Part shown: in pieces, positions 1 to 64,000 of the stretch | How the letters are laid out: each line of letters begins with the position of its first letter | How positions within the stretch are numbered: position 1 is the stretch's first letter | NCBI GenBank assembly: GCA_035504215.1 | Contig: DATJSI010000050.1 | Coordinates: forward strand, 8,340 to 72,339 | Source of the DNA: Mycobacteriales bacterium | GTDB taxonomy: Bacteria > Actinomycetota > Actinomycetes > JAFAQI01 | Length of the DNA: 64,000 bases | Reading direction: 5' to 3' | Translations under genes and position numbers: made by a program | Notes under the pieces: generated by a model | The model's database searches: none | Seen by the model: the letters and a program-made list of their open reading frames with translations, nothing else | What the model was told of the DNA's origin: nothing

Positions 1-488
1 CGCACGCCCTTGCCCTTGTAGGGCTCCGGCTTGCGGATCTTGCGGATGTTCGCAGCGGTCTCGCCGACCTTCTGCTTGTCGATGCCGGACACCACGAAAC
101 GGGTCGGCGTCTCGACCGCGAAGCTGATGCCCTCCGGCGGCGAGACCATCACCGGGTGGCTGAACCCGAGCGCGAACTCCAGGTCGCTGCCCCTGGCCTG
201 CACGCGGTAGCCGGTGCCGACGATCTCGAGGGTCTTGGAGTAGCCGTCCGTGACACCGGTCACCATGTTGGCGACCAGCGAACGCATGAGGCCGTGGCGT
301 TCCTTGCTCTCCGTCTCATCGTTCGGCCGGGCGACCAGCAGCTCGCCATCAGCTGCCTCGACCGTGATCGGCTCGATGATGGTGAGCGCCAAGGTGCCCT
401 TCGGGCCCTTGACCGTCACGTCACGTCCCTCGATCGTCACGTCGACGCCGGACGGCACCGGGATCGGCATCCTGCCAATGCGGCTCAT
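1..488 (-). CDS. rplF: 50S ribosomal protein L6 (3' end truncated by window edge)
   Basis: Reverse translation begins [31 protein letters not shown] and ends ...[17 protein letters not shown] at position 1. ATG at 488. Sits downstream of rpsH in spc operon order. Confidence 0.85.
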
Positions 489-501
489 CGCGACTCCCCC
501 G

Positions 502-918
502 TCACCAGATGTAGGCGAGGACTTCCCCGCCCACACCCTGCTTGGAGCACTGCCGGTCGGTACGCAGGCCCGCGGAGGTCGAGATGATCGCGACGCCGAG
601 ACCGCCGAGCACCTTCGGCAGGTTCGTCGCCTTTGCATAGACGCGCAGGCCGGGCTTGCTGACCCGGCGTACGCCGGCGATCGAACGCTCGCGGTTCGGG
701 CCGTACTTCAGCGTGACCAGGAGCGTCTTGCCGGGGCCGCTCTGCTCGTCAGCCGCCGGCTCGAGCACCTGCCAGGAGGAGATGTAGCCCTCCTGCTGAA
801 GGATCTCGGCGATCCGTGCCTTGAGCGTCGAGTGCGGCATCGCCACGGTGTCGTGGTACGCCGAGTTCGCGTTGCGCAGACGCGTCAGCATGTCTGCGAT
901 CGGGTCGGTCATTGTCAT
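502..918 (-). CDS. rpsH: 30S ribosomal protein S8
   Basis: 138 aa from [17 protein letters not shown]..., a typical S8 N-terminus. The ORF-track 227-aa frame extends upstream, but the conserved start is at 918. Confidence 0.9.
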
Positions 919-1013
919 TTCTTCGCGGGAACCTTTCTCGCTTCGCTCGAAACGCTCCCGCGAGGGGGAACGACGCCCGAGCTGGTTCGAGGGATGAACA
1001 TGAGGTCGACTAC

Positions 1014-1199
1014 CTACCAGCTGCTCTTCGTGATGCCGGGAAGCTCGCCCGCGTGCGCCATCTCGCGCATGCAGATCCGGCAGAGCCCGAAGACGCGATA
1101 CACCGCGCGGGAACGCCCGCAGCGGGAGCAACGGGTGTAGCCGCGGACGGCGTACTTGGGCTTGCGGGCCGCCTTCGCGATCCACGCCTTCGTCGCCAT
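1014..1199 (-). CDS. rpsZ: 30S ribosomal protein S14 type Z (zinc-binding, 61 aa)
   Basis: 61 aa [49 protein letters not shown] with CxxC...CxxC. Position is between rplE and rpsH. Confidence 0.9.
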
Positions 1200-1202
1200 G
1201 GG

Positions 1203-1775
1203 TCAGGCCTCCTTGAAGGGGAAACCGAGGGCGCGCAGCAGCGCGCGGCCCTCGTCGTCGGTCGTCGCGCTGGTCACAAGCGTGATGTCCATGCCGCGAA
1301 CCCGGTCGATCGAGTCCGGGTCGATCTCGTGGAACATCGACTGCTCGTTCAGCCCGAAGGTGTAGTTGCCGTTGCCGTCGAGCTTGCGGGCGTCGAGGCC
1401 GCGGAAGTCACGGATTCGGGGCAGCGCGGTCGTGAGCAGCCGGTCGACGAACTCCCACATGCGGTCGCCGCGCAGCGTGACGTGCGCGCCGATCGGCATG
1501 CCCTCGCGCAGCTTGAACTGAGCGATCGAGAGCCGGGCCCGGGCGATCGCCGGGCGCTGGCCGGTGATCGCAGTGAGGTCACGGACCGCGCCTTCAATCA
1601 GCTTCCCGTCGCGCGCGGCCTCGCCGACACCCATGTTGACCTTGACCTTCACCAAGGTCGGGACCTGCATCACGTTGTCGTAGTTGAACTGCTCGAGCAG
1701 CGCCGCGACGATCTCGTCGCGATAGCGCTGCTTGAGCCGCGGAGCCGTCCGCGGTGCGTCGGTGGTCACTGTCAT
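1203..1775 (-). CDS. rplE: 50S ribosomal protein L5
   Basis: 190 aa from [23 protein letters not shown].... Conserved L5 core ([22 protein letters not shown]). The upstream in-frame extension in the ORF track is rejected. Confidence 0.88.
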
Positions 1776-1794
1776 CGTGTTTCGCTCCCCGGCC

Positions 1795-2121
1795 TCACAG
1801 GTCCTGGTCGCACTTGCGACAGACCCGCACGTTGTGGCCATCCTCGTTGCGCCGGTGCCCGATTCGCGTGGCCTTGCCACAGTGCGGGCACAGGACCTGC
1901 ACGTTGCTCACGTGGATCGGCGCCTCCTGGTGGACGATGCCGCCCTCCTGCGCACCCCGGGTCGTGGTCTGGATCTTGGTGTGCTTCTTGACCCGGTTGA
2001 CGCCCTCGACCAGAACCAGCTGGCGCTGGGGCGAGGTCAGCAGCACCTTGCCTCGCGCGCCGCGGTCCTTCCCGCTGCGCACCAGGACGGTGTCGCCTTT
2101 CTTTACGAACAGACCAGCCAT
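1795..2121 (-). CDS. rplX: 50S ribosomal protein L24
   Basis: 108 aa with a [23 protein letters not shown] motif. Operon position is between rplN and rplE. Confidence 0.88.
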
Positions 2122-2124
2122 GAC

Positions 2125-2496
2125 CTACAAGACCTCCGGTGCCAGCGAGATGATCCGCATGAAGCGCTTGTCCCGCAGCTCGCGGCCGACCGGACCGAAG
2201 ATGCGGGTCCCCCGCGGCTCGCCACCGCCGTCACGGATCAGGACGGCGGCGTTCTCGTCGAACTTGATGTAGGAGCCGTCCGGCCGGCGGCGGCTCTTCG
2301 CGGTACGGACGACAACCGCCTTGACGACGTCGCCCTTCTTGACGCCCGCCCCGGGCAGGGCGTCCTTCACCGTGCAGACGATGATGTCGCCGATGCCGGC
2401 GTAGCGCCGGCCGGAGCCGCCGAGGACCCGGATGCAGAGGATCTCCTTTGCACCCGTGTTGTCGGCGACCCGAAGCCGGGACTCCTGCTGGATCAT
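2125..2496 (-). CDS. rplN: 50S ribosomal protein L14
   Basis: 123 aa [40 protein letters not shown]..., a highly conserved L14 sequence. Confidence 0.92.
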
Positions 2497-2500
2497 GGTG

Positions 2501-2785
2501 TTACTTCGCCTTCTCGAGGATCTCGACGACCCGCCAGCGCTTGCTCGCGGACAGCGGCCGGGTCTCCATCAGCAGCACCCGGTCGCCCACGCCCGAGGTG
2601 TTGTCCTCGTCGTGCGCCTTGATCTTCTTGGTCCGCCGAATGGTCTTGCCGTAGCGCGCGTGCAGGACCCGGTCCTCGACCTCGACCGTCACGGTCTTGT
2701 TCATCTTGTCGCTCACGACGTAGCCCTCGCGAACCTTGCGAAAGCCGCGCGCCGGAGCGCTCGCCGTCGAGGTGGTGTCGGTCAT
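2501..2785 (-). CDS. rpsQ: 30S ribosomal protein S17
   Basis: 94 aa with ...[45 protein letters not shown]. Confidence 0.9.
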
Positions 2786-2792
2786 CGTGTCC

Positions 2793-3026
2793 TCACTCCG
2801 TGTCCGTGACCGGCGCGGACGTCAGCCCGAGCTCGCGCTCGCGCATGACGGTGTAGATCCGCGCGATGTCGTGCCGGACGGTCTGCAGCCGCTTGTTGTT
2901 GTCGAGCTGCCCGGTGGCGGCCTGGAAGCGCAGGTTGAACAGCTCCTCCTTCGACTCCCGGAGCTTGCTCACCAGCTCGTCGTCCTCGAGCCCACGCAGC
3001 TCCACGGCCGGGGTCCCCGCCGCCAT
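2793..3026 (-). CDS. rpmC: 50S ribosomal protein L29
   Basis: 77 aa with [38 protein letters not shown]. One-nt ATGA overlap with the rplP stop. Confidence 0.9.
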
Positions 3027-3445
3027 CAGCCCTCACCCACTTCGCGCGTCACGATCCGGCACTTCATCGGCAACTTGTGGATCGCCCGGGTCAGGGCCTC
3101 TCGTGCGGTCTGCTCGTTGGGATAGGACAGCTCGAACATGACCCGACCGGGCTTGACGTTCGCCACCCACCACTCGGGCGAGCCCTTGCCGGAACCCATC
3201 CGGGTCTCGGCCGGCTTCTTGGTGATCGGCCGGTCCGGGTAGATGTTGATCCAGACCTTGCCACCACGGCGGATGTGCCGGGTGATGGCAATACGGGCCG
3301 ACTCGATCTGCCGGTTGGTGACGTACGCCGGCTCGAGGGCCTGGATGCCGTACTCGCCGAACGCGACCCGGGTGCCGCCCTTGGCGGCACCGGACCGGCC
3401 GGGGTGATGCTGCTTGCGGTGCTTGACCCGCCGCGGGATCAACAT
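3026..3445 (-). CDS. rplP: 50S ribosomal protein L16
   Basis: 139 aa [39 protein letters not shown]..., the canonical L16 start. Confidence 0.93.
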
Positions 3446-3447
3446 GG

Positions 3448-4347
3448 TCAGGCTCCTTCCGTGGCATCGGAGGTGGCCTCGGTGCCGGCCTCGGCAACCG
3501 GCTCCGCAGCCGGCTCGCCGGCAGCGACCGGCGCGGCCTCGACGGCCGGCTCAGGCGCCGCGGCGGGCGCGGGCTCAGCCACCGGGGCGGGCTCGGCAAC
3601 GGCGGCGGCGCGGCCGCCGTTCACGGCGGCACTGGCCGCGGTCGACGGGCGGTCCCGCCGCGGACGGCGGTTGCGCTGGTCACGAGCCCGCAGCGCGGCG
3701 GCAGCGGCCGCCTCCTCGCGGGTCATGACGTCGTCGCCGGTATAGATCCAGACCTTCACACCGATCCGGCCGAAGGTCGTGCGCGCCTCGTAGAAACCGA
3801 AGTCGATGTTGGCGCGCAGCGTGTGCAGCGGAACCCGGCCTTCGCGGTAGAACTCGGAGCGGCTCATCTCCGCGCCACCGAGTCGGCCACCGCACTGGAC
3901 CCGGATGCCCTTCGCGCCACCCTTCATCGCCGACTGCATCGCCTTGCGCATGGCACGGCGGAAGCTGACCCGGCTCGACAGCTGCTCGGCGACCCCCTGC
4001 GCCACGAGCTGGGCGTCGATCTCGGGGTTCTTGACCTCGAGGATGTTGAGGTTGACATGCTTGTTGGTGAGCTTCTCCAGGTCGCCCCGGATCCGGTCGG
4101 CCTCCGCGCCACGACGGCCGATGACGATGCCCGGCCGCGCGGTGTGGATGTCGACGTTGACCCGGTCGCGGGTGCGCTCGATCTCGACCCGGCTGATCCC
4201 GGCACGTTCCATGCCCTTGGTCAGCAGGCGCCGGATCGCGACGTCTTCTTTGACGTAGTCCCGGTACAGCTTGTCGGCGTACCAGCGGCTCTTGTGCCGG
4301 CTGGTGATGCCGAGCCGGAACCCGTTCGGGTTGACCTTCTGACCCAT
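3448..4347 (-). CDS. rpsC: 30S ribosomal protein S3 with ~80-aa Ala/Pro/Glu-rich C-terminal extension
   Basis: 299 aa [26 protein letters not shown].... KH and S3-C domains are followed by the low-complexity tail [26 protein letters not shown]. Confidence 0.92.
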
Positions 4348-5105
4348 CAGCGGGCCTTCCTGCTCGAACCGACCGCGTGCGCGGCCGAGGACTCCGCGGG
4401 CGCGACGACGATCGTGATGTGACTGCTTCGCTTGCGAATCCGGTACGCGCGACCCTGCGCGCGCGGGCGGAACCGCTTGAGGGTGGGGCCTTCGTCGACA
4501 TAAGCCTCGATGATCACGAGGTCTTCCGCGTCGAGGCGCTGGTTGCGGACGTGCGCGAGGTGCGAGGCGTTGGCGACCGCGGAGTCGAGCACCTTTCCGA
4601 CCGGCTCGCTCGCGGCGTGCGTGTCGAACTTCATCATCGCCTGGGCGTCGCGCGCGGGCATGCCCCGGACCAGGTCGACCACACGGCGAACCTTGGGCGG
4701 CGTCATGCGTACGTATCGAGCGGTCGCCCGGCCGAGGATCTCGTCCTCGTCGAACTCCGAGTAGTCGCGGGTGGATGCCGCCGTGCGCGGGGCCGGGGTG
4801 CGCGCGGCCGGGGCCGTGGCCTGCTCGTCGTCACCGGTGTCGGCCTCGGCATCGGCGGCCGGCTCGGCGTCAGCTGCCGGCTCTGCATCGGCGGCCGGCT
4901 CGGTGCTCTTGCGCGCGCGGCTCGCGCGCTTGCGCGGGGCCGGCGTGGACTCCTCGGCGGGCGCCTCATCGGCGGCCGGTTCGCTCGACGCCTCAGTCGC
5001 CTCGGTCGCCTCGGTCGCCTCGACCGTGTCGGTCGACTCGGGCGTCGCGTCGTCGCCCGACGCAGTGGTCTCGTCGGACTCAGCCACGACGCGACCTCCG
5101 TTCAT
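4347..5105 (-). CDS. rplV: 50S ribosomal protein L22 with long acidic N-terminal extension (start ambiguous, ATG 5105 or GTG 5087)
   Basis: The conserved L22 core [20 protein letters not shown]...[20 protein letters not shown] starts near aa 130. Upstream there is an in-frame 120-aa E/A/T/P-rich region with an [20 protein letters not shown] repeat. Either start codon overlaps the rpsS 3' end. Confidence 0.8.
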
Positions 5106-5361
5106 CCTTGACGTGGCCGCGGAACGTGCGGGTCGGGGCGAACTCCCCCAGCTTGTGTCCGACCATTGCCTCGGTCACGAACACGGGCACGTGCTTGCGC
5201 CCGTCGTGCACCGCGATCGTGTGCCCGAGCATCGACGGCACGATCATCGAACGCCGGGACCACGTCTTGATGACGTTCTTGGTGCCCTTGTCGTTCTGCG
5301 CGTCCACCTTCTTGGTGAGGTGGTCGTCGACGAACGGCCCCTTCTTCAAACTGCGCGGCAT
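5080..5361 (-). CDS. rpsS: 30S ribosomal protein S19
   Basis: 93 aa [64 protein letters not shown]. Confidence 0.93.
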
Positions 5362-5374
5362 GTCTCGTTAACTC

Positions 5375-6211
5375 CTAGCGCCTCTTCGTGGCCTTGCGGC
5401 GGCGGACAATGAGGCGATCGCTGTCCTTGTGGGCACGGCGAGTTCGGCCCTCGGGCTGGCCCCACGGGCTGACCGGGTGCCGGCCACCGGAGCTCTTGCC
5501 CTCACCACCACCGTGCGGGTGGTCGATCGGGTTCATCGCGACGCCACGGACCGACGGGCGACGTCCCTTCCAACGCATCCGCCCGGCCTTGCCCCAGTTG
5601 ATGTTCGACTGCTCGGCGTTGCCGACCTCGCCGATCGTCGCCCGGCAGCGAGCGTCGACGTTGCGGATCTCGCCGGAGGGCATGCGCAGCTGCGCCATCC
5701 CGCCGTCCTTCGCCACGAGCTGCACGCTCGAGCCGGCGGAGCGGGCGATCTTGGCGCCGCCGCCCGGGCGGAGCTCGATCGCGTGCACGACCGTGCCGAC
5801 CGGGATGTTGCGCAGCGGCAGGTTGTTGCCCGGCTTGATGTCGGCCGACGGCCCGGCTTCGACGGTGTCGCCCTGGCTGAGCCGCGCGGGAGCGATGATG
5901 TAACGCTTCTCACCATCGGCGTAGTGCAGCAGCGCGATCCGCGCCGTACGGTTCGGGTCGTACTCGATGTGCGCGACCTTGGCCGGCACGCCGTCCTTGT
6001 CGTTACGCCGGAAGTCGATGACCCGGTAGGACCGCTTGTGGCCGCCGCCCTGGTGACGTGCGGTGACCCGGCCGTGGACGTTACGGCCGCCCTTGCCGTG
6101 CAGCGGACGGACGAGCGACTTCTCGGGCTCCGAGCGGGTGACCTCGACGAAGTCCGCGACGCTCGCGCCACGCCGTCCGGGGGTAATCGGCTTGTACTTG
6201 CGGATTCCCAT
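5375..6211 (-). CDS. rplB: 50S ribosomal protein L2
   Basis: 278 aa [24 protein letters not shown].... Conserved motifs include GRNxxGRxTxRHxGGGHKR. Confidence 0.93.
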
Positions 6212-6510
6212 CAGACCGGTCCTCCGAACAGATCGATGCGGTCGCCCGGCCGGAGCGACACAACCGCACGCTTGCTGCTGTTGCGTACGCCGTAACCGTT
6301 ACGGGTCCGCTTGCGCTTGCCCGGACGGTTGATCGTGTTGACCGAGACCACGCCGACGTTGAAGACCTGCTCCACCGCGATGCGGATCTGGGTCTTGTTG
6401 GCGTCCGGACGCACCAGGAAGGTGTACTTTCCCTCGTCCAGCAACCCGTAGCTCTTCTCGGAGATCACCGGGCCGAGCAGGATGTCGCGAGGATCAGGAA
6501 TCGTGCTCAC
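6211..6510 (-). CDS. rplW: 50S ribosomal protein L23
   Basis: 99 aa with [43 protein letters not shown]. Confidence 0.9.
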
Positions 6511-7427
6511 TGCGACTCCTCCTCTTCGGTTGCGTCTTCATCGGTTGCGTCCGCCGCCGCGACGGTCTTCTTCGCCGCGGCCTTCTTGGCCGGCGCCTTC
6601 TTCGCCGCGGGCGGCGCATCGTCGTCGGCAGCCGCCTTCTTCGCGGCCGTCTTCTTGGCCGGCGACTTCTTCACGGGAGCCGGCTCGTCGACGACCGCTT
6701 CGGCCGGCTCGGCCTCGGGTGCCGGTGCCTTCTTCGCCGGGGCCTTCTTGGCCGGCTTGGCCACGGGGGTCACCGCAAGCAGGTCGACCGCCTCGCCGGT
6801 CGCCTTGCCACCGGCGACGAAGCTGGCCAGCGCGCCCTCGGTGAAGACGACGTCGTCGCTCACGAGCACGTCGTAGGTGTTGAGCTGGTCGGGCGCGATC
6901 ACGTGGACCGTCTCGACGTTGCGCAGGCTCTTCCAGGTCAGCTCGTCGGTGCGGTCGAGGACGACCAGCACGTGCCGGCTCGAGGCGACGCCGGCAAGCG
7001 CAGCCGCCGCCTGCTTGGTCGACGGGGTGTCACCTTCGACCAGCGAAGACACGACGTGCAGCCGCCCGCCGCGAGCCCGGTCGGACAGCGCCGAGCGCAG
7101 CGCGGCCGCCTTCATCTTCTTCGGAGTGCGCTGGGAGTACGAGCGCGGGGTCGGACCGTGGACGACCCCACCCCCGACGAACTGCGGCGCTCGGGTCGAG
7201 CCCTGCCGGGCGCGGCCGGTGCCCTTCTGCCGGTACGGCTTGCGGCCACCGCCGCGAACCTCGCCGCGGTTCTTGCTGTCGTGGGTGCCCTGCCGGGCCG
7301 CCGCGAGCTGCGCGACGACGACCTGGTGGACGAGCGGGATGTTCACGTCGACGTCGAACAATGCCTCCGGCAGCTCGATCGTCCCGGTGACCTCGCCCTC
7401 CGAGGACTTCACTTCGACGGTGGGCAT
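6507..7427 (-). CDS. rplD: 50S ribosomal protein L4 with ~90-aa Lys/Ala/Pro-rich C-terminal extension
   Basis: 306 aa. The L4 core ([33 protein letters not shown]) is followed by an [16 protein letters not shown]...[12 protein letters not shown] histone-H1-like tail. Confidence 0.9.
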
Positions 7428-8092
7428 CAGCGCGCACCTCCGCGAACGACCGGCGCCTTCGCGGCGCTACGAACGAGAACGAGGGTCCCTGCCGGTCCCG
7501 GGATCGACCCCTTGATCAGGAGCATGCCCTTCTCGGCGTCCACCGAGTGCACGCGCAGGTTGAGCGTCGTCGTGCGCACGGCTCCAAGACGACCGGCCAT
7601 CCGCATGCCCTTGAACACGCGACCGGGTGTGGCGCAGCCACCGATCGACCCCGGCGAGCGGTGCTTGCGCTGCACGCCGTGACCACCGCCGAGTCCGCCG
7701 AAGCCGTGCCGCTTCATGACGCCTGCGAAGCCCTTGCCCTTGCTGGTCGAGATGACGTCGACGAGCGTGCCCGGCTCGAACACCTCGGCCGTGATCTCCT
7801 GGCCGAGCTCGTAGGTCGAGGCATCGGTCGTGCGGAGCTCGGCAAGGTGACGGCGCGGCGGGACACCGGCCCGGCCGAAGTGCCCGGACAGCGGCTTGTT
7901 GACCTTGCGCGGGTCGACCGCACCGAACCCGAGCTGGATCGCGTCGTACCCGTCGGTTGCCGGCGTGCGGACCTGGGTGACCACGCACGGCCCGGCCTTC
8001 ACCACCGTCACGGGTACGAGCCGGTTCGCCTCGTCCCACACCTGGGTCATCCCGAGCTTCTCGCCCAGGATTCCCTTGCGTTCGCGATTCAT
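7427..8092 (-). CDS. rplC: 50S ribosomal protein L3
   Basis: 221 aa with ...[38 protein letters not shown]... Confidence 0.9.
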
Positions 8093-8198
8093 CGTCCAGT
8101 CCTTCGAGGTGCCATTGACTCAGGTGACGGCTGAGCCGCCGCGTGCTGGCGCACGCAAGGCGACGAGAAGGCAGCCAGTCGGCGGGTGGGAGTCGTCA

Positions 8199-8507
8199 TC
8201 AGAGCTTGATCTCGATGTCGACGCCGGCGGGAAGATCCAGCCGCATGAGGGAATCGACGGTCTTCGGGGTCGGGTCGAGGATGTCGATCAGCCGCTTGTG
8301 GGTGCGCATCTCGAAGTGCTCGCGCGAGTCCTTGTACTTGTGCGGCGAGCGGATCACGCAATAGACGTTCTTCTCCGTCGGCAACGGCACCGGGCCCGCG
8401 ACCTGAGCGCCCGTCCGGGTCACCGTCTCGACGATCTTGCGCGCCGACGAGTCGATGATCTCGTGGTCGTAGGCCTTGAGCCTGATGCGGATCTTCTGTC
8501 CCGCCAT
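8199..8507 (-). CDS. rpsJ: 30S ribosomal protein S10 (possible alternative start at 8519)
   Basis: [76 protein letters not shown], highly conserved S10. Confidence 0.9.
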
Positions 8508-8613
8508 CTCGCCCGTCACATTCCTTACTCGTCAGGTGGTGCTGCTGCTCGGTGCCTTACGGGGGGTGGTGCGGCGTCGCGGCGCCCGGTCCCCCGAGCG
8601 CCGCGACGCTGGA

Positions 8614-9807
<1,194 letters not shown>

Positions 9808-9892
9808 CTTTGTCCTCCCTTTGCCCCGCGAGCGCGCGTGTTGCGCCTAGATCCCGCGGGTGCCCCTTTCTTCTTGGTTGCGGTCTGTGGTC

Positions 9893-12001
<2,109 letters not shown>

Positions 12002-12046
12002 TTCTGTTCGTTCCTCAGCGTCGTTGGTGAGTAGTTCTCGTCCCGC

Positions 12047-12517
12047 TTACCAGCGGTAGTGCGCGAAGGCCTTGTTGGACTCCGCCATCTTGTGGGTGTC
12101 CTCGCGGCGCTTGACCGCGGCACCGAGGCCGTTGCTGGCGTCGAGCAGCTCGTTGGTCAGCCGCTCGGTCATCGTCTTCTCGCGGCGCTGCCGGGAGTAC
12201 ATGACCAGCCAGCGCAGCGCGAGGGTCGTCGCCCGGCCGGGCTTGACCTCGACCGGCACCTGGTAGGTCGCGCCGCCGACCCGGCGGCTCTTGACCTCGA
12301 GTGCCGGCCGGACGTTGTCGAGCGCGCGCTTGAGCGTGACGACCGGGTCGGTCCCGGTCTTGTCGCGACAGCCCTCCAGCGCGTCGTAGACGATGCGCTG
12401 GGCGAGCGAGCGCTTCCCGCCGGTCAGGATCTTGTTGACCAGCGAGGTGACGATCGGCGAGCCGTAGACCGGGTCGGCGATGACCGGGTGCTTGGCAGCG
12501 GGGCCCTTACGCGGCAT
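12047..12517 (-). CDS. rpsG: 30S ribosomal protein S7
   Basis: 156 aa [48 protein letters not shown]... Confidence 0.95.
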
Positions 12518-12520
12518 CGC

Positions 12521-12892
<372 letters not shown>

Positions 12893-13196
12893 TCGCCGTT
12901 CTCCTCGTGCGTGCGGATGGTGCGGTTCGTATGTTTTTGCGCCGATATCCCCGACCCACGCGGTCGGGTGTGTCGCACGCTCCGCGCTCCGCCCGCGCCG
13001 ACCGGCGCGAGAATCTGCTCGGAGGGTCCCGACACCCGGCCCCGCACGTTCAGATGCCCGGCGCAATGAACTCCGGGCGCCGTCACCGTGCTGGTCACGA
13101 GCGTGTCGGGTTGCACGACACAGCGTCCGGATCGCTCCAGACACCGCGTGCCACACTAGCCGAGCGCGAACCGCCGGGTCAAAACCTGCCCGTTGG

Positions 13197-13223
13197 GGGT
13201 AGTGGGTCAGTTTGAGCGGGACG
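13197..13223. repeat. left terminal inverted repeat (IR-L) of the insertion
   Basis: GGGTAGTGGGTCAGTTTGAGCGGGACG; its exact reverse complement occurs at 16348-16374. Confidence 0.8.
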
Positions 13224-13262
13224 TTTCTGGCGATGCTTGACCGCTCACGCTAGCCTTGAAGC

Positions 13263-13415
13263 ATGGCCAAGACAGCAGTAGCGGCCGGCGACCCCGGTGA
13301 CTGGTTCGCGCTCATCCTGATCCTAATCTCGCTCGGCATCCTGCCTGGCAAGTGGAAGGGCACCGTATCGGGCGCGGCGACTCTGTACTGGATTTGGAAG
13401 AGGTTCGGCGAGTGA
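13263..13415 (+). CDS. 50-aa hydrophobic peptide with one predicted transmembrane helix (below ORF-track size cutoff)
   Basis: Hand translation MAKTAVAAGDPGDWFALILILISLGILPGKWKGTVSGAATLYWIWKRFGE. The TGA stop overlaps the GTG start of the next ORF (GAGTGA). Located just inside IR-L. Confidence 0.4.
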   Translation: MAKTAVAAGDPGDWFALILILISLGILPGKWKGTVSGAATLYWIWKRFGE

Positions 13416-13645
13416 CGCCGAAGCGTCCCCGTGACCTGAACCAGCTCGCGGCCAGGCTAGTCGAACTAGCCACCGATCCGGACGCCGAGGACACGCCCGA
13501 CACCGGCAAGGACCCAGCTGCGGTTAAGCTCGGACGACGGGGAGGGCTCAAAGGCGGCCGGGCCCGCGCCGACAAGCTCACCGCGGAGCAGCGCAGCGAG
13601 ATCGCCAGGAAGGCCTCCGCCGCTCGGTGGAAACGCGACCGCTAG
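13412..13645 (+). CDS. small basic protein (~77 aa) with C-terminal K/R-rich motif GGLKGGRARADKLTAEQRSEIARKASAARW; putative nucleic-acid-binding
   Basis: The in-frame ORF track starts at 13352. GTG at 13412 is preferred because a GGAAGAGG RBS lies 8 nt upstream and it is coupled to the preceding peptide stop. The C-terminal motif recurs in many small bacterial proteins (recalled from memory). Confidence 0.55.
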   Translation: MTPKRPRDLNQLAARLVELATDPDAEDTPDTGKDPAAVKLGRRGGLKGGRARADKLTAEQRSEIARKASAARWKRDR

Positions 13646-13694
13646 CGCTGGTAGCATCCCACCGATGTAATTCAATCCGGATGGGGGTGCCCGC

Positions 13695-14471
13695 GTGGCC
13701 AGGACCTCATCCGATGACGCGATTGACCTGCCCCTCCGCTATCCGACCTCTCTGATCCACGTTGACGAGAGCGGGTCACGCGCGAGCAGGGAGCAGTTCT
13801 TCGTTGTGGGCGCCGTCAAGGTCCGCGAGTCTGGCCAACTGGCTCGGACCATTCGTGACGTGCGCGACCGCAACAACTTCGAGGGCGAGTTCAGGTTCAG
13901 CACGATCTCGCGAGGGAAGCTGGCCGTCTACTACGACCTGATCGACCAGCTTGAGCAGTCGGACGCCCACTTCGCGGCGTGTGTGGTCGACCGAAGCACT
14001 GGGGCAGATCCCTTCGCGTCCTCCGTGCCGCCATGGCGGATTCACGCTCGGGTAACAGCGCAGCTCCTGCGAGCGTGCATCAATCGACGCGAGGTCGTAT
14101 CGGTGTTGCTCGATAGCATCTCGACCCCAAAGGGTTGCGCGCTTGACGACACAGTGCGCGGGATGGTCAACACCCAACTGGGACGCACTGCCGTCGTGAC
14201 GGCTGCGTGCCTCAACTCCAGGACCAATGATGGCTTGCAGGTGGCCGACCTCGTCGCGAGCGCCATCGCATTCGACCGCCGCAAGGGGTGCCTTACGAAG
14301 GACAAACACCCCAATTCACACAAAGCTAAGGTGGCAGCGCGCCTTGCCACCGCGTTCGGCATTAGCTCGTTCGATGACGTGCACACCGAACGGGTGAACA
14401 TCGCCACCTACCGCCGGCGAGCGCCTGTGCGGCTCGCCACAGTCGAAAAGATTCCGCGCCTGACTGGTTGA
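13695..14471 (+). CDS. DUF3800-family protein
   Basis: 258 aa. N-terminal LIHVDESG and C-terminal GLQVADLVASAI match the conserved DESG...QxADL signature of DUF3800 (recalled from memory). GTG start. A GGGGG purine tract lies upstream. Confidence 0.6.
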   Translation: MARTSSDDAIDLPLRYPTSLIHVDESGSRASREQFFVVGAVKVRESGQLARTIRDVRDRNNFEGEFRFSTISRGKLAVYYDLIDQLEQSDAHFAACVVDRSTGADPFASSVPPWRIHARVTAQLLRACINRREVVSVLLDSISTPKGCALDDTVRGMVNTQLGRTAVVTAACLNSRTNDGLQVADLVASAIAFDRRKGCLTKDKHPNSHKAKVAARLATAFGISSFDDVHTERVNIATYRRRAPVRLATVEKIPRLTG

Positions 14472-14717
14472 GATTTCTCCGATTCGGGCGATACTCTGTA
14501 TGTGCGGCTTGAGCTTCGGGCTCACATCTGCACGTTCGGGCTTGAGCTTCGGGCTCACGGCCCGGAGAACTAGGGCTTGTAACGGCCTCCCACAGACAAC
14601 AACGACGAAGCGTCTCGTCAGAACTGGCGGGGCGCTTCGTCGCGTCTGCGCGCCCCCACGCAACTGCGAACGCCAGGAGGTTGACTTTCCCTAAGCGGTC
14701 AAGCATAATGGTCAGTA

Positions 14718-15583
14718 TGAACAAGCTGAGTCCGGAGAAGCGAGCGCAGGTCATCGGCTGCCTGGTCGAAGGCATGAGCATCCGAGGCACCGTCCGGACC
14801 ACAGGAGTAGCCAAGAACACCATCGTCAAGCTGCTTGTCGACCTCGGCGACGTCTGCTCCTACGCGGCGAACGAACTGCTAGTCGACGTCGAAGCCAAGC
14901 GCGTCCAGTGCGACGAGATCTGGTCCTTTTGCTACTCCAAGCAGAAGAACGTCCCCGAGGACAAGATCGGTGAGTTCGGGTACGGCGACATCTGGACGTG
15001 GACCGCTATCGACGCCGACACGAAGCTCGTCATCAGCTACCTAGTCGGGGACCGTTCCAGCTACTCGGCGCATCGGCTCATGGAGGACGTGTCCTACCGG
15101 GTCACGGGCCGGATGCAGCTCACCACCGACGGGCACAACGCCTACCTGAACGCGGTCGAGGACACGTTCCACGGCGACATCGACTACGCGCAGCTCGTGA
15201 AGATCTACGACGCTCCCAGCGGCCAGGACAACGAGCGTCGCTATTCGCCGGCTGTCTGCACCGGAGCCGACAAGCGCCGGATCAACGGGCACCCGGACGA
15301 GAAGCACATCAGCACCAGCTACGTGGAGCGCCAGAACCTCACTATGCGGATGAGCATGCGCCGGTTCACCCGGCTCACGAACGCGTTCAGCAAGAAGGTG
15401 GAGAACCTCGCCGCCGCCGTGAGCCTGCACTTCGTGTATTACAACTTCGCTCGGCCGCACCAGACGCTCACGAAGGCGAACGGCGGACGCCCGACCACCC
15501 CGGCAATGGCGGCAGGAAAGGCGTCCCGAGTTTGGACACTTGCCGACATCGTGCGCCTTCTGGACTACCAACTGCCGGAGTGA
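14718..15583 (+). CDS. IS1-family (ISMhu11-like group) transposase, single ORF
   Basis: N-terminal HTH (MNKLSPEKRAQVIGCLVEGMSIRGTVRTTGVAKNTI). DDE region (QCDEIWSF, WTAIDADTKL, LTTDGHNAY). C-terminal ERQNLTMRMSMRRFTRLTNAFSKKVENLAAAVSLHFVYYNFARPHQTL, typical of actinobacterial IS1-family transposases. The ORF track starts at 14681. A TTGACT-17-CATAAT promoter suggests a leaderless start at the ATG near 14718. Confidence 0.7.
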
Positions 15584-15699
15584 CCGGCGAGCCTCCACCA
15601 TCCGAACGTGTGTTCGTCGTAACTTCCCAGGCATTGGAGCCCCGGCGCGGCTGCAACCGCCCGGGGCATGGACCCCATCTTGTAAGGAGATGAGGACGT

Positions 15700-15975
15700 A
15701 TGAGTAAAAGGATCGTCGCCGTCCGCAAGAGTCGGTACGGCCACGGCCACCTCACCGAGGCCGGTATCGGCACGGTTCACGGTCGCCCCGCCTACTGGGA
15801 AGGCGTCGACACGGTGCGAGCGAACCTGGCCTCGCAGACCTACTACACGGTGAGTCCGACGTCGGGAGCGGTGGCCTACGTCCATCGGGTCACCTGCGAG
15901 TGCGGCGTGAAGACCATCCAGACCGACGGCGACCGGTGGCGCGACAACAACCTGGACAACCTGCCCACCTACTGA
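15700..15975 (+). CDS. DUF3892-family small protein
   Basis: 91 aa MSKRIVAVRKSRYGHGHLTE...YYTVSP..AYVHRV...TDGDRWRDNNLDNLP, matching DUF3892 hallmarks (recalled). Strong SD AAGGAG 8 nt upstream. AT-rich leader. Confidence 0.55.
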   Translation: MSKRIVAVRKSRYGHGHLTEAGIGTVHGRPAYWEGVDTVRANLASQTYYTVSPTSGAVAYVHRVTCECGVKTIQTDGDRWRDNNLDNLPTY

Positions 15976-16298
15976 TCAAGGTCCGGCACGATGGACAACG
16001 ACTGGAGTCGTGGCATTTCCGGTCGCGGCTTCAGTTCGTCCTCAGCGCGGTCGGGGAAGGCTGCGTATCCCATCGCGACCGCGATGCAGTCCGCGATGAA
16101 CGGCACCACGTGCTCAGCGGTTCCGACGGGCAGCTCGATTGCGATCCTGTCGTCCAGCGCCAGATAGATCTGTCCCCCCGGTTGCGGCGTCGCCGACAGG
16201 TAGGGGACGCGCCGCCCGCGCAGCACGACCGCGTGCGCCCGGAACGGGCCGATGAACTCCAGGTCGCTAAGCGCCGGGAGGTCAGAGTCGACGCTCAT
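15969..16298 (-). CDS. hypothetical protein (109 aa), convergent with and overlapping the DUF3892 gene by 7 nt
   Basis: ORF MSVDSDLPALSDLEFIGPFRAHAVVLRGRR.... An AT-rich promoter-like region (TCATTAT, ATGTAATTC motif) lies immediately upstream, inside IR-R. No recognisable family. Confidence 0.4.
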   Translation of the reverse strand: MSVDSDLPALSDLEFIGPFRAHAVVLRGRRVPYLSATPQPGGQIYLALDDRIAIELPVGTAEHVVPFIADCIAVAMGYAAFPDRAEDELKPRPEMPRLQSLSIVPDLDQ

Positions 16299-16347
16299 CG
16301 GCGCGATAATGACATCAATGTAATTCGATCCTTGGGTCCGACGCGCC

Positions 16348-16374
16348 CGTCCCGCTCAAACTGACCCACTACCC
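16348..16374. repeat. right terminal inverted repeat (IR-R) of the insertion
   Basis: CGTCCCGCTCAAACTGACCCACTACCC, the reverse complement of 13197-13223. The first mismatch is at the outermost flanking base. Confidence 0.8.
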
Positions 16375-16514
16375 GAACCCGCGGCCGGGCCTTGACCGCG
16401 GCGTACGCCGAGCTCGAGCGGCCCGCCGGGCCAGTGGGCGGCAGGTCCCCTAGCCGAGCGCGGCCAGGCCGCCGCTTGAGCCGGTGGTGGTGTGGGCAAC
16501 GACCAGCGTGACGA

Positions 16515-16847
16515 TCACGACCAGCCACACACCACGAGCTCGACCGACCCGAGGGTGATGCCGGCCAGCGCGAGGCCCCGGCCGCGGTCGCCGTTGTGCC
16601 GGATCTGGCGGACCGCGATGATGCCGAACACCAGCCCGAGGACGCCGCCGAGGAACGGCAGGATGCTCAGGGCCACCGCACAGCTGGCGGCGCCGATCGC
16701 GAACCCGTTCATGCTCGGCCGCGCCGGATACCCGTACGGCGGGTAGCCGTAGCCGACCGGGCCGCTGGTGGCCGCCGCATAGACCGGCGGCCGCTGCCAA
16801 CCGGGCGGGGCTGCGTAGGGAGGTTGCGGACCGGGCTCCGGGGTCAC
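16515..16847 (-). CDS. DUF4190-family membrane protein (Pro/Tyr-rich N-terminus, two TM helices)
   Basis: 110 aa with PPYAAPPGWQRPPVYAA...GYGYPPYGYP followed by AIGAASCAVALSILPFLGGVLGLVFGIIAVRQIRHNGDRGRGLALAGITLG. Confidence 0.65.
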   Translation of the reverse strand: MTPEPGPQPPYAAPPGWQRPPVYAAATSGPVGYGYPPYGYPARPSMNGFAIGAASCAVALSILPFLGGVLGLVFGIIAVRQIRHNGDRGRGLALAGITLGSVELVVCGWS

Positions 16848-16956
16848 CCGTTCAGTGTGCGACAGGGCGGCTGGCGCGCGCCGGCCGACCCGTTCGTCAG
16901 GACGACGAACGGGCTGCCCTCGGAGGAGGACAGCCCGTCTCGTCGTGGGTCACGGC

Positions 16957-21027
<4,071 letters not shown>

Positions 21028-21086
21028 CTTGTCTTCTTTCTTTTGGCTCTTCGGTTTTTAAGGGTTTGCCTGGGTTGGAGAAGTCG

Positions 21087-24000
21087 TCAGACTTCCTCAA
21101 CCGAACTCGGCTCGCGTCGGCTGAGGTCGATGCCCAGCTCCTCAGCCGCTCTGAACACGTCCTCGTCGGTCTCGCGCAGCTCGATCTGCATGCCGTCGCT
21201 GGACAGCACCTCGACGTTGAGGCACAACGACTGCATCTCCTTGATCAGCACCTTGAACGACTCGGGGATTCCGGGCTCCGGGATGTTCTCGCCCTTGACG
21301 ATGGCCTCGTAGACCTTGACCCGGCCGAGGACGTCGTCGGACTTGATGGTCAGCAGCTCCTGCAGCGCGTACGCCGCGCCGTAGGCCTCGAGCGCCCACA
21401 CCTCCATCTCGCCGAAGCGCTGGCCACCGAACTGCGCCTTACCACCCAGCGGCTGCTGCGTGATCATCGAGTACGGGCCGGTCGAACGGGCGTGGATCTT
21501 GTCGTCGACCAGGTGCAGGAGCTTCAGGATGTAGATGTAGCCGACCGAGATCGGCTGGCGGATCGGCTCACCGCTGCGGCCGTCGAACAGCTGTGCCTTG
21601 CCGTCCGAGCCGACCAGGCGCTGGCCGTCCCGGTTGGGCAGGGTCGAGCTCAGCAGGCCGCTGATCTCCTCCTCGCGCGCCCCGTCGAAGACCGGCGTCG
21701 CCAGGCAGGTGTTGGGCTCGGAGGAGTCCGCGCCGATCTCTGCCATCCGCTTCTGCCAGCTCTCCTTGGTGCCCTCGACCTGCCAGCCGCTCTTCGCGAC
21801 CCACCCGAGGTGGGTCTCGAGGACCTGGCCGACGTTCATCCGGCCGGGGACGCCGAGCGGGTTGAGGATGATGTCCACCGGCGTGCCGTCCTCGAGGAAC
21901 GGCATGTCCTCGACCGGCAGCACCTTCGAGATCACACCCTTGTTGCCGTGCCGGCCGGCGAGCTTGTCGCCGTCGGTGATCTTTCGCTTCTGCGCGACGT
22001 AGACGCGCACCAGCTCGTTGACCCCGGGCGGCAGCTCGTCCCCGTCCTCGCGGTTGAACACGCGGACGCCGATGACCTTGCCGCTCTCGCCGTGCGGCAC
22101 CTTCAGCGAGGTGTCGCGCACCTCGCGGGCCTTCTCACCGAAGATCGCGCGCAGCAGCCGCTCCTCCGGGGTCAGCTCGGTCTCGCCCTTCGGGGTGACC
22201 TTGCCGACCAGCACGTCGCCGGGGTCGACCTCGGCGCCGATCCGGATGATCCCCCGCTCGTCGAGGTCGGCGAGGACCTCCTCGCTGACGTTCGGGATGT
22301 CGCGGGTGATCTCCTCGGGGCCGAGCTTGGTGTCGCGAGCGTCGACCTCGTGCTCCTCGATGTGGATCGAGGACAGGACGTCCTCCTCGACCAGCCGCGA
22401 GGACAGGATGATCGCGTCCTCGTAGTTGTGGCCTTCCCACGACATGAACGCGACCAGCAGGTTCTTGCCGAGCGCCATCTCACCGTTCTGCGTGCACGGC
22501 CCGTCGGCGATGACCTGGCCGGCCTCGATCCGCTGGCCCTCGTCCACGATCGGCTTCTGGTTGAACGACGTGCCCTGGTTGGAGCGGTGGAACTTGGCCA
22601 GCCGGTAGACGCGGGTGGTGCCGTCGTCGTTCGCGACCGTGATGTAGTCGGCCGAGACCTCCTCGACGACGCCGGCGTGCTCCGCGACGACGACGTCGCC
22701 GGCGTCGACCGCGGCGCGGTACTCCATGCCGGTGCCGACCAGCGGCGCCTCGCTGCGCAGCAGCGGGACCGACTGGCGCTGCATGTTCGAGCCCATCAGC
22801 GCGCGGTTCGCGTCGTCGTGCTCGAGGAACGGGATCATCGCGGTCGCGACCGACACCATCTGCCGCGGCGACACGTCCATGTAGTCGACGGCGGTGGGCT
22901 CGACGTAGTCGACCTCACCCTCCTTGCGGCGGACCAGGACGCGGTTCTCGGCAAACGTGCCGTTGGCGGACAGGGGCGCGTTCGCCTGCGCGATGACGTG
23001 CCGGTCCTCCTCGTCCGCGGTGAGATAGTCGATGTGGTCGGTGACCCGGCCCTTGTCCACCCGCCGGTACGGCGTCTCGACGAAGCCGAACGGGTTGACC
23101 CGCGCGTAGGTCGACAGCGACCCGATCAGGCCGATGTTCGGACCTTCCGGGGTCTCGATCGGGCACATCCGGCCGTAGTGGCTGGGGTGCACGTCGCGGA
23201 CCTCGAAGCCGGCCCGCTCCCGGGACAGACCGCCCGGGCCGAGCGCCGACATGCGCCGCTTGTGGGTGAGACCGGCGAGCGGGTTGGTCTGGTCCATGAA
23301 CTGCGAGAGCTGGGAAGTCCCGAAGAACTCCTTGATCGACGCCACGACCGGCCGGATGTTGATCAGGGTCTGCGGCGTGATCGCCTCGACGTCCTGCGTC
23401 GTCATCCGCTCGCGGACGACCCGCTCCATGCGGGACAGCCCGATCCGGACCTGGTTCTGGATCAGCTCGCCGACGGTGCGCAGCCGCCGGTTGCCGAAGT
23501 GGTCGATGTCGTCGGTCTCGTAGCCCGGGTCGCCGCGGTGCAGGCGTACGACGTAGTCGATCGCCGCGACGATGTCGTCCTCGGTGAGGATCCCGGTGCC
23601 CGGCGCAACGTCGGTGCCGAGCTTCTTGTTGACCTTGTAGCGGCCGACCTTGGCCAGGTCGTAGCGCTTCTCGTTGAAGTAGAGGTTGTTGAGCAGGGTC
23701 TCCGCCGCGTCGCGCGTGGGCGGCTCGCCCGGACGCAGCTTGCGGTAGATGTCGATCAGCGCCTCGTCCGGCGTGGTCGTGTGGTCCTTCTCGAGCGTCA
23801 GCCGCATCGAGTCGAACTCGCCGAAGCGCTCGAGGATCCGCTCGTTGTCCCAACCGAGGGCACGAAGCAGCACCGTGACCGGCTGGCGCCGCTTGCGGTC
23901 GATGCGGACGCCGACCTGGTCGCGCTTGTCGACCTCGAACTCCAGCCAGGCGCCGCGGCCGGGGATGACCTTGGCGGCGTAGACCTCACGGTCGCTGGCC

Positions 24001-24506
24001 TTGTCGAGGGTGCGGTCGAAGTAGACGCCGGGCGAGCGGACCAGCTGCGAGACGACGACCCGCTCGGTGCCGTTGATGATGAACGTGCCCTGATCGGTCA
24101 TCAGCGGGAAGTCGCCCATGAAGACCGTCTGGCTCTTGATCTCGCCGGTTTCGTTGTTCGTGAACTCGGCGATGACGAACAGCGGCGCCGAGTAGGTCAT
24201 GTCCTTGTCCTTGCACTCCTCGATCGAGTGCGGCGGATCCATCAACTTCGGCTCGCGAAACTCCAGCGACATGGTGTCGGAAAAGTCGCGAATCGGGCTG
24301 ATTTCGGACAGGATCTCCTCGAGCCCGGACGTCGAGTTGCCGTCGGCCCGGTCTCGCCACTCGGGCGAGCCGATCAACCATTTGAACGACGACGTCTGCA
24401 ACGCCAGCAGGTTCGGCACTTCGAGCGGCTCGTTGATCCGCGCGAAGGAGATGCGGCGAGGTGCGAGGGTGGATGGAGCGGAAGCGGTGGAGCGCGAGGC
24501 GGCCAA
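21087..24506 (-). CDS. rpoB: DNA-directed RNA polymerase subunit beta
   Basis: 1139 aa with ...[29 protein letters not shown]...; conserved throughout. Confidence 0.97.
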
Positions 24507-24746
24507 GTGGGGTCCTTCTCTAGTTGCCCGCTGTCAGTGTTCGCGCGCGCCAATCGACCCGCGGCTCTGCATGGTCAGCAGACGCGGAGAAGTCGGGAGG
24601 CAGCGCAAATAAGCAGCATAGCCGCGAGAAGGCTCGCTGTCGAGAACGACCCGCTAGTCGGGCCCACCGTATTCAGTCACTGCTGCGCAGCAGGATGCCC
24701 TCCGGGCGGGCCGGCCGTCAAGTCTCCACGCGGAACTGTGCGTTCA

Positions 24747-24778
24747 GGATCGGCCGGCCACGGCAGGCCGGCCGATCC
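24747..24778 (-). terminator. 13-bp perfect-stem GC hairpin immediately downstream of rplL (putative rplL-rpoB attenuator/partial terminator)
   Basis: GGATCGGCCGGCC-acggca-GGCCGGCCGATCC read from the sequence, 15 nt after the rplL stop. No U-tract, which is usual for high-GC actinobacteria. Confidence 0.5.
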
Positions 24779-24793
24779 GTGCAGGTACGGCGG

Positions 24794-25189
24794 CTACTTG
24801 ACGGTGACGGTCGCGCCGGCGCCTTCGAGGGCTTCCTTGCCCTTGTCGGCGGCGTCCTTCGCGACCTTCTCCAGGACCGTCTTCGGCGCACCGTCGACGA
24901 GGTCCTTGGCCTCCTTGAGGCCCAGGCTGGTGAGCTCGCGCACGACCTTGATGACCTGGATCTTCTTGTCGCCGGCGGCCTCGAGGATGACGTCGAACTC
25001 GTCCTTCTCCTCCTCGGCCTCGGCGGCCGCGCCGCCGCCGGCGCCACCCGCGGCCGGGGCAGCGACCGCAACCGGAGCGGCCGCGGAGACACCGAAGGTC
25101 TCCTCGAAGGCCTTCACGAGCTCGGAGATCTCGATCAGGCTCTTCTCCTTGAGCGCCTCGATGATCTCGTCGTTGGTCAGGGTGGGCAT
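24794..25189 (-). CDS. rplL: 50S ribosomal protein L7/L12
   Basis: 131 aa [34 protein letters not shown]...[23 protein letters not shown]. Confidence 0.95.
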
Positions 25190-25204
25190 GAGAGTTCTCC
25201 TCGC

Positions 25205-25987
25205 TCAGTTCTCGGCCGGCGCATCGGCGGATTCGCCGGCCGGTGTCTCTTCGGTGCTGGTCGGGGTTGATGCGTCGGTGCCGGCGTCGTCGGCACCGCT
25301 GTCCGCGGGGGCCTCGTCCGCAGCCACGTCAGCCGCGGGCGCGGCCCCGGTGGCCGGTTCGTCCGTGGTGGCCGGCGCGTCGTCGGCAGCCGCACTCGCC
25401 GGCGCATCGCCGGCGGCCGCGGGCGGCGGGTCGGTCGCGGCCGCGCCGTCGCCACCACGGGCGGCGTCGGGGTCGCTCGCGAGCTTCGCTTCCAGCGCGC
25501 CGAGCAGCTGCGCCAGCTGACGGATCGGCGCGCCGAGCACGGTCACCATCTGCTGCGCCGGGGCGAGCATGCCGCCGGCGAACTTCGCCAGCAAGACCTC
25601 GCGCGACTCCAGGTCGGCGAGGGTGCGGATCTCGTCCGCGGTGAGCGGCTTGCCGTCGAGGATCCCGCCCTTGACGACCAGGTGCGGATGCTCGCGCCCG
25701 AAGCTGCGCAGCCCCTTCGCGACCTCGACCGCGTCACCGGACACGAACGCGATCGCCGAAGGGCCTTCGAGCATCGGCTCGAAGACGTCATAACCGGCTT
25801 CCCGGGCCGCGATCTTGGTCAGCGTGTTCTTCACCACGGCATACGTCGCGTTCCCGGCGAGCGCGCGGCGCAGCTCTTTGAGCTCGGCGACCGTGAGCCC
25901 GCGGTACTCGGTCAGCACCGCCGCCGACGCGTTGCGGAAAGCGTCGGTCAGCTCGGCGACCGCGGTGGCCTTGTCGGCCCGGACCAT
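25205..25987 (-). CDS. rplJ: 50S ribosomal protein L10 with ~90-aa acidic Ala/Asp/Pro-rich C-terminal extension
   Basis: Start chosen at [41 protein letters not shown], the canonical L10 N-terminus. The ORF-track upstream extension is rejected. Confidence 0.88.
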
Positions 25988-26252
25988 GAGCAGTCCTTTC
26001 GATGGAACGGCGCGGATGGTGCGGGGGTACAGATGCAGAAAACGCCCCGGCGCGAGGCGCGCGGGGCGTCCGGCGCGCAGCACGCGCTGCGCGGTACGAC
26101 GTTCCACTCACCTGCGCTGGACGCCCGCTGAGGCGGGCCTTCGGTCACCGGTGTGGCGACGACCTGCGGTCTTCGGCGCCGACGAGGCTAGCAGCGCCTC
26201 GCGGGCTCCCTCAAACGCCGATGACCGCGCCGGCAAAACCGCGGGCCGCCGC
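25988..26252 (-). promoter_or_regulatory. rplJ 5' leader region (expected site of L10(L12)4 autoregulatory leader)
   Basis: A 265-nt non-coding gap between the rplA stop and the rplJ start. A conserved L10 leader occupies this position in most bacteria (established knowledge). The structure was not verified by hand. Confidence 0.4.
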
Positions 26253-27107
26253 CTACTCCTCGGCGGAGGTGTCCGCGTCGGCCTCGGTGGACTCGGCAGG
26301 CTCGGCGGGCTCGGTGGGCTCGGCGACCTCGCTGTCGGTGCTGGCCTCGGGCTCGGCGACCGCGGCGGCGGGAGCAGGAGCCGAGGGGCCGGCGTCGCCG
26401 TCCGATCCGAGGTCACGCGTGCGGGTCGGGTCGACCAGGATCCCGGGACCCATCGTCGTCGACAGCGCCACCTTGCGGATGTATCGACCCTTGGCCGCAG
26501 AGGGCTTGGCGCGGACGACCTCGTCGAGCGCGGCGGCGTAGTTCTCCACCAGCTGCGACTCGCTGAACGAGGTCTTGCCGATCACGAAGTGCAGGTTGGC
26601 CTGCCGGTCGACGCGGTACTCGATCTTGCCGCCCTTGATGTCGCTGACCGCCTTGCCCACGTCCATCGTGACGGTGCCGGTCTTCGGGTTCGGCATCAGG
26701 CCGCGGGGGCCGAGGACCCGGCCGAGCCGGCCGACCTTGCCCATCAGGTCAGGGGTCGAGACGGCTGCGTCGAAGTCGAGCATGCCGCCGGAGACCTGCT
26801 CGATCAGGTCGTCGCCACCGACGATGTCCGCACCGGCCGCGCGGGCCTCCTCGGCCTTCTCGCCGGTGGCGAAGACCGCGACGCGAGCGGTCTTCCCGGT
26901 GCCGTGCGGCAACGAGACGGTGCCGCGCACCATCTGGTCGGCCTTGCGCGGGTCGACGCCGAGCCGCATGGCCACCTCGACGGTCGCGTCGAAGCGCTTG
27001 GTGGTGGAGGTCTGCTTGGCCAGCCGAACCGCCTCGAGCGGCGTGTAGAGCCGATCGCGGTCAATGAGTGCGGCGGCGGACTTGTAGGACTTGCTGCGCT
27101 TGGTCAT
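26253..27107 (-). CDS. rplA: 50S ribosomal protein L1 with ~50-aa acidic C-terminal extension
   Basis: 284 aa [58 protein letters not shown].... Tail is [29 protein letters not shown]. Confidence 0.93.
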
Positions 27108-27176
27108 CGGTGTGCTTTCTCCTAGTGGTTCGAGCGGAGCCGGCCGGCCCCTCCCACGACGTACGGCGGTGCGGTG

Positions 27177-27608
27177 TCAGTCGGTGACGGTGACGCCCAT
27201 CGAGCGGGCGGTGCCGGCGATGATCTTCTCGGCGGCGTCGAGGTCGTTGGCGTTGAGGTCGGCCTGCTTCGTGGTCGCGATCTCGCGCACCTGGGCACGC
27301 GTGATCGAGGCGACCTTGTTGGTGTGCGGCTCGCCGGAGCCCTTCTCGATCCCGGCCGCCTTGAGGATGAGCTTCGCCGCCGGCGGGGTCTTGGTGATGA
27401 AGGTGAAGCTGCGGTCTTCGTAGACGGTGATCTCGACCGGGATCACGTTGCCGCGCTGGGACTCGGTCTCCGCGTTGTACTGCTTGCAGAAGTCCATGAT
27501 GTTGACGCCGTGCTGACCAAGCGCAGGACCGACCGGAGGCGCGGGGGTCGCGGCACCGGCCTGGATCTGCAGCTTGATCAAGCCGGCGATCTTCTTCTTG
27601 GGAGGCAT
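27177..27608 (-). CDS. rplK: 50S ribosomal protein L11
   Basis: 143 aa [46 protein letters not shown]... Confidence 0.95.
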
Positions 27609-27633
27609 CGGGTTCTTCCTGGATCTGGGCCGG

Positions 27634-28875
27634 TCAGATCTTGCTGACCTGGCTGAACGAGAGCTCGACCGGGGTCTCCCGGCCGAAGATGGAGACGAGG
27701 ACCTTCAGCCGCTGGGACTCGGCGTTGATCTCGTTGATGGTGGCGGGCAGCGTCGCGAACGGGCCGTCCATCACGGTGACCGACTCGCCGACCGCGAAGT
27801 CGACGACCTTCGGCACCTCGACCCGCTTCGCCTCGGCCGGCTTCGGGGCAAGGAACTTCACGACGTCCGCGGTCGATAGCGGCGTCGGGTGCGTGGTGCC
27901 CACGAAACCGGTCACACTCGGCGTGTTCTTGACGACCGACCAGGACTCGTCGGTGAGATCCATCCGGACGAGGACGTAGCCCGGGAAGATCTTCGAGTCC
28001 ACGACCTGGCGCTTGCCGCCCTTGATGATCGTCTCGGGCTGGGTCGGCACCTGGATGTCGAAGATGAAGTCCTCCATGTTCAGCGAGGCGATCCGCGACT
28101 CGAGGTTGGCCTTCACCCGGTTCTCATAACCCGCGTAGGTGTGGACGACGTACCAGTCGCCCGGCAAGGTCGCGAGCTTGGCCCGGAAGGCCTCGACCTC
28201 GTCGACCTCGTCGCCGGACTCGCCACCGACCTGCGTGCCGGACTGCGCCGCGGACTCCGCAAGCTCACCGGCCGCCGGCTCGCTGTCCGGCTCGGCCGCT
28301 TCCGCGGACTCCTGCTCGGCCGGCTCGTCGCCGGCAGCCGCGGCAGCCTGGTCGGCGACCGGCTCGGTGGCGGCCGGCGGCTCCGCGTCGCTCGGCTCTG
28401 CGTCGTCCGGTGCGGCGTCCTCCGGTTCCGTGTCGTCCGAAGCGACCGGGGTCGGCTCCGGCTCGGACTCCGTCGAGTCCGCTGCCGGATCAGCCTGGTC
28501 GGCAGCCTGTGACGGCTCTGCCGCATCCGCGTCGTCGGTGGCCGGTTCCTCGGTACGGTTCGCCGCCGCGACGGCCGCTGCCCAGGCGTCCGCGACCGGG
28601 CCGCTCGGAGGCTCCTCGGAGCCCGGGCCGTCAAGGTCCGACTCGGCGTTCGCTGTGTCGCCCGCTGTGTCGCCCGGCGTGTTGTCCGCTGCGTCCTCGG
28701 CCGGGTCGTGCTCGGTGGCGGTCGGGGCCTCTGCCGTCGGCGACTCCGGCGACGGCGCATCCGCCGACGAGGTCGGGAGGTCGGGCTCGACGACGTCACC
28801 GTCGGTCTGCTCGGGCACGTACTCGGTCACGATTGCGGGGTACTTCCTTGAGAGTGGGCGGGGAGGGACGGTCAA
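27634..28875 (-). CDS. nusG: transcription termination/antitermination factor NusG with ~235-aa acidic low-complexity N-terminal extension
   Basis: C-terminal NGN+KOW core ([22 protein letters not shown]...[54 protein letters not shown]). The N-terminal region is D/E/A/P-rich. Start codon is uncertain. Confidence 0.85.
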
Positions 28876-29180
28876 CCGAAGAGCTGGAAGACTCCCTTGG
28901 TGAACAAGTAGTCGAGCAGGCCGACGAAGGCGATCATGAACGTGACGAACGCCACGGACACGATCGTGTAGGTGACCAGCTCGTTGCGGGTCGGCCAGAT
29001 CACCTTGCGAAGCTCGCTCACCACCTGGCGGTTGTAGAGCGAGATCCTGGTGCCGAGGTTCGGGCGCTTGCCGCCGCGGCCACCGGCCTGCGCCGGCCGG
29101 ACCGCCGGTCCGGTCTCGCTGGTCTGCGTCACGCTCGTCACCTCCTGTCCGTCACGTGCTGGGTCGTCCGACGTCTGCAT
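28872..29180 (-). CDS. secE: preprotein translocase subunit SecE
   Basis: C-terminal TM segment with the conserved [34 protein letters not shown]. Located upstream of nusG. The start may be internal. Confidence 0.8.
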
Positions 29181-29236
29181 TCATTGGATCACGACGGCAG
29201 TGCCCATTGTCCTGCTTCAGGTGCGCCGCCAGTCAG

Positions 29237-29309
29237 CAGGGCAGGAGGGACTCGAACCCCCAACCACCGGTTTTGGAGACCGGGACTCTGCCAATTGAGC
29301 TACTGCCCT
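29237..29309 (-). tRNA. tRNA-Trp (anticodon CCA)
   Basis: Reverse complement AGGGCAGTAGCTCAATTGGCAGAGTCCCGGTCTCCAAAACCGGTGGTTGGGGGTTCGAGTCCCTCCTGCCCTG. Cloverleaf with CCA anticodon. Canonical position upstream of secE. Confidence 0.9.
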
Positions 29310-29431
29310 ATGAGTGCGTTGCGAACGTCGCAGTGTACGTCCCGCCGGGCGACCCGGTCGAACCAGTGGGACGGGTGCGACACGCCACAACCTGGTGGAC
29401 CCACGCTCGGCCGGTAGGCGACCATAGGGGC

Positions 29432-30646
29432 ATGGCTTCGCGCTCCAGAATCTCCAACCGCGTCGGCTCGATCGCCGAATCCGCCACGCTCGCGGTCGAT
29501 GCGAAGGCCAAGGCGTTGAGGGCCGCCGGGCGCGACGTGATCGGGTTCGGCGCCGGCGAGCCCGACTTTGCGACGCCCGCTCCGATCGTGGCAGCGGCGG
29601 TCGCCGCCTGCTCCGACCCGGCGATGCACCACTACACGCCCACACCGGGCCTGCCGGCGCTTCGCCAGGCAATCGCCGAGAAGACCTACCGCGACTCCGG
29701 CTACGACGTTGCCGCCGCACAGGTGCTGGTCACCAACGGCGGCAAGCAGGCGGTCTACCAGGCATTCGCCACCCTGCTCGACCCGGGCGACGAGGTGCTC
29801 CTGCCGGCGCCGTACTGGACGACCTATCCCGAGGCGATCCGGCTGGCCGGCGGCGTGCCCGCAGTGGTCGAGACGGAGACCGCCAGCGGCTACCTCGCGA
29901 CCGTCGAGCAGCTCGAGGCGGCGCGCACCGAGCGCACCAAGGCGCTGCTGTTCTGCTCACCGTCGAACCCGACGGGAGCGGTCTACCCACCTGAGCAGGT
30001 GGAGGCGATCGGCCGGTGGGCGGTCGAGCACGGGGTGTGGGTGATCACCGACGAGATCTACGAGCACCTGCGCTACGACGGCGCGCTCGCGCCCTCGATG
30101 CCGGTGGCGGCGCCGGAGCTGGCCGAGCGCTGCGTCGTCCTGAACGGGGTCGCGAAGACCTACGCGATGACCGGCTGGCGGGTCGGCTGGATGGTCGGTC
30201 CGACCGACGTGATCGGCGCGGCCGCCAACCTGCAGTCCCACGCGACCTCGAACGTCTCGAACGTCGCCCAGGCGGCCGCGCTCGCCGCAGTCGGCGGCGA
30301 CCTTTCCGCCGCGGCGGCGATGCGCGAGGCGTTCGACGTACGGCGCAAGACGATGGTCCGGATGCTGAGCGAGATCCCTGGCGTCGAGTGCCCGACCCCG
30401 CTCGGCGCGTTCTACTGCTTCCCGTCGGTAAAGGCGCTGCTCGGGCGGCCGCTTCGCGGGCGGACGCCGGCGACCTCCGCGGAGCTCGCCGAGGTGCTGC
30501 TCGACGAGGCAGAGGTCGCGGTCGTCCCGGGCGAGGCGTTCGGCGCGCCGGGCTGTTTCCGGCTGTCCTACGCGCTGGGCGACGACGATCTCGTCGAAGG
30601 CGTCGGCCGGATGGCCAAGCTGCTCGGCGAGATCAGCCTGGCCTGA
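29432..30646 (+). CDS. PLP-dependent aspartate/aromatic aminotransferase (class I)
   Basis: Start at [46 protein letters not shown]. Contains SNPTGAVY and [18 protein letters not shown] (Lys-pyridoxal region). The ORF-track upstream extension, which overlaps the tRNA, is rejected. Confidence 0.85.
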
Positions 30647-30663
30647 GCGCCCGGGCCCACCAC

Positions 30664-31587
30664 CTAGACGACCGCGGAGTCGACCGGCGGGTCGGAACGC
30701 CGGGCCTGTGCCCGCAGCTCGCTCGCGACCATCGCCCGGCCGGCCTCGCGGCCGGCCGCGATCAGCCACGGAGTGCGCGAGAAGTCCCGCATGTCGTGAC
30801 GGCCGAGGGACAACGGCGGCAACGTGACGATCCGCTGTCCGGGCGCCGGAACGGGGGCGAGCCGGCCAAGGTGGGAGCGCGAGATGGCGAAGCTCTCCAG
30901 CAGGACGTCGAGAGCCGACATCCGCTCGTCCGCCCATCCGACGTACTCCCGGGCGATGTTGAGGACCCACACGCGGGCCGCGCCGAGATCGAGGGCGCGC
31001 TGGGTGGGCACCGGGCACGACACGCCGCCGTCGACATGCAGCCGGCCGTCGAGCTCCACCGGGGGGAACAGGCCGGGCAGGCAGGCGCTGGCGCTCAACA
31101 CGTCTACCGGGTCACCTCGGGTCCACCAGGTCGGCTCCCCGGCGATCAGGTCCGTGGTCACGACATGACACGGGATCGCGGTCAGCGAAAGGTCGGCGAG
31201 CGGGACGCACGCGGCGAAGACGGTGCGCATGCCCTCGGGGGTGTAGAGGTAGCTCGCGCGGCTCACCAACCGCCGCGCGACCCGGAACCGGCCGTCGGGG
31301 AAGACCTCCCGGCGCGACATGGACCGCCAGACCCCTTCGAGCGCATGGGCTCGGGCCGCGGTCGGGTCGGTCGCGATGTAGGCCGCGTTGATCGCGCCGA
31401 CCGAGCAGCCCACGACGGCATCCGGGACCACGCCGCCTTCGAACAGCGCCTGGAGTGCCCCGACCTGGGCGGCGCCGAGGCTGCCGCCGCCGGAGAACAC
31501 GATCACCTCGCGCGGCGGCTCGGTCGGCCGGACCACCGGCTCGATCTCCTCGCGGCGACCGCGGCGCAAGAACGCGAGCACAGACAT
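30664..31587 (-). CDS. patatin-like phospholipase family protein
   Basis: 307 aa with oxyanion VIVFSGGGSLGAAQVGAL, nucleophile elbow GCSVGA (GxSxG) and a downstream DGG motif. Confidence 0.75.
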   Translation of the reverse strand: MSVLAFLRRGRREEIEPVVRPTEPPREVIVFSGGGSLGAAQVGALQALFEGGVVPDAVVGCSVGAINAAYIATDPTAARAHALEGVWRSMSRREVFPDGRFRVARRLVSRASYLYTPEGMRTVFAACVPLADLSLTAIPCHVVTTDLIAGEPTWWTRGDPVDVLSASACLPGLFPPVELDGRLHVDGGVSCPVPTQRALDLGAARVWVLNIAREYVGWADERMSALDVLLESFAISRSHLGRLAPVPAPGQRIVTLPPLSLGRHDMRDFSRTPWLIAAGREAGRAMVASELRAQARRSDPPVDSAVV

Positions 31588-31727
31588 CGCGCAGCACCGC
31601 CTTCGCCGTGGGTCGACCCGGTTCGCCCGACGATTGGTCGTAGCGCCCGGGTCCGAAGATCTACCCGGGCGCTACGACAGTACGACGATCTTGGGCCGCT
31701 TTGCGGTCGATCGGCCGAGTTGTGCGT

Positions 31728-33209
31728 TCAGACGCCGACCGATGCCAGCTCACCGGACGGGACGCCCGTGACGTCGCCCTCGCCGGTCTCGATCCCGGCC
31801 TGGAGGGCGGTGGCCCGCCGCGGCACACCGAGCAGGACCAGCGCCGCAACACCGACCACCGCGGCACCGACCTCGACCGCCGGCCGCAGCCCGAGCGCGA
31901 AGTCGTGCGGGGACAGGTAGCCGCCGTGCCCGGCGAAGACCGAGGCGAGCACGGCCACGCCGAACACGCCGCCGACCTCGCGCAACGCGTTGGCGGCTCC
32001 GGACGCGATGCCCTCCTCTTCGCGCCGTACGGTGCTGAGGACCAGCGCAGCGGTCGGGGCGAAGAACATCGCCATGCCGATGCCGCTCACCGACAGCGCC
32101 GGCACCAGGTGCAGGAACGGCGTGGTCGGGCTCATCAGCTGCGCCAGCCAGAACAGGCCGATCGCCTGAAGCGCCAGGCCGACGAAGACGACCGGGCGGG
32201 CGCCGATCCGGTCCGCGAGGATGCCGGCGATCGGCGCGAACACGATCGGCATCCCGGTCCAGGGCAGCATCCGCAGCCCGGCGCCCAGCGGGGTGTAGCC
32301 CTGCATGGTCTGCAGCGCCTGGGACAGCAGGAAGATCGAGCCGAACATCCCGAAGAACATCAGGACGCTGGCGGCGTTGGCGGCGGTGAAGCCGCGAGAA
32401 CGGAACAGCCGCATCGGAAGCATCGGCTCGCTGGTCCGCAGCTCCCAGCGGACGAAGGCCACGAGCAGCGCCGCGCCCACCGCGAGCGAGGTCAGCACGT
32501 AGGTCGAGGTCCAGCCGAGTGCGTTCGCCCGCACCGTGCCGAGGACCAGGCCGAACAGGCCGGTGCTCGCCAGCAACACGCCGCCGAGGTCGAGGCGTGA
32601 CGCCGGGCCGTGGCTTTCGGCCAGGCCGCGCCACGCGACCGGGAGCAGCAACAGGCCGATCGGCACGTTGATCCAGAAGATCGTCTGCCACGACCAGCCC
32701 TGCACCACCGCGCCGCCGACCAGCGGGCCACTGGAGATCGCGAGGCCGGCAACGGCACCCCAGGCGCCGAGTGCCGCGCCGCGGCGCTCGACCGGAACGG
32801 CGGCGGAGAGCAGCGTCAGGGTGAGCGGCGTCACGATCGCCGAACCCGATCCCTGCACGGCCCGGGCGACGATCAGCCAGCCCGCGCTCGGCGCGAGCGC
32901 CGCTGCGGCGGATCCGGCGGTGAACACGACGAGGCCGACGAGGAACATCCGCCGGCGGCCGAACCGCTCGCCGAGAGTTGCCCCGGTCAGCAGCAGTACG
33001 GCGAAGGTCAAGGTGTAGGCGTTGACGGTCCATTCCAGCGATGACAGCGAGGCGTGCAGGTGCAGCCGGATGACCGGCAGCGCCGTCGTGACGACCAGGT
33101 TGTCGAGCGAGGTCATGAACAGGGCAACGCTGGTGATCACGAACGTCCAGATCGTCCGGGTCCTCGCGGTCATAGCCGGCTTCCTCTCGTTACCAGAGTG
33201 AGTAGTCAC
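31728..33209 (-). CDS. MFS transporter, DHA2 (EmrB/QacA) family, ~14 TMS
   Basis: 493 aa; MFS motif LGERFGRRRMFLVGL and multiple hydrophobic helices. Alternative start at 33173. Confidence 0.8.
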   Translation of the reverse strand: MTTHSGNERKPAMTARTRTIWTFVITSVALFMTSLDNLVVTTALPVIRLHLHASLSSLEWTVNAYTLTFAVLLLTGATLGERFGRRRMFLVGLVVFTAGSAAAALAPSAGWLIVARAVQGSGSAIVTPLTLTLLSAAVPVERRGAALGAWGAVAGLAISSGPLVGGAVVQGWSWQTIFWINVPIGLLLLPVAWRGLAESHGPASRLDLGGVLLASTGLFGLVLGTVRANALGWTSTYVLTSLAVGAALLVAFVRWELRTSEPMLPMRLFRSRGFTAANAASVLMFFGMFGSIFLLSQALQTMQGYTPLGAGLRMLPWTGMPIVFAPIAGILADRIGARPVVFVGLALQAIGLFWLAQLMSPTTPFLHLVPALSVSGIGMAMFFAPTAALVLSTVRREEEGIASGAANALREVGGVFGVAVLASVFAGHGGYLSPHDFALGLRPAVEVGAAVVGVAALVLLGVPRRATALQAGIETGEGDVTGVPSGELASVGV

Positions 33210-33230
33210 TCACTTTCCGGGTCAAAAAAA

Positions 33231-33800
33231 TTAGGCGGGGTCGTCCCCGGCCGGGTTGAGCCACGCCGGCGGCAGGCACGCCTTGATCCACGCCGAGCTG
33301 TGGCTGGTGGCGTCCATGGACGCGATGACGTTCATCAGCATGCCGAGGGCGAAGAACTGCTGCATCTCCTCGTCGCTGGCTCCGGAAAGGCGCACGACCT
33401 CGCGCCAGAGCCGGCCGAACTCGTAGCGGGTCGCCTCGGCGATCTCCTCGTCGTCGCACGCGACGTAGCACTGCATCTGCAGCATGAGCTCGTCCCGATC
33501 GCGCAACAGCTCGCTGTACGCCTCGCCCATGGCCTCCATCGCGGCCTCACCGGTCTGGTCGCCGACCGCCTCGACAAACGCCTCGCGTACCCGGGCGAAA
33601 CCATGCGCGACGAGCGCGAGGAACAGCTCCTTCTTGGTGGGGAACAGTCGGAACAGGTACGGGTGGCTGATCCCAGCGGCTCGGGCCACCTCTTCGGTGG
33701 AGGTGCCGTGGTAGCCGCCCTTGGCAAACGGTGCGACCGCCGCCCGCAGGACGTCGGCGCGCCGCTCGGCGGCGGTCATCCGGGTCGCGGGAGGGGCCAT
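33231..33800 (-). CDS. TetR/AcrR family transcriptional regulator
   Basis: N-terminal HTH AAERRADVLRAAVAPFAKGGYHGTSTEEVARAAGISHPYLFRLFPTKKELF. Sits upstream and co-directional with the MFS gene. Confidence 0.8.
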   Translation of the reverse strand: MAPPATRMTAAERRADVLRAAVAPFAKGGYHGTSTEEVARAAGISHPYLFRLFPTKKELFLALVAHGFARVREAFVEAVGDQTGEAAMEAMGEAYSELLRDRDELMLQMQCYVACDDEEIAEATRYEFGRLWREVVRLSGASDEEMQQFFALGMLMNVIASMDATSHSSAWIKACLPPAWLNPAGDDPA

Positions 33801-33880
33801 GGGAAGTAAGTTAACTGCTCACTCACTAACTGTCAAGCGACGCAGACCCCCGTCCGCCCGTTCGCCGAACTCAGCCGTAC

Positions 33881-34309
33881 TCAGGTGAGCTGGACGATGG
33901 CTCGTGCTTTCGTGAGCACGCTGGCGCCGAGCGCCCTCGCCTCGAGCGCGACGGAGACCTTGCGGTCGTCGAGCTTGGTCTCGACCCAGCCGGAAATCTC
34001 GATGTCGGTGCCCTTGTCGTCGTCGGGCACCGGCACCGGGGCGGTGAACCGCACGCCGTACTCGACGACCGCACCCGGGTCGCCGGCCCAGTCGGTGATC
34101 ACCCGGCCGGCTTCGGCCATGGTGAACATCCCGTGCGCGATGACGTCGGGCAGCCCGACCGCCTTGGCGATGCGCTCGTTCCAGTGGATCACGTTGAAGT
34201 CGCCGGACGCGCCGGCGTACTTCACGAGGTCCGCCCGTTGGACGTTGAAGGTCTGGGCGGGCAGCTTCGTGCCGACCTCGACGTCGTCGTAGGACACCTT
34301 CGCCGCCAT
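33881..34309 (-). CDS. MaoC-like (hotdog fold) dehydratase
   Basis: 142 aa with the ...DFNVIHWNERIAKAVGLPDVIAHGMFTMA... hydratase motif. Possibly HadB-like by synteny with rpmG/tRNA-Trp-secE (inference). Confidence 0.7.
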   Translation of the reverse strand: MAAKVSYDDVEVGTKLPAQTFNVQRADLVKYAGASGDFNVIHWNERIAKAVGLPDVIAHGMFTMAEAGRVITDWAGDPGAVVEYGVRFTAPVPVPDDDKGTDIEISGWVETKLDDRKVSVALEARALGASVLTKARAIVQLT

Positions 34310-34345
34310 GGTCCGGACGCTACCTCAGCCGGTCCGCCGAGCGGC

Positions 34346-36007
34346 TCAGGCCTTGCCGGTGATCTCGGCCGCACACCGCTGCCCGCTGCGCAGGCCGCCT
34401 TCGATGTAGCCCTGGAAGTTCAACGACGTGTGCTCGCCCGCGAAGTGCAGGTTGCCGTGGCGGCGGCCCTGGATCCCGTTGAAGTCGGTGTACTGCCCGA
34501 CCTTCAGGTAGGAGTAGGCGCCCTTGATGTGCGGGTCACCGCTGGACCACACGTAGAACGACTTCCCGTTGTACGCCGACGTCAGCCCGGGATAGATCGC
34601 GTCGAACTGGCTCAGGTAGTCGTGCACCATCTGTGCCGGTGCAGCTCCGCGGTAGTGACGCAAGTCGTAGCGCTGCCCCCAGTCGGTGCCCACCGTGCCG
34701 CCGGGAAGCGCCGCGAGGACCCCCGCCGTACCAGGTTGGTAGCCGGTTGCGTCCCATGCGCCCTGCACGACGCCGGCGCAGTAGACGTTGCCGGTCTTGC
34801 CGGCCTGGTCCCACACCCGGTGCGAGAACTGCAGGAACATCTTCGCGTTGCTGCCGAGCGGCTCGGTATGGATCGCGCGGCGCTGTGGCGCGGGCAGCGC
34901 GATCCCGGTCAGGTCCACGTCGCGCAGCAGGGTGAACGGCAACGCGAGGACGACGTGGTCGGCGGCGACGGAGTGGTGGCGACCGTCGTGGTCGAAGGTC
35001 AGCCGGTATCGGCCGTGAGCGGTTGCGGCGATCGCGACGAGTCGCTCGCGCAGATGCAACGAACCGGCAGGCAACCCGTCGACGATGCCGGTGGTCAGCT
35101 GGTCGCAGCCGCCGTGGATGTGCCACTTCTCGTCCGCGCCGTCGAGCTCCGGCGACGACTTCGGCTGGTTGCCACTCTTCGTGCTGTCGTCCTCGCCGAG
35201 CAGGTACACGAGGTTCAGCGCGGATTGCTCTTCCGGCGGACCGCCGAACTCGTCAAGGACGGCCGAGATGCAGAGCTGCCCGAAGTCGCCACCGATCCCG
35301 CCCGGGACGTAGGCGTCGATCCAGTCGGACACGGACATCCGATCCCACTGGCGTCCCCACTTCGTGCTGCGGGTGTAGGTGGTCGGCCATGGCGCCTTGT
35401 TGATCGCGGCATCGTGGAAGAGCTTCCAGCCCCACTCGTGCCACTCGTGGTTCATCATCTTCTGCGGCCACAGCTTGCCGTCGAACTGCAGGCTGACCTG
35501 GTCCTGGTGCGGCTCCGGGTAGTGGTCGGTGTTGTCGAGAGTGAGGCCGAACCGCTTGGCGAGCGCGAGCGTCGCGGTGTGTTCGGGGTTCACGAACTCG
35601 GCATGCTCCTCGACCAGCTGGCCGTCGTCGAAGTGGCCGCGCAGCGTACGGATGCGGCCGCCGTGCCGGTCGGCGTACTCGTAGATCTGGGAGCGGATGC
35701 CGTGGCGATGCCAGAGCCGGTCCGCGCAGCCGAGCCCGGCGATACCGGCACCCACGATGACGACGGTGGGTTGCTTGCGAGCGTTCCGAGCGCCGGGTCT
35801 GGCAGCGGCGAGCTCACCGCCCGCGATCGGTACGGCGAGCGCTGCCGCGGCGACACCTGCACCCTGAAGCAGGCGCCGGCGGCTGATTCCGGCCGCGACG
35901 ATGTCCGCCGCTTCGTCGATCGGTGCACCCGAGCGCCGGGCAACTCGAGAGGTGAGCTGGGCGGTGCGCAGCGCGTCGCGCGCCGCGCTCGCTCTCATGG
36001 GCCGCAT
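34346..36007 (-). CDS. flavin-containing amine oxidase (L-amino-acid/monoamine oxidase family) with twin-arginine signal
   Basis: 553 aa. Tat motif SRRRLLQGAGVAAAALAVP. FAD dinucleotide fold VVIVGAGIAGLGCADRL. The C-terminal region is typical of amine oxidases. Confidence 0.75.
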   Translation of the reverse strand: MRPMRASAARDALRTAQLTSRVARRSGAPIDEAADIVAAGISRRRLLQGAGVAAAALAVPIAGGELAAARPGARNARKQPTVVIVGAGIAGLGCADRLWHRHGIRSQIYEYADRHGGRIRTLRGHFDDGQLVEEHAEFVNPEHTATLALAKRFGLTLDNTDHYPEPHQDQVSLQFDGKLWPQKMMNHEWHEWGWKLFHDAAINKAPWPTTYTRSTKWGRQWDRMSVSDWIDAYVPGGIGGDFGQLCISAVLDEFGGPPEEQSALNLVYLLGEDDSTKSGNQPKSSPELDGADEKWHIHGGCDQLTTGIVDGLPAGSLHLRERLVAIAATAHGRYRLTFDHDGRHHSVAADHVVLALPFTLLRDVDLTGIALPAPQRRAIHTEPLGSNAKMFLQFSHRVWDQAGKTGNVYCAGVVQGAWDATGYQPGTAGVLAALPGGTVGTDWGQRYDLRHYRGAAPAQMVHDYLSQFDAIYPGLTSAYNGKSFYVWSSGDPHIKGAYSYLKVGQYTDFNGIQGRRHGNLHFAGEHTSLNFQGYIEGGLRSGQRCAAEITGKA

Positions 36008-36044
36008 CCGCGGACCGTACTACCGGATCGACGGCCGGTCGCGG

Positions 36045-36515
36045 TCAGTCTCCCGGCGACGAACTCTCGGCCGCGGTCGCGAGTCGTTCGAGGGTTTGCG
36101 TCATCCCGGCGCGGTTGTGGGAGGCCCGGTCCGCGACGCCGGTCGCCGGCCCGCTCAACAGCTTCAGCAGCGGGTTGCGACGATCGGTCCACGACTCCGT
36201 CACCGCGCAACCGTCGGCAGTCGGCGCGAAGGTGTATCCCCACTCGGCGACGCTCATTCCGCCGACCTTGACGAGGAAGCTGAACGCCTTGCCGGGATCC
36301 GCATCGACGACGGTTGAGACCGACTTCCAGGTCTTCGTGCCGTTGCGATTAGTTCCGCGGAACGACGCGCCGCGGACCGGCCGGTTCGCACCGCGGAGCC
36401 ACTCGATTGCGATGGTCTGCGGCGACCACTCGGGCATCCGGGTGACGTCGGCAACCAGCCCCCACACCAGCTCCGCGGGAGCACGGATCTCCCGGGTGAC
36501 CTCGACATCCGCCAC
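36045..36515 (-). CDS. SRPBCC (START/Bet v1-like, polyketide cyclase/dehydrase-like) family protein
   Basis: 157 aa from the GTG start VADVEVTREIRAPAELVWGLVADVTRMPEWSPQ.... A purine-rich GGGGGAGGGG tract lies just upstream. The long upstream ORF-track extension is rejected. Confidence 0.6.
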   Translation of the reverse strand: MADVEVTREIRAPAELVWGLVADVTRMPEWSPQTIAIEWLRGANRPVRGASFRGTNRNGTKTWKSVSTVVDADPGKAFSFLVKVGGMSVAEWGYTFAPTADGCAVTESWTDRRNPLLKLLSGPATGVADRASHNRAGMTQTLERLATAAESSSPGD

Positions 36516-36535
36516 GACCCCTCCCCCAGATCGGC

Positions 36536-37297
36536 TCAATCGCCCGAGCCTGAAGGTAACGATCCAGGTGCGCACGCGCGTCCCAGCGTTTTGCGCCGGC
36601 AGGCTGCGCCGATCGCGGCGATCACGATCGCGATCAGCGTGACGCCGGCGGCGACGCCGGTGCCGAGCCGGACCTGGTCGCTCGCTGCGTAGATGCTGCG
36701 GCCCCACCAGCGGGTCACCGCGAACGGTCCGGGGACCAGCAGGAACCCGTCGCCGGCCACGGCCAAGACGCACAGGCCGAGCGCAACCCATGGGAGGGGC
36801 CGCCCGCCACGACGCACCCCGAAGGTGGCGAGCCACGTTACGCCGACAGCGAGGCCACAGAACACGAGGAGCACCGACGCGCCCGCGACCGGAACCAAGG
36901 GGGTGTGCAGCGTCGAGCCCACCCTGGTGTTGAGAGGGTTCCAGAAAGCTTGGGTCAGTTGGGCCTGGCGCCACAGGGCGACTGCCATGGTGAGGTTGCC
37001 CGCCGCCCAGATCGCCACGAGTGTGAGCAGCACGCGCCACGCACGCTCGAACTTGGCGGGATCCACCCGCTCCTGCCACCAGGTCCAGTCGGCCGGCGGT
37101 TGGGGCCACTCGGGTCCTGGCATCCAGTCAGGTGGTGGCGACCAGGCTCGCGGCGGCTCGGGCCACCCGGGAGGCGGCGTCCAAACGCGATACGAACCCG
37201 CCGCCACCCGCCCATCATGCCTGGTGGCCACCGGCGTCGGCGGATGAACGAGGGACCGCTGGGCAATCTCCAGGACTACTCGTGCCGTGCCGATCAA
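36536..37297 (-). CDS. hypothetical integral membrane protein with Pro/Trp-rich N-terminal region
   Basis: 253 aa ORF with about 4 hydrophobic helices and N-terminal WTPPPGWPEPPRAWSPPPDW. No family recognised. Start uncertain. Confidence 0.4.
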   Translation of the reverse strand: MIGTARVVLEIAQRSLVHPPTPVATRHDGRVAAGSYRVWTPPPGWPEPPRAWSPPPDWMPGPEWPQPPADWTWWQERVDPAKFERAWRVLLTLVAIWAAGNLTMAVALWRQAQLTQAFWNPLNTRVGSTLHTPLVPVAGASVLLVFCGLAVGVTWLATFGVRRGGRPLPWVALGLCVLAVAGDGFLLVPGPFAVTRWWGRSIYAASDQVRLGTGVAAGVTLIAIVIAAIGAACRRKTLGRACAPGSLPSGSGD

Positions 37298-37302
37298 GAT
37301 GT

Positions 37303-37782
37303 GTGCGGAGGTCCGTGGCGCTGCTCGCGGCCGGCGTCTTCGTGGCGGCGGCGATTGCCGCCGTACTCGGGTTGTGGCTCCCGGCTCGACAGCGAACCCA
37401 GGACGCCGCGTGGACGGCCGCGGGCGAGCGGGCGCTGGCCCGGGTTGCGCTGCCAGCGACGTTCTCGACCGACACCAAGGACGGTCGCAACCAGGTCTGC
37501 GGGACCGGCACCAGCGAGCGCTGCTTCCTCGGCCCCGGCGATCCGCGCGATCAGGTAGCGGCGGTCAAAGCAGGGCTGGCCCACGTCGCCACCGGCCCGA
37601 TCGAAGGAACCTGCGCTGCGGTGCCGGTTGCGGGCGCGCCGCCGTCATGCCATCTGGTCGTGCCGGTCACCGGCAGTCGGCTCGCTGTGGAGATGTTTGC
37701 CCACCTGAACGACCCGGGCCAGCCGATGTCGCAATGGACCTACGACGGGGCCTACGTGGAGATCCACCTCACCGCACGCTAG
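37303..37782 (+). CDS. hypothetical membrane-anchored protein (N-terminal TM helix)
   Basis: GTG start before VRRSVALLAAGVFVAAAIAAVLGLWLPARQ, with GGAGG just upstream. Ends with TAG 2 nt before the repeat array. No family recognised. Confidence 0.35.
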   Translation: MRRSVALLAAGVFVAAAIAAVLGLWLPARQRTQDAAWTAAGERALARVALPATFSTDTKDGRNQVCGTGTSERCFLGPGDPRDQVAAVKAGLAHVATGPIEGTCAAVPVAGAPPSCHLVVPVTGSRLAVEMFAHLNDPGQPMSQWTYDGAYVEIHLTAR

Positions 37783-37783
37783 G

Positions 37784-38200
37784 GGACTGCTGCCACTCAG
37801 CGAACGAAACTCGCTGAGGTGCGCGCCTGCAAGGCCGCACTGAGCGCCGCGTGCTGTAGCACGCAAGCGAGCGAGAACGCCGCAGGCATTGCACCCCACT
37901 CAGCGAACGAAACCCGCTGAGGCGTGCGCCTGCAAGGCCGCACTGAGCACCGCGTGCTGTAGCACGCAAGCGAGGGAGAACGCCGCAGGCGTGCGCCTGC
38001 AAGGCCGCACCGAGCGCCGCGTGCTGTAGCACGCAAGCGAGGGAGAAAGCCGCCAAGGTTGCACCCCACTCAGCGTTCGAAACTCGCTGAGGCGTGCGCC
38101 TGCAAGGCCGCACTGAGCGCCGCGTGCTGTAGCACGCAAGCGAGGGAGAACGCAGCAGGCGTGCGCCTCAGCGAGTTTCGCGGCTCAGCGAGTTTCGCGG
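37784..38200. repeat. complex tandem-repeat array: ~4.1 copies of a 68-bp unit interleaved with 3 copies of a 26-bp hairpin unit, ending in two 17-bp direct repeats
   Basis: 68-bp units at ~37819-37886, 37922-37989, 37990-38058 and 38092-38159 (GCGTGCGCCTGCAAGGCCGCACTGAGCGCCGCGTGCTGTAGCACGCAAGCGAGGGAGAACGCCGCAGG). Hairpin units CCACTCAGCGAACGAAACTCGCTGAG at 37793-37818, 37896-37921 and 38066-38091. Tail CTCAGCGAGTTTCGCGG occurs twice. No unique spacers. Confidence 0.85.
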
Positions 38201-38349
38201 TGTTCTGTGTGGCGGCGACAGTTAGGGCAGAACTTCTTCAGCTCGAGCCGGTCGGGGTCGTTGCGCCGGTTCTTCTTGGTGATGTAGTTCCGGTGCTTAC
38301 ACTCCGCGCAGGCCAGCGTGATCTTGGGTCGGACGTCGGTGGCTGCCAC
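38185..38349 (-). CDS. rpmG: 50S ribosomal protein L33 (below ORF-track cutoff)
   Basis: Hand translation [54 protein letters not shown] (54 aa, GTG start, AGGAAGG RBS 8 nt upstream). The last codons and stop lie inside the repeat-array tail. Confidence 0.85.
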
Positions 38350-38440
38350 GGTGCTGACCTTCCTGATGGGCCGGATCTGGGGCGGGACTCCGCCTGCCGG
38401 AAAGCCAGGATAGCCCGGCTGGCGCGGGACGGGCGGTGCG

Positions 38441-38514
38441 TAGCGGAGGCCGGATTTGAACCGGCGACACAGCGATTATGAGCCGCTTGCTCTGCCTGGC
38501 TGAGCTACTCCGCC
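38441..38514 (-). tRNA. tRNA-Met (anticodon CAT)
   Basis: Reverse complement GGCGGAGTAGCTCAGCCAGGCAGAGCAAGCGGCTCATAATCGCTGTGTCGCCGGTTCAAATCCGGCCTCCGCTA. Located upstream of rpmG, as in other actinobacteria. Confidence 0.85.
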
Positions 38515-38578
38515 GCAGGTCCACGACCTGGACCGGCGTTCCATGGTGCCACAGCGGCAACGGCCATACGATCCGGGG

Positions 38579-39358
38579 ATGACGGCGCTCGGCACCGACC
38601 AGGAGGTCGCGAACCGGGTGCTGGCGGACCTCGATCGGGACGGTTACTCGGTCGTCGAGTCGCTGCTGCGCCCGGACCGGGCCGCGGCGATCCGCGACGG
38701 CCTGCGCGGGATCCTCGACGCCACACCCACCGGGCGCAACGACTTCGAGGGTTTCCAGACCCGGCGGATCTACGCGATCTTCGCCAAGACCCGGGTCTTC
38801 GACGACCTCGCCGTACACCCGCTGCTCCTGACGGTGCTCGACGCGATGCTCGGCCCGAGCTACCAGCTGAGCGCGCCGACGGGAATCGAGATCGCACCGG
38901 GCGAGAAGGCGCAGTTCCTGCATACCGACGACGGGATCTATCCGTTGCCCCGGCCGCATCCGGAGGTCGTGCTCAACACGATGTGGGCGCTCGACGACTT
39001 CACCGTGGACAACGGCGCCACCCGCGTCGTGCCCGGCAGCCACCGCTGGACCGACCGGATGCCGGTCGACCCCGACGAGACGGTGACCATCACAATGCCG
39101 GCCGGATCGGTGCTGTTCATCCGCGGCACGCTCTGGCACGGCGGCGGCGCCAACCGCACCGACCGCACCCGGCTCGGGGTCCTGCTGGAGTACGCCGCGG
39201 GCTGGCTGCGCCAGCAGGAGAACCACGTCCTCGCCGTACCGCCGGAGATCGTCCGCACCCTGGAGCCCAGGTTGCAGGAACTGCTCGGCTACGGCATCCA
39301 CCCGCCGTTCGTCGGGTACGTCGACGGCCGCCACCCTCGACGGGTCCTCGGCCAGTAG
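38579..39358 (+). CDS. phytanoyl-CoA dioxygenase (PhyH) family Fe(II)/2-oxoglutarate-dependent oxygenase
   Basis: Start at MTALGTDQEV. Contains HTDDGIYP (His-x-Asp) and the downstream LWHGGGANRTDRTR motif, typical of PhyH family proteins. Confidence 0.7.
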   Translation: MTALGTDQEVANRVLADLDRDGYSVVESLLRPDRAAAIRDGLRGILDATPTGRNDFEGFQTRRIYAIFAKTRVFDDLAVHPLLLTVLDAMLGPSYQLSAPTGIEIAPGEKAQFLHTDDGIYPLPRPHPEVVLNTMWALDDFTVDNGATRVVPGSHRWTDRMPVDPDETVTITMPAGSVLFIRGTLWHGGGANRTDRTRLGVLLEYAAGWLRQQENHVLAVPPEIVRTLEPRLQELLGYGIHPPFVGYVDGRHPRRVLGQ

Positions 39359-39384
39359 TGAGTCACCGGGCAGCCGGCGAATCG

Positions 39385-39460
39385 TGGAGCCCCCTTACGG
39401 AATCGAACCGTAGACCTTCTCCTTACCATGGAGACGCTCTGCCGACTGAGCTAAGGGGGC
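39385..39460 (-). tRNA. tRNA-Thr (anticodon GGT), CCA encoded
   Basis: Reverse complement GCCCCCTTAGCTCAGTCGGCAGAGCGTCTCCATGGTAAGGAGAAGGTCTACGGTTCGATTCCGTAAGGGGGCTCCA. Confidence 0.85.
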
Positions 39461-39515
39461 GAGCGGGCACGAGGCTACACGTGCCCCTGCCTTCCGCGGA
39501 AGGCAGTGCCAGCCG

Positions 39516-39597
39516 TGGCGGGTGTTGGGTTCGAACCAACGTAGGCTGTGCCGACGGTTTTACAGACCGCTCCCTTTGACCGCTCGGGCAACCCGCC
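39516..39597 (-). tRNA. tRNA-Tyr (anticodon GTA), long variable arm
   Basis: Reverse complement GGCGGGTTGCCCGAGCGGTCAAAGGGAGCGGTCTGTAAAACCGTCGGCACAGCCTACGTTGGTTCGAACCCAACACCCGCCA. Confidence 0.85.
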
Positions 39598-39657
39598 TTG
39601 TCGCGCATCGAGATGCGCGCGTCGGTCAGGATAGCGGGTGCAGGAGGAGGCACCGGA

Positions 39658-40152
39658 ATGGCGGATGCGTCGTTCGACGTCGTCAGCAAGGTCGACCACC
39701 AGGAGGTCGACAACGCGCTCAACCAGGCCGCGAAGGAGGTCGGGCAGCGCTTCGACTTCAAGGGCACCGGCGCGTCCATCGCGTGGAGCGGCCAGGACGG
39801 CGTGGTCATCACGGCTAACAGCGACGAGCGGGTCAAGGCGGTGCTCGAGGTCTTCAAGGAGCGCCTCGTGCGCCGGCAGGTCTCGCTCAAGGCGCTCGAC
39901 CACGGCGACCCGCAGGCCGCGGCCGGCAACACGTCTCGGCTTGCGATCGCGATCCGGCAGGGCATCGACTCGGAGAAGGCTCGCGCGATCGTGAAGAAGA
40001 TCAAGTCGGATGGGCCGAAGGCGGTCCACGTCGCCGTACAGGGCGACACGGTCCGGGTCTCCGGCAAGAAGCGCGACGACCTGCAGACCGTGATCGCGAT
40101 GCTGCGCGAGTCCGACTTCGGCATCCCGCTGCAGTTCGAGAACTACCGCTAG
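39658..40152 (+). CDS. YajQ family (UPF0234) nucleotide-binding protein
   Basis: Start MADASFDVVSKVDHQEVDNALNQAAKEVGQRFDFKGTGASI..., a close match to the conserved YajQ N-terminus. Confidence 0.8.
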   Translation: MADASFDVVSKVDHQEVDNALNQAAKEVGQRFDFKGTGASIAWSGQDGVVITANSDERVKAVLEVFKERLVRRQVSLKALDHGDPQAAAGNTSRLAIAIRQGIDSEKARAIVKKIKSDGPKAVHVAVQGDTVRVSGKKRDDLQTVIAMLRESDFGIPLQFENYR

Positions 40153-40160
40153 GACGGCGC

Positions 40161-41132
40161 TCAGAGCCAGTTGCGGCGGCGGAACATCATCCAGAGCAGG
40201 ACGACGAAGCCGACGCTGAGCCCGAGTGCAGTGTAGCCGCCGGCTTTCGTTCCGGAGTTCGGGTAGGTCAGCACGTTCATGCCGTAGTAGCCGGTGATCA
40301 CGGCCGGTACGGCGATGATCGCCGCCCACGACGTGACCTGCTTCATGATGAGGTTCATCCGGTTGCCCTGGATGGTGAGGTTCGTCTCGAGGATCGTCGA
40401 GACCAGGTCGCGCAACGAGTCGGTCCAGTCCGCGGCGCGCAGCACGTGGTCGTAGACGTCCTGGTAGTACGGCAGCAGCGCGTCGTCGACCATCCCGCTC
40501 TCGCGGCGCATCAGCGCGTTGACGACCTCACGCGTCGGCAGCACGACCCGGCGCATCCGGACCAGCGACTTGCGCAGCTCGTAGGACTGCCGCTGCACCT
40601 TCGTCCCGGTGTCCGAGTCCGAGAAGAGCAGGTCCTCGAGCTCTTCGATCTGGTCGTCGAGCTGCTGCACGGTCTGGAAGTGACCGTCGACGACGACGTC
40701 GAGCAGTCCCCACATGAGAAAACCGACGCCGTACTTCGCCAGGTTCTTGTTGTCGTCCCACCGCGCGACGATCGGGTCCATCGAGTAGCCCGGCGTCTTG
40801 CGCACGGTGATCAGGTACTGCTTCGAGGCGAAGATCGCCAGCTCGTGCGCGGTCATCTCGCCGTCGGCTTGGAGGCCGACGTCGTAGAGCGAGATGAAGA
40901 TGTGGTCGTCGTAGTGGTCGAGCTTGGGCCGCTGCCGTTCGGCCGTCGCGTCCTCGACCGCCAGCGGGTTGAGCGAGAACTCCTCCGCGATCAGCGCGAA
41001 GTCGTCCTTCGTCGGCGCTTCGAGGTCGAGCCAGACCACGCAGTTCCTGGTTTCGAGATGGTCCGAGATGCGCTGCGGGTCGAAGTTCTCGTCGATGCAG
41101 TTGCCTTCGCGGTAGAGGCGGGTCTTGATCAC
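40161..41132 (-). CDS. corA: CorA family magnesium/cobalt transporter
   Basis: 323 aa. The C-terminal two TM helices carry the YGMNV (GMN) signature. Confidence 0.85.
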   Translation of the reverse strand: MIKTRLYREGNCIDENFDPQRISDHLETRNCVVWLDLEAPTKDDFALIAEEFSLNPLAVEDATAERQRPKLDHYDDHIFISLYDVGLQADGEMTAHELAIFASKQYLITVRKTPGYSMDPIVARWDDNKNLAKYGVGFLMWGLLDVVVDGHFQTVQQLDDQIEELEDLLFSDSDTGTKVQRQSYELRKSLVRMRRVVLPTREVVNALMRRESGMVDDALLPYYQDVYDHVLRAADWTDSLRDLVSTILETNLTIQGNRMNLIMKQVTSWAAIIAVPAVITGYYGMNVLTYPNSGTKAGGYTALGLSVGFVVLLWMMFRRRNWL

Positions 41133-41169
41133 AGCTCAGACGGTACGACGTACCCGGTCCGCGGACCCG

Positions 41170-41571
41170 TCAGCGCGCCGCGCCTCGCCGGTCGAGGTTG
41201 CCATCCGCCTCTGCCGGCGGCACCGTCGCGACCCAGGCGCCGAGCCGGTCGCGTTCCTGAATGAGCTCCGCGATCCCCGGCTCCGCGTACGAGAACTCCG
41301 GCGACCAGTGCAGCGCGTCGAACGGGCACGCCTCGATGCAGATCCCGCAGTACATGCACAAGGCGTAGTCGATCGCGAAGCGGTCGAGCACGTGCACGGT
41401 GCGCGGCCGTCCGCCAGGTGCGGCCGGCGGCTCGGTCTCCGGATGCGAGTCGATATAGATGCACCAGTCCGGGCACTCGCGCGCGCAGAGCATGCACGAG
41501 GTGCAGTTGTCCTCGACCAGCGCGATGACCCCTCGGCTGCGGTGCGGGAGCCCGGCGCTTTCGGCGTTCAC
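41170..41571 (-). CDS. NuoI-like 2x[4Fe-4S] ferredoxin (orphan paralogue)
   Basis: 133 aa from GTG. Two CxxCxxCxxxCP motifs ([24 protein letters not shown]). The GTG start overlaps the TGA stop of the preceding NuoC-like gene (GTGA). Confidence 0.65.
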
Positions 41572-42137
41572 GACGCCGGCCCCCACGAGCCGGGGTCGGG
41601 CACGCCCGGAGGGCGCGCGCGGCGCCGGCGCGGTGCAGCACTGGGTTCGAGGTCGCGATCGGACTCGCCGGGCTCCTTGGCGCCCGGCCACGGCTTCGCG
41701 ACCCGCGATGCCAGCATGAAGTCCTTGCGCAGCGGGTGCGCGTCGAACCCGTCCGGCAGCAGAAGCGGGATCGGGTTCGGGTGACCCTCGAAGCGCACGC
41801 CGAACATCTCGAGGGTCTCGCGCTCGTGCCAGTTGGCGCCCGGCCACAGTCCGGTGAGGGTGGGCAGGACGCCGTCGTCGTGCGGAACCCGGGTCCGCAG
41901 CAGCACCCCACGCCGCTTCGAAGGCGACCACAACCGGACCACCACCGCAACCCCGGCGTCGAGGTCGTCGTACGCCGAGAGCCAGTCGAAGTAGGTGTAT
42001 GTCGCGCGTTGGTCGTCACGCAGTGCGCTGGCGGCCGCAAGCCAGTCGGCCGCCGGCACGTCGACGGTCAGGCAACCGAACTCCTCCGTGACCGACGCGG
42101 TGGCGCCGACCACAGTCAGGACGTCGGCCGCACTCAC
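41568..42137 (-). CDS. NuoC-like (30 kDa subunit) paralogue
   Basis: 189 aa with the [20 protein letters not shown] NuoC signature. Shorter than the canonical nuoC at 60200-60904. Confidence 0.65.
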
Positions 42138-42607
42138 GCCGCACCCTCGATCCGCTGCTGCAACAGGTCGAGGCCGTCGAGCAACGCCTCCGGTCGGGGC
42201 GGGCAGCCCGGGACGTACACGTCGACCGGGATCAGCTGGTCGATCCCCTTGGTCACGGAGTACGAATCCCAGTACGGTCCGCCGCAGTTGGCGCAGGAGC
42301 CGAACGACACGACGTACTTGGGGTCAGGCAAGCGGTCGTAGACCGCGCGGACCGCGGGCGCCATCTTGTCCGTGACCGTGCCGGAGACGACGACCACGTC
42401 GATCGCATCGGCTCCGGCCACTCCGTCCACTCCGCCGCGCAGCCGGTCCGGGTAGCGCATCGTCGCCGACGCGAACTCCACCGCGCAGCAGGCCAGCCCC
42501 ACGTCGAACACCCACAGCGAGAGCTCGCGACCGCCGGCGAGTGCAAACCGGATCGGCGCCGGCGCGTCGCCAGGAGCGCGGCCGATCGACACCGGGATCG
42601 CGGGCAC
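42134..42607 (-). CDS. NuoB-like (20 kDa, N2 cluster subunit) paralogue
   Basis: 157 aa with [15 protein letters not shown] and GCPPRPE cysteine motifs for a [4Fe-4S] cluster. Divergent from the AtuA-like gene. Confidence 0.65.
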
Positions 42608-42664
42608 AGCCCGACCCTAGTGCGGCGGCTCGGGCTGGATGGGTGGCGCGGTAGCGTCGCGGGC

Positions 42665-44404
42665 ATGGCCAGAGCGGTGCGAATCGGCAACTGCTCCGGC
42701 TTCTACGGCGACCGCTTCAGCGCCATGCGCGAGATGCTCGAAGGCGGCGAGCTCGACGTCCTCACCGGCGACTACCTCGCCGAGCTGACGATGCTGCTGC
42801 TCTGGCGCAGCGCAGCCAAGGACCCCGACCGCGGCTACGGCACCTCCTTCGTCCGCCAGCTCGAGGACTGCCTCGAGTTGGCCTGGGAGCGTGGCGTCAG
42901 GATCGTCGCGAACGCCGGCGGCCTGAACCCGGCCGGGTGCGCCAATGCCGTACGAGAACTGGCCGGGAAGCTCGGCCTGCGGGTCAACGTCGCGCACGTC
43001 GAAGGCGACGACCTGCTCCCCCGCCGCGACGAGCTTGCGGCCGAGGGAATCAAGCTGCCAGCCGACACCGTCACGGCCAATGCCTACCTCGGCGGCTGGG
43101 GCATCGCGACCGCGCTCGACCGCGGTGCGCAGGTCGTCGTCACCGGGCGCGTTACCGACGCCGCGCTGGTGATCGGCCCGGCCGCCTGGTACCACGGCTG
43201 GGCGGTCGACGACTACGACGCGCTCGCGGGCGCGCTCGTTGCAGGCCATGTCCTCGAATGCGGGGCACAGGCGAGCGGCGGGAACTACTCGTTCTTCACC
43301 GAGGTGCCAGGCATCGAGCACGTCGGCTTCCCGTATGCCGAGGTCTTCGAGGACGGCACGTCGGTCATCACGAAGCAGGACGGCACCGGCGGCCTGGTCG
43401 ACATCGGCACGGTCACCGCTCAGCTGCTGTACGAGATCGGTCCGCCGCTGTACCTCAACCCCGATGTCACGGCCGAGTTCGGCAGCGTCGAGCTCAACCA
43501 GGAGGGGCCGGACCGCGTGCGGATCACCGGGCCTGGTGGCGGTGCAGTGCGAGGACATCGCCCGCCCGAGCACACGAAGGTTGCGGTCAACACGCTCGGC
43601 GGGTTCCGCAACTCGATGACCTTCCTGCTCACCGGACTCGACATCGAGGCGAAGGCCGACCTGGTCCGCCGCCAGCTCGCGCCACGACTCGACGGCATCG
43701 GGGACGTCGACTTCTCCCTTGCGAGAACGGACCACGACAACCCGGTGACCAACGAGCAGGCGACGGCCCGGCTGACCGTGACCGTGAAGGACCACGACGG
43801 TGCGCGGATCGGTCGCGAGTTCTCGAGCGCGGCGGTCGAGCTGGCCCTCGCGAGCTACCCGGGTGCGACGATGACCACGCCGCCCGGCGACGCGACGCCG
43901 TACGGCGTCTACCAGCCGCTGCTGCTGCCGAACCACCTGGTCACTCAACGCGTCGTGACCGATGACGGCACCGCCGTCGACATCGAGCCACCGGCCGGAG
44001 CGGCAATCGAGCGCGCCCGGTTGCTGCCGCGTCGGCCGCCGGCGGATCCGCCCGAGGACTGGGGTCCGATCTGGCATGTGCCGCTCGGGTCGCTGGTGGG
44101 CGCGCGCAGCGGGGACAAGGGCGGCGACGCCAATGTCGGCCTTTGGGTGGCGACGGATGCCGCCTACCACTGGCTGCGACACGAGCTCGACGTCGACTGT
44201 TTCAAGGCGCTGCTGCCGGAGACCGCCGGGTTGGACGTCACCCGGTACGAGCTGCCCAACCTGCGGGCGTTGAACTTCGTCGTCGCCGGGTTGCTCGGTG
44301 ACGGTGTCGCGGCATCGACCCGTCAGGACCCGCAGGCAAAGGGCCTCGGCGAGTGGCTGCGTTCCCGGTACATGGAGATCCCGGTCGCCCTGCTCGAGGC
44401 TTGA
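42665..44404 (+). CDS. DUF1446 / AtuA-like (acyclic terpene utilisation) family protein
   Basis: Start MARAVRIGNCSGFYGDRFSAMREMLEGGELDVLTGDYLAE, a strong match to the AtuA N-terminal signature. Confidence 0.7.
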   Translation: MARAVRIGNCSGFYGDRFSAMREMLEGGELDVLTGDYLAELTMLLLWRSAAKDPDRGYGTSFVRQLEDCLELAWERGVRIVANAGGLNPAGCANAVRELAGKLGLRVNVAHVEGDDLLPRRDELAAEGIKLPADTVTANAYLGGWGIATALDRGAQVVVTGRVTDAALVIGPAAWYHGWAVDDYDALAGALVAGHVLECGAQASGGNYSFFTEVPGIEHVGFPYAEVFEDGTSVITKQDGTGGLVDIGTVTAQLLYEIGPPLYLNPDVTAEFGSVELNQEGPDRVRITGPGGGAVRGHRPPEHTKVAVNTLGGFRNSMTFLLTGLDIEAKADLVRRQLAPRLDGIGDVDFSLARTDHDNPVTNEQATARLTVTVKDHDGARIGREFSSAAVELALASYPGATMTTPPGDATPYGVYQPLLLPNHLVTQRVVTDDGTAVDIEPPAGAAIERARLLPRRPPADPPEDWGPIWHVPLGSLVGARSGDKGGDANVGLWVATDAAYHWLRHELDVDCFKALLPETAGLDVTRYELPNLRALNFVVAGLLGDGVAASTRQDPQAKGLGEWLRSRYMEIPVALLEA

Positions 44405-44445
44405 GGCACCGGAAATCGGTTGCACCTGCTTGCTTCACTAAAGCC

Positions 44446-44985
44446 ATGCCCGAGCTCGCGCTGCCGACGACCGCCGTCAAGGACTCGTTTCTTGCCGCCA
44501 TGGCGGAGTTCCGCGCCGAGGGCCGGGGCGGCGCCGACGACGACTCGATGATCGCGAGTGAGCTTCGCCGGTACTCGTCGAGCTGGGCGAGCGACGAGGG
44601 TTTCGCGTCGTACGTCGATGAGCTGCGCGCGCAGGCCTATGAAGAAACGCCGCGCCCCGAGGGCTACGTGCCGTCGACGACCTGGTGGTATGTCGATGGC
44701 GAGGACTACCTCGGCCGGCTCGCGCTTCGCCACCGGCTGACCCCGCACCTGCTCGAGGTCGGCGGGCACATCGGCTACGACGTTCGACCGACCGCGCGCC
44801 GCCGCGGCCACGCAACCGCGATGCTGAAATCCGCGTTGCCGCACGCCAACGCGATGGGAATCGAGTCAGCGTTGCTGACGTGCGACAGCGGCAACGTCGG
44901 GTCGCGAAAGGTGATCGAAGCCGCCGGCGGCGTGCTCGAGGACGAGCGGAGCGGCAAGCTGCGGTTCTGGGTGCCGACCGGCTGA
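44446..44985 (+). CDS. GNAT family N-acetyltransferase (putative)
   Basis: ~180 aa with an acetyl-CoA-binding-like RRRGHATAML motif. Start at MPELALPTT. Confidence 0.5.
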   Translation: MPELALPTTAVKDSFLAAMAEFRAEGRGGADDDSMIASELRRYSSSWASDEGFASYVDELRAQAYEETPRPEGYVPSTTWWYVDGEDYLGRLALRHRLTPHLLEVGGHIGYDVRPTARRRGHATAMLKSALPHANAMGIESALLTCDSGNVGSRKVIEAAGGVLEDERSGKLRFWVPTG

Positions 44986-45085
44986 GCCACCCAGGCACAC
45001 CGGGCCCTGCAGCGTCGGACGCCGAGGGGTTTGTGCACGCGTGTGTACCGCGGGCGGTACGCAACCGTTCACGGATCCGGAAGGT

Positions 45086-46081
45086 TCAGGACGTGCGGGC
45101 GACGACGAAGTCGCAGAGCGACTCCAGCGCCGCCTTCGCCGTCGACGGCGGCAGCGTGTCGAGGGTCGCCCGGGCATCCTCGGCCCAGCGCGCGGTGACG
45201 GCCCGCGCCTCGGCCATCACCGCATGCGCCCGCAGCTGGCTTCGCACGGCATCGAGCGCGCCGTCGTCGGAAAGGTCGCCGTCCAGCGCCGCGACGAGAG
45301 CGGCGTCCTCCTCGCGGCCGGTCGCTCGCAGCATCAGCACCGGCAGGGTCGGCACACCCTCGCGCAGGTCGGTGCCCGGCACCTTGCCCAGCTCGTCCGA
45401 GTCGGCCTCGAGGTCGAGCAGGTCGTCGGAGAGCTGGAAGGCGACGCCGATCCGCTCGCCCCACTGGGTGAGCAGCTCGGTCTCGGCCGGTGAGGCGCCG
45501 GACAGCATCGCGCCGAACCGCGCCGACGTACCGATCAGCGAGCCGGTCTTGTCGACGAGGACCCGCAGGTAGTGCTCGACCGGGTCGGCACCGGGCCCCG
45601 GACCGACGGTCTCGCGGATCTGGCCGTGCACGAGCCGCTCGAAGGTACGGGCCTGCAGCCGCACCGCTTCCGGCCCGAGGTCGGCGAGGATGTCCGATGC
45701 GCGGGCGAACAGGAAGTCGCCGACCAGGATCGCGACCGCGTTGCCCCAGCGCGAGTTCACCGAGTCGGCACCGCGCCGAAGCGTTGCCTCGTCCATGACG
45801 TCGTCGTGGTAGAGCGTCGCGAGATGGGTCAGCTCGACGACGACCGCGGCCGGCACGACGCCGGGCGCTGCCGGGTCACCCAGCTGCGCCGCCAGCAACG
45901 TGACCAATGGGCGGAACCGCTTGCCGCCGGCGGCGACGAGGTGACTGGCTGCCTCGCTCACGAAGTCGTCGGCCGACTTCACCTCGTCGCGCAGCATCGA
46001 CTCGACCGAGGTCAGTCCTTCGGCCAGCACCGCTTCCAGGCCCGGCTCGATGGTGAGGCCGAGGGTGTTCATCGGTGACAT
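45086..46081 (-). CDS. polyprenyl diphosphate synthase (trans-isoprenyl diphosphate synthase family)
   Basis: 331 aa with the first DDxxD (LATLYHDDVMDEATLRRG) and second DD motif (FQLSDDLLDLEAD). Confidence 0.85.
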   Translation of the reverse strand: MSPMNTLGLTIEPGLEAVLAEGLTSVESMLRDEVKSADDFVSEAASHLVAAGGKRFRPLVTLLAAQLGDPAAPGVVPAAVVVELTHLATLYHDDVMDEATLRRGADSVNSRWGNAVAILVGDFLFARASDILADLGPEAVRLQARTFERLVHGQIRETVGPGPGADPVEHYLRVLVDKTGSLIGTSARFGAMLSGASPAETELLTQWGERIGVAFQLSDDLLDLEADSDELGKVPGTDLREGVPTLPVLMLRATGREEDAALVAALDGDLSDDGALDAVRSQLRAHAVMAEARAVTARWAEDARATLDTLPPSTAKAALESLCDFVVARTS

Positions 46082-46117
46082 CCCGATCCCCTCTCCGATC
46101 GGCCGATCGCTAGCGCC

Positions 46118-47653
46118 TCAGTGATAGAACGGCAGTGCCTGGTTGGCGAGGTTCAACAGCGGCTGCGGGAAGACGCCGAGCACCACGGTAGCCGCAACGG
46201 CGAGAACCAGCGCACTCGCGGTTCCGCCGCCGGGAGCGACGACCACCGGCCCGTCCTCGATCGGCTCCGCGAAGAACATCATCACGATCACGCGGACGTA
46301 GAAGAACGCCGCCATCGCGCTCGTGATCACCCCGACGATGACCAGCGGCGTCGCTCCGCCGGAGACGCCGGCCGAGAACACGGCGAACTTTCCGGTGAAG
46401 CCCGAGGTCAGCGGGATGCCGGCGAGCGCGAGCAGGAACAGCGCGAATACGCCCGCCACCAGCGGCGAGCGCCGGCCGAGTCCCGCCCAGCGCGACAGGT
46501 GGGTCGCCTCACCGTCCGGGTCGCGCACGAGGGTGAGGATCCCGAACGAGCCGATGGTGGTCACGCCGTAGGTCACCAGGTAGAACATCGAGCCGGACAG
46601 GCCGGCCTTGTTGAGCGCGATCACCCCGATCAGGATGAAGCCCGCGTGCGCGACTGAGGAGTACGCGAGCATGCGCTTCACGTCGGTCTGGGTCACCGCG
46701 AACACCGAGCCGACGACCATCGTGAGGATCGCGACCCCCCAGGCAACCGGCCGCCACTCCCAGCCCAGGCCGCCGAACGCGACGTAGAACACCCGCAGCA
46801 GCGCGCCGAAGGCGGCCACCTTGGTGGCCGATGCCATGAACGCCGTGATCGGCGTGGGTGCGCCCTGGTAGACATCCGGGATCCAGGACTGGAACGGCGC
46901 CGCTCCAACCTTGAACAGCAGCCCGACCGCCAGCAGCGCGAGCCCGAGGAACAGCAGCGTGTCGCTGTGCGTGCCCGTCACCGTCGCGGCCTGGATACCG
47001 GCGAGCGACACCGTGTTGGCGTAGCCGTAGAGCAAGGCAACGCCGTACAGGAAGAACGCCGAGGAGAACGCGCCGAGCAGGAAGTACTTGACCGCCGCCT
47101 CCTGGCTCAGCAGCCGGCGGCGGCGCGCCAGCCCGCACAGCAGGTAGAGCGGCAGCGACAGGACCTCGAGCGCGACGAAGAGGATCAGCAGGTCGTTCGC
47201 GGCCGGGAACAGCATCATGCCGGTGACCGCGAACATCATCAGCGGGAAGACCTCGGTCTGCGCCCGGCCACTGATGATCCCGGCCCGCTCTTCGGACGAG
47301 CCAGGCGTCGACGACGCCTGTGCAACCAGGGCACCGCCACCCATCCCCGGCGAACGGTCCGAGACCAGCAGAACGCTGGCGATGCCGAGCACCGCGATCG
47401 TCCCCTGGAGGAACAGCGTCGGCCCGTCCACGCTGACCGCGGTCCCAGCCGTGACGATGTGGTCGCCGGCGAGAGCAGCGGCCGCGACCAGCGCGCCGAG
47501 CAGACCGAGCAGCGCGACCGCAACCTGCGTGCGCCAGCGCGCGACCGCCGGCACGAACGCATCGACCAGTACGCCGACCACGGCCGCGCCGGCCGGGATG
47601 ATGATCGGCATCAGCGCGTGGTACGCGATGGACGGGGAGTGGAAGTCGCTCAC
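46118..47653 (-). CDS. nuoN: NADH-quinone oxidoreductase subunit N
   Basis: 511 aa polytopic antiporter-like subunit. GTG start. Last gene of the nuo operon. Confidence 0.9.
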   Translation of the reverse strand: MSDFHSPSIAYHALMPIIIPAGAAVVGVLVDAFVPAVARWRTQVAVALLGLLGALVAAAALAGDHIVTAGTAVSVDGPTLFLQGTIAVLGIASVLLVSDRSPGMGGGALVAQASSTPGSSEERAGIISGRAQTEVFPLMMFAVTGMMLFPAANDLLILFVALEVLSLPLYLLCGLARRRRLLSQEAAVKYFLLGAFSSAFFLYGVALLYGYANTVSLAGIQAATVTGTHSDTLLFLGLALLAVGLLFKVGAAPFQSWIPDVYQGAPTPITAFMASATKVAAFGALLRVFYVAFGGLGWEWRPVAWGVAILTMVVGSVFAVTQTDVKRMLAYSSVAHAGFILIGVIALNKAGLSGSMFYLVTYGVTTIGSFGILTLVRDPDGEATHLSRWAGLGRRSPLVAGVFALFLLALAGIPLTSGFTGKFAVFSAGVSGGATPLVIVGVITSAMAAFFYVRVIVMMFFAEPIEDGPVVVAPGGGTASALVLAVAATVVLGVFPQPLLNLANQALPFYH

Positions 47654-49389
47654 TTGCCACTCCCGGCGCCGAAGTGCGACACGGGCTTGCCCAGTCCGGT
47701 GTTGACGTTGACGATCCCGGAATAGGTGTCACACAGCGTGATCGTCAGGCGCGACTGGTAGGCGGCGGTCCCGATGTTCTTCGGTACCGGGCGAGCAAGG
47801 CTCGTCGAACAGGCCGCGTTCGTCGCGGATCGTTCCGGGACCGAGGGGTACGGGTCGTGCGTCCGGACCACCGAGTTGGTCTGCTGCACCGACGGGTTGA
47901 TGAAGTCGAGGATCGGCTTCGGGTAGACACCGAGCGCGACGATCACGACCATGACCGGCGCGATGACCCAGGCCTCCCGCAGGCTGAGGTCCTTGAAGCC
48001 CTCGACCGCGGCCGTCACCGGGCCGTGGATCGTGCGTTGGATCATCCAGAGCACGTAGACGGCGGCCAGCACGATGCCGAAGATCCCCACGACCGCGAAC
48101 CAGCGGTGCGCCGTGAACGTCCCGACCAGCACGAGGAACTCGCTCACGAAGGTCGACATGCCGGGGAGCGCGAGCGCCGACAGCCCGGCGACCATCACCA
48201 TCGCACCGAGCCACGGCGCGACCTTCGCCACGCCACCGAAGTCGTCGACCAGGCGCGAGCCACGGCGCGAGGCCAGGAACCCGACAACGATGAACAGCGC
48301 GCCGGTGGAGAACCCGTGGTTGACCATGTACAGCGTCGCGCCCGAGCCGCCCTGGGTCGTGAAGGCGAAGACTCCGAGCGCGATGAAGCCGAAGTGCGAC
48401 ACCGAGGAGTAGGCGACCAGCCGCTTCATGTCGCGCTGCCCGATCGCCGCCAGCGCGCCGTACAGGATGCCGGTCACGCACAAGCCGAGGACGTACGGCG
48501 CGAGCAGCTTGGAGGCGTAGGGGAACAGCGGGATGCAGAAGCGCAGGAACCCGAAGGTTCCGACCTTGTCCAGGACGCCGACCAGCATCACGGCGGTCCC
48601 GGTCGGCGCCTCGCTCGCGGCATCCGGCAGCCAGGTATGGAACGGCCAGAGCGGCGCCTTGATCGCGAACGCGATGAAGAACCCGAGGAACAGCGCGACC
48701 TGCTCGCCGTGGGAGATGTGCAGCCTCGAGACGAGCACCTGGTAGTCGAACGTGCCGGTGCCGAGCTGGTGGCTCGAGACGACGTACAGGGCGATCACCG
48801 CGACCAGCATCAGCAGGCCGCCGGCGAGGGAGTAGAGCAGGAACTTCACTGCGGCGTACGACCGGCGCGGGCCACCGAAGGACCCGATCAGGAAGTACAT
48901 CGGGATGAGCATCGCCTCGAACAGGACGTAGAAGAAGAACACGTCCAGCGCACCGAACACCCCGACGACCAGCGTCTCGGTCGCAAGCAGCAGCGCGAAG
49001 AACAGCCGCGGCCCGCGACCGCTCGGTGCCGGGCCGTCCGGTCCGTCGACCGGGTCGGCGTCGTGCCACGACGCGAGCACGCAGACCGGGGTCAGCACCG
49101 TGGTCATGAGGATCAGCGCGAGCGCGATGCCGTCCACGCCGAGCGCGTAATGCGCGCCGAACGCCTTGATCCAGGTGTAGTCCTGCACAAACTGGAAGCG
49201 CGCGCCGTTGGTCTTGTAGGCGAACGCCATGACGATCGACACGACCATCGCGACGAGCGAGGCACCGAGCGCCACGAACTTCGCCTGCTGCTCGCGCGCC
49301 TTGGGCAACGCCAGGATCGCGACCACGCCGGCAAGCGGCACCAGCGCCGTGACCATCACCCAGGGGAACCCGCTGTGCACCGCGATCAC
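47650..49389 (-). CDS. nuoM: NADH-quinone oxidoreductase subunit M (with ~50-aa non-hydrophobic C-terminal tail)
   Basis: 579 aa antiporter-like subunit. Its stop overlaps the nuoN start by 4 nt. Confidence 0.88.
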
Positions 49390-51335
49390 CCCACCCTCAG
49401 CAGCACGAGGGTCGCGGCCACCGCGAATGCACCGGCGAGCATCGACAACGCGTACGAACGGACGAAGCCGGTCTGCGCCCGGCGCACCCGCGCGCTCGTG
49501 CCGCCGATGCCCGCGGCGAAGCCGTTGACGACGCCGTCGACGCCCCGGTTGTCGAAGAAGACGAGCGCGCGAGTCAGGTACTGGCCCGGTCGCATGAAGA
49601 CGGCCTCGTTCAGCGCATCACCGAATAGCGACTTGCGCGCCGCCACCGTGATCGGCGTCACGTGCGTCGGCGGCTCGGCCGGCACCGGTCGCATGCCCAC
49701 CCGCCAGTAGGCGATGCCGACGCCGACGAGCACGACCGCGAGCGCGAGCAGGCTGAGCGCGGTTGCTGAAAGCGGCCGGTGCGCGGGTACGGCGATCGCT
49801 CCGACACTCGGCGTCAGGAAGTGCTGCAGGTCACCGTGCAGGATCAGCAGGTAGCCGGAGACCAGCGCGCCGAAGGCGAGGATCGCCATCGGGATGACCA
49901 TGACGTTCGGCGACTCGTGCGGGTGCACGTCCCTCGGCCAGCGCTTGTTGCCGAAGAACGTCATGAGCATGAGCCGGGTCATGTAGAACGCGGTCAGGCC
50001 GGCACCGGCCAGTGCGACGGCGCCGAAGATGTCGCCTCGAGCTCCACCCTGGTCGAGGGCGGACTCGATGATCTTGTCCTTGGAGAAGAACCCTGAGAAC
50101 GGGATGATGCCGATGATCGCGAGGTAGCCGAACGCGAAACACGCGAACGTCCACGGCATCACCTTGCGCAGACCGCCGAAGCGGCGCATGTTGACCTCGT
50201 CGTCGTTGCCGTGCATCACCGACCCGGCGGATAGGAACATGTCCGCCTTGAAGAAGCCATGTGTCAGCAGATGCAGGATGCCAAAGGCATAGGCCGCCGG
50301 GCCGATCCCGACCGCGAGCATCATGTAGCCGATCTGGCTCATCGTGGAGGCCGCGAGCACCTTCTTGATGTCGTCGTGCGCGCACCCGATGACTGCTCCG
50401 AAGATGAGCGTCACCGCTCCCACGATCTCGACCACCAACCGGGCATCCGGCGCCACGTCGTAGATCGCATTGGACCGCGCCACGAGGTAGACGCCAGCGG
50501 TCACCATCGTCGCGGCATGGATCAACGCAGAGACCGGAGTCGGACCCTCCATCGCGTCGAGCAACCAGGACTGCAGCGGGACCTGCGCACTCTTGCCGCA
50601 CGCGCCGAGCAACAGCAGCAGGCCGATTGCCGTCATGGTGCCGCTGTGTGCGTGACCGCTGCGCGCGCCGTTGAACACCCCGTCGAACGCCACTGTCCCG
50701 AAGGTGGTGAACATCAGCATGATCCCGAGCGAGAGCCCGAGGTCTCCGACCCGGTTGACCAGGAACGCCTTCTTCGCCGCGACGGCAGCGCTCGGCTTCT
50801 GCGACCAGAAACCGATCAGGAGGTACGACGCGAGACCAACGCCTTCCCATCCGACGTACAGGACCAGGTAGTTGTCCGCGAGCACCAGCAAGAGCATCGC
50901 CGCGACGAACAGGTTGAGCTCGCCGAAGAAGCGCCGGCGGTCCGGGTCCTCGGCCATGTAGCCGATCGAGTAGACGTGGATCAGGGAGCCGACGCCGGTG
51001 ATCAGCAGGACGAACGTGATCGAGAGCGGGTCCAGAAGCACGTTGGCGTTGACGTGGAAGCCGGCGACCGGCACCCAGCTGAACAGATGCTGGTCGAGCT
51101 GGCGGTTCTCGCCGTGGTCACGACCGATCAACGCGAAGAACTCGATGACCGCGATGACGAACGCGGCGATCGGCGTCGCGCAGCCGAGCAGGTGGCCCCA
51201 GGAGTTCGTCCGGCGCCCGCCGAGCAGCAGAACGGCGGCGCTCAGTGCCGGCAGGAGCACGAGCAGGAAGGTCAGGTCGAAGGCCCCCGTGGCACTGGCG
51301 TAGTGCACGGTCGTCGGGGCGGACGCGAGAGTCAT
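49386..51335 (-). CDS. nuoL: NADH-quinone oxidoreductase subunit L
   Basis: 649 aa, the longest antiporter-like subunit with a C-terminal extension. Confidence 0.92.
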
Positions 51336-51342
51336 CGGCGGC

Positions 51343-51642
51343 TCAGTACTTCAACAGGTTCGCGTCGTCGACGGAGGCGGACCGCCGAGATCGGAAGATG
51401 GACATGATGATCGCGAGCCCGATGACGACCTCTGCGGCGGCGACCACCATCACGAAGAACGCGATGATCTGCCCGTCCAGACTGCCGTTGAGCCGGGCAA
51501 ACGTCACCAACGTGAGGTTGACCGCGTTGAGCATCAGCTCGACGCACATGAACACGACGATCGCGTTGCGGCGCACGAGTACGCCGATCGCGCCGATGGT
51601 GAACAGCACCGCCGACAGATACAGGTAGTAGTCCGCGCTCAT
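51343..51642 (-). CDS. nuoK: NADH-quinone oxidoreductase subunit K
   Basis: 99 aa [48 protein letters not shown].... ATG at 51640-51642 verified. The ORF-track 245-aa upstream extension is rejected. Confidence 0.9.
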
Positions 51643-51646
51643 CCGC

Positions 51647-52426
51647 TCACCGCTCCAGCTCTCGCTCGGTGGCGTCGACGTGGTGCCGAGCGGAGGACAC
51701 CTGCAGGTAGTCGGGCACGCTCGGCGCAGCGATCGAGCCGTCCGGCAGCAGGGCGGGCGTGTCGACCGCGTCGTGGTCGGCATAGACGCCGGGGCCCGGC
51801 AGCGGGCCCATGCCCGCTCCGCCCTTGTCGCGACGGGCCTCCATGCGTTCCCGCTGGCTGCGCTGCTTGGTTTCGCTCGGCTCTCGGTGCGCGAGCACCA
51901 TCGCGCCGAGGCCGGCCGTGATGAGGAGCGCGCTCGTGGCCTCGAAGGCGAACACGTACCGGCTGAACAGCAGGTTGGCGATCGCGGCGACGTTGCCCTG
52001 GCCGTGCTCCGCCGCCGTGACGCCCTTCGGCGAGAACCCCGCAAGGGCGGTGGCCAAGGTGGCGACCAGCAGCACGGCAAACCCGAGCCCGATGACGAAC
52101 GCGGCCAGCCGTTGACCGCGCAACGTCTCGACCAGGGAGTCCATCGAGTCGACGCCGATCAGCATGAGCACGAACAGGAAGAGCATCAGGACCGCGCCGG
52201 TGTAGACGACGACCTGGACGACCGCGAGGAACGGTGCGTTCTCGGTCGTGTAAAACGCCGCGAGGCAGAGCATCACGATCGCGAGCAGCAGGGCGGCATG
52301 GATCGCACTGCGGGCCAGCACCATGCCGACCGCTGCGGCCACCGCGATCGGGCCGAGGATCCAGAACACGAAAGCCTCGTGCAGCGGGGGCGAGCCGGAC
52401 GCTGCCGCGAGCAGCGTCCCCGTCAC
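51647..52426 (-). CDS. nuoJ: NADH-quinone oxidoreductase subunit J
   Basis: 259 aa; hydrophobic N-terminal domain with a hydrophilic C-terminal tail. Confidence 0.88.
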
Positions 52427-53106
52427 GACCGGCCCTCCTTCGCGGTGGGCGTCGCCGGCCGATCGTAGTAGTCCTTCTCGTCGTCGCCGAGGCGCATCGG
52501 GTGCGGCGGCGCTTCCATGCCGGGCTGGAGCGGAGCGAGCAGCTGGTCCTTGGTGAAGATCAGGTCGACCCGGCTGTCATCAGCCAGCTCGTACTCGTTC
52601 GACATCGTGAGCGCCCGGGTCGGGCAGGCCTCGATGCACAACCCGCAGAAGATGCACCGCAGGTAGTTGATCTGGTACACCGCGCCGTACCGCTCGCCGG
52701 GTGAGTAGCGCGCCTGTTCGGTGTTGTCCGCACCCTCGACGTAGATCGCGTCCGCGGGGCACGCCCACGCGCACAGCTCACAGCCGACGCACTTCTCCAA
52801 GCCGTCCGGGTGTCGGTTCAGCAGGTGCCGGCCGTGGTAGCGCGGCTCGGTCGGGAGCTTCTCCTCCGGGTACTGCTCGGTGACCGGCTTGGTGAGCATC
52901 GTTCGGAAGGTCACCCCGAAGCCGGCGACCGGCGCGAAGATCTCCTTCAGCAACGACTGCTTGCGCTCGGGCGCGGCCGTGCTGCTCGGCGTCTCCGGCG
53001 TCGTTGCGGGGCCCTGCTGAAGTGCTCCGGGCGCGGTTTCGGTGTCGGGCTCGACCCGCTCCACGCTGGAGTCCGGGCGGGTCGGGGGGACGTCTTCGTC
53101 AGCCAT
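52423..53106 (-). CDS. nuoI: NADH-quinone oxidoreductase subunit I
   Basis: Start at MADEDVPPT (53104-53106). Two CxxCxxCxxxCP ferredoxin motifs ([24 protein letters not shown]). The ORF-track upstream extension is rejected. Confidence 0.88.
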
Positions 53107-54424
53107 CGAGCACCTCGGTGGAGTCCGCCCCTCGCTCGAGCTCCGGCACCGGGCCCGCAGCCGACAGCACGGGCACCGGGTAGCCGGTCGTATCCCCGGC
53201 TTCCCGCTCGGCGGCGGCCTCGAGCTCGGCCAGCTCGGCGTCGGCCGCGGCCTGGCTCGCGCGCGACTCGGCGACAAAGGTCCAGATCAACACGACCGCC
53301 GCAACCGGGATACCGACCCAGGCCAGCGTCTGCACGCGGGTCTTCCCCTCGTTGGTGAGCTCACGGAAGGCGGCCACGATCAACAGCCACACCAGGCTGA
53401 ACGGGATCAGCACCTTCCAGCCCAGCCGCATGAACTGGTCGTAGCGCAGTCGCGGCAGCGTGCCGCGCAGCCAGATGAAGGTGAACAGCAGCACGAAGAT
53501 CTTGCCGAGGAACCACAACACCGGCCACCAGCCGTGGTTGAGCTCGTCGTTGCCGATCAGCGACAGCGGCCACGGCGCCCGCCAGCCACCGAGGAACAGC
53601 GTGGTCGCGAGCGCACTCACGGTCGTGACGTTGATGTACTCGGCGAGGAAGAACATCGCGAACTTCAGCGACGCGTACTCGGTGTGGAAGCCGGCGACCA
53701 GCTCGCTCTCGGCCTCCGGCAGGTCGAAGGGCGCCCGGTTGGTCTCGCCGACCATCGCGATGAGGTACATCAACAGCGACGGGATCAGGGGCAGCGCGTA
53801 CCAGAGCTTTGCCTGTGCCGACACGATCTGGCTGGTCGACAGCGAACCGGCGTACAGGAAGACACCGGCCAGGGCGAGGCCCATCGCGACCTCGTAGGAG
53901 ATGACCTGCGCGGCCGAGCGCAGCGCGCCGAGCAACGGGTACGGCGACTGGCTCGACCAGCCGGCCAGCACGATCCCGTAGACCCCGATCGAGGCCATCG
54001 CGAGGATGAAGAGCACGGCGACCGGTAGGTCGGTGATCTGCAGCGGCGTGCGGTGCCCGCCGATGGACACGACCGGCCCCACCGGGATGACCGCGAAGGA
54101 CAGGAACGCGGGAGCACTCGCGACGACCGGAGCCAGGATGTACAGCGGCTTGTCGACCATCGCCGGGATGAGGTCTTCCTTCAACGCCAGCTTGATGCCG
54201 TCGGCGAGCCCCTGCACCACGCCGAACGGGCCGACCCGGTTGGGGCCGAGCCGCGCCTGCATGAAGCCGATCACCCGGCGCTCGGCCCAGATCATCAGCA
54301 GGGTCGTGACTACGAGGAAGACGAACACGACGAGGCACTTGACGAGGGTCAGCCACCACGGGTCGTTGCCGAACGCGTTCAGGTGCGTGCCACCGGCGGC
54401 CGCGGCCGAGACGAGATGCATCAC
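53099..54424 (-). CDS. nuoH: NADH-quinone oxidoreductase subunit H (with acidic C-terminal extension)
   Basis: 441 aa; the conserved NuoH N-terminus ...[26 protein letters not shown]... Confidence 0.9.
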
Positions 54425-56841
54425 GACCCTCCCGCCGCTGCCAGCCGGACCACGGCGCCCGATCCTGCCCCGAGGGTCGCGTACAGATGCGAGCCAACGG
54501 AGTACGTCGGGAGCCAGACCACCTGGTCCGGCATCTCGGTGATCGCGACCGGAAGCGTAACCGTGCCGCGATCGGTGCTCACGCTGACCTCGGCGCCGTT
54601 GTCGATCCCGAGCGCGTTCGCGCTCGTCCGGGACAGTCGGGCCACCGCGGGCTTGCGAGTGCCCGCGAGGTAGGGCTCGTGCTCCTGGAGGCGACCGTCG
54701 TCGAGCAGGTGGTGCCAGGTCGCCAGCAGCGCCTCACCCGAGCCGGGGGTGGTGGCGGCCGGTGCCGGGTAGACCGGCGCCGGCGGGCGCGGACCGGCCC
54801 AGGAGCCGAGCATCGCGATCTGCGCGCGGATGCTTCGCGCCGTGGCGGTGTCGAGCTCGACGCCCAGCTCGGTCGCGAGCCGGTCGAGCACCCGGCCGTC
54901 GCTCAACGCACCCGTCGACTCGAGGGTCGCGTCGAACGGCCGAGCCCGGCCCTCCCAGTCGAGGAAGCTGCCGGCCTTCTCGACCACCGGCGCCACCGGG
55001 AACACCACGTCGGCGCGGTCGGTCACCGCGGAGTCCCGGATCTCGAGCGAGACGACGAACGGCGCCGCCTCGAGCGCCCGGAGCGCCAGGTCGGGGTCAG
55101 CGAGATCGGCCGGGTCGACCCCAGCCACGACCAGCGCGAGCTGCCCGGCCGCTGCCGCCTTTACGATCGCGTCTCCGTCACGGCCCGGCTCGGACGGCAG
55201 GGCACCCCAGAGCTTCTCCACCTGCTCCCGCGCCGCGGAGTAGGCGAGCGCGCGCCCGCCGGGCAGCAGGTTGGGCAGGCACCCGGCGTCGACCGCTCCC
55301 CGGTCGCCGGCCCGCCGCGGCACCCAGACCAGCCGCGCGCCGACCGCATCCGCCAGGCCCACGGCGGCGCTCAGCGCGCCCGGTGACATGGCCAGCCGCT
55401 CGCCGATCATGATGACCGCGCCGGGCTGCCGCAGCGCCTCGCCCGCCTCGCGCAGGCCGGCGTGGGAGAAGTCGTCCTTCCCGAGGGCGGAGAGCACGTC
55501 GGCCTCGCCACCCGGGCCGGCGGCGAGCAAGCGCCCGTGCAGCTTGGTCAGACCCGCGGTGGCGAACGGAGCGATCCCGAACACGTCGAGGCCGTCCTTC
55601 TGCGCCGCCTTGCGCAGGCGCAGGAAGACGATCGGCGACTCCTCTTCGGGCTCGAGCCCGGCCAACAACACGGCCGGTGCCGCGTCGAGATCGGCGTACG
55701 TCGTCTCGAGGTAACGCCCAGCTACCTGCGCGGCCAGGAACTCCCGCTCCTCGGCCGAGTGCGGTCGCGCCCGAAAGTCGATGTCGTTCGACCCGAGTGC
55801 CACCCGCGCGAACTTCGAGTATGCGAACGCATCCTCGACGGTCAGCCGGCCGCCGGTCAGCACGCCGGTCCGGCCGCGCCACTGCGAGAGCCCGGCGGCG
55901 GCGCGGGCGAGCGCCTCGCTCCACGACGCCTCGACCAGGTAGCCGTCAGCGTCGCGAACCAGCGGGGTCAGGATGCGGTCCCGAGCGGTCGAGTAGCCGA
56001 ACCCCCACCGGCCCTTGTCGCAGTTCCACTCCTCGTTGACGTCCTGGTCGTCGCCGGCCAACCGGCGCAGCACCTTCCCGCGCCGCCAGTCGGTTCGCTG
56101 CTGGCAGCCGGACGCGCAGTGCTCGCACACCGACGGCGTCGAGACCAGGTCGAAGGGCCGGGCCCGGAAGCGGTACTGCGATCCGGTCAGCGCTCCCACC
56201 GGGCAGATCTGCACGGTGTTGCCGGAGAAGTACGACGTGAACGGCTCTTCTTCGAAGATCGCTACCTGTTCGAGCGCACCGCGCTCGAACAGGTCGATGA
56301 ACGGGTCGCCCGCGATCTGCTGCGAGAAGCGCGTGCACCGCGCGCACAGCACGCACCGCTCACGGTCCAGCAGGACCTGGGACGAGATCGCGATCGGCTT
56401 CTCGTAGGTGCGCTTCACGTCCTTGAACCGGCTCTCGGCCGGGCCGTGGGTCAGCGTCTGGTTCTGCAGCGGGCACTCGCCGCCCTTGTCGCACACCGGG
56501 CAGTCGAGCGGATGGTTCAGCAGCAGGAACTCGAGGTTGCTCTCCTGCGCCTTCAATGCGATCGGCGAGGTGAGCTGGGTCTTGACCACCATGCCCTCGC
56601 TGACCGCGACGGTGCACGAGGCGACCGGCTTGCGCTGTCCCTCGACCTCGACCAGGCACTGCCGGCACGCGCCGATCGGGTCGAGCAGCGGATGGTCGCA
56701 GAACCGCGGCACGTCGATGCCCGCCAGTTCGGCCGCGCGGATGATCAGCGTGTCCTTGGGAACCCGGATCGCGATGCCGTCGATCGTCGCGCTCACGAGC
56801 TCGACCGGGGTCACGGCGGGGTCGACCGCTTCGGCCGTCAC
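54421..56841 (-). CDS. nuoG: NADH-quinone oxidoreductase subunit G
   Basis: 806 aa. N-terminal 2Fe-2S and 4Fe-4S cysteine motifs (CRQCLVEV; [17 protein letters not shown]). Confidence 0.92.
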
Positions 56842-58139
56842 TTCTTCGCTCCTGCCGAGCTGAACAGCGTCGAGGCATCCGGGTCGAACGGGCAGCCGTT
56901 GTTCTCCCAGTGAGCGACGTACTCGTCGCGGAAGTACTGCACCGAAGAGATGATCGGGCTCACCGCGCCGTCCCCCAGCGCGCAGAAGGCCCGTCCGAAG
57001 ATGTTGTCGCAGGTGTCGAGCAACGTGTCGATGTCGCTCTCGTCCGCATCGCCCGCCTCGAGCCGTTCGAGGATCTGGACCATCCAGTACGTGCCTTCAC
57101 GGCACGGCGTGCACTTGCCGCACGACTCGTGCGCGTAGAACTCCGTCCACCTCAGGACCGCTCTAACCACGCACGTCGTGTCGTCGAAGATCTGCAACGC
57201 CTTGGTGCCGAGCATGGAACCGACGTCGGTCATGCCCTCGTAGTCCAGCGGCGCGTCGAGATGCTCCGCCGTGAGCAGCGGCGTGGAGGAGCCACCGGGC
57301 GTCCAGAACTTCAGCTCATGCCCCTCGCGGACGCCGCCGGCGAGGTCGAGCAACTCCCGCAGGGTGACACCGAGCGGCGCTTCGTACTGGCCGGGACGGG
57401 TCACGTGTCCGGACAGCGAGTACAGCGTGAAGCCCGGCGACTTCTCGCGCCCGAAACCGCGGAACCACTCGACGCCGCGCGCGATGATCGGCGGGACGCT
57501 TGCGATCGACTCGACATTGTTGACGACGGTCGGGCTCGCGTACAGGCCGGCGATCGCAGGGAACGGCGGGCGCAGGCGCGGCTGGCCGCGGTAGCCCTCG
57601 AGCGAGTCGAGCAGCGCGGTCTCCTCGCCGCAGATGTAGGCGCCCGCGCCCGCGTGCACGACGACGTCGAGGTCGAAGCCGGTGTCGAACAGGTTCTTCC
57701 CGAGCAGGCCGGCGGTGTAGGCCTCGGCGACCGCAGCCTGCACCCGTCGTACAACGTGCAGGACCTCGCCCCGGATGTAGATGAAGGCGAGGTTCGACCG
57801 GATCGCGAAACAGGTGATGACGATGCCCTCGACCAGCGAATGCGGGTTCGCGAGCATGAGCGGGATGTCCTTGCAGGTCCCGGGCTCGGACTCGTCGGCG
57901 TTGACGACGAGATAGTGCGGCTTGCCGTCGTCCTGCGGGATGAACCCCCACTTGCCGCCGGTCGGGAAGCCCGCGCCGCCTCGACCTCGTAGCCCCGAGT
58001 CCTTCACCGCGGTGATGACGTCGTCGGGTGAGATCTCGGTCAGCGCCTTGCGCGCCGCCGGGTAGTCCCCGCCGTAGCCCTCGAGCGTCCACGGCTTCTC
58101 ATCGCCCCAGTTGGCGGTGAGCACAGGCGTCAGGTTCAT
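56838..58139 (-). CDS. nuoF: NADH-quinone oxidoreductase subunit F
   Basis: 433 aa; FMN/NADH-binding [13 protein letters not shown] and a C-terminal 4Fe-4S cysteine cluster. Confidence 0.93.
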
Positions 58140-58194
58140 CGCGGCGACCCCGCGCGGTCGTGGCGCTCAGGAGCAGCGGACCGGTACGGCGAGC

Positions 58195-58830
58195 TCATGC
58201 GGTCTCTCCGCGCTCGTTGGCCAGGTTGAGCCCTTCCAGGCTGGCCGGGCCGGCCGCGATGCCCTCGTCCGCACGTCCGTCGGGGAAGCCGGCGAGGATC
58301 CGCTCCGCTTCCTTCCAGGTGCACACCGACGCCGCGCCACGGGTCGGCGTCACCGGCTCGCCCGCCCGCAGCGCGTCGACCAGCTCACGGGCCGACGCCG
58401 GGGTCTGGTTGTCGAAGAACTCCCAGTTGACCATCACCACAGGTGCGTAGTCGCACGCCGCGTTGCACTCAACGTGTTCGAGCGAGACCTTGCCGTCGTC
58501 GGTGACGCCGTTCTGGGTCGAGATGCCGGTGTGCTCCTTCAGCGCGGCGTAGATGGCGTCGCCTCCCATCACGGCGCACAGCGTGTTGGTGCACACGCCG
58601 ACGTGGTAGTCGCCGACCGGGCGCCGCTTGTACATCGTGTAGAAGGTCGACACGGCGCTGACCTCAGCCTTGGTCAGGTCGAGCAGCTCGGCGCACAGCG
58701 CGATCCCTTCCGTGGTGACGTAGCCCTCCTCGCTCTGCACCAGGTGCAGCAAGGGCAGCAACGCCGAGCGCGGCTTCGGATACCGCGCGATGATCTCGGC
58801 CGCCATCCGCCGGGTGTCGTCGCTCAGCAT
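58195..58830 (-). CDS. nuoE: NADH-quinone oxidoreductase subunit E
   Basis: Start [32 protein letters not shown] (ATG 58828-58830 verified). 2Fe-2S thioredoxin-like cysteines. One-nt overlap with the nuoD stop (TGATG). Confidence 0.9.
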   Translation of the reverse strand: MLSDDTRRMAAEIIARYPKPRSALLPLLHLVQSEEGYVTTEGIALCAELLDLTKAEVSAVSTFYTMYKRRPVGDYHVGVCTNTLCAVMGGDAIYAALKEHTGISTQNGVTDDGKVSLEHVECNAACDYAPVVMVNWEFFDNQTPASARELVDALRAGEPVTPTRGAASVCTWKEAERILAGFPDGRADEGIAAGPASLEGLNLANERGETA

Positions 58831-60203
58831 CAGCGGTCCACCCCACCCATGACCGGATCGATGCTCGCCACGCTCGCCACGATGTCCGCGACCATCCCGC
58901 CCTCGGTGACGGCCGGCACGGCCTGCAGGTTGACGAAGCTGGGATCGCGCAGGTGCACGCGGTACGGGCGGGTGCCGCCGTCGGAGACGACGTGCGCACC
59001 GAGCTCGCCGCGCGGCGACTCGACAGGGACGTAGACCTGGCCGGCAGGGACGCGGAAGCCCTCGGTCACCAGCTTGAAGTGGTGGATCAACGCCTCCATC
59101 GACGTACCCATGATCCGGCGGATGTGATCGAGAGAGTTGCCGAGGCCGTCGGAGCCGAGCGCGAGCTGCGCCGGCCAGGCGATCTTCTTGTCCTCGACCA
59201 TCGTCGGACCCGGGCGCAGCCGGTCGAGCGCCTGCTCGATGATCCGCAGCGACTCGCGCATCTCGTTCAGCCGGACCTTGTACCGCGCATAGCAGTCGCC
59301 CGCGGTCTCGATCGGTACGTCGAAGTCGTAGGTGTCGTAGTCGAGCACCGGCATCTCGCGCCGCAGGTCCCACGCCAGCCCCGATGCGCGCAGCAGCGGG
59401 CCGGTAATGCCGAGCTGCATGCAGGACTCGGTGTCGAGGTAGCCGACGCCCTGGGTCCGAGCCATCCAGATCGGGTTGGCCGACAGCAGGTCCTCGTACT
59501 CGTCGACCCGGCTGCGCATCACCGGCACGAACTGGCGGATCGCATCGACGGCGCCCGGCGGGATGTCCTGCGCGACGCCGCCCGGGCGGATGTAGGCATG
59601 GTTCATCCGCAGTCCGGTGATCATCTCGAAGATCTTGCTGATCTCCTCGCGCTCGCGGAACGCCAGCAGCATCGCGGTCAGGGCCCCGAGCTCGAGACCG
59701 CCGGTGCCGAGCCAGACCAGGTGCGAGGAGATCCGCTGCAGCTCAAGCACCAGCACCCGCAGCACCCTCACCCGCTGCGGAATCTGGTCCTCGATGTCCA
59801 GCAGGCGCTCGACCCCGAGGCAGTAGGTCGCCTCGTTGAACATCGGAGACAGGTAGTCGGCGCGGGTGACGAAGGTCACCGCCTGCGTCCAGTTGCGGTA
59901 CTCCATGTTCTTCTCGATGCCGGTGTGCAGGTACCCGATCACCGGCCGGGCGGCCATCACGGTCTCGCCCTCGAGCTCGAGCACGATCCGGAGCACGCCA
60001 TGCGTCGAGGGGTGCTGCGGACCCATGTTGACGACGATCCGCTCGCTCTCCGCCGGGTCGATCGCCGAGACGACGTCCTCCCAGTCACCGCCGCCGACGG
60101 TGAAGACGCGTCCCTCGCCCTCGGGCTCCGCACCGGCGTACGGGTCCGCCTCGTTGTACGTGCTGGTGTACGGCGTTCCCTGGTCGGTTCCGGACTCGGT
60201 CAT
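58830..60203 (-). CDS. nuoD: NADH-quinone oxidoreductase subunit D
   Basis: Start [12 protein letters not shown] (60201-60203). Conserved ...[14 protein letters not shown].... ATGA overlap with the nuoC stop. Confidence 0.92.
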
Positions 60204-60904
60204 GCGTAGGACCGCCGCTCGTCGGGTGGCGGCACGGTCGCGCCCTTGTACTCCACCGGGACCCCGCCGAGCGGGTAGTCCTTGCGCTGGGGGTGCCCCG
60301 GCCAGTCGTCCGGCATCTCGATCCGGGTCAGGCCGGGGTGCCCGTCGAAGACGATCCCGAAGAAGTCCCACGTCTCGCGCTCGTGCCAGTTGGCGGTCGG
60401 GTAGACCTCGGTGGCGCTCGGGATGTGCGGATCCTCCGCGGTCACCGACACCTCGAGCCGGATCCGGCGCCGGAAGGTCATCGACAGCAGGTGGTAGACC
60501 GCGTGCAGCCGCCGGCCGGTCGGGTCGTCGGGATAGTCGGCGCCGGAGACCGACGCGCACATCTCGAAGCGCAGCCGCGGGTCGTCGCGCAGCGCCCGGA
60601 GCAGCTCGGCGAGCGGCTCCCGGCGTACGTAGAGCGTCAGCTCGCCGCGATGCACCACGATGCGCTCGATCGCGTCGCCGAAGTCGGGGTAGGCCGACTC
60701 GAGCGCATCGGCGGCCTCGTCGAACCAGCCACCGTAGGGGCGCGGCGAGGACACCAGCTGCGGCGGGCGGACGACCAGCCCGCCGAATCCGGAGGTGTCG
60801 CCGAAGCCGGACGCGCCGAACAGGTCGTGGCGCTTGCCGCCGGCCCCGGTCGGCTCATCGCTCGAGGGCGCCGCGGCGACGCCCTCGTCGGTCGGTTCGG
60901 TCAC
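60200..60904 (-). CDS. nuoC: NADH-quinone oxidoreductase subunit C
   Basis: GTG start overlapping the nuoB TGA (GTGA). Contains [19 protein letters not shown]. Confidence 0.88.
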
Positions 60905-61509
60905 GATCCGGCTCCCGGTAGGGGCGCGGTGAAGGCGGGCACCTCGGCGTCGTCCGGCACGCCCTTCGAGATCCGGGTGTCCCGCTCGATCGGCTTCTCG
61001 TACGGCGCGGTGCCGCCGAGCTCGGTCCAGTCCGGCTTGCCGCTGATCGGGCCGTTGCGGATCTTCTCGTGCAGCTTGAGGATCGCGTCGAGCAGCATCT
61101 CCGGCCTCGGCGGGCAGCCGGGCAGGTACATGTCGACCGGCACGACGTGGTCGACGCCCTGCACGATCGCGTAGTTGTTGAACATGCCGCCGCTGCTCGC
61201 GCAGACGCCCATCGCGAGCACCCACTTGGGCTCGGGCATCTGGTCGTAGATCTGGCGCAGAACCGGCGCCATCTTCTGCGACACCCGGCCGGCGACAATC
61301 ATCAGGTCGGCCTGGCGAGGGGACGCGCTGAAGCGTTCCATCCCGAACCGAGCGATGTCGAAGCGCGGGCCACCGACCGCCATCATCTCGATCGCGCAGC
61401 AGGCCAGGCCGAACTGCGCCGGCCAGACCGAGTTCTTCCGCGCGGTGTTGAGCACCTTGGCGACGGTGGTCAGCAGGATCCCGTCGGGGATCTTCTCCTC
61501 GATGCCCAT
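60901..61509 (-). CDS. nuoB: NADH-quinone oxidoreductase subunit B
   Basis: 202 aa with [19 protein letters not shown] and GCPPRPE. Confidence 0.93.
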
Positions 61510-61515
61510 GTCAGC

Positions 61516-61866
61516 TCAGTCCCACTCGAGACCGCCGCGCCGCCACACGTAGGCGTAGATCACGAACACGGCGCCGATGAAAAGGATCATCTCGACCAAG
61601 CCGAACAACCCGAGGGCGTTGAAATGCACGGCCCACGGGTAGATGAACACGATCTCGATGTCGAAGACGATGAACAGCATTGCGGTCGTGTAGTACTTCA
61701 CCGGGAGCCGGTGGCCGCGGAATGCCTGAGGCGTCGGCTCGATGCCGCACTCGTAGGACTCGAGCTTCGCGCGGTTGAACCGCTTCGGCCCGGCAAGGGA
61801 CCCGGCCACGATCGAAAACACCGCGAAGCCGGCACCGATGAGGGCCAGGATCAGGATCGGGACCAC
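61516..61866 (-). CDS. nuoA: NADH-quinone oxidoreductase subunit A
   Basis: 116 aa with three TM helices and ...KLESYECGIEP... Confidence 0.9.
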   Translation of the reverse strand: MVPILILALIGAGFAVFSIVAGSLAGPKRFNRAKLESYECGIEPTPQAFRGHRLPVKYYTTAMLFIVFDIEIVFIYPWAVHFNALGLFGLVEMILFIGAVFVIYAYVWRRGGLEWD

Positions 61867-61934
61867 GATGTCCTCCTTCGCGACGTCTCGGCGGTCAAAC
61901 CCACGAAAGTCTAGGTGGCGCGCTCACGCCCGGA

Positions 61935-63203
61935 TCACGCGGCCGGGGTCAATCGGTTGAGGCCGGCGATGATGCGGTCCGCCGCGTCGCCGCCGCGGGG
62001 CTCGGAGAGGTTGGCGAGCAGCTTCAGGCAGAACCGCATGAGCGCGGGGTGCGGGAGCCCGTGGCGGGTGCACAGCTTCATCACGGACGGGTGCCCGATC
62101 GCCTTTACGAAGATCCGCCCGATCGTGTAGTAGCCGCCGTAGGTCTCCTCGAGCGCCGCCGGATACCCCTCGAGCACCCGTTCGCGGCGCGGTCCTTCCG
62201 GCTCGGCGAGCGCGAGCGCGACCAGCTCGGCGGCGAGCCGCCCGGACTCCATCGCGTAGGCGATCCCCTCGCCGTTCATCGGGTTGACCATCCCGCCGGC
62301 ATCGCCGACCAGAAGGGCGCCGTCGGCGTAGTGCGGCTTGCGGTTGAACGCCATCGGCAGTGCCGCTCCACGAGTCGGGCCGACCGAGTTCTCCTCGGTG
62401 AAGCCCCACTCCTCGGGCAGCGAGGCGCACCAGCGATCGAGCATGGCGCGGTAGTCGGTCTTGCCGAACGCGTCCGAGGTGTTCAGGATGCCGAGCCCGA
62501 CGTTGCTGGTGCCGTCACCGACGCCGAACACCCAGCCGTAGCCCGGCAGCAGCCGGCTCTGGCCGATCGCGCCGTCCCACAGCTCGAGCCAGGACTCCAG
62601 CCAGTCGTCGTCGTGGCGCGGACTGCGGAAGTACCGGCGGTAGGCGACCCCCATCGGCCGGTCCTCGCGGCGCTGGCGGCCGAGCGCGAGCGACAGCCGC
62701 GAGCTGTTGCCGTCGGCGACCAGCGTGATCGGCGCCCGGAAGCGGCGTCCGTCCTTGGTGGCCACGCCGACGATTCGCCCGGTGCGCTCCTCGCGCACCG
62801 GATCGATCACGGTGGTCTGCTCGTAGACCTGCGCGCCGGCCTTCTGGGCGGCGCGGGCGAGCACCTCGTCGAAGTCCAGCCGCGGGCGGACCAATCCGTA
62901 CGACGGATAGCTCGCGAGATCCGGCCACGGGATCTCGAGCCGCATCCCACCACCGATGATGCGCAGCCCTTTGTTCGCGATCCAGCCATCGGCCGGCTCG
63001 GTCGGGATGCCCATGGCGACCAGCTGCTTCACCGCACGCGGAGTGAGCCCGTCGCCGCAGACCTTCTCCCGCGGAAACTGCGACTTCTCGGCCACGATGA
63101 CGTCCAGCCCGGCCTGGGCCAGCCAGTATGCCGCGGTCGAACCGCCGGGGCCGGCGCCGACCACGACGACGTCCGCGTCGTAGTCCGCATGCTGCGTGCT
63201 CAT
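61935..63203 (-). CDS. geranylgeranyl reductase family FAD-dependent oxidoreductase (menaquinone side-chain reductase-like)
   Basis: Start MSTQHADYDADVVVVGAGPGGSTAAYWLA (ATG 63201-63203), an FAD-binding Rossmann fold. The long body is typical of the geranylgeranyl reductase family. Confidence 0.75.
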   Translation of the reverse strand: MSTQHADYDADVVVVGAGPGGSTAAYWLAQAGLDVIVAEKSQFPREKVCGDGLTPRAVKQLVAMGIPTEPADGWIANKGLRIIGGGMRLEIPWPDLASYPSYGLVRPRLDFDEVLARAAQKAGAQVYEQTTVIDPVREERTGRIVGVATKDGRRFRAPITLVADGNSSRLSLALGRQRREDRPMGVAYRRYFRSPRHDDDWLESWLELWDGAIGQSRLLPGYGWVFGVGDGTSNVGLGILNTSDAFGKTDYRAMLDRWCASLPEEWGFTEENSVGPTRGAALPMAFNRKPHYADGALLVGDAGGMVNPMNGEGIAYAMESGRLAAELVALALAEPEGPRRERVLEGYPAALEETYGGYYTIGRIFVKAIGHPSVMKLCTRHGLPHPALMRFCLKLLANLSEPRGGDAADRIIAGLNRLTPAA

Positions 63204-63235
63204 GATCTCCTGCTCGTGAAACCGTTCACATGAGT

Positions 63236-63943
63236 CTAGTGACGGGCCGGGCCGGTGCGGGTCGCGCGATGCATGGCCACGGCTCCGAACGACAGCGTCC
63301 GCCAACCCACTGCGGTCCATCCGGCCGCGGCCAGGCGGGCGCTGACCTCGGCCGGCGCCGGCCACTGCGCGACCGACTCGGCGAGGTAGTCATACGCCTG
63401 GGCGTCGCCGGTGACCAACGCCGCCAGCCGCGGGAGGACGTGGGTCACGTAGAAGCGATGACCCGCGCGGAACGGCTCTCGCCGCGGCGCACTCGTCTCC
63501 AGCACCACGAGGCGTCCGCCCGGTCGGGTGACCCGAGCCAGCTCGGTCAGCGCGAGATCGACGTCGGCCACGTTGCGCAAGCCGAAGGAGATCGTCACGG
63601 CGTCGAACCCGCCGGCGGAGAACGGGAGCGCAAGAGCGTCCCCCGCGGCGAACTCGAGCGACGGGTGGCGGCGGCGGCCGACCGAGAGCATCCCGAGCGA
63701 GAAGTCGCAAGCCACCACGGATGCGCCGCGCCGCTGGATCGGCACTGCGCTGGCACCGGTTCCGGCGGCCAGGTCGAGCACGCGGTCACCCGGGTTCACC
63801 TCGAGCGCGTCGGCCACCAACTCCCGCCAGCGCCGCTCCTGCCCGAGCGTCATCACCGCGTTCATGCGGTCATAGCGGTCGGCGACCGCGTCGAACATCC
63901 CGGCAACCTCGCGCGGCTGCCGGTCCAGGTGAGCCCGGGGCAC
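63236..63943 (-). CDS. demethylmenaquinone/ubiquinone methyltransferase (UbiE/MenG family)
   Basis: 235 aa. MFDAVADRYDRMNAVMTLGQERRWR matches the UbiE N-terminal signature. SAM motif VLDLAAGTG. GTG start; an alternative start is possible. Confidence 0.85.
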   Translation of the reverse strand: MPRAHLDRQPREVAGMFDAVADRYDRMNAVMTLGQERRWRELVADALEVNPGDRVLDLAAGTGASAVPIQRRGASVVACDFSLGMLSVGRRRHPSLEFAAGDALALPFSAGGFDAVTISFGLRNVADVDLALTELARVTRPGGRLVVLETSAPRREPFRAGHRFYVTHVLPRLAALVTGDAQAYDYLAESVAQWPAPAEVSARLAAAGWTAVGWRTLSFGAVAMHRATRTGPARH

Positions 63944-64000
63944 GGGGTCATTTTCGCGAGCCCGGGGCGCGACTCGCGCGGCGGGGCGGCTCGCCCCGGT

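Follow-up and report, generated by a model that had tools for sequence, protein, structure and literature searches.

What is the DNA segment framed by inverted repeats that lies between rpsL and rpoC in the 64-kb stretch analysed here (the window), and why does it lie there? The initial annotation had placed the rpsL start at 12892 and the rpoC stop at 16957, and had read a 27-bp perfect inverted repeat at 13197-13223 and 16348-16374; all of these positions were confirmed. The repeat (GGGTAGTGGGTCAGTTTGAGCGGGACG and its reverse complement) had no further copies in the 64-kb window with up to 3 mismatches allowed, the two known ends being the only ones. Comparison with relatives placed the functional ends one base further in, at GGTAGTG (13198) and CACTACC (16373), and in relatives 8-bp target duplications abut these tips exactly. 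The outermost G:C pair of the 27-nt repeat is flank or a chance match. The interval 13198-16373 is an intact insertion sequence of the single-ORF IS1-family type with passenger genes (tIS; Table 1). Its G+C content is 63.7%, compared with 68-69% in the flanks, and it holds six ORFs, five on the plus strand (50, 77, 258, 288 and 91 aa) and one on the minus strand (109 aa).

Table 1. Coordinates of the element, its genes and its neighbours in the window
Feature	Coordinates	Strand	Basis or remark
rpsL (ribosomal protein S12), neighbour of the element, first gene of the rpsL-rpsG-fusA-tuf operon	12521..12892	-	ORF and translation; 98% amino acid identity to RpsL of L086
Putative rpsL promoter	13153..13182	-	-35 TTGACC (13182-13177), 18-nt spacer, -10 TAGTGT (13158-13153)
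Complete IS1-family passenger-carrying element (tIS), 3,176 bp	13198..16373	+	Tips as in 75 relatives
Left inverted repeat (IRL)	13198..13223	+	27-nt repeat of the initial annotation has one extra G at 13197
50-aa ORF with hydrophobic stretch, putative gene	13263..13415	+	ORF list
77-aa basic protein, conserved core gene of the IS group	13412..13645	+	Homolog just inside IRL in 69/70 elements
Passenger, 258-aa DUF3800 protein	13695..14471	+	Pfam PF12686, 35.1 bits (cut-off 21)
Transposase promoter TTGACT-17-CATAAT, then IR-like 12-mer	14681..14721	+	Promoter scan, 10/12 matches
IS1-family DDE transposase, 288 aa	14717..15583	+	Pfam PF03400; start at 14708 would give 291 aa
Passenger, 91-aa DUF3892 protein	15700..15975	+	Pfam PF13031, 26.5 bits (cut-off 22.3)
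Passenger ORF, 109 aa	15969..16298	-	ORF list; gene call in two metagenome contigs
Right inverted repeat (IRR)	16348..16373	-	Repeat search and relatives
Remnant of uracil-DNA glycosylase (UDG) gene 3' end	16374..16410	+	34-nt alignment to L086 UDG gene end
DUF4190 membrane-protein gene, neighbour of the element	16515..16847	-	Pfam PF13828

The transposase matched Pfam PF03400 (DDE_Tnp_IS1) at 33.3 bits, above the cut-off of 24.1, in agreement with the IS1-family DDE assignment first proposed. The NCBIfam equivalog NF033558 (transpos_IS1) scored 67.8 bits, under its cut-off of 100, with the N-terminal half alone aligning. An identical protein at NCBI is named 'IS1 family transposase', which PGAP assigns despite the NF033558 score, and homologs are likewise so named at NCBI and JGI and in plasmid annotation. 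Homologs number at least 8,000. By sequence, the protein is a divergent branch of the IS1 family. The motifs CDEIW, TTDG and VERQN were conserved among 117 sequences; within them we take D66, D138 and E204, by alignment to IS1 InsB, to be the candidate catalytic residues. Because these motifs are intact in the window copy and dN/dS was 0.24 against the L086 homolog, the substitution pattern indicates that the gene is under constraint. The copy could be active today, but it has neither a target duplication nor a second copy in the 64-kb window that would point to recent movement.

The programmed -1 frameshift of the classical two-ORF IS1 arrangement was not present. No overlapping ORF lay upstream in the -1 frame, and the transposase is a single ORF, with the alignment to the IS1 model covering its own N-terminal region. 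The gene carries its own consensus promoter within the element, with hexamers spanning 14681-14709, and this consensus is kept across the 75 elements from several phyla. An IR-like 12-mer (GGTCAGTATGAA, 14710-14721) follows and overlaps the transposase ATG. In 68 elements, the 12-mer was closer to the inner inverted repeat of its own element than to those of others (P<0.0005, permutation test). These data suggest a leaderless transposase mRNA, with the 12-mer as a putative autoregulatory binding site.

Besides the transposase gene and the two 26-nt inverted repeats with their GGTAGTG tip, the core of the element includes a gene for a small basic protein. The initial annotation had counted four or five unrelated small genes inside the repeats. 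Passengers are indeed present, but the 77-aa ORF, on its conservation across elements, is an IS core gene and not a passenger. The protein carries the motif KDPAAVxLGRRGGLKGGxARAxKLTxEQRSEIAKKAAAARW, and its alignment contains 24 invariant columns. The best 120 of its 1,140 database homologs (E<=0.001) were nameless or 'hypothetical protein' and included none with a Pfam domain, and no Pfam or NCBIfam family was returned for the protein itself. An AF2 model predicted four helices (pLDDT 71.5, pTM 0.32), for which a PDB fold search gave no match. The small protein may have a part in target choice. The preceding 50-aa ORF sits where the small core gene usually begins, with a stop codon that overlaps the start of the following gene (GTGA); it had no family match in Pfam, NCBIfam, PADLOC or PHROG, and homologs were absent from the other fetched loci.

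Cargo occupies two variable slots, one from the small gene to the transposase and one from the transposase to the right end. In the window copy these hold the DUF3800 and DUF3892 genes and two ORFs without family. The DUF3800 protein matched PADLOC PDC-M04A, a candidate phage-defence component (E 1.8e-16), and PHROG 3732 (E 1e-24). This is only one component of the candidate system, and the remaining four ORFs had no PADLOC match. Homologs of the DUF3800, DUF3892 and 109-aa passengers were not found in the other fetched loci, and the last had no family match in Pfam, NCBIfam, PADLOC or PHROG.

Relatives, all found via their transposase, were then compared (75 elements with tips). Of 80 loci drawn from many phyla, 70 had the near-invariant tip GGTAGTGGGTCAGTTTGA at both ends, and the end of the element group was almost invariant over 19 nt. 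Perfect target duplications of 8 bp, rarely 9, flanked about 60 of the 75 relatives; among the 70 tip-bearing loci the figure was about 58, two of them with 9 bp, and about 14% of family members had none. All of the closer relatives (L086, L088, L092, L093 and L094) had perfect duplications. Element lengths ranged from 1,336 to 6,490 bp with variable cargo, chiefly HTH_3 (23), Peptidase_M78 (17), P63C (7), SDH_protease (5) and Fic (4), together with STAND/AAA, methylase and NotI genes. In relatives, transposase and cargo lie together between the inverted repeats, and the 8-bp duplications bound the whole unit. The earlier proposal that the passengers move as a unit is therefore upheld. As for copies of the repeat elsewhere, which the initial annotation had suggested seeking, the window's own 27-nt end recurred at unrelated positions elsewhere (L089/L091 and L090). 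From the relatives, the transposase would bind the inner part of each repeat and cut at the tips, and the whole 3.2-kb unit would then be joined into a staggered 8-bp target.

At rpsL, the insertion lies beside a likely promoter. The hexamers TTGACC-18-TAG(G/T)GT were kept in the window, L086, L093 and L094, while the sequence adjacent to the IS was not conserved. Conservation and consensus together identify TTGACC-18-TAGTGT as the likely rpsL promoter in the window. A generic promoter scan made no call here, because the -10 fits only the actinobacterial TANNNT form. Aligned in the rpsL sense, the IS tip lay 14-15 nt upstream of the -35 hexamer in all four genomes, and 15 nt upstream in the window. 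A fifth contig, available as a gene map only, had a matching layout at rpsL. Elements also lay upstream of rpsL in L026 (Chloroflexota) and L038 (Acidobacteriota), and upstream of rpsJ in L088.

The initial annotation had held that conservation of the segment at this position in all related genomes, with no empty site, would speak against an insertion. The related genomes were indeed occupied, but by different family members. We conclude from the flanking and element sequences that these inserted independently at one rpsL-upstream position in related Mycobacteriales-like genomes. The independent insertions imply that the position is a preferred target and not an arbitrary one. A single ancient insertion, inherited vertically in the actinobacterial group with cargo alone swapped by recombination between family members, would need no repeated targeting; we consider it improbable. 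It would account for a left junction that aligns column by column in four genomes, for a transposase dS (0.76, window against L086) near that of the weakly expressed host gene DUF4190 (0.63), and for L086 and L094 being nearest in both host genes and transposase. However, the duplications in L086, L093 and L094 (AAGATCAG, CCCGCCCC and AACCCTCGC) were perfect within each genome and different between them. Had there been a single ancestral event, the two copies of a neutral 8-mer could not have come to differ from genome to genome and still match perfectly inside each one, and a host dS of 0.34-0.40 should have broken at least some of them. Cargo at the site was wholly different in each genome, and the transposase and host trees disagreed: the window transposase was equidistant (~80%) from all of the others, but by host EF-G L086 stands closer to the window than to L093. 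The window's small protein was nearest (83%) to that of the phage-like contig L092. The site was occupied in every related locus recovered, which would also suit a single old insertion, but this is an ascertainment effect of having recruited the loci by their transposase. A search for an empty-site allele gave none, the nearest matches to DUF4190, RpsL, RpsG and EF-Tu all coming from the same organism or sample. That the repeat arose by chance or is structural, and merely surrounds an ordinary cluster of non-mobile genes, would fit the missing duplication in the window copy, but this reading has next to no probability and was rejected: no 27-nt inverted repeat arose in 100 shuffles, the same tip bounds 75 transposase-containing units with target duplications, and the G+C content is about 5 points under the flanks.

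The absence of a clean duplication, as first observed, was corroborated: no direct repeat abuts the ends (left flank ..CCGTTGGG, right flank CGAACCCG..). The lack of a duplication in the window copy is due to an adjacent deletion, which left the right end of the element joined to the final codons of a UDG gene. The remnant joins the IRR tip directly and marks the deletion endpoint; it translates to ALTAAYAEL, identical to the UDG C-terminus in L094. About 1.4 kb of the relatives' sequence is absent beside the right end. The neighbouring DUF4190 gene also appeared frameshifted near its 3' end when its C-terminus was compared with L086 and L094. The ~1.4-kb deletion involved the right end and took with it the right duplication copy, a ~190-aa gene and most of the UDG gene. 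An identical product, a single element that keeps its old left flank and gains a new right flank within UDG, would also result if two co-resident copies, at the rpsL promoter and within UDG, had undergone homologous recombination; the right end would then have made no intramolecular transposition. The nearest TTGAC to the right tip is 18 nt away, outside the preferred 14-16 nt, so that the junction is no textbook target, and about 14% of family members lack duplications too. Even so, adjacent deletion is a classical IS1 activity and neither a second copy nor a solo end was present in the 64-kb window, and we regard recombination as rather unlikely. The data cannot separate the two routes.

Whether the position at rpsL reflects a wider preference was apparent from the family. 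With the actinobacterial cluster left out of the count, 19 of 139 flanks had TTGAC at 14-16 nt from the tip, where 0.42 were expected (P 2e-25). TANNNT followed at 16-19-nt spacing in 17 of 23 TTGAC-type flanks, against a 9% background (P 1e-13). Duplication ends were G/C. The preferred target reads C-N6-G, and TTG(AC) follows seven bases past the duplication; this puts the element ~15 bp upstream of a -35 hexamer whose promoter fires away from it, here likely that of rpsL. The preference is a bias and not strict site specificity, as about two-thirds of elements lack TTGA at the preferred offset and about one-third show the bias. It may be unreported until now. How targets are recognised is less certain. 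A TTGAC-like half-site may be preferred as resembling the inner inverted repeat, with selection purging genic insertions and leaving intergenic TTGAC, mostly -35 boxes, without targeting of active promoters. The inner repeat has TTTGA at positions 14-18, mirroring the preferred motif at nearly equal distance from the tip; orientations were about equal (12 left side, 11 right), and flanking genes in the wider element set were heterogeneous. We put this explanation a little short of an even chance. What it does not predict from a five-base motif is the rpsL promoter in three phyla and rpsJ once among ~23 promoter-proximal cases, these promoters being among the most active of a cell. The group could instead be a promoter-seeking transposon that inserts ~15 bp upstream of the -35 of active sigma-70-type promoters, choosing them via RNA polymerase or promoter DNA structure and not by a simple sequence match. 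The rpsL and rpsJ promoters would then be recurrent landing sites in three phyla, where interchangeable defence and toxin-antitoxin cargo is placed by essential genes and is hard to delete. This we propose tentatively, as rather less likely than not.

As a whole, it is likely that the locus holds an intact cargo-carrying IS1-family tIS, from a family with a promoter-proximal target preference and independent insertions at the rpsL site, which later underwent a ~1.4-kb deletion at its right end. The single locus alone would be ordinary annotation, an IS1-family element with passengers. Comparison reveals a coherent element group with at least 8,000 transposase homologs, a core gene unnamed until now and two cargo slots, whose bias to the upstream promoter edge turns the gap between rpoC and rpsL into a site of repeated insertion. 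Should this bias be active-promoter recognition, bacteria would have a rare parallel to the promoter-targeted integration of eukaryotes, and one that would help to account for small defence and addiction genes coming to lie by essential operons. For annotation, the UDG fragment should be read as a deletion scar and the 77-aa ORF as an IS component, and missing duplications in this element family can mark IS-mediated deletions.

Among known systems, repeated insertion at a fixed distance from a conserved essential-gene feature, with the gene undisrupted, recalls Tn7 at attTn7 (downstream of glmS) and Ty3 at RNA polymerase III promoters, as a functional analogy only. Unlike Tn7, no TnsD-like or other dedicated targeting protein was identified in the group, and unlike both, the bias is partial (~1/3 of elements). 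With classical E. coli IS1 the element shares the motifs CDE.W, TDG and ERxNL....R......FSK, G/C at the duplication ends, a small gene by the left end and, as suggested by its right junction, adjacent deletion. In contrast to the 768-bp IS1, with InsA and InsAB' made by -1 frameshifting, it is 3.2 kb with cargo, has no such two-ORF arrangement, and adds an internal transposase promoter and an IR-like site over the transposase start. Its small basic protein, by inspection, has no Cys motif, unlike InsA. In layout the element resembles the IS1 single-ORF and ISMhu11-type subgroups: a DDE_Tnp_IS1 transposase in one long ORF, ends that fit GGnnnTG (the IS1-family terminal consensus in ISfinder; GGTAGTG in the window and the 75 relatives), 8-9-bp duplications in relatives though not in the window copy, lengths of several kb, and passengers. 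We take the ISMhu11 subgroup to span 0.9-4.6 kb, which the window element fits in size and cargo; 'ISMhu11' itself was not mentioned in the literature searched. To the named plasmid IS1-like elements ISDge2 and ISDge3 the identity is only 24-31%. The tIS concept itself is that of one transposase and terminal inverted repeats with passengers mobilised as a unit (PMC7986276), and the window element agrees with it in carrying DUF3800, DUF3892 and two more ORFs inside its repeats, as do relatives whose duplications bound wholly different cargo. Like the tIS ISDsp3, it combines one transposase, terminal inverted repeats and co-mobilised passengers; unlike ISDsp3, which belongs to the IS6 family, the window group uses another transposase family and carries its cargo in two defined slots, filled mainly with HTH-Peptidase_M78, Fic, toxin-antitoxin, STAND NTPase and restriction-modification-type genes.

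The initial annotation had described a 27-bp perfect inverted repeat enclosing a segment between rpsL and rpoC, and both the repeat and the neighbouring genes were found as described (see the table below). The 27-nt sequence had no other match in the window at up to three mismatches, and 100 shuffles gave 0 matches. G+C content inside the repeats was 63.7%, compared with 68–69% on either side. Six ORFs lie within the repeats, and no Rfam RNA family was detected in positions 12400–17000. The spacer between the DUF3800 and transposase genes holds two copies of a perfect 20-nt direct repeat, GGCTTGAGCTTCGGGCTCAC, 13 nt apart and followed by a long hairpin.

Features of the inserted element and its surroundings, in window positions
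Feature	Position	Strand	Remark
rpsL start	12892	-	
Left inverted repeat	13197-13223		27 bp, perfect
ORF, 50 aa	13263-13415	+	hydrophobic stretch; no family match
ORF, 77 aa	13412-13645	+	start overlaps stop of preceding ORF
DUF3800 ORF, 258 aa	13695-14471	+	
Direct repeat, first copy	14506-14525		
Direct repeat, second copy	14539-14558		
Long hairpin	14603-14642		
Transposase ORF, 288 aa	14717-15583	+	
DUF3892 ORF, 91 aa	15700-15975	+	
ORF, 109 aa	15969-16298	-	no family match
Right inverted repeat	16348-16374		27 bp, perfect
DUF4190 gene	16515-16847		between element and rpoC
rpoC end	16957	-	

Eighty loci from many phyla, encoding transposase relatives at 55–66% identity, were fetched for comparison; there were no close relatives among the matches listed. 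In 70 of the 80 loci the transposase gene was bracketed by inverted repeats with a near-invariant tip, GGTAGTGGGTCAGTTTGA(A), and in about 58 of these 70 a perfect 8-bp direct repeat (9 bp in two cases) lay directly outside the tips. The 70 elements were 1,336–6,490 bp long (median 3,063 bp), which, set against a transposase gene of 0.87 kb, indicates that nearly all of them carry additional DNA. The same arrangement of tips and duplications was present in five closer relatives (79–81% identity), at comparison loci L086, L088, L092, L093 and L094. Since the tips in relatives are nearly invariant and flanked by duplications, the true tips of the window element were placed at 13198 and 16373, giving an element of 3,176 bp. 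The repeats and duplications of the relatives enclose the transposase plus cargo, in keeping with the proposal that the passengers move as a unit, and on this sequence comparison the passengers of the window element lie within the transposing unit.

A metagenome scan with the extended repeat returned three loci only; the 27-nt end of the window element was found at two other, unrelated sites in soil metagenomes. At one locus represented in two metagenomes (L089:6895-6924 and L091:2897-2926), an end identical to that of the window over 30 nt stands at an unrelated site. The 6.9 kb inside this end contain no detectable transposase gene; the end may belong to a very long element or a transposase-less derivative, or may be a solo end. 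In L090 (1179-1225), the right tip of an element runs directly into another repeat of opposite orientation (CACTACC joined to AGTGGGTCAGTTTGAA). Such an IR-IR junction is what tandem or nested insertion would produce, as would a circular or dimer intermediate.

The 288-aa ORF scored above the Pfam DDE_Tnp_IS1 threshold, which bears out its assignment to the IS1 family, and below the stricter NCBIfam IS1 equivalog model (67.8 versus 100 bits). An identical NCBI protein, on a 143,740-bp MAG contig, is named 'IS1 family transposase [Mycobacteriales bacterium]', and the family has at least 8,000 homologs at E ≤ 1e-5. The motifs CDEIW, TTDG and VERQNLTMRM..RRFTRL.N.FSKK were conserved in 117 homologs; by analogy with IS1 InsB, we take the catalytic D, D and E to lie in CDEIW, TTDG and VERQN. 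Upstream of the gene is a dedicated consensus promoter, TTGACa-17-cATAAT, kept across phyla and ending 7–8 nt before the ATG, a position that suggests a leaderless transposase mRNA. The start codon is inside a 12-mer, GGTCAGTATGAA (14710–14721), that closely matches the inner inverted repeat, GGTCAGTTTGA, and the same arrangement was seen in many elements. Across 68 related elements (L004-L094), the start-site 12-mer followed the repeat of the element to which it belongs (permutation P < 0.0005); in L038, for example, GTCCAT occurs in both. We infer that the 12-mer over the transposase start is a candidate autoregulatory binding site.

Passengers are present, as had been noted under the description of four or five unrelated small genes, but one of the ORFs then taken for cargo, that of 77 aa, is by its distribution a core gene and not a passenger. 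ORF clustering found a homolog immediately within the left end of 69 of the 70 elements, usually with its start near position 65. A database search gave 1,140 homologs of the protein (E ≤ 0.001); the best 120 were unnamed or 'hypothetical protein', none with a Pfam domain. Across the family 24 columns are invariant, among them those of ...P.AV.LGR.GG.KGG..RA...... and of a terminal ..A...RW. The AlphaFold model of the protein was helical, not compact, and weak (pLDDT 71.5, pTM 0.32), and a fold search with this weak model gave no solved-fold match at E ≤ 0.001.

The commonest Pfam families among the cargo ORFs (n = 145) were HTH_3 (23), Peptidase_M78 (17), P63C (7), SDH_protease (5) and Fic (4), and STAND/AAA NTPases, methylases, NotI and RhuM were also found. 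None of the other fetched loci contained a homolog of the window's cargo, of which the DUF3800 protein matches a candidate defence component, PDC-M04A (E 1.8e-16). The element at L092:935-4343 is flanked by a perfect duplication, TAGACCTC, and has P63C and Peptidase_M78 as cargo; identity to the window proteins is 80% for its transposase and 83% for its small protein. Around it, about 25 short ORFs follow one another in one direction, a phage- or plasmid-like context that is a possible transfer vehicle. In L094:3790-6920, the cargo slot downstream of the transposase contains a methylase-Mrr/REase fusion, a Mutator-type transposase fragment and a second methylase; that an element of 5.9 kb has this content indicates that the slot is able to accumulate nested mobile DNA.

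No direct repeat adjoins either end of the window element, as the initial annotation had recorded, and the right flank points to the reason. In L086, L093 and L094 a uracil-DNA glycosylase (UDG) gene lies between the right end of the element and rpoC; L086 and L094 have a gene of about 190 aa before it and DUF4190 after it, and in L093 PGA_cap replaces DUF4190. In the window, the last-codon sequence of UDG begins within two bases of the right tip. The flank gave a 34-nt alignment to L086, near 9177–9210, and translates as ALTAAYAEL, identical to the UDG C-terminus of L094. With the right tip fused to the 3′ end of UDG, about 1.39 kb is missing, including the right copy of the duplication. Judged from these alignments, an adjacent deletion is the explanation for the missing duplication. 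IS-mediated deletion through intramolecular transposition of the right end would give the observed structure; recombination with a second copy formerly in UDG is expected to leave the same structure, and both routes are compatible with the data. A 13-mer, CTAGCCGAGCGCG, at 13157 and 16461 was considered as a long-range duplication and rejected, as its score of 26 fell within the shuffle range (20 ± 2.7, maximum 30); its left copy is the -10 region of the putative rpsL promoter. Also on this flank, the DUF4190 ORF stops at 16515, and the +1-shifted frame continues with VWLVVIVTLVVAHTTTGSSGGLAALG to a stop at 16462 (minus strand; region 16462–16560). The shifted-frame end looks like the C-terminus of the homolog in L086 and in L094; the frameshift is either genuine or an error of assembly.

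Among the closest transposase relatives with genomic context to compare, elements between rpsL and UDG/DUF4190, as in the window, were found in L086, L093, L094 and, from its gene map, a fourth contig; the L088 element lies between tuf and rpsJ. When four rpsL upstream regions were aligned in the rpsL sense, the tip was 14–15 nt upstream of a conserved TTGACC, an 18-nt spacer and TAG(G/T)GT, which we infer to be the rpsL promoter. The 8–9 nt beside the tip differ between the four genomes and are perfectly duplicated across the element in L086, L093 and L094 (AAGATCAG, CCCGCCCC and AACCCTCGC, respectively). Duplications that are perfect within genomes and different between them argue against a single ancestral insertion, and vertical inheritance with cargo swapping, which cannot give this pattern, is unlikely. 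Cargo sets are unrelated among the rpsL-site elements, the window transposase is equally similar (~80%) to each of the others, and the window small protein is closest to that of L092. Host EF-G is 91.9% identical to that of L086 in the window and 85.5% in L093, yet the L093 transposase is nearer to that of L086 (87%). We conclude from these sequences that the insertions were probably independent events at one preferred position. The reading as a mobile, cargo-bearing IS stands, with the rpsL-rpoC position a recurrent target and not a one-off site. Every locus was found through its transposase, so the set gives no estimate of the frequency of unoccupied sites. Relatives were also sought by exact protein match to RpsL (two forms), RpsG and EF-Tu and by homology to DUF4190; the hits came only from the same organism or sample, and no empty site was among them. 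One metagenome contig, L001, is identical to window 12636–16617, and L001:31-405 differs from window 12509–12635 at 24 alignment positions, clustered at the rpsL 3′ end and just past the stop. L003, from a strain of that sample with 96% identity, breaks within rpsL, and the pattern suggests strain mixing or chimeric assembly at the locus.

The preference extends across the family. Flanks were read outward from the tips of 71 elements (139 flanks), with the actinobacterial cluster left out. The duplication tended to begin with C and end with G, and TTG was enriched at offsets 15–17. At offsets 14–16, TTGAC was present in 19 of the 139 flanks, where 0.42 would be expected (P 2e-25). Adding the cluster back brought the number of flanks with the motif to 23, of which 17 had TANNNT 16–19 nt further on; for TTGAC at other places in these loci the figure was 9% (P 1e-13). 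By these counts, about a third of elements have an outward-pointing promoter beside one or the other end and lie ~15 bp upstream of its -35 box. Distant elements in L026 (Chloroflexota) and L038 (Acidobacteriota) are also upstream of rpsL, and the L088 element precedes rpsJ, with TTGGCA at offset 15. No general preference for ribosomal genes was seen, the flanks being heterogeneous (166 families across 122 ORFs). The simplest mechanism would be contact with a repeat-like half-site: the target TTGAC mirrors TTTGA at positions 14–18 of the inverted repeat, so the repeat-binding domain may also contact the target, and selection would then purge insertions within genes. That the strongest housekeeping promoters recur as sites leaves room for recognition of active promoters.

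Overall, the original observation was confirmed and the reading as an IS1 element with passengers is supported, with three corrections: the core gene, the adjacent deletion and the recurrent target. The target bias and the repeated independent rpsL-promoter insertions are the parts worth pursuing. A limited literature search found nothing specific on ISMhu11, on passenger-carrying IS1 or on IS targeting directed to promoters, and no paper describing the small core gene or the promoter-proximal bias of this IS group; the concept of passenger-carrying IS (tIS) is established (PMC7986276). Transposase homology, GGnnnTG ends and the 8–9-bp duplications of the relatives are shared with the IS1 family, whereas the InsA/InsAB′ frameshift arrangement of classical IS1 is not found in the window element. 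It presumably resembles the single-ORF and ISMhu11-type subgroups of ISfinder, which we take to reach several kb and to carry passengers.

Follow-up and report, generated by a model that had tools for sequence, protein, structure and literature searches.

A DUF3800 gene and a predicted small RNA form a candidate two-part module on a cargo-carrying IS1-family element

The window, by which we mean the whole 64-kb stretch of DNA analysed, contains a 3.18-kb IS1-family element (13198-16373) between rpsL and rpoC. A first-pass annotation had described a 50-aa ORF (pep50), a 77-aa frame (sm77) joined to it by a GTGA overlap, and a 258-aa DUF3800 ORF, all just inside the left inverted repeat (IR-L) and carried as mobile-element cargo. 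These features are all present as described, within an element bounded by perfect 27-bp inverted repeats. That description lacked a small-RNA gene (14501 to ~14650), which lies between the DUF3800 and transposase genes. The family-conserved left end begins GGTAGTGGGTCAGTTTGA at position 13198, and the terminal sequence of IR-L also bounds the sister elements L025, L026, L031, L115, L117 and L119. Neither of the two genes in the right arm, encoding a DUF3892 protein and a 109-aa ORF, has a counterpart in the sister elements or in DUF3800 loci.

Table 1. Features of the IS1-family element, in window coordinates.
Feature	Position	Strand	Details
IR-L	13197..13223		perfect 27-bp inverted repeat with 16348-16374
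pep50, 50-aa hydrophobic peptide gene	13263..13415	+	ATG 13263, TGA 13413-13415
sm77, small basic 77-aa protein	13412..13645	+	GTG 13412-13414 overlaps pep50 stop as GTGA
Promoter-like -10 box and conserved 5' leader of the DUF3800 module	13652..13694	+	TAGCAT 13652-13657; leader CACCGATGTAATTC
DUF3800 protein, 258 aa	13695..14471	+	GTG 13695, 49 nt past sm77 stop
Small-RNA promoter-like site	14468..14495	+	TTGAGA, 16 nt, GATACT
Small-RNA core, two tandem hairpins	14501..14569	+	hairpins 14502-14533 and 14535-14566
Terminator-like long hairpin ending the small RNA	14603..14642	+	inverted repeat I8; 18-bp stem in MFE fold
IS1-family DDE transposase, 291 aa as called	14708..15583	+	open frame from 14681; public gene call
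Right-arm cargo: DUF3892 protein	15700-15975	+	Pfam DUF3892 E 9e-6; public gene call
Right-arm cargo: 109-aa ORF	15969-16298	-	public gene call
IR-R	16348..16374		perfect 27-bp partner of IR-L

The transposase matches Pfam DDE_Tnp_IS1 above the model cut-off (E 8e-8, 33.1 bits versus 24.1) and the NCBIfam IS1 model with E 9.5e-19 at 68 bits, below the 100-bit equivalog cut-off, while plasmid genes 53-58% identical to it bear the annotation 'IS1 family transposase'. The sister elements have the inverted repeats in common and differ in cargo, and three of them (L025, L026 and L031) are flanked by 8-bp target duplications. No target-site duplication of the 8-9 bp expected for an IS1-family element was found for the window element (CCGTTGGG on the left versus CGAACCCG on the right), and its history must therefore be more complicated than a simple insertion. 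Passenger genes are known from two IS1-family groups in ISfinder, the single-ORF and ISMhu11-type groups. The element resembles this family in its IS1-type DDE transposase, in terminal inverted repeats that start GGnnnTG, in the passenger genes inside the repeats, in the 8-bp target duplications of its sister copies and in a small basic gene that precedes the transposase, placed as insA is. It differs from this family in that no similarity could be detected between sm77 and InsA or any Pfam or NCBIfam model, that the transposase is encoded by one ORF and carries an N-terminal HTH of its own, and that defence- or TA-like cargo swaps between copies. Architecture and module boundaries identify the flagged stretch as the left arm of this cargo-carrying IS1-family insertion sequence, composed of three independent modules.

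All three left-arm ORFs are more than chance open frames: third-position GC is 0.82 for pep50, 0.81 for sm77 and 0.77 for DUF3800, against 0.5-0.7 at positions 1 and 2, and two public assemblies of this organism carry gene calls for exactly the 50-, 77- and 258-aa products. For pep50, an exhaustive HMMER search of 1.84 billion representative proteins identified two full-length 51-aa relatives of ~45% identity. Both are free-standing, with sm77, DUF3800 and transposase partners absent there. A word-indexed homologue search returned the query itself as the sole match, a scan of viral contigs found no homologues, and there was no match in Pfam, NCBIfam or PADLOC. The worry that pep50 is a chance ORF is answered by the full-length relatives, the third-position GC and the public gene calls; as judged from these comparisons, pep50 is a genuine peptide gene of rare occurrence, an orphan-like passenger. 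Its ATG aligns with the start codon of the sm gene in the sister elements, where the next ~140 nt are missing. We suggest that pep50 is a captured small peptide gene now sitting at the sm start; with that start occupied, sm77 would be translated by stop-start coupling through the GTGA.

The 77-aa product of sm77 ends in GGLKGGRARADKLTAEQRSEIARKASAARWKRDR and has more than 1,100 homologues, with similarity beginning at the N-terminus of the GTG gene model (TPKRPRDLN). Six homologues were traced to their loci, and each sits within an IS1-family element bounded by inverted repeats. Of the 80 viral-contig loci retrieved with sm77 as query, 14 contain an IS1-type transposase match, 12 of them full-length and 0.4-2.7 kb from the sm gene. 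The cargo found beside sm77 and the transposase varies, comprising Fic, dCTP-deaminase-like, AAA_16, NYN, HTH-M78 and DUF3800 proteins. Adjacency of sm77 and DUF3800 recurs only in L115/L116, a sister element from this IS lineage that is devoid of pep50. Searches of Pfam, NCBIfam and PADLOC gave no match for sm77, a profile search against the PDB returned nothing meaningful, and PHROGs gave weak matches only, to the C-terminal motif. By its distribution, sm77 is the likely hallmark companion gene of this IS lineage, in an InsA-like position next to IR-L. From position and co-occurrence only, it may be proposed to act as a DNA-binding regulator or cofactor of transposition.

The DUF3800 protein matches Pfam DUF3800 (PF12686) with E 2.7e-8, its 35.1 bits exceeding the gathering cut-off of 21. 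The DE ... D ... QxxD motifs are intact, and D24-E25 and Q182-x-x-D185 are invariant in an alignment of 28 DUF3800 sequences; an N-terminal DE motif and a C-terminal QxxD motif have been described for DUF3800 (PMC7736814). The predicted structure (pLDDT 89) has RNase HII, H2A and H3 as its best structural matches, and the model shows an RNase HII-like nuclease fold. We know of no biochemical function for DUF3800, despite its recurrence in retrons, CRISPR-Cas12/13 loci and lists of defence candidates. It has been reported as a CRISPR accessory protein (PMC10910872, PMC12669027) and as an effector-like component of type VII retrons (PMC7736814). The window protein is also matched by the PADLOC model PDC-M04A (E 1.8e-16, positions 7-209 of the 232-position model). 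PDC systems in PADLOC are unpublished, experimentally unproven candidates (PMC11811056), and of PDC-M04 only component A is present here: the second component was not found, the other five proteins of the element having no PADLOC match at E up to 1.

The surroundings of DUF3800 relatives were surveyed by tblastn in 104 loci (512 kb), and pep50, sm77 and the transposase have no homologue in any of them. All-against-all ORF clustering of 22 genome loci identified no conserved protein neighbour; the clusters obtained were shadow ORFs on the strand opposite to DUF3800 and a single pair of syntenic genomes. The TAGCAT box and leader motif upstream of the window gene also precede DUF3800 genes in loci outside IS elements. 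In these 104 loci neither the small basic protein nor the TM peptide recurs with DUF3800 relatives, and pep50, sm77 and DUF3800 are three unrelated passengers on an IS1-family element, not one cassette.

The conserved partner of DUF3800 is an RNA and neither of the small proteins. The small-RNA gene starts 30-80 nt 3' of the DUF3800 gene. Its core consists of two hairpins, each built from an outer stem of 7 bp and an inner stem of 5 bp, with a 2x3 internal loop between them and a triloop at the tip. A covariance model of this core (R1) scores 78.5 bits at the window copy (E 2.7e-13), its sole match in the 64 kb. Directly downstream of DUF3800, R1 finds the RNA at 74 of 86 loci; restricted to a DUF3800 identity of at least 40%, the count is 74 of 76. 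In 71 of these 74 it is on the same strand as the gene. The model found no match on IS relatives that lack DUF3800. RNAalifold independently reached the proposed two-hairpin structure, with which the MFE fold of the window copy also agrees (z = -5.5). In the model-fitted alignment, compensatory changes occur in 20 of the 24 base pairs, and 95.5% of cells pair, compared with 25-39% when the 3' partners are slid. G-U pairs are numerous, on the sense strand only. Hairpins 1 and 2 of one locus share 96% identity over their 18-nt cores; between loci, core identity is 81%. The outer stems are only 48% identical; such near-identical cores suggest one sequence-specific binding partner used twice. The small RNA thus exists as a conserved structure tightly linked to DUF3800.

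Many different structured RNAs are associated with DUF3800 genes (PMC5737381). The motifs of Weinberg et al. 2017 (DUF3800-I to -XI, drum and skipping-rope; PMC5737381) are, like the RNA described here, structured, covarying and adjacent to DUF3800, and occur in either orientation followed by a terminator (PMC5737381). The RNA at this locus differs in consisting of two tandem copies of one hairpin type, and in its occurrence in Actinomycetota. As a covarying structured RNA specifically adjacent to the gene, it is a DUF3800-associated RNA in the broad sense (PMC5737381). Scans with Rfam 15, which cover at least DUF3800-I (RF02969) and DUF3800-IX (RF02968), both named in the Rfam 15 paper, detected no DUF3800-x family in the window (E up to 10) or in nine related loci (E up to 1). 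ybhL, Guanidine-III and tpke11, the last on a terminator hairpin, appeared as chance-level Rfam matches only. We therefore regard the ~150-nt RNA, which has no Rfam 15 match, as a predicted new DUF3800-associated RNA, set apart through Rfam only and possibly equal to one of the motifs II-XI that may be absent from that database.

The small RNA appears to have its own promoter. A promoter consensus scan found 2 sites where 0.2 were expected, the predicted start falls at the base of hairpin 1, and a TAnnnT box is located 5-10 nt 5' of hairpin 1 in other DUF3800 loci. In L076, L077 and L114, the RNA and its -10 box are together on the strand opposite DUF3800, which shows that the RNA is a separate transcription unit. 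The terminator-like hairpin has no clear T-run in the window copy; an equivalent G+C-rich hairpin is found in other loci, often with a T-run. The fate of the RNA after gene decay was also assessed. Of the 59 loci that could be assessed, 15 have a DUF3800 gene with a frameshift, truncation or internal deletion beside an RNA that still scores highly, and in none of 44 loci is an intact DUF3800 gene found without the RNA. The gene is ~11 times longer than the RNA core, and under neutral decay no RNA loss in ~12 independent events is expected about one time in three. Because the 11-fold difference in target size can by itself explain the asymmetry between broken gene and intact RNA, we have downgraded it as evidence for toxin polarity.

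We lean towards a reading in which sm77, pep50 and the DUF3800-RNA pair are separate modules on one IS1-family element, with the RNA holding the nuclease inactive. The DUF3800 gene and the small RNA would make up a self-contained module of two parts (~13650-14650), comprising a promoter, an RNase HII-like nuclease gene and an independently transcribed small RNA. Presumably one DUF3800 subunit docks per hairpin core, and the RNA would keep the nuclease in an inactive ribonucleoprotein, like a type III antitoxin RNA; we infer both this stoichiometry and the inhibitory polarity. Loss or displacement of the RNA, for which transcription shut-off induced by phage is a possible trigger, would free the nuclease to cut nucleic acid, which may serve defence by abortive infection, an addiction effect stabilising the host element, or both. 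In a Legionella Tn-seq study, a distant DUF3800 gene scored as essential (10.1101/2020.10.01.323287), which fits an antitoxin-like protein better than a toxin and counts against the proposed polarity.

The module resembles the type III TA systems (ToxIN, CptIN and TenpIN) in pairing a protein nuclease with a small tandem-repeat RNA under separate expression control and closed by a terminator, in being borne by a mobile element and in its likely abortive-infection or addiction role. Known type III toxins have a different fold from DUF3800, with the RNA upstream of the toxin gene. The fold here is RNase HII-like rather than that of a ToxN/Kid-like endoribonuclease, and neither Pfam nor PADLOC gave a ToxN/AbiQ match for the DUF3800 protein. 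The RNA has no more than two repeats, both stable hairpins, and lies downstream with its own predicted promoter, whereas type III RNA is upstream and split off by a terminator. The concerted evolution of the two hairpin cores and the retention of the RNA after gene decay may be indirect hints of toxin-neutralising binding. A likeness also exists to type VII retrons (RT, ncRNA and DUF3800; Mestre et al. 2020, PMC7736814), in which an RNase H2-like, effector-like DUF3800 protein lies beside a structured ncRNA in a defence context (PMC7736814). However, no reverse transcriptase was detected among the element proteins or, by neighbour clustering or tblastn, beside the 104 related loci, and QxxD (Q182/D185) is present here and missing in the retron-linked proteins.

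An unlikely alternative to the inhibitory reading is that the small RNA is an obligate cofactor, DUF3800 and RNA together being the active RNA-scaffolded or RNA-guided RNase H-fold effector. Argonaute/PIWI, or TnpB with its omega RNA, would be loose parallels, and defence or another function would need both parts. IS605-orfB and HEARO, RNA motifs of the 2017 survey, were later shown to be guide RNAs and offer a precedent. The constant presence of the RNA with an intact DUF3800 gene agrees with such a role, as does the recurrence of DUF3800 near RNA-guided systems and retrons (PMC10910872, PMC7736814, PMC13594972). The small RNA has, however, no hypervariable guide-like segment, and for this reason a guide-RNA reading was not adopted as the main model; a short spacer separates hairpin 2 from the terminator, and it is conserved in the close relatives L007, L009 and L018. 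Furthermore, the RNA is kept where the DUF3800 gene is destroyed, which is unexpected for a pure cofactor, and the 258-aa protein is without an obvious extra domain for guide or target handling.

We consider it improbable that the hairpins are instead a cis element of the DUF3800 mRNA (a 3'-UTR stabiliser or tandem terminator) or a recombination or REP-like site acting at the DNA level, as might be implied by their position: 30-80 nt past the stop codon, sharing the strand of the gene in 71 of 74 loci, and with a terminator-like hairpin after them. A conserved -10 box 5-10 nt before hairpin 1, with the predicted start at the hairpin base, and the inversion of RNA and box relative to the gene in three loci argue otherwise; it was on this predicted promoter and these orientation flips that a 3'-UTR or terminator-only reading was set aside. 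Moreover, the frequent G-U wobble is easier to reconcile with an RNA of the sense strand than with duplex DNA or the opposite strand, the core sequence is conserved beyond its pairing and kept identical between hairpins, and the RNA motif survives gene decay.

The original proposal, that pep50, sm77 and DUF3800 constitute one three-gene toxin-antitoxin, abortive-infection or defence operon of membrane peptide effector, small nucleic-acid-binding partner and hydrolase, is highly improbable: the shared strand, tight spacing, pep50-sm77 stop-start coupling, renewed sm77-DUF3800 adjacency in L115/L116 and PADLOC candidate match of DUF3800 are outweighed by the lack of a pep50 or sm77 homologue in any of 104 DUF3800 loci, the occurrence of sm77 and transposase with at least five other cargo types, the absence of pep50 from L115 and its free-standing relatives, the DUF3800 promoter-like box and leader that begin just past the sm77 stop, and the failure of pep50 and sm77 to match PADLOC. 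Homologues of the three essentially never co-occur, sm77 travelling with the transposase instead, and Pfam and PADLOC profile searches, suggested in the first-pass annotation, matched DUF3800 alone of the three. What survives of the defence reading is that DUF3800 is of a defence-candidate type (PDC-M04A); the three-gene cassette does not.

Why many different structured RNAs adjoin DUF3800 genes has been unexplained since 2017. The locus provides a compact ~1-kb pair of promoter and 258-aa RNase HII-like protein with a ~150-nt two-hairpin RNA, and the more than 70 natural variants with strong covariation make binding, toxicity and rescue, and phage challenge directly testable. The work also defines an IS1-family lineage with a conserved small basic gene that shuttles defence- or TA-like cargo, which bears on gene spread in Actinomycetota. 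More tentatively, it is possible, if somewhat unlikely, that DUF3800 nucleases and their adjacent structured RNAs make up an unrecognised class of protein-RNA toxin-antitoxin or abortive-infection system. If so, an RNase H-fold toxin would be paired with a hairpin-repeat RNA antitoxin, and the actinobacterial two-hairpin RNA would be a new, tractable founding example. Such a class would account for the evolution of at least a dozen unrelated RNA structures beside DUF3800 genes, and for the recruitment of DUF3800 as an effector by retrons and CRISPR loci.

The window is a stretch of high-G+C actinobacterial chromosome (source proteins labelled as a Mycobacteriales MAG), in which a 3.18-kb IS1-family element with ends formed by a perfect 27-bp inverted repeat lies between rpsL and rpoC. 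The genes surrounding the element are all on the minus strand. The 8-bp target-site duplication is missing at this copy (CCGTTGGG on the left, 13190-13197, versus CGAACCCG on the right, 16374-16381), which suggests later rearrangement or recombination between copies; the sister elements L025, L026 and L031 have perfect 8-bp duplications. A 13-nt exact repeat, CTAGCCGAGCGCG, flanks the element 41 nt before IR-L (13156-13168) and 76 nt after IR-R (16450-16462). The minus strand between the element and rpoC (16450-16800) holds a small gene, probably membrane-associated, where several high-GC ORFs overlap. When the insertion regions were compared against window 13101-13255, two sisters from other genomes, L025 (3850-3965) and L119 (48-207), were found in the same region upstream of rpsL, the L025 insertion point being seemingly offset by ~25 nt. 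This shared location could mark a hot spot in the region, or an old insertion at which cargo was exchanged. In the right arm, the genes for a DUF3892 protein and a 109-aa ORF overlap tail-to-tail by 7 nt, and both are absent from every sister element and every DUF3800 locus examined.

Features of the element and its flanking genes, in window coordinates.
Feature	Position	Strand	Remark
fusA	9893-12001	minus	
rpsG	12047-12517	minus	
rpsL	12521-12895	minus	
IR-L	13197-13223		27 bp
pep50	13263-13415		first gene from left, 50 aa
sm77	13412-13645		second gene, 77 aa
TAGCAT -10 box	13652-13657		ahead of DUF3800 leader
DUF3800	13695-14471		third gene, 258 aa
TTGAGA, 16 nt, GATACT	14468-14495		promoter-like site
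Small RNA	14501-~14650		two tandem hairpins
IS1-type DDE transposase	14708-15583		right of DUF3800
DUF3892	15700-15975	plus	91 aa
109-aa ORF	15969-16298	minus	
Leader near-copy	16313-16331		19 nt
IR-R	16348-16374		27 bp
rpoC and rpoB	from 16957	minus	

The first-pass annotation had described pep50, GTGA-coupled to sm77, and a following DUF3800 gene as an operon, and these gene models hold. The TGA stop of pep50 (13413-13415) shares nucleotides with the GTG (13412-13414) of the 77-aa frame, and the DUF3800 GTG start lies 49 nt past the sm77 stop. In two public contigs from this organism, independent gene callers likewise called all three genes, and the high GC3 of the frames is what coding sequence in this genome typically shows. 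The further proposal of a single three-gene defence or toxin-antitoxin cassette was rejected. A protein search returned ~160 close homologues of DUF3800, all ~256 aa, and 104 loci were fetched around its relatives (22 genomes, 80 metagenome contigs and 2 viral contigs). None of the 104 contained a homologue of pep50, sm77 or any other element protein, and clustering of the 22 genome loci revealed no conserved protein neighbour.

By contrast with the cassette reading, sm77 accompanies the insertion sequence. More than 1,100 proteins of 76-90 aa are homologous to it, with similarity beginning exactly at the GTG-model N-terminus, and share the motif KRPRDLNxLA ... GKDPAAVxLGRRGGLKGGxARAxKLTxEQRSEIAxKAAxARW. 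All six homologues looked up lie inside elements that end in the same terminal repeat (GGTAGTGGGTCAGTTTGA) and carry an IS1-type transposase sharing 53-65% identity with that of the window, and in five of the six the sm gene is 50-70 nt from IR-L. Cargo between and around the sm gene and the transposase varies from element to element: Fic (L025), unknown proteins of 275 and 253 aa (L026), a dCTP-deaminase-like protein with HTH-peptidase M78 (L031), HTH-M78 with NYN (L117), AAA_16 (L119) and, in L115 as in the window, DUF3800. L117 is probably a non-autonomous copy, since its transposase is disrupted (2576-3464; 79% nucleotide identity; split into 91- and 183-aa ORFs) while both inverted repeats, sm80 and cargo are kept. 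On viral contigs, 14 of 80 loci fetched with sm77 also have a transposase match, 12 of these full-length and 0.4-2.7 kb from the sm gene. Thus sm77 belongs to the insertion sequence and not to DUF3800; its recurrence with the transposase and inverted repeats places it in the position of insA in IS1, from which we infer that it regulates or assists transposition. Pfam, NCBIfam, PADLOC and PDB added nothing on function. Its C-terminal 35-aa motif (GGxKGGxARAxxLTxEQRSEIAxKAAxARW) is also found within phage proteins of 328-353 aa (phrog_2384-like; L164-L201), and is thus a mobile module that extends beyond the IS protein.

Among 1.84 billion representative proteins, searched exhaustively with HMMER, pep50 has two full-length relatives of 51 aa (~45% identity), sharing MA(K/R)..., W-L/F-x-L, (I/V)(L/I)P(G/R)K(W/Y)KG and a W close to the C-terminus. 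Each stands alone as a gene with a Shine-Dalgarno sequence, and no IS end, sm77, transposase or DUF3800 was found near either. When the left ends of six elements are aligned, the pep50 ATG falls in the sm start codon column and the ~140 nt that follow it are missing from the sisters, indicating that pep50 now sits at the 5' end of sm77 and that sm77 is reached by stop-start coupling. At this position L119 carries a different insertion that keeps the frame, and L115, the sister with DUF3800, has no pep50. The peptide is real, yet an unrelated passenger.

The DUF3800 module is self-contained, spanning roughly 13650-14650. Its -10 box and leader motif (CAC..TGTAATTC) begin just past the sm77 stop, and the same pair precedes DUF3800 genes outside IS elements. 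A near-copy (84%) of the leader (CAyCrATGTAATTCrATCC; original at 13660-13678) points outward just inside IR-R, preceded by GATAAT; it may have arisen by chance, be left over from a second module or serve as a shared regulatory site. Residues D24, E25, D140, Q182 and D185 are invariant, so DUF3800 is likely an active nuclease.

The partner of DUF3800 is an RNA. Reading the flanks across loci revealed a conserved non-coding unit directly past the stop codon, in which a TAnnnT box is followed by two tandem hairpins, a short spacer that sometimes contains an extra hairpin, and a strong terminator hairpin rich in G+C. The two tandem hairpins are built alike: a triloop caps a 5-bp inner stem, which a 2x3 internal loop separates from a 7-bp outer stem. 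RNAalifold on 16 sequences gave exactly the hand-drawn structure, and the covariance model built from it (R1) matched 74 of the 86 loci with enough downstream sequence, at a median of 76 nt from the end of the protein match. Where DUF3800 is at least 40% identical, 74 of 76 loci matched, both exceptions being gene fragments. The window has a single match (14501-14569, 78.5 bits); L115 also matched, and IS relatives carrying other cargo did not. Across 62 distinct sequences aligned to the model, pairing holds in 95.5% of cells, compared with 25-39% in slid-partner controls, and compensatory changes are seen at 20 of 24 pairs; a seed alignment made without the model gives the same picture. The window RNA (14501-14652) folds as the consensus plus a long terminal hairpin (z = -5.5). 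A single hairpin of the same type follows DUF3800 in L016 (4575-4700), L020 (5730-5840) and L006 (5775-5920), where the protein is 33-35% (L016, L020) or 55% (L006) identical.

The RNA is predicted to be an independent sense-strand transcript. The promoter-like site would have transcription begin at the foot of hairpin 1, other loci have equivalent -10 boxes ahead of the motif, and the frequent G-U pairs are compatible with one strand only. In L076, L077 and L114 the whole unit, including the -10 box, lies on the opposite strand, convergent with DUF3800. Rfam 15, which includes DUF3800-I and DUF3800-IX (PMC11701678), gave no family match for the window or nine related loci at permissive thresholds. 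Compared with these models, the RNA is called an addition to the known class of DUF3800-associated RNAs (PMC5737381), as opposed to a new class.

Within a locus the two hairpin cores share 96% identity, against 81% between loci, while outer stems keep pairing alone (48% identity). Such concerted evolution of the cores points to one sequence-specific binding partner used twice, most simply a putative DUF3800 dimer. In 15 of 59 assessable loci DUF3800 carries a frameshift, truncation or internal deletion with the RNA still scoring 65-87 bits (L014, L015, L017, L018, L054/55, L072-74, L079, L084, L086, L089, L094, L096), and none of the 59 has an intact gene without the RNA. In the proposed ribonucleoprotein the RNA would restrain the nuclease, and the two may act like a type III toxin-antitoxin or abortive-infection pair. 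This reading carries substantial caveats. Neutral decay could also produce the asymmetry, the gene being an 11-fold larger target; a distant Legionella DUF3800 gene is essential-like in Tn-seq (10.1101/2020.10.01.323287); and an RNA serving as obligate cofactor of DUF3800 would account for most of these observations. Membership of the type III toxin-antitoxin families was rejected, as their fold and gene order differ from those of the DUF3800-RNA pair, and a retron was dismissed because the locus, unlike retrons, has no RT.

A better description of the locus is an IS1-family cargo element that carries, as its notable passenger, a likely DUF3800 nuclease together with a two-hairpin small RNA, previously unmatched. 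Its interest is moderate, and would be high if the protein-RNA toxin-antitoxin reading is true.

Follow-up and report, generated by a model that had tools for sequence, protein, structure and literature searches.

The window, by which we mean the whole 64,000-nucleotide stretch of DNA analyzed here, carries an IS1-family element bounded by perfect 27-bp inverted repeats (IRs). The G+C content is 63.7% for the element and 68.8% for the window, rather than the approximately 70% given in the original prediction. From left to right, the element encodes a 50-aa membrane-like open reading frame (ORF), a small basic ORF, a DUF3800 protein, the transposase, a DUF3892 protein, and a 109-aa ORF, with these positions in the window:

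13197 to 13223, + strand, IR-L of the IS1-family element
13412 to 13645, + strand, small basic ORF (77 aa, counted from the GTG), one of the core genes of the family; the DNA upstream of the first -10-like hexamer described below comes from the 3' end of this ORF
13695 to 14471, + strand, DUF3800 gene, 258 aa (Pfam PF12686, E = 2.7e-8; PADLOC PDC-M04A, E = 1.8e-16)
14717 to 15583, + strand, IS1-family transposase gene, with a leaderless-type promoter (TTGACT-17-CATAAT, 7 nt, ATG)
15700 to 15975, DUF3892 gene
15969 to 16298, - strand, 109-aa ORF of unassigned function; its start adjoins the second motif copy on the opposite strand, and it has an 82% identical orthologue in the related element L169
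16348 to 16374, - strand, IR-R of the IS1-family element

Relative to the related element L002, window positions 13263 to 13415 reflect an insertion of about 150 nt just past the start codon of the small basic gene. This insert creates the 50-aa membrane-like ORF, whose TGA overlaps the small basic GTG at 13412 (GTGA).

Within this element, we found two copies of a 14-mer, ATGTAATTC[A/G]ATCC (pattern ATGTAATTCRATCC), both on the + strand, and no third copy of the pattern with up to 2 mismatches in the 64 kb. Each copy follows a -10-like hexamer:

13652 to 13657, + strand, -10-like hexamer TAGCAT, 7 nt upstream of copy 1
13665 to 13678, + strand, motif copy 1, ATGTAATTCAATCC, predicted to form +1 to +14 of the DUF3800 mRNA and opening with ATG-TAA, in a layout kept in DUF3800 orthologues
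13679 to 13694, + strand, predicted remainder of the DUF3800 leader, with the Shine-Dalgarno-like tract GGATGGGGGTG
16305 to 16310, + strand, -10-like hexamer GATAAT, 7 nt upstream of copy 2
16318 to 16331, + strand, motif copy 2, ATGTAATTCGATCC, an orphan that reads toward IR-R, within a segment (16300 to 16347) with no homology in L169

The original prediction had recorded both copies, placing each one base too low (13664 to 13677 and 16317 to 16330), and had put both 18 nt from a gene start. By our measurement, 19 nt separate the small basic ORF stop (13645) from the start of copy 1, and 16 nt lie between the end of that copy and the DUF3800 GTG (13695). For copy 2, the distance is 19 nt to the ATG of the minus-strand 109-aa ORF (16298) on one side and 16 nt to the inner edge of IR-R (16348) on the other. 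Each copy therefore sits inside a 49-nt spacer at identical offsets. The copies form a direct repeat, with opposite orientations relative to their adjoining genes, a point that the original prediction did not mention. Identity between them is 13/14 within the 14-mer, 6/13 at positions -13 to -1, 9/19 over the upstream 19 nt, and 4/16 downstream; the likeness reaches 19 nt only weakly (CAYCRATGTAATTCRATCC, 16/19). We also considered a CRP-like TGTGA-N6-TCACA site, but on reading the sequence the second half-site is missing.

How often such a pair arises by chance was estimated from the composition of the window itself. It contains 276 14-mers with at least 9 A/T, and only one pair of these matches with at most 1 mismatch within 5 kb. 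In 300 trials in which the sequence was shuffled within 14- to 50-nt blocks, so that AT islands were preserved, an AT-rich pair appeared somewhere in the window in 1.3 to 2.7% of shuffles and inside the element in 0 to 1%. A pattern-specific shuffle test gave 0/100, a post hoc figure that overstates the signal. The 14-mer pair is thus probably not due to chance, as had been proposed, although the statistics alone are moderate rather than overwhelming. If the resemblance were coincidental, copy 1 would be part of the DUF3800 promoter and copy 2 would resemble it as an AT-rich promoter region. The window-wide probability of about 1 to 3% still carries some weight when 64 kb have been inspected by eye, and related elements contain 0 to 2 comparable pairs each at a looser cutoff (at least 7 A/T). 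However, the -10-like hexamer at the same 7-nt offset would have to be a second, independent coincidence besides the 13/14 match, and in 383 kb of other high-GC loci the AT-rich pairs are nearly all real features (IRs, tandem arrays, and palindromes). We consider coincidence very unlikely.

Over 2.5 Mb of searched strands, the 14-mer has 18 matches with at most 2 mismatches, nine of them representing one homologous site, and about 16 would be expected by chance (a hand estimate under a uniform-composition model). A transposase-gene remnant was suggested by a likeness to codons for VEGNSIR (L011, 14/14 with GTAATTCAATCCGG), and we rejected it, as the likeness does not extend past 14 nt and there is no protein-level similarity. 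At homologous sites in low-GC relatives (L011 5054 and L111 5054), the VEGNSIR codons read GAAGGTAATTCAATCCG, which is near the 14-mer and was judged coincidental. Nor are the copies a target-site duplication or the ends of a nested insert, since the DNA that they bracket includes the core transposase gene and the DUF3892/109-aa block common to L169.

To place the motif within the element family, we compared seven related elements found via transposase homologues of 79 to 85% amino acid identity (L002, L003, L165, L166, L167, L168, and L169). All seven have 16-bp IR tips identical to those of the window element (GGTAGTGGGTCAGTTT) and transposases 75 to 85% identical to its transposase, and the small basic gene, or recognizable homology to it, is present in 7/7. 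Target-site duplications of 8 bp are clear in all of the relatives except L168 (7 bp plus an ambiguous eighth base). The cargo on either side of the transposase gene is quite different among them; L169 has its right-hand cargo in common with the window, namely, the DUF3892 gene and the 109-aa protein. The 14-mer, searched at up to 3 to 4 mismatches, is absent from all seven. Elsewhere, the plasmid database gave distant transposase matches only, with no closer copy of the element; in genome and metagenome scans with the transposase, relatives among the matches listed were 53 to 64% identical.

The distribution of the motif bears directly on the proposals that it is a subterminal binding site for the transposase or an operator for the small basic protein. 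The position of copy 2 near IR-R, 43 nt from the tip, would suit the former, and that of copy 1 immediately after the small basic gene would suit the latter. A core function would travel with the core, and both readings are removed by the absence of the motif from seven elements that carry the same IR tips, similar transposases, and the small protein. In addition, the copies are direct rather than inverted, and their distances from the tips are asymmetric (468 nt for copy 1). We therefore regard a transposase or small-protein site as extremely improbable. Since it is missing from the related elements, the motif belongs to the cargo and not to the core transposon, and most likely the repeated 14-mer is an ordinary cargo-gene feature, to judge from these comparisons, and not a transposase or element-regulator site.

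In six genomes, elements of this family occupy one orthologous position: upstream of rpsL there is a conserved GGTCAAAA, and the element lies 12 to 13 nt beyond it, with IR-L facing rpsL. In five of these genomes the element has an intact duplication of its own (8 bp, or 7 bp plus an ambiguous base in L168), and the window copy has none: positions 13189 to 13196 read CCGTTGGG and positions 16375 to 16382 read CGAACCCG. A further relative, L165, sits between tuf and rpsJ, with the duplication GGTCAACG. Element coordinates are as follows:

window, 13197 to 16374
L003, 2931 to 6791
L166, 1422 to 7366
L167, 3331 to 6953
L168, 3438 to 6350
L169, 436 to 4342
L165, 3126 to 5894

Cargo in the family includes Fic, SocA/Panacea, HTH-M78 with ParE/Phd, STAND/AAA ATPases, a methylase-Mrr fusion, and DUF3800. 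From its sequence, the family resembles a transposon that targets one specific site, a hotspot in a ribosomal operon, and swaps its cargo. In L003, L166, and a JGI contig of 10,489 nt, genes for a 185- to 190-aa ORF and a UDG lie between the element and a DUF4190 gene; the right flank of the window element (to 16450) lacks both, which suggests a deletion adjacent to the IS on the IR-R side.

Several other repeats were observed in or near these elements. At L169 412 to 451, two elements lie in tandem, IR-R to IR-L, with a single 8-bp duplication copy between them (GTGATCTT), and the same GTGATCTT 8-mer follows the second L169 element. A 13-mer, CTAGCCGAGCGCG, occurs in both flanks of the window element (13157 to 13169 and 16452 to 16464); the left CTAGCCGAGCGCG is part of the conserved rpsL-upstream sequence in all relatives, and the right copy overlaps the stop of a DUF4190-like ORF. 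Two distant relatives have AT-rich repeats beside the transposase gene: an array of approximately 20-nt units (AAACATTGTTTGA) after it in L033 (5896 to 6013) and a duplicated TTGACATCWTACTTGAC before it in L123 (4830 to 4971).

Housekeeping (SigA-type) promoters of actinobacteria have a -10 hexamer of the form TAnnnT, and transcription starts 6 to 8 nt downstream of it. At copy 1, the order of features is TAGCAT, cccaccg, ATGTAATTCAATCC, the Shine-Dalgarno-like tract, and GTG; at copy 2, it is GATAAT, gacatca, and ATGTAATTCGATCC. Both hexamers have A at position 2 and T at position 6 and lie exactly 7 nt upstream of the 14-mer. Matches to a -35 hexamer are weak at both copies (TGGAAA and GTCAGA), and a simple sigma-70 consensus scan called neither site; the cassettes of L178 and L186, described below, have a good -35 match (TTGGCA-18-TAAAGT). 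The same geometry is found at the genes of the element that lack a Shine-Dalgarno sequence, with CATAAT-7-ATG at the transposase gene, CATTAT-7-ATG at the 109-aa ORF, and TAGCCT-6-ATG at the left-end ORF.

We then compared the DNA upstream of DUF3800 orthologues in five independent cassettes from sites outside an IS context. The L177 cassette reads TAGAGT tccaccg CTGTAAGTAACC; L178 to L182 and L186/L187, which represent two different neighborhoods, read TTGGCA-18-TAAAGT ccac[cg]c TTGTAATTAGAC; gp30 of Gordonia phage Suerte is preceded by TAGAAT cacacag ATGTGATCAGG; and the viral contig L188, the one useful locus from viral-contig scans with DUF3800, reads TACGGT tacacgg ATGTAGTTCC. The consensus layout ahead of the orthologues is TAnnnT, 6 to 7 nt that include CAC, and then NTG followed by a stop codon. 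The alignment columns without variation are the "CA" in the spacer and "TGT". Purine-rich tracts like GGATGGGGGTG also precede the start codon in L177, L178, L186, Suerte, and L188. In contrast, the DUF3800 orthologue of L173 to L176 does not have this layout, which, together with the weak -35 regions and the limit of five independent cassettes, counts against a promoter reading. We know of no earlier description of a promoter and leader consensus for DUF3800 genes.

The pairs of start and stop codons were ATG-TAA (twice), ATG-TGA, ATG-TAG, TTG-TAA (twice), and CTG-TAA, so that the NTG is ATG in 4/7 sequences and TTG or CTG in the other 3/7, with all three stop codons represented. A T followed by two purines is a stop codon in three of four cases anyway, and conservation of the stop codon is statistically not decisive. 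L178 and L186 have in common a block of about 1 kb that runs from the -35 hexamer through the gene to approximately 160 nt past its stop, and because this homology begins at the -35 hexamer, the DUF3800 promoter appears to move with its gene as part of the cassette.

Since the same layout precedes orthologues at unrelated sites, we read copy 1 as the DUF3800 cassette's own promoter and the start of its leader. The orthologue layout and the -10/ATG geometry of the genes lacking a Shine-Dalgarno sequence lead us to place the 14-mer at the very start of the transcript, as its first 14 bases. On this evidence we somewhat favor the view that the 14-mer belongs to a promoter and 5'-leader module of the DUF3800 cargo, as the portion nearest the start site (+1 to +14), and not to the transposon core. 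A shared promoter element had been one of the functions originally suggested, and this idea holds up in part: it suits copy 1, which lies 7 nt past a -10-like hexamer in a layout kept ahead of orthologues; copy 2 has this layout too but points away from the 109-aa ORF. For the same reason, the description of the motif as upstream of two cargo genes, if taken to mean that it serves each of them, is not supported.

Under the promoter-leader reading, a housekeeping-type RNA polymerase would start at, or 1 to 2 nt from, the A of the ATG (13665). The resulting DUF3800 leader would be about 30 nt long, and its first six bases would be a start codon and then a stop codon. Loading of ribosomes by such a 5' start-stop is possible, and we mention it as a lead only. 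For leaderless initiation in mycobacteria, a 5'-terminal ATG or GTG on the mRNA is both required and sufficient (PMC4633059). Copy 1 resembles SigA-dependent leaderless and short-leader genes in its A2/T6 hexamer, 7-nt spacing, and ATG, a geometry shared by the transposase gene; it is unlike them in that a stop codon directly follows the ATG and DUF3800 starts about 30 nt farther on, behind a Shine-Dalgarno-like tract. In Escherichia coli, 5'-terminal AUGs on mRNAs led by Shine-Dalgarno sequences (5'-uAUG) bind ribosomes and can either increase or decrease expression of the gene downstream (Beck et al. 2016, PMC4965119); a retapamulin Ribo-seq study has described start-stop mini-ORFs (bioRxiv 10.1101/520783). 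As in these cases, the predicted mRNA would have a 5'-terminal AUG as well as a Shine-Dalgarno-led coding sequence; the differences are that those cases come from E. coli and that the codon here is NTG, with TTG or CTG in three of seven sequences.

Conserved RNA motifs have also been associated with DUF3800 genes (DUF3800-I to XI), and UAA is frequent in them (Weinberg et al. 2017, PMC5737381). Like those motifs, the 14-mer is conserved noncoding sequence tied to DUF3800 genes, and it contains UGUAAU. Unlike them, it has no significant structure, as folds of both copies with their flanks were no better than those of shuffles (z of -1.4 to +0.6), and an Rfam search of the 14-mer region that included the DUF3800-I to XI covariance models gave no match at E values up to 5 to 10.

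Copy 2 is harder to account for. It points rightward through IR-R, and the flanking gene is convergent; with no gene downstream, a function for this copy is not evident. The nucleotide homology between L169 and window positions 14692 to 16299 stops exactly at the ATG of the 109-aa ORF, so copy 2 lies in a 49-nt spacer that is unique to the window element. Upstream of the L169 orthologue of the 109-aa gene, the DNA is unrelated and the motif was not found, another point against a promoter reading. A blastn search of the copy-2 spacer against phages returned chance-level matches only.

The AT block of copy 2 can also be read on the minus strand, as CATTAT (16311 to 16306) 7 nt upstream of the 109-aa ATG, and CATTAT-7-ATG is a probable leaderless promoter of that ORF. 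Because the same block probably provides the -10 hexamer of the 109-aa gene, the site is arranged like a bidirectional promoter, with divergent starts predicted at 16298 and 16318. Bidirectional bacterial promoters that arise from symmetry of the -10 element have been described (Warman et al. 2021, via PMC10268837; PMC12825309). The block GATAATG at copy 2 indeed reads as a -10 hexamer on both strands, but the predicted starts are 20 bp apart, compared with the usual 18. When the upstream sequences of the two copies are set side by side, a simple duplicated promoter fails to predict that the transcribed 14 nt are more alike (13/14) than the -10 region (6/13). Outward-facing or junction promoters are known at the ends of IS elements, such as IS2, IS30, and IS911. 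Copy 2 is like these in being promoter-like, just inside IR-R, and pointed outward; it is unlike them in being cargo derived, absent from sister elements, and next to a convergent flanking gene, with no obvious target. Overall, the motif would appear to work like an ordinary actinobacterial promoter-proximal cargo element, outside the IS-end and operator classes tested.

Because the 14-mer is better kept between the copies than the -10 region is, two other explanations stay alive. In one, the copies are the footprint of a recombination or duplication during gain or rearrangement of cargo, and copy 2 has no present function; for example, a DUF3800 cassette that was once beside IR-R may have left a promoter stub. 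Both copies lie just inside the borders of variable DNA (copy 1 at 19 nt from the core small ORF, copy 2 at 16 nt from IR-R), in 49-nt spacers with the same offsets, and the L169 homology breaks exactly at 16299. The window element is also rearranged, having neither a target-site duplication nor the neighbor genes of its relatives, and copy 2 lacks a downstream gene. However, the likeness between the copies ends by about 27 nt, the core transposase gene lies between them, so that the repeats bracket no simple insert, and no analogous boundary repeats were found in the seven related elements. Such a footprint is possible if unlikely.

In the other explanation, the 14- to 19-mer is an operator for a trans-acting regulator of host or cargo origin. 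By occupying the DUF3800 start site and positions -20 to -33 relative to the 109-aa ORF, this regulator would coregulate both modules. Repressor sites commonly overlap start sites. The peak of identity in the 14-mer (13/14) between drifted flanks (9/19 and 4/16) fits selection on a binding site, and part of the sequence (CAC...TGTAAT) is kept in the orthologous cassettes as well. Against this, the dyad symmetry of the motif is weak (8/12 positions around AATT, read from the sequence), DUF3892 and the 109-aa gene occur together in L169 with no copy of the motif, and elements that lack the motif nevertheless keep the small basic protein, which excludes that protein. Fold, PDB, and Pfam searches did not find a DNA-binding protein among the cargo. 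The 109-aa protein was tried as a cognate regulator and set aside: its AlphaFold model (pLDDT of 74.6) is a beta-sheet with one helix, and Foldseek gave no PDB match at E < 0.7. PDB sequence searches with the DUF3892, 109-aa, and small basic proteins were uninformative, and the DUF3892 and 109-aa proteins had no informative Pfam match to a DNA-binding domain. We regard an operator as rather unlikely.

Returning to the promoter-leader reading, we infer from sequence the promoter use of the hexamers, the start positions, start-stop translation, and the origin of copy 2, whether by duplication or as a remnant of cassette capture. A more elaborate and quite unlikely version of this reading would give the DUF3800 cassettes of actinobacteria and phages a conserved leaderless 5'-NUG-stop at the mRNA 5' end. 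Ribosomes or a regulator would be loaded there, and this would gate expression of an RNase H-like defense protein that may be toxic. Copy 2 at IR-R would then act as an outward or bidirectional promoter, for example, across the IR-R/IR-L junction in tandem or circular forms.

That a transposon cargo gene probably brought its own promoter matters little by itself. More generally, a short AT-rich repeat in a mobile element of high GC content can point to the promoter of a cargo module rather than to a site of transposition, and the motif helps to draw the borders of the cargo cassette. Two other features of the locus have more potential, namely, the fixed insertion upstream of rpsL with swapped, defense-like cargo and a two-hairpin element that accompanies actinobacterial and actinophage DUF3800 genes. 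The latter lies downstream of DUF3800, after a second predicted promoter:

14468 to 14495, + strand, predicted second cassette promoter, TTGAGA-16-GATACT, kept as TTGAGA/TTGAGG-GATAAT in L178 and L186
14502 to 14566, + strand, two tandem hairpins, with repeat units at 14506 to 14525 and 14539 to 14558 and the invariant core GAGCTTCGGGCTC

Counterparts of the hairpins are found in L178 (2231 to 2340), L186 (3266 to 3375), L183 (3371 to 3423), and phage Dori (NC_023703, 42608 to 42671), so the element is kept in phages Suerte and Dori. Across 5 sequences, compensatory changes are seen at nine predicted pairs, including the lower stems. The two-hairpin element had no match in Rfam, and a scan for the tandem-hairpin pattern returned the contig of L188 and one false positive. 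A plausible reading is that it adds one more RNA associated with DUF3800 to those cataloged by Weinberg et al. (PMC5737381).

DUF3800 has been assigned to a family with an RNase H-like fold (PMC10910872, PMC7736814), and from its sequence the gene is a candidate defense gene. The lysogeny region of a phage is a typical place for defense genes expressed from prophages. As a separate observation, DUF3800 genes of actinophages lie in the lysogeny region by the integrase gene in L183 (Suerte gp30), L184 (Dori gp47), and L185 (Powerball gp40). The Dori gene directly follows gp48, annotated as a hypothetical protein, and the Powerball gene comes directly after the annotated immunity repressor, gp41.

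What the first reader, a model, noticed from the sequence alone, without database searches (positions are those of the whole stretch)
13695..14471. DUF3800 protein with conserved acidic motifs (LIHVDESG ... GLQVADLVA) suggests a metal-dependent hydrolase of unknown function
The DUF3800 family has no experimentally established activity. Its invariant D-E-S-G near the N-terminus and Q-x-A-D-L near the C-terminus resemble catalytic carboxylate motifs of nuclease or phosphoesterase folds. This copy is carried on a transposable element next to a nucleic-acid-binding-like small protein.
Basis: inference. Interest (0 to 1): 0.55.

Follow-up and report, generated by a model that had tools for sequence, protein, structure and literature searches.

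The report
RNase H-like nuclease plus partner RNA
The gene is a real DUF3800 protein with a predicted RNase H-type nuclease fold (already proposed in the literature), and it is always followed by a small structured RNA gene made of two matching hairpins, so the unit is a mobile protein-plus-RNA pair of still untested function.

Summary

What is conserved is a non-coding gene directly 3' of the ORF:
- a sigma-70-like promoter whose -35 box overlaps the stop codon;
- two tandem ~33-nt bulged hairpins (14502-14566);
- a third hairpin and a terminal hairpin.

In the alignment of model matches, 20 of 24 base pairs show compensatory changes, 93.8% of cells are paired, and no shuffle reached this. 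A covariance model hits once per locus, always beside the gene. This includes three temperate actinophages, where the gene lies within about 1-1.5 kb of the integrase and, in one, directly after the annotated immunity repressor. No Rfam 15 family matches.

My best reading is an RNA-controlled nuclease cassette of mobile elements, like a type III toxin-antitoxin or defence module. That mechanism is inferred, not shown.

The parts
13695..14471 (+). DUF3800 protein gene (258 aa), predicted type 2 RNase H-like fold. Candidate active-site residues are D24, E25, D140 and D179/D185, with N174 in place of the subfamily's D174.
14468..14495 (+). Sigma-70-like promoter of the small RNA. The -35 box TTGAGA (14468-14473) overlaps the stop codon TGA (14469-14471). 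After a 16-nt spacer comes the -10 box GATACT (14490-14495); TACTCT at 14492-14497 is an alternative. The predicted start is near 14501-14504.
   Evidence: Promoter scan: 2 sites found against 0.2 expected. The same layout (TAnnnT 4-10 nt before the first stem, a TTG-hexamer 16-19 nt upstream) is present in 28 of 55 loci, and the -35 box overlaps the stop codon in 25.
14502..14533 (+). Small RNA hairpin module 1. Outer stem 14502-14508 with 14527-14533, a 5' bulge, inner stem 14511-14515 with 14519-14523, triloop UCG with an invariant middle C, and a 3' internal loop (A)CA.
   Evidence: Covariance-model hit 14497-14571, 76.2 bits, E=3.6e-19, the only hit in the 64 kb. Pair counts. MFE fold.
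14535..14566 (+). Small RNA hairpin module 2, a tandem copy 33 nt after module 1. Outer stem 14535-14541 with 14560-14566, inner stem 14544-14548 with 14552-14556.
   Evidence: The inner hairpins of modules 1 and 2 match within a locus but differ between loci.
14573..14588 (+). Variable third hairpin, present in some loci and absent in others. It is followed by an unpaired A/C-rich stretch (14589-14602, CCCACAGACAACAA).
   Evidence: MFE fold. Comparison of the 3' tails of 64 loci.
14603..14642 (+). Long terminal hairpin at the position of the Rho-independent terminator seen in other loci. This copy has no T-run after it.
   Evidence: Inverted repeat, 19-nt arms. MFE -79.3 kcal/mol, z=-6.1 for 14497-14650. 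A stem followed by T-rich sequence is visible in most other loci.

Best explanation
The finding is one half of a two-part mobile cassette.

Part 1 is a DUF3800 protein with a type 2 RNase H-like fold. It is a probable Mg2+-dependent nuclease that uses D24/E25, D140 and a carboxylate after strand 5.

Part 2 is a small RNA of about 150 nt, transcribed from its own promoter immediately 3' of the gene. It consists of two adjacent, near-identical bulged hairpins, an optional third hairpin, an A/C-rich single-stranded stretch and a terminator.

The cassette sits in horizontally acquired DNA: prophage lysogeny regions, integrase-bearing islands, and here a ~3-kb low-GC insert between rpsL and rpoC.

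Shown here: the fold, the covarying RNA structure, its polarity, its promoter and its strict linkage to the gene.

Inferred: the RNA binds the protein, one hairpin per protomer of a dimer, and controls the nuclease. The most likely form of control is a labile inhibitor, like the antitoxin of a type III toxin-antitoxin or abortive-infection system, so that loss of the RNA during phage attack or loss of the element releases the nuclease. The IS1-like gene and the small upstream ORF are bystanders.
For: Protein:
- Pfam DUF3800.
- AF2 pLDDT 90.9, pTM 0.87.
- Conserved carboxylates at the ends of strands 1 and 4 and after strand 5.

RNA:
- The downstream non-coding block is conserved in nearly all loci.
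- Module spacing is constant at 32-35 nt.
- In alignment A2, 24 pairs are 94.5% paired and 19 show compensatory change. In A3 the figures are 93.8% and 20. No shuffle of 500 reached these values, and slid controls gave 20-47%.
- There are 232 G.U cells against 19 A.C cells, which fixes the strand.
- A promoter is found and is conserved. The fold has z=-6.1.

Linkage:
- Model R1 gives 63 hits in 496 kb of loci, at most one per locus (63 of the 80 loci), each just beyond the stop codon of the gene. There is one hit in the 64-kb window.
- 52 intact genes have the RNA. The 3 without a model hit still fold as twin bulged hairpins.
- Disrupted genes often keep the RNA.
- The RNA is on the opposite strand in L020, L068, phage Dori and phage Powerball, so it is its own gene and not a 3' UTR.

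Context:
- Tyrosine integrases lie within 3.5 kb in 7 of 31 genome loci.
- In phages Suerte, Dori and Powerball an integrase lies about 1-1.5 kb away. In Powerball the gene directly follows the annotated immunity repressor.
- GC dips from 0.70 to 0.60-0.65 over 13150-16150.
- PADLOC lists the family as a defence candidate.

The two inner hairpins evolve in concert: similarity 0.913 within a locus against 0.733 between loci. This fits one binder recognising both.

Family-level precedent: 11 unrelated RNA motifs sit beside DUF3800 genes, in either orientation (PMC5737381). DUF3800 is also the associated predicted-nuclease protein of type VII retrons (PMC7736814).
Against: - There is no direct evidence that the RNA is made, binds the protein or inhibits it.
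- There are no toxicity or defence data for any DUF3800 protein in the papers I read.
- Two features of type III toxin-antitoxin systems are not met. The RNA follows the gene and has its own promoter, and the protein is not a ToxN/AbiQ-type RNase.
- Sequence profiles do not link the protein to RNase HII. hhalign finds nothing and there is no PDB sequence hit. The nuclease assignment therefore rests on fold alone.
- I could not inspect active-site geometry.
- This copy has N174 where 54/56 relatives have D, A127 where 55/56 have G, and Q161 where 52/56 have R. Its terminal hairpin lacks a T-run. It may be decaying.
- Concerted evolution of the two hairpins could reflect gene conversion rather than a shared binder.
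Confidence: 0.45

Rival explanations
1. RNA-guided or RNA-scaffolded nuclease. The small RNA is a stable cofactor, as omega-RNAs are for TnpB and IscB, and its unpaired A/C-rich stretch or another part directs the RNase H-fold enzyme to a nucleic-acid target.
For: The gene-RNA linkage is strict, the RNA has its own promoter, and the nuclease has an RNase H-type fold. There is a semi-conserved single-stranded CACAAAC-like box before the terminator. From my own knowledge, other RNA motifs of the same 2017 survey (HEARO, IS605-orfB) proved to be guide RNAs.
Against: The RNA has no freely variable segment that looks like a guide; the unpaired box is semi-conserved rather than diverse. The protein is small (258 aa) and has no extra domains. 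The cassette is not at transposon ends.
Confidence: 0.17
2. The RNA is a substrate or a regulator, not a partner in a complex. DUF3800 could process it as a dedicated RNA-maturation enzyme, or the RNA could regulate DUF3800 expression or other genes by base pairing.
For: The bulged hairpins have conserved internal loops that could be cleavage sites. The RNA has the anatomy of a typical bacterial small RNA: promoter, stem-loops, single-stranded stretch, terminator.
Against: I found no complementarity to the DUF3800 mRNA in passing, but I did not test this systematically. The identical twin modules and their concerted evolution fit protein recognition better than base pairing.
Confidence: 0.15
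3. One reading: a stand-alone metal-dependent hydrolase that is cargo of the neighbouring transposable element and works with the small upstream protein.
For: An IS1-family-like transposase gene lies 237 bp downstream (Pfam DDE_Tnp_IS1 at 33.1 bits against a cut-off of 24.1; NCBIfam IS1 E=9.5e-19). A 77-97-aa basic ORF ends 49 bp upstream.
Against: Neither neighbour occurs beside any of 84 other homologue loci. No terminal inverted repeats enclosing the DUF3800 gene were found. The small ORF has no Pfam or NCBIfam match at E<=0.1.
Confidence: 0.04
4. A decaying remnant. This copy is an inactive relic in a degraded island, and the conserved RNA is all that still functions, or nothing does.
For: D174N, G127A, R161Q and five further departures from near-invariant residues. 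An IS1-like transposase gene sits next to the RNA's 3' end. There is no T-run after the terminal hairpin. Frameshifted copies are common in other genomes.
Against: The ORF is full length. D24, E25, E65, D140, D179 and D185 are all kept. The RNA scores 76.2 bits with only one mismatched pair.
Confidence: 0.12

Closest known systems
DUF3800 (PF12686) proteins with DUF3800-associated RNA motifs I-XI (Weinberg et al. 2017, PMC5737381)
   Same: Same protein family. A covariation-supported RNA sits beside the gene, on either strand, and is often followed by a Rho-independent terminator. The function is unknown.
   Different: The twin-hairpin RNA matches no Rfam 15 family, even at E<=10 on a 261-nt query. 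Rfam holds at least DUF3800-I and -IX. I could not see the 2017 supplementary drawings, so identity with a motif missing from Rfam is not excluded.
Type 2 RNase H (RNase HII, RNase HIII, RNase H2A)
   Different: There is no sequence-profile similarity. The protein lacks the GRG motif and has no match to the C-terminal region of RNase HII. Whether the substrate is an RNA-DNA hybrid is unknown.
Type III toxin-antitoxin / abortive-infection systems (ToxIN, CptIN, TenpIN)
   Same: A nuclease gene is paired with a non-coding RNA made of tandem direct repeats of about 33-45 nt. These systems are carried by mobile elements and their RNAs are very diverse.
   Different: In those systems the RNA precedes the toxin gene and shares its promoter, with a terminator between them, and the toxin has a ToxN/AbiQ fold. 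Here the RNA follows the gene and has its own promoter, there are only two repeats, they form simple bulged hairpins, and the protein has an RNase H fold.
Type VII retrons (RT plus DUF3800) and CRISPR accessory DUF3800 proteins (Cas12a2/a3 TPR-DUF3800; Csx32 of Cas13 CASK loci)
   Same: The DUF3800 domain sits in defence loci next to a structured nucleic acid or an RNA-guided effector.
   Different: Here no reverse transcriptase or cas gene matched among the neighbouring ORFs scanned, and the protein has no TPR fusion. It is a stand-alone 258-aa domain with its own small RNA.

Membership tests
DUF3800 (Pfam PF12686) | Match to the Pfam model above its gathering score | tested here: met
   35.1 bits against a cut-off of 21, E=2.7e-8, covering model positions 4-147 of 149.
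DUF3800 (Pfam PF12686) | N-terminal D-E motif and C-terminal QxxD motif, as described in PMC7736814 | tested here: met
   D24-E25 and Q182-V-A-D185 are present. They are conserved in at least 90% to 100% of 56 relatives.
Type 2 RNase H (RNase HII/HIII/H2A) | RNase H fold with type 2 topology | tested here: met
Type 2 RNase H (RNase HII/HIII/H2A) | Four clustered catalytic carboxylates (DEDD) in the 3D structure | tested here: inconclusive
   Conserved D24/E25, D140 and D174/D179/D185 lie at the expected secondary-structure positions. This copy has N174.
Type 2 RNase H (RNase HII/HIII/H2A) | Sequence-family membership (RNase_HII profile, GRG motif) | tested here: not met
   No Pfam RNase_HII hit at E<=0.1. 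No PDB sequence hit. hhalign probability below 1%. The motif is DESGSR, not DEAGRG.
DUF3800-associated RNA motifs (Weinberg 2017) | Conserved structured RNA next to a DUF3800 gene, on either strand | tested here: met
   63 of 63 model hits are adjacent to the gene, 61 on the same strand and 2 on the opposite strand. Among the phages, 1 is on the same strand and 2 on the opposite strand. Covariation is given.
DUF3800-associated RNA motifs (Weinberg 2017) | Match to one of the described motif models (Rfam DUF3800-I, -IX and others) | tested here: not met
   No Rfam hit in the window, in 13 loci at the gathering score, or at E<=10 on short queries. Motifs not held in Rfam could not be compared.
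Type III toxin-antitoxin | The antitoxin is an RNA of tandem direct repeats | tested here: met
   Two repeats with a period of 32-35 nt in nearly all loci.
Type III toxin-antitoxin | The RNA repeats lie upstream of the toxin gene in one operon, separated by a terminator | tested here: not met
   The RNA lies 3' of the gene, with its own promoter, or on the opposite strand.
Type III toxin-antitoxin | The toxin is an endoribonuclease that processes and is inhibited by the RNA, and is toxic without it | not testable with these tools
   This needs expression and biochemical assays. The only indirect hint is that no intact gene lacks the RNA, while disrupted genes often keep it.
Retron type VII | An adjacent reverse transcriptase and msr/msd RNA | tested here: not met
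   No reverse-transcriptase match among the neighbouring ORFs scanned with Pfam/NCBIfam. Integrases are the only conserved protein neighbours in the genome-collection loci compared (31 loci incl. the window).

The most novel reading that the evidence does not exclude
DUF3800 plus its twin-hairpin small RNA is a new class of protein-RNA conflict system. In it an RNase H-fold nuclease is held in check, or targeted, by a dedicated tandem-hairpin RNA, and temperate actinophages and islands use it for exclusion or addiction. The same logic would explain the other eleven unrelated DUF3800-associated RNA motifs, unexplained since 2017, and the use of DUF3800 in retron VII and in Cas12a2/a3 and Cas13 loci.
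Probability: 0.3. Interest if true: 0.8.

Novelty: new variant of a known kind. Interest (0 to 1): 0.55.

Why it matters
DUF3800 recurs in defence settings (type VII retrons, Cas12a2/a3 and Cas13 accessory genes, PADLOC candidates) and beside at least eleven different structured RNAs. In the papers I read, no activity has been tested and no role for the RNAs has been proposed.

The actinobacterial subfamily found here offers an unusually simple form of the pair. It is a stand-alone 258-aa domain with a ~150-nt RNA built from two identical bulged hairpins. It is present in cultured temperate phages of Mycobacterium smegmatis and Gordonia (Dori, Powerball, Suerte), whose hosts are, to my knowledge, genetically tractable. 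That makes the open question of what DUF3800 and its RNAs do directly testable.

If the RNA controls the nuclease, this would add an RNase H-fold member to the RNA-antitoxin or RNA-cofactor systems. For the window itself, it shows that the low-GC insert between rpsL and rpoC carries a mobile cassette, not a transposon passenger.

Tried and rejected
- **Known RNA families.** I ran Rfam over 12900-17000 at E<=10, over the whole window and 13 loci at the gathering score, and over two 261-nt queries at E<=10. Only terminator look-alikes appeared (BjrC68, ctRNA).
- **Sequence link to RNase HII.** A PDB profile search with A1 gave nothing real. hhalign of A1 against three RNase HII sequences, in global and local modes, gave nothing.
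- **Small upstream ORF or IS1 transposase as partner.** tblastn found neither beside any of the other loci.
- **Conserved protein neighbours.** All-against-all clustering of flanking ORFs gave only tyrosine integrases, at variable distance and orientation. ORFs immediately upstream are mostly spurious or unrelated; a few are XRE-like repressors.
- **Terminal inverted repeats of an IS enclosing the gene.** None were found.
- **RNA-first search of viral contigs with DNA patterns.** The strict pattern found only the contig already known. The loose pattern gave mostly coding repeats, and a 36.9-bit model hit in L095 lies inside a protein-coding repeat.
- **Plasmids.** No homologue.
- **Supplementary files of the 2017 motif paper.** Not held.
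- **The afdb50 fold library.** Not available.
- **DNA-level reading of the hairpins (att site or cruciform).** Rejected, because 232 G.U cells against 19 A.C cells show that only one strand pairs well.

Full report
**Observation.** The ORF at 13695-14471 (+) starts with GTG and encodes 258 aa. Public gene callers predict the identical protein in a Mycobacteriales metagenome-assembled genome. LIHVDESG (residues 20-27) and GLQVADLVA (180-188) are present. The protein matches Pfam DUF3800 above threshold (E=2.7e-8), PADLOC defence candidate PDC-M04A (E=1.8e-16) and phage family phrog_3732 (E=1.1e-24). In an alignment of 56 relatives at 48-63% identity, D24, E25, S26, Q182, A184, D185 and L186 are invariant or nearly so. 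The G of 'DESG' is not. Further conserved acidic residues are D58, E65, D90, E133, D140, D152, D174 and D179.

**The protein.** An AlphaFold2 model built on that alignment is confident (pLDDT 90.9, pTM 0.87).
- Foldseek agrees (1eke, E=6.6e-6). The best viral match is a siphovirus DUF3800 protein.
- D24/E25 end strand 1, D140 ends strand 4, and D174/D179/D185 follow strand 5. These are the canonical places for RNase H carboxylates.
- This mapping is an inference from secondary structure, because I had no coordinates.
- Sequence profiles do not connect the family to RNase HII.

The nuclease-fold idea is already in print. Mestre 2020 modelled retron-linked DUF3800 on RNase H2. [quoted passage not shown] Makarova 2025 calls it 'an RNase H fold nuclease'. 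No paper I read reports a tested activity. In the 2026 CASK preprint the DUF3800 protein Csx32 is only shown not to be phosphorylated.

**The claimed neighbours.** The gene lies in a ~3-kb stretch of lower GC (0.60-0.65 against 0.70) between rpsL and a DUF4190 gene next to rpoC. That stretch also holds two small ORFs, an IS1-like transposase gene (about 14708-15583), a DUF3892 gene and orf109. None of these occurs next to any of 84 other homologue loci from genomes, metagenomes and phages. No inverted repeats enclose the gene. 'Cargo of a transposable element with a small nucleic-acid-binding partner' is therefore not supported.

**What is conserved: a small RNA gene.** When I compared the DNA after the stop codon across loci, the same non-coding block appeared almost everywhere. 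It has two tandem copies, 32-35 nt apart, of a bulged hairpin. Each copy has:
- an outer stem of about 7 bp;
- a 2-nt 5' bulge;
- an inner stem of 5 bp;
- a triloop whose middle C is invariant;
- a 3-nt 3' internal loop, usually ACA.

After the two hairpins come a variable third hairpin, an A/C-rich unpaired stretch (often CACAAAC) and a GC-rich terminator hairpin.

The structure is well supported.
- On a hand-anchored alignment of 45 sequences, the 24 proposed pairs are 94.5% paired and 19 show compensatory double changes. None of 500 shuffles reached this, and slid controls gave only 21-47% paired.
- A covariance model built from that alignment hits the window once, at 14497-14571 (76.2 bits, E=3.6e-19).
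- In 496 kb of other loci it gives 63 hits, at most one per locus, each just beyond the DUF3800 stop codon.
- The alignment of those hits gives 93.8% paired and 20 of 24 compensatory pairs.
- G.U cells outnumber A.C cells 232 to 19, so only the modelled strand pairs well. This points to a transcript rather than a DNA element.

The RNA appears to have its own promoter. A sigma-70-like promoter precedes it in the window: TTGAGA, 16 nt, GATACT at 14468-14495, with the -35 box overlapping the TGA stop codon. The same arrangement recurs in 28 of 55 loci, and in 25 of them the -35 box overlaps the stop codon. The window RNA (14497-14650) folds with z=-6.1.

In L020, L068 and phages Dori and Powerball the RNA is on the opposite strand, converging on the gene. 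It is therefore an independent gene and not a 3' UTR.

No Rfam 15 family matches it at any threshold tried.

**Linkage and context.**
- Of the intact genes with enough downstream sequence, 52 have a model hit. The 3 that do not (L025, L065, L069) still fold into two adjacent bulged hairpins.
- Frameshifted copies often keep the RNA.
- The inner hairpins of the two modules are nearly identical within a locus but differ between loci (0.913 against 0.733). This fits one binder recognising both, or gene conversion.
- Tyrosine integrases are the only recurrent protein neighbours (7 of 31 loci), and tRNA genes often adjoin.
- Three cultured temperate phages carry the cassette. In Powerball the gene overlaps the end of the annotated immunity repressor gene. 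In Dori it overlaps the end of the unannotated gp48, whose product starts like an XRE-type repressor by eye. An integrase lies about 1-1.5 kb away in all three. The RNA lies in an unannotated ~250-nt gap.
- No plasmid carries the cassette.
- The subfamily comprises 113 clusters (50% identity) at E<1e-30.

**Mechanism.** Four things are shown here: an RNase H-type fold, a covarying twin-hairpin RNA of defined polarity with its own promoter, obligatory linkage of the two, and a mobile-element or lysogeny context.

The rest is inferred. I propose that the RNA binds the protein, one hairpin per protomer, and controls its nuclease activity, most likely as a labile inhibitor in a type III toxin-antitoxin or abortive-infection-like module. 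The reasons are:
- the RNA is built of tandem repeats;
- the RNA has its own, often near-consensus promoter;
- no intact gene lacks the RNA, while dead genes keep it;
- the cassette sits in prophage lysogeny regions;
- DUF3800 is the associated predicted-nuclease protein of type VII retrons;
- the RNAs paired with this family are extremely diverse.

Against this, the gene order and the toxin fold differ from known type III systems, and nothing has been tested. The rival readings are an RNA cofactor or guide, an RNA that is a substrate or base-pairing regulator, and a decaying copy. The last is suggested because this copy has D174N, G127A, R161Q and other departures from the consensus, and no T-run after its terminal hairpin.

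**Comparison and novelty.** The protein is an ordinary member of DUF3800. The general pairing of DUF3800 genes with structured RNAs has been known since 2017 and is still unexplained. This twin-hairpin RNA is not in Rfam, and I found no description of it. I could not compare it with the 2017 supplementary drawings, so I rate it a new variant of a known kind.

**Verdict.** The added value is the conserved RNA partner and its presence in cultured actinophages, which makes the DUF3800 question experimentally approachable.

Noticed in passing
window 14681-15583 (+): IS1-family-like transposase gene. Gene callers start it at about 14708 (291 aa). Pfam DDE_Tnp_IS1 scores 33.1 bits; NCBIfam IS1 gives E=9.5e-19, below its cut-off. 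A near-consensus promoter (TTGACT, 17 nt, CATAAT) lies at 14681-14709. No terminal inverted repeats were found, and the gene is not linked to DUF3800 elsewhere.
   Followed up: partly
window 13263-13645 (+): Two overlapping small ORFs lie upstream of the DUF3800 gene. One is a hydrophobic 50-aa ORF (13263-13415). The other is a 77-97-aa basic ORF (13352/13412-13645) whose C-terminal GGLKGGRARADKLTAEQRSEIARKASAARW stretch matches phrog_2384 (E=8.4e-7). It has no Pfam family and is not conserved beside DUF3800 homologues.
   Followed up: partly
window 15700-16298: A DUF3892 gene (15700-15975, +) converges on and overlaps by 7 bp an unannotated 109-aa ORF (15969-16298, -). Both lie inside the low-GC insert and their function is unknown.
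   Followed up: no
window about 13150-16150: GC falls from about 0.70 to 0.60-0.65 between rpsL and the DUF4190 gene next to rpoC. This suggests a ~3-kb horizontally acquired insert in the ribosomal-protein / RNA-polymerase gene region. No integrase or direct repeats were seen at its edges.
   Followed up: partly
window protein residues 67, 127, 134, 161, 174, 189, 230: This copy departs from residues that are near-invariant in the subfamily: K67R, G127A (55/56 have G), L134V, R161Q, D174N (54/56 have D), G189S, R230H. This may indicate relaxed constraint.
   Followed up: partly
L086 3357-4648 (Gordonia phage Powerball); L085 3357-4717 (Mycobacterium phage Dori): In Powerball the DUF3800 gene overlaps the 3' end of the annotated immunity repressor gene by 4 bp. 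In Dori it overlaps the 3' end of the unannotated gp48 in the same way. This suggests co-transcription in the lysogen. The twin-hairpin RNA lies unannotated in the following gap, on the opposite strand.
   Followed up: yes
L023, L028, L029, L030, L018 and several metagenome loci: DUF3800 genes that are frameshifted or truncated still keep a well-scoring twin-hairpin RNA. No intact gene was found without such an RNA.
   Followed up: partly
L009 6998-7071, L013 6372-6444, L014 8804-8876: tRNA genes lie directly beside the cassette or its integrase. This fits islands integrated at tRNA genes, with the cassette at the island edge.
   Followed up: no
L012 9609-9671 (-), Georgenia wangjunii: There is a Guanidine-III riboswitch hit above the gathering score (47.4 bits), about 3 kb from the DUF3800 cassette. 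It is probably unrelated.
   Followed up: no
L095 2807-2881 (-): The covariance model gave a 36.9-bit hit inside a protein-coding tandem repeat (…GLRPEGLGQSH…) of a large viral ORF. This false positive shows that tandem coding repeats can mimic the twin-hairpin model.
   Followed up: yes

Follow-up and report, generated by a model that had tools for sequence, protein, structure and literature searches.

Is the tail-to-tail overlap of two small genes inside a mobile element a coincidence, or do the two genes form a unit? The question is raised by a stretch of 64,000 nucleotides (hereafter the window) of a high-GC actinobacterial chromosome, derived from a metagenome-assembled genome (MAG) of the Mycobacteriales. 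An element of 3178 bp, the ends of which are perfect 27-nt inverted repeats (IRs), lies here with the rpsL-rpsG-fusA-tuf cluster on one side and rpoC on the other. Next to one of its ends, a gene for a DUF3892 protein converges with an open reading frame (ORF) for a protein of 109 aa (Table 1). The original prediction, made from the letters of the window, was that these genes overlap by 7 nt and that the DUF3892 gene has a strong Shine-Dalgarno (SD) site. The coordinates of the overlap are exact, and the SD, AAGGAG, is indeed found 10 nt before the ATG. An identical 7-nt overlap is present in the orthologous pair of a related locus, L001.

Table 1. Features of the IS1-family element and of the convergent gene pair, in coordinates of the window.
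Feature	Position	Strand	Remarks
IR-L	13197-13223		IS1-family element end
97-aa basic protein	13352-13645		leftmost gene of the element
DUF3800 protein	13695-14471		match to PADLOC candidate PDC-M04A
IS1-family DDE transposase	14681-15583	+	Pfam DDE_Tnp_IS1, 8.2e-08; carries the pair here
Shine-Dalgarno AAGGAG	15684-15689	+	10 nt 5′ of the DUF3892 ATG
DUF3892 gene	15700-15975	+	91 aa; stop TGA at 15973-15975
Tail-to-tail overlap	15969-15975		7 nt, CTACTGA, contains both stop codons
109-aa gene	15969-16298	-	stop TAG read 15971 to 15969; unannotated family member
Hairpin-prone stretch	15995-16054		in the 3′-terminal part of the 109-aa gene; 20-80 nt beyond the stop of DUF3892
AT-rich spacer	16299-16347	-	49 nt, from IR-R to the 109-aa ATG
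IR-R	16348-16374		27/27 complementary to 13197-13223; IS1-family element end

On the minus strand, the spacer between IR-R and the 109-aa gene contains two −10-like hexamers, CATTAT (16311-16306, in a TGTCATTAT motif that ends 7 nt 5′ of the ATG) and TACATT (16322-16317), and one of the two copies of ATGTAATTCRATCC. A two-hexamer scan of the spacer for sigma-70 sites found no full promoter. Of the promoter-like region that had been proposed just inside IR-R, the AT-richness is confirmed. An SD site is absent from the 109-aa gene of the window, and in combination with the −10-like hexamers this suggests that its mRNA may be leaderless or possess a short leader. In the other loci, most partner DUF3892 genes have a purine-rich, SD-like site, and the SD sites of the 109-aa genes, for which start codons were assigned approximately, are variable.

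A priori, the 109-aa ORF might be a spurious frame and its overlap with the DUF3892 gene coincidental. Long spurious ORFs are common in high-GC genomes, an ORF of 154 aa occupies the plus strand over the same DNA, and the 109-aa protein has no match in Pfam, NCBIfam, PADLOC or a sequence search of the PDB. However, when the ORF is compared with its 82%-identical orthologue in L001, the dN/dS is 0.10, as against 1.8 in the overlapping antisense frame. The GC contents of the three codon positions (0.73, 0.44 and 0.84) combine a high third position with a low second one, the homologues number in the hundreds and share conserved motifs, and AF2 predicts a confident core. A spurious frame is ruled out by the dN/dS, the GC3 and the homologues, and we assign it virtually no chance; judged from its sequence, the ORF is a genuine protein gene. 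A lack of homologues and of a coding signature had been named at the outset as what would speak against the ORF, and both homologues and signature were found.

A word-indexed search with the 109-aa protein returned five relatives only. When a profile was searched against 1.84 billion cluster representatives, 401 matched at E≤1e-3, 150 of them at E≤1e-10, and the size of the family is about 400 clusters at 50% identity. That the ORF had been listed as belonging to no recognised family is borne out for every member tested, with no Pfam match for the window protein, for 99 members or for 10 longer or fused members; a new partner family, previously without a Pfam model, is hereby defined. Its range comprises Actinomycetota MAGs and predicted actinophage contigs. 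Distant relatives are tandem domain duplicates, encoded together with unknown genes in operons of lower GC that are linked to integrases and do not contain DUF3892. Within the family G17, P18, G28, P32, R51, A69, A73 and G77 are nearly invariant; the invariant positions are mostly Gly, Pro, Ala and Val, and no catalytic-looking residue is conserved. The confident AF2 core consists of a four-stranded antiparallel sheet (residues 22-57) and a helix (58-75), with the small-xxx-small motif A69/A73/G77 in the region of the predicted helix. The N-terminus and a Pro/Arg-rich C-terminal tail, in which H81, P82 and P96 are conserved, are predicted with low confidence. The modelled architecture of a folded core with a Pro/Arg-rich tail would be compatible with a protein that binds or neutralises another. 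Neither this predicted fold nor that of the DUF3892 protein matched a solved structure.

The DUF3892 gene belongs to Pfam PF13031, with a score of 26.5 bits (cut-off 22.3) over profile positions 1-71 of 71, and the domain is present in 120 of the 120 relatives listed. In the clade of DUF3892 proteins that have the partner, H17, T50, C66, C68, D78 and N84 are invariant and H15, N83, L85 and L88 nearly so. From this pattern, the H-x-H ... C-x(1-5)-C arrangement probably forms a His2Cys2 metal site. Confident alpha/beta cores are predicted for the DUF3892 and the 109-aa proteins alike, and the models thus point to soluble rather than membrane proteins. The primary prediction on the domain is reportedly that of Burroughs & Aravind 2020. 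DUF3892 has been tied to predicted immunity in CapH/CapP-associated operons (10.1101/2022.04.27.489752) and in Min-Wnt-DUF3892 effector fusions (10.1101/2025.01.14.632903); it has been proposed as a conflict-system sensor module (10.1101/2022.04.27.489752; 10.1101/2025.01.14.632903) and to resemble RNA- or ribosome-binding folds (10.1101/2025.01.14.632903). In the literature that we searched, the domain appears solely as a predicted immunity-linked one, and the convergent, overlapping layout was not found described. An uncharacterised domain with a role in immunity that is only predicted thereby gains a strictly linked partner family that is open to test.

The pairing recurs in the relatives of the 109-aa gene. 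In 26 of the 26 distinct non-viral loci with enough DNA, a DUF3892 gene faces the family member tail to tail, which bears out the suggestion that homologues of the ORF might co-occur with DUF3892. The four closest homologues (L001-L008) are all paired, as are four distant ones on long contigs (L009-L013), these with a 4-nt overlap, and so are all 17 distinct loci of the GTDB species-representative genomes (L014-L032) in which there is space for a partner. The GTDB loci are all MAGs, from Acidimicrobiia, Thermoleophilia, Actinomycetes and one Dormiibacterota; all related sequences come from MAGs or metagenomes, and their genes were called with a simple GC3-based caller. By tblastn, neither protein was found in cultured genomes or in plasmids, and the 109-aa protein was not found in GenBank phages. 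Among the 26 distinct pairs, the 3′ ends overlap by as much as 18 nt or stand as far as 8 nt apart. There is some overlap in 20 of the 26, and in 15 it measures exactly 4 nt (CTAG, TTAG or CTAA, with the central TA in common). As a control, some 30 further convergent gene pairs from these sequences were inspected; their distances reach 2.6 kb and mostly exceed 150 nt, and only three abut or overlap. One such overlap in one genome would mean little. That every one of the 26 distinct non-viral loci has the arrangement, and that the search from the DUF3892 side adds another 38, is not chance, and since overlap itself occurs elsewhere in these genomes, it is the persistence of the arrangement between partners only about 40% identical that constitutes the signal.

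The distance matrices of the two families are correlated (r=0.77, permutation p≤2e-4). This correlation shows that the two genes are inherited together and is compatible with co-evolution; as far as the sequences go, the co-variation could arise from co-inheritance alone. We hold it to be highly probable that the pair is a conserved, autonomous and mobile two-gene cassette, that it includes a new protein family and that its geometry is under selection.

The carrier in the window is an IS1-family element. No shuffled sequence equalled the match between its IRs, and an 18-nt core of these, GGTAGTGGGTCAGTTTGA, is the boundary of related elements in L001, L005, L011 and L033. The GC3 of its genes is 0.77-0.87, as compared with 0.94-0.96 for tuf, fusA, rpsG and rpoC; this deficit relative to the flanking housekeeping genes fits a foreign origin, which had been proposed and remains plausible on grounds of composition. 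In L001 an element occupies the same rpsL-proximal site, and its transposase, DUF3892 and 109-aa genes have been kept together at 76.6% nucleotide identity (the transposases are 79% identical in amino acids). The left cargo differs, being a 521-aa ATPase that matches PADLOC HEC-04 instead of the DUF3800 gene. This IS1-family element thus seems to shuttle different defence-candidate genes at one rpsL-proximal site of related genomes. As in other IS1-family insertion sequences with passenger genes, an IS1-type DDE transposase is enclosed by terminal IRs together with extra genes, here including the pair, and the variable cargo fits candidate defence-gene models. Unlike those elements, this one carries a pair that is not limited to IS1, its transposase scores 68 bits against NCBIfam transpos_IS1 (9.5e-19), under the 100-bit cut-off, and no target-site duplication of the element was recognised.

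The position of the pair invites the idea that it serves the IS1 transposon in an accessory or regulatory capacity, supplying transposition cofactors or exerting antisense control over the transposase from the promoter near IR-R. The pair lies inside the IRs, directly downstream of the transposase, and the 109-aa gene reads from IR-R inward to the transposase, with which both genes have stayed together in L001. An IS1-family transposase or the 18-nt IR core is found beside the pair in the window, L001-L003, L005, L011, L033 and L083, and in L005, L011, L033 and L083 the related IS1 elements bear the pair often right at the IR. However, for most pairs the surrounding 5 kb contain no IS1 transposase (17 evaluated genome loci, L006, L009, L012 and L013), as befits cargo, and in L033 and L011 the position and orientation of the pair inside the IS1 element vary. 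Among 102 neighbour proteins from the 17 genome loci, the commonest Pfam matches were DDE_Tnp_1 (6), IS1595 transposase (4), phage integrase (4) and DUF772 (3), and IS21 and ISAZ013 transposases were matched once each. The other carriers are IS1595, IS4/5-type and IS21 elements and integrases, and in L012 the pair stands alone between guaA and cupin/M23 genes with no mobile gene nearby. IS1 is one of several carriers. An IS1-specific accessory module fails as a general explanation, since most pairs are without IS1, and we regard it as very unlikely. What had been described as a two-component module in the cargo is upheld as a conserved module inside the IRs and not as one specific to the cargo of this transposon.

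The module proposed with DUF3892 must also be qualified in another respect, namely its asymmetry: DUF3892 genes often stand without the partner, as 109-aa genes do on predicted viral contigs. A metagenome query with the 'DNNLDNL' clade of DUF3892 yielded 80 loci, of which 38 have the 109-aa partner, a proportion that holds for this clade only because the query used a sub-clade alignment. The spacing of the partners in these 38 loci is −21 to +8 nt, except for one family at +98 nt. About 35 of the 80 loci, or about half, have enough room and no partner. Candidate ORFs for a different convergent partner beside the solitary DUF3892 genes had no coding signature, and such a partner was rejected. 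The solitary genes, which make up about half of the clade, would be awkward if DUF3892 were toxic by itself.

Viral loci present the reverse situation, where 'viral' refers to the IMG/VR classification and, for some neighbours, to PHROG matches. In six of the eight IMG/VR loci that encode a 109-aa family member there is no DUF3892 gene, and several of these solitary homologues are co-directional among phage genes. The homologue in L118 has a phrog_5313 protein, a protein of unknown function encoded upstream of lysis genes, on one side and an endolysin on the other. PHROG-positive neighbours are present in L117 and L121, and an integrase in L116. The viral copies are full length, are interspersed with the cellular ones and share 65-81% identity with those of L015, L017 and L031. 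DUF3892 of either partner clade is rarer on viral contigs, with three loci, two of them containing the same pair and one a solitary gene. These solitary phage copies suggest a relationship of defence and counter-defence.

Comparison with known conflict systems shows likenesses to several of them. Like type II toxin-antitoxin and abortive-infection modules, it consists of two small, strictly linked and co-varying protein genes that hitch-hike on transposons and integrase-linked DNA and have a patchy distribution. Orphan antitoxins are carried by phages, and here too one partner occurs alone on predicted phage contigs. Unlike type II modules, the pair is not a co-directional operon in the window or in any related locus, all of which have the genes convergent with common stops. 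Neither protein falls into a known toxin or antitoxin family or has a sequence or fold match in the PDB, and no DNA-binding domain that might serve autoregulation was recognised in the pair. The resemblance to type I is of another kind. In bsrG/SR4 of B. subtilis, complementarity at the 3′ ends leads to degradation of the toxin mRNA in an RNase III-dependent manner (PMC3834814), and our pair shares with that system the convergent arrangement of the genes; its RNAs would likewise be complementary at the 3′ ends, to judge from the DNA. In contrast to type I, however, both partners encode proteins under purifying selection (dN/dS 0.10 and 0.26) and there is no non-coding antitoxin RNA; the proteins, of 91 and 109 aa with predicted alpha/beta cores, are not small hydrophobic toxin peptides. 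Because it fits neither type, the pair would be a new architectural variant outside both. With the CapH/CapP and Min-Wnt DUF3892 systems it shares the PF13031 domain and variable, mobile contexts, and it differs from them in that there is no fused effector and the partner is of another, unannotated family in convergent overlap. A CapH/CapP-like pair of helix-turn-helix (HTH) protein and metallopeptidase was absent from a Pfam scan of the ORFs of the element, which showed a weak, sub-threshold HTH within the transposase only, and no CapH/CapP-like regulator was among the 25 commonest neighbour families of the pairs. PADLOC-DB 2.0 contains no match for either protein, the neighbouring DUF3800 gene alone matching the candidate noted in Table 1.

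What, then, might the cassette do? No homology to a known toxin, antitoxin or defence protein was detected in Pfam, NCBIfam or PADLOC. A role in conflict is suggested by the combination of small, strictly linked and co-varying proteins with varied mobile carriers, an exchange of defence-candidate cargo, solitary phage copies and a domain already suspected of acting in immunity. To judge from these features, the pair is most likely a toxin-antitoxin-like or anti-phage module, and we infer an interaction between the two proteins, a function in conflict and, with it, a polarity. The cassette would be an autonomous, horizontally mobile unit made of DUF3892, probably metal-binding, and a cognate partner of about 100 aa; the two proteins would act on each other in a toxin-antitoxin-like or abortive-infection style, and the cassette might also help its carrier DNA to persist. 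The polarity that we tentatively prefer, and to which we give somewhat less than an even chance, has DUF3892 sensing or acting as the effector and being neutralised or modulated by the 109-aa protein, the gene for which phages would have captured alone as a countermeasure. The solitary phage copies, the binder-like architecture of the 109-aa protein and the invariant His/Cys/Asp/Asn set of DUF3892 favour a neutralising role for the 109-aa protein. In classical systems, the stronger ribosome-binding site and the lower conservation of DUF3892 would fit an antitoxin, against this polarity. 

The opposite polarity makes the 109-aa protein the effector, perhaps a former phage host-takeover protein, and casts DUF3892 as the abundant protein that neutralises it. 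DUF3892 genes without a partner would, on this view, be orphan antidotes, and phages with a lone 109-aa gene would be carrying a weapon. Such roles would suit the finding that the non-viral 109-aa gene is always accompanied by DUF3892 (26/26), which is itself often alone, and that the stronger SD is usually on DUF3892, the 109-aa gene of the window having none. The 109-aa protein is also the more conserved of the two (dN/dS 0.10 versus 0.26; mean distance 0.56 versus 0.63), and its distant tandem-domain relatives occur in integrase-linked operons that are devoid of DUF3892. Yet the 109-aa family has no catalytic-looking conserved residues and ends in a floppy, binder-type tail, whereas the invariant residues of DUF3892 are those one would look for in an active or metal site. 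Moreover, homologues that are 65-81% identical stand alone on phage contigs, one of them with an integrase, where an unguarded toxin would be costly. We find this polarity doubtful. Less likely still is that the pair has a cellular role unrelated to conflict, for instance as a small metal-dependent regulator of stress or translation with its modulator, and that its mobile context is incidental. Some copies do reside among housekeeping genes with no mobile gene near (L012), and DUF3892 has been likened to RNA- or ribosome-binding folds (10.1101/2025.01.14.632903), but the patchy distribution with no fixed chromosomal position, the foreign composition in the window, the enrichment of transposases and integrases among the neighbours and the homologues on viral contigs render it distinctly improbable. 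A hybrid form, which we deem unlikely, would be a hitherto undescribed class of protein-protein conflict module: DUF3892 as sensor or effector and a cognate neutraliser, encoded convergently with common stops, would be kept in a ratio set by antisense transcription, so that type I-like RNA coupling is combined with type II-like neutralisation by a protein, and actinophages would defeat the system with stand-alone neutralisers.

The preferred reading also assigns a use to the geometry. The convergent, stop-sharing layout would keep the two genes inseparable, and each gene, when transcribed, would depress the output of its neighbour through the 3′ antisense mRNAs, by polymerase collision, by an RNA duplex or by both. 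With stop codons common to both genes, complementarity of the mRNA 3′ ends over at least 7 nt is inescapable, and no intergenic space is left in which a terminator could lie. From this we infer that the 3′ overlap may couple the two genes in antisense, and the geometry offers a clean test of gene orientation as a regulatory device in two-gene conflict modules. The 60-nt hairpin-prone stretch in the 3′ end of the 109-aa gene (Table 1) folds more stably than dinucleotide shuffles, with z-scores of −2.67 on the DUF3892 strand and −2.06 on the opposite strand. Over 24 loci, a 60-nt segment centred about 50 nt past the DUF3892 stop has mean z-scores of −1.54 (DUF3892 strand) and −1.04 (opposite strand), with control segments at −0.1 to −0.4. 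This signal is modest and is seen in some loci only; it is suggestive of a candidate embedded terminator or a site at which an RNA duplex might nucleate. A terminator scan detected only a weak 6-bp hairpin containing G-U pairs, to which we give no weight, situated right after the 109-aa stop and inside the DNNLDNLP codons.

The IS1-family element of the window lies between rpsL and the DUF4190 and rpoC genes, and no target duplication is recognisable at its ends. The related contig L001 has a related element at the same site, and comparison of the two shows that the transposase, the DUF3892 gene and the gene for the 109-amino-acid (109-aa) protein are conserved in both. The left cargo differs: the window carries DUF3800 (matching the candidate defence model PADLOC PDC-M04A), whereas L001 carries a 521-aa ATPase (PADLOC HEC-04). 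Because two IS1-type ends stand back to back in L001 (402-461), with only 6 nt (TGATCT) between them, this arrangement suggests that a second related element was inserted there, in tandem with or nested beside the first. The gene for a small DUF4190 membrane protein has its counterpart in the corresponding position of the related contig and is therefore part of the host backbone and not of the element.

At their left end, the related IS1 elements retain a small basic protein that is characterised by the motif LGRRGG.KGG.ARA..LT.EQRSEIA.KA..ARW and has no match in Pfam or NCBIfam. A similar protein adjoins a 109-aa homologue on a viral contig. The 64-kb window has just two copies of a 14-nt motif, ATGTAATTCRATCC, both within the element. 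This motif was not found in the 112 related loci examined and could be a promoter or operator element.

Coordinates of the features discussed (L numbers denote loci with homologues of the pair genes)
Feature	Location	Remarks
IS1-family element	window 13197-16374	perfect 27-nt inverted repeats
Related element	L001 435-4343	same site as the window's element
DUF4190 membrane protein	window 16515-16847 (-)	between the element and rpoC
Small basic protein	window 13352-13645	shared motif
Small basic protein	L001 4075-4262	shared motif
Small basic protein	L033 564-782	shared motif
Small basic protein	L122 2032-2268	similar protein, on a viral contig
ATGTAATTCRATCC, copy 1	window 13665-13678	17 nt upstream of DUF3800 start
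ATGTAATTCRATCC, copy 2	window 16318-16331	20 nt upstream of 109-aa start; opposite orientation relative to that gene
Stand-alone 109-aa homologue	L118 3983-4273	IMG/VR contig
Stand-alone 109-aa homologue	L117 1268-1609	IMG/VR contig
Stand-alone 109-aa homologue	L121 3986-4303	IMG/VR contig
Tandem 109-aa domains	L113 4001-4633	single polypeptide

On the IMG/VR viral contigs (L116-L123) homologues of the 109-aa gene stand alone, several of them co-directional inside phage gene arrays, with up to 72-81% identity to the paired cellular copies. DUF3892 is absent from six of these eight loci.

In some members of the 109-aa family (P0026, P0048, P0053, P0067 and P0089, as well as the L113 locus) the domain is tandemly duplicated within one polypeptide, which suggests that it normally works as a dimer. 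Operons of unknown genes that are integrase-linked and lower in GC carry these duplicated forms, and DUF3892 is absent there. CxxC...CxxC zinc-ribbon-like extensions, N- or C-terminal, are present on P0081, P0092, P0151 and P0196; no fusion to an enzymatic domain was observed among family members.
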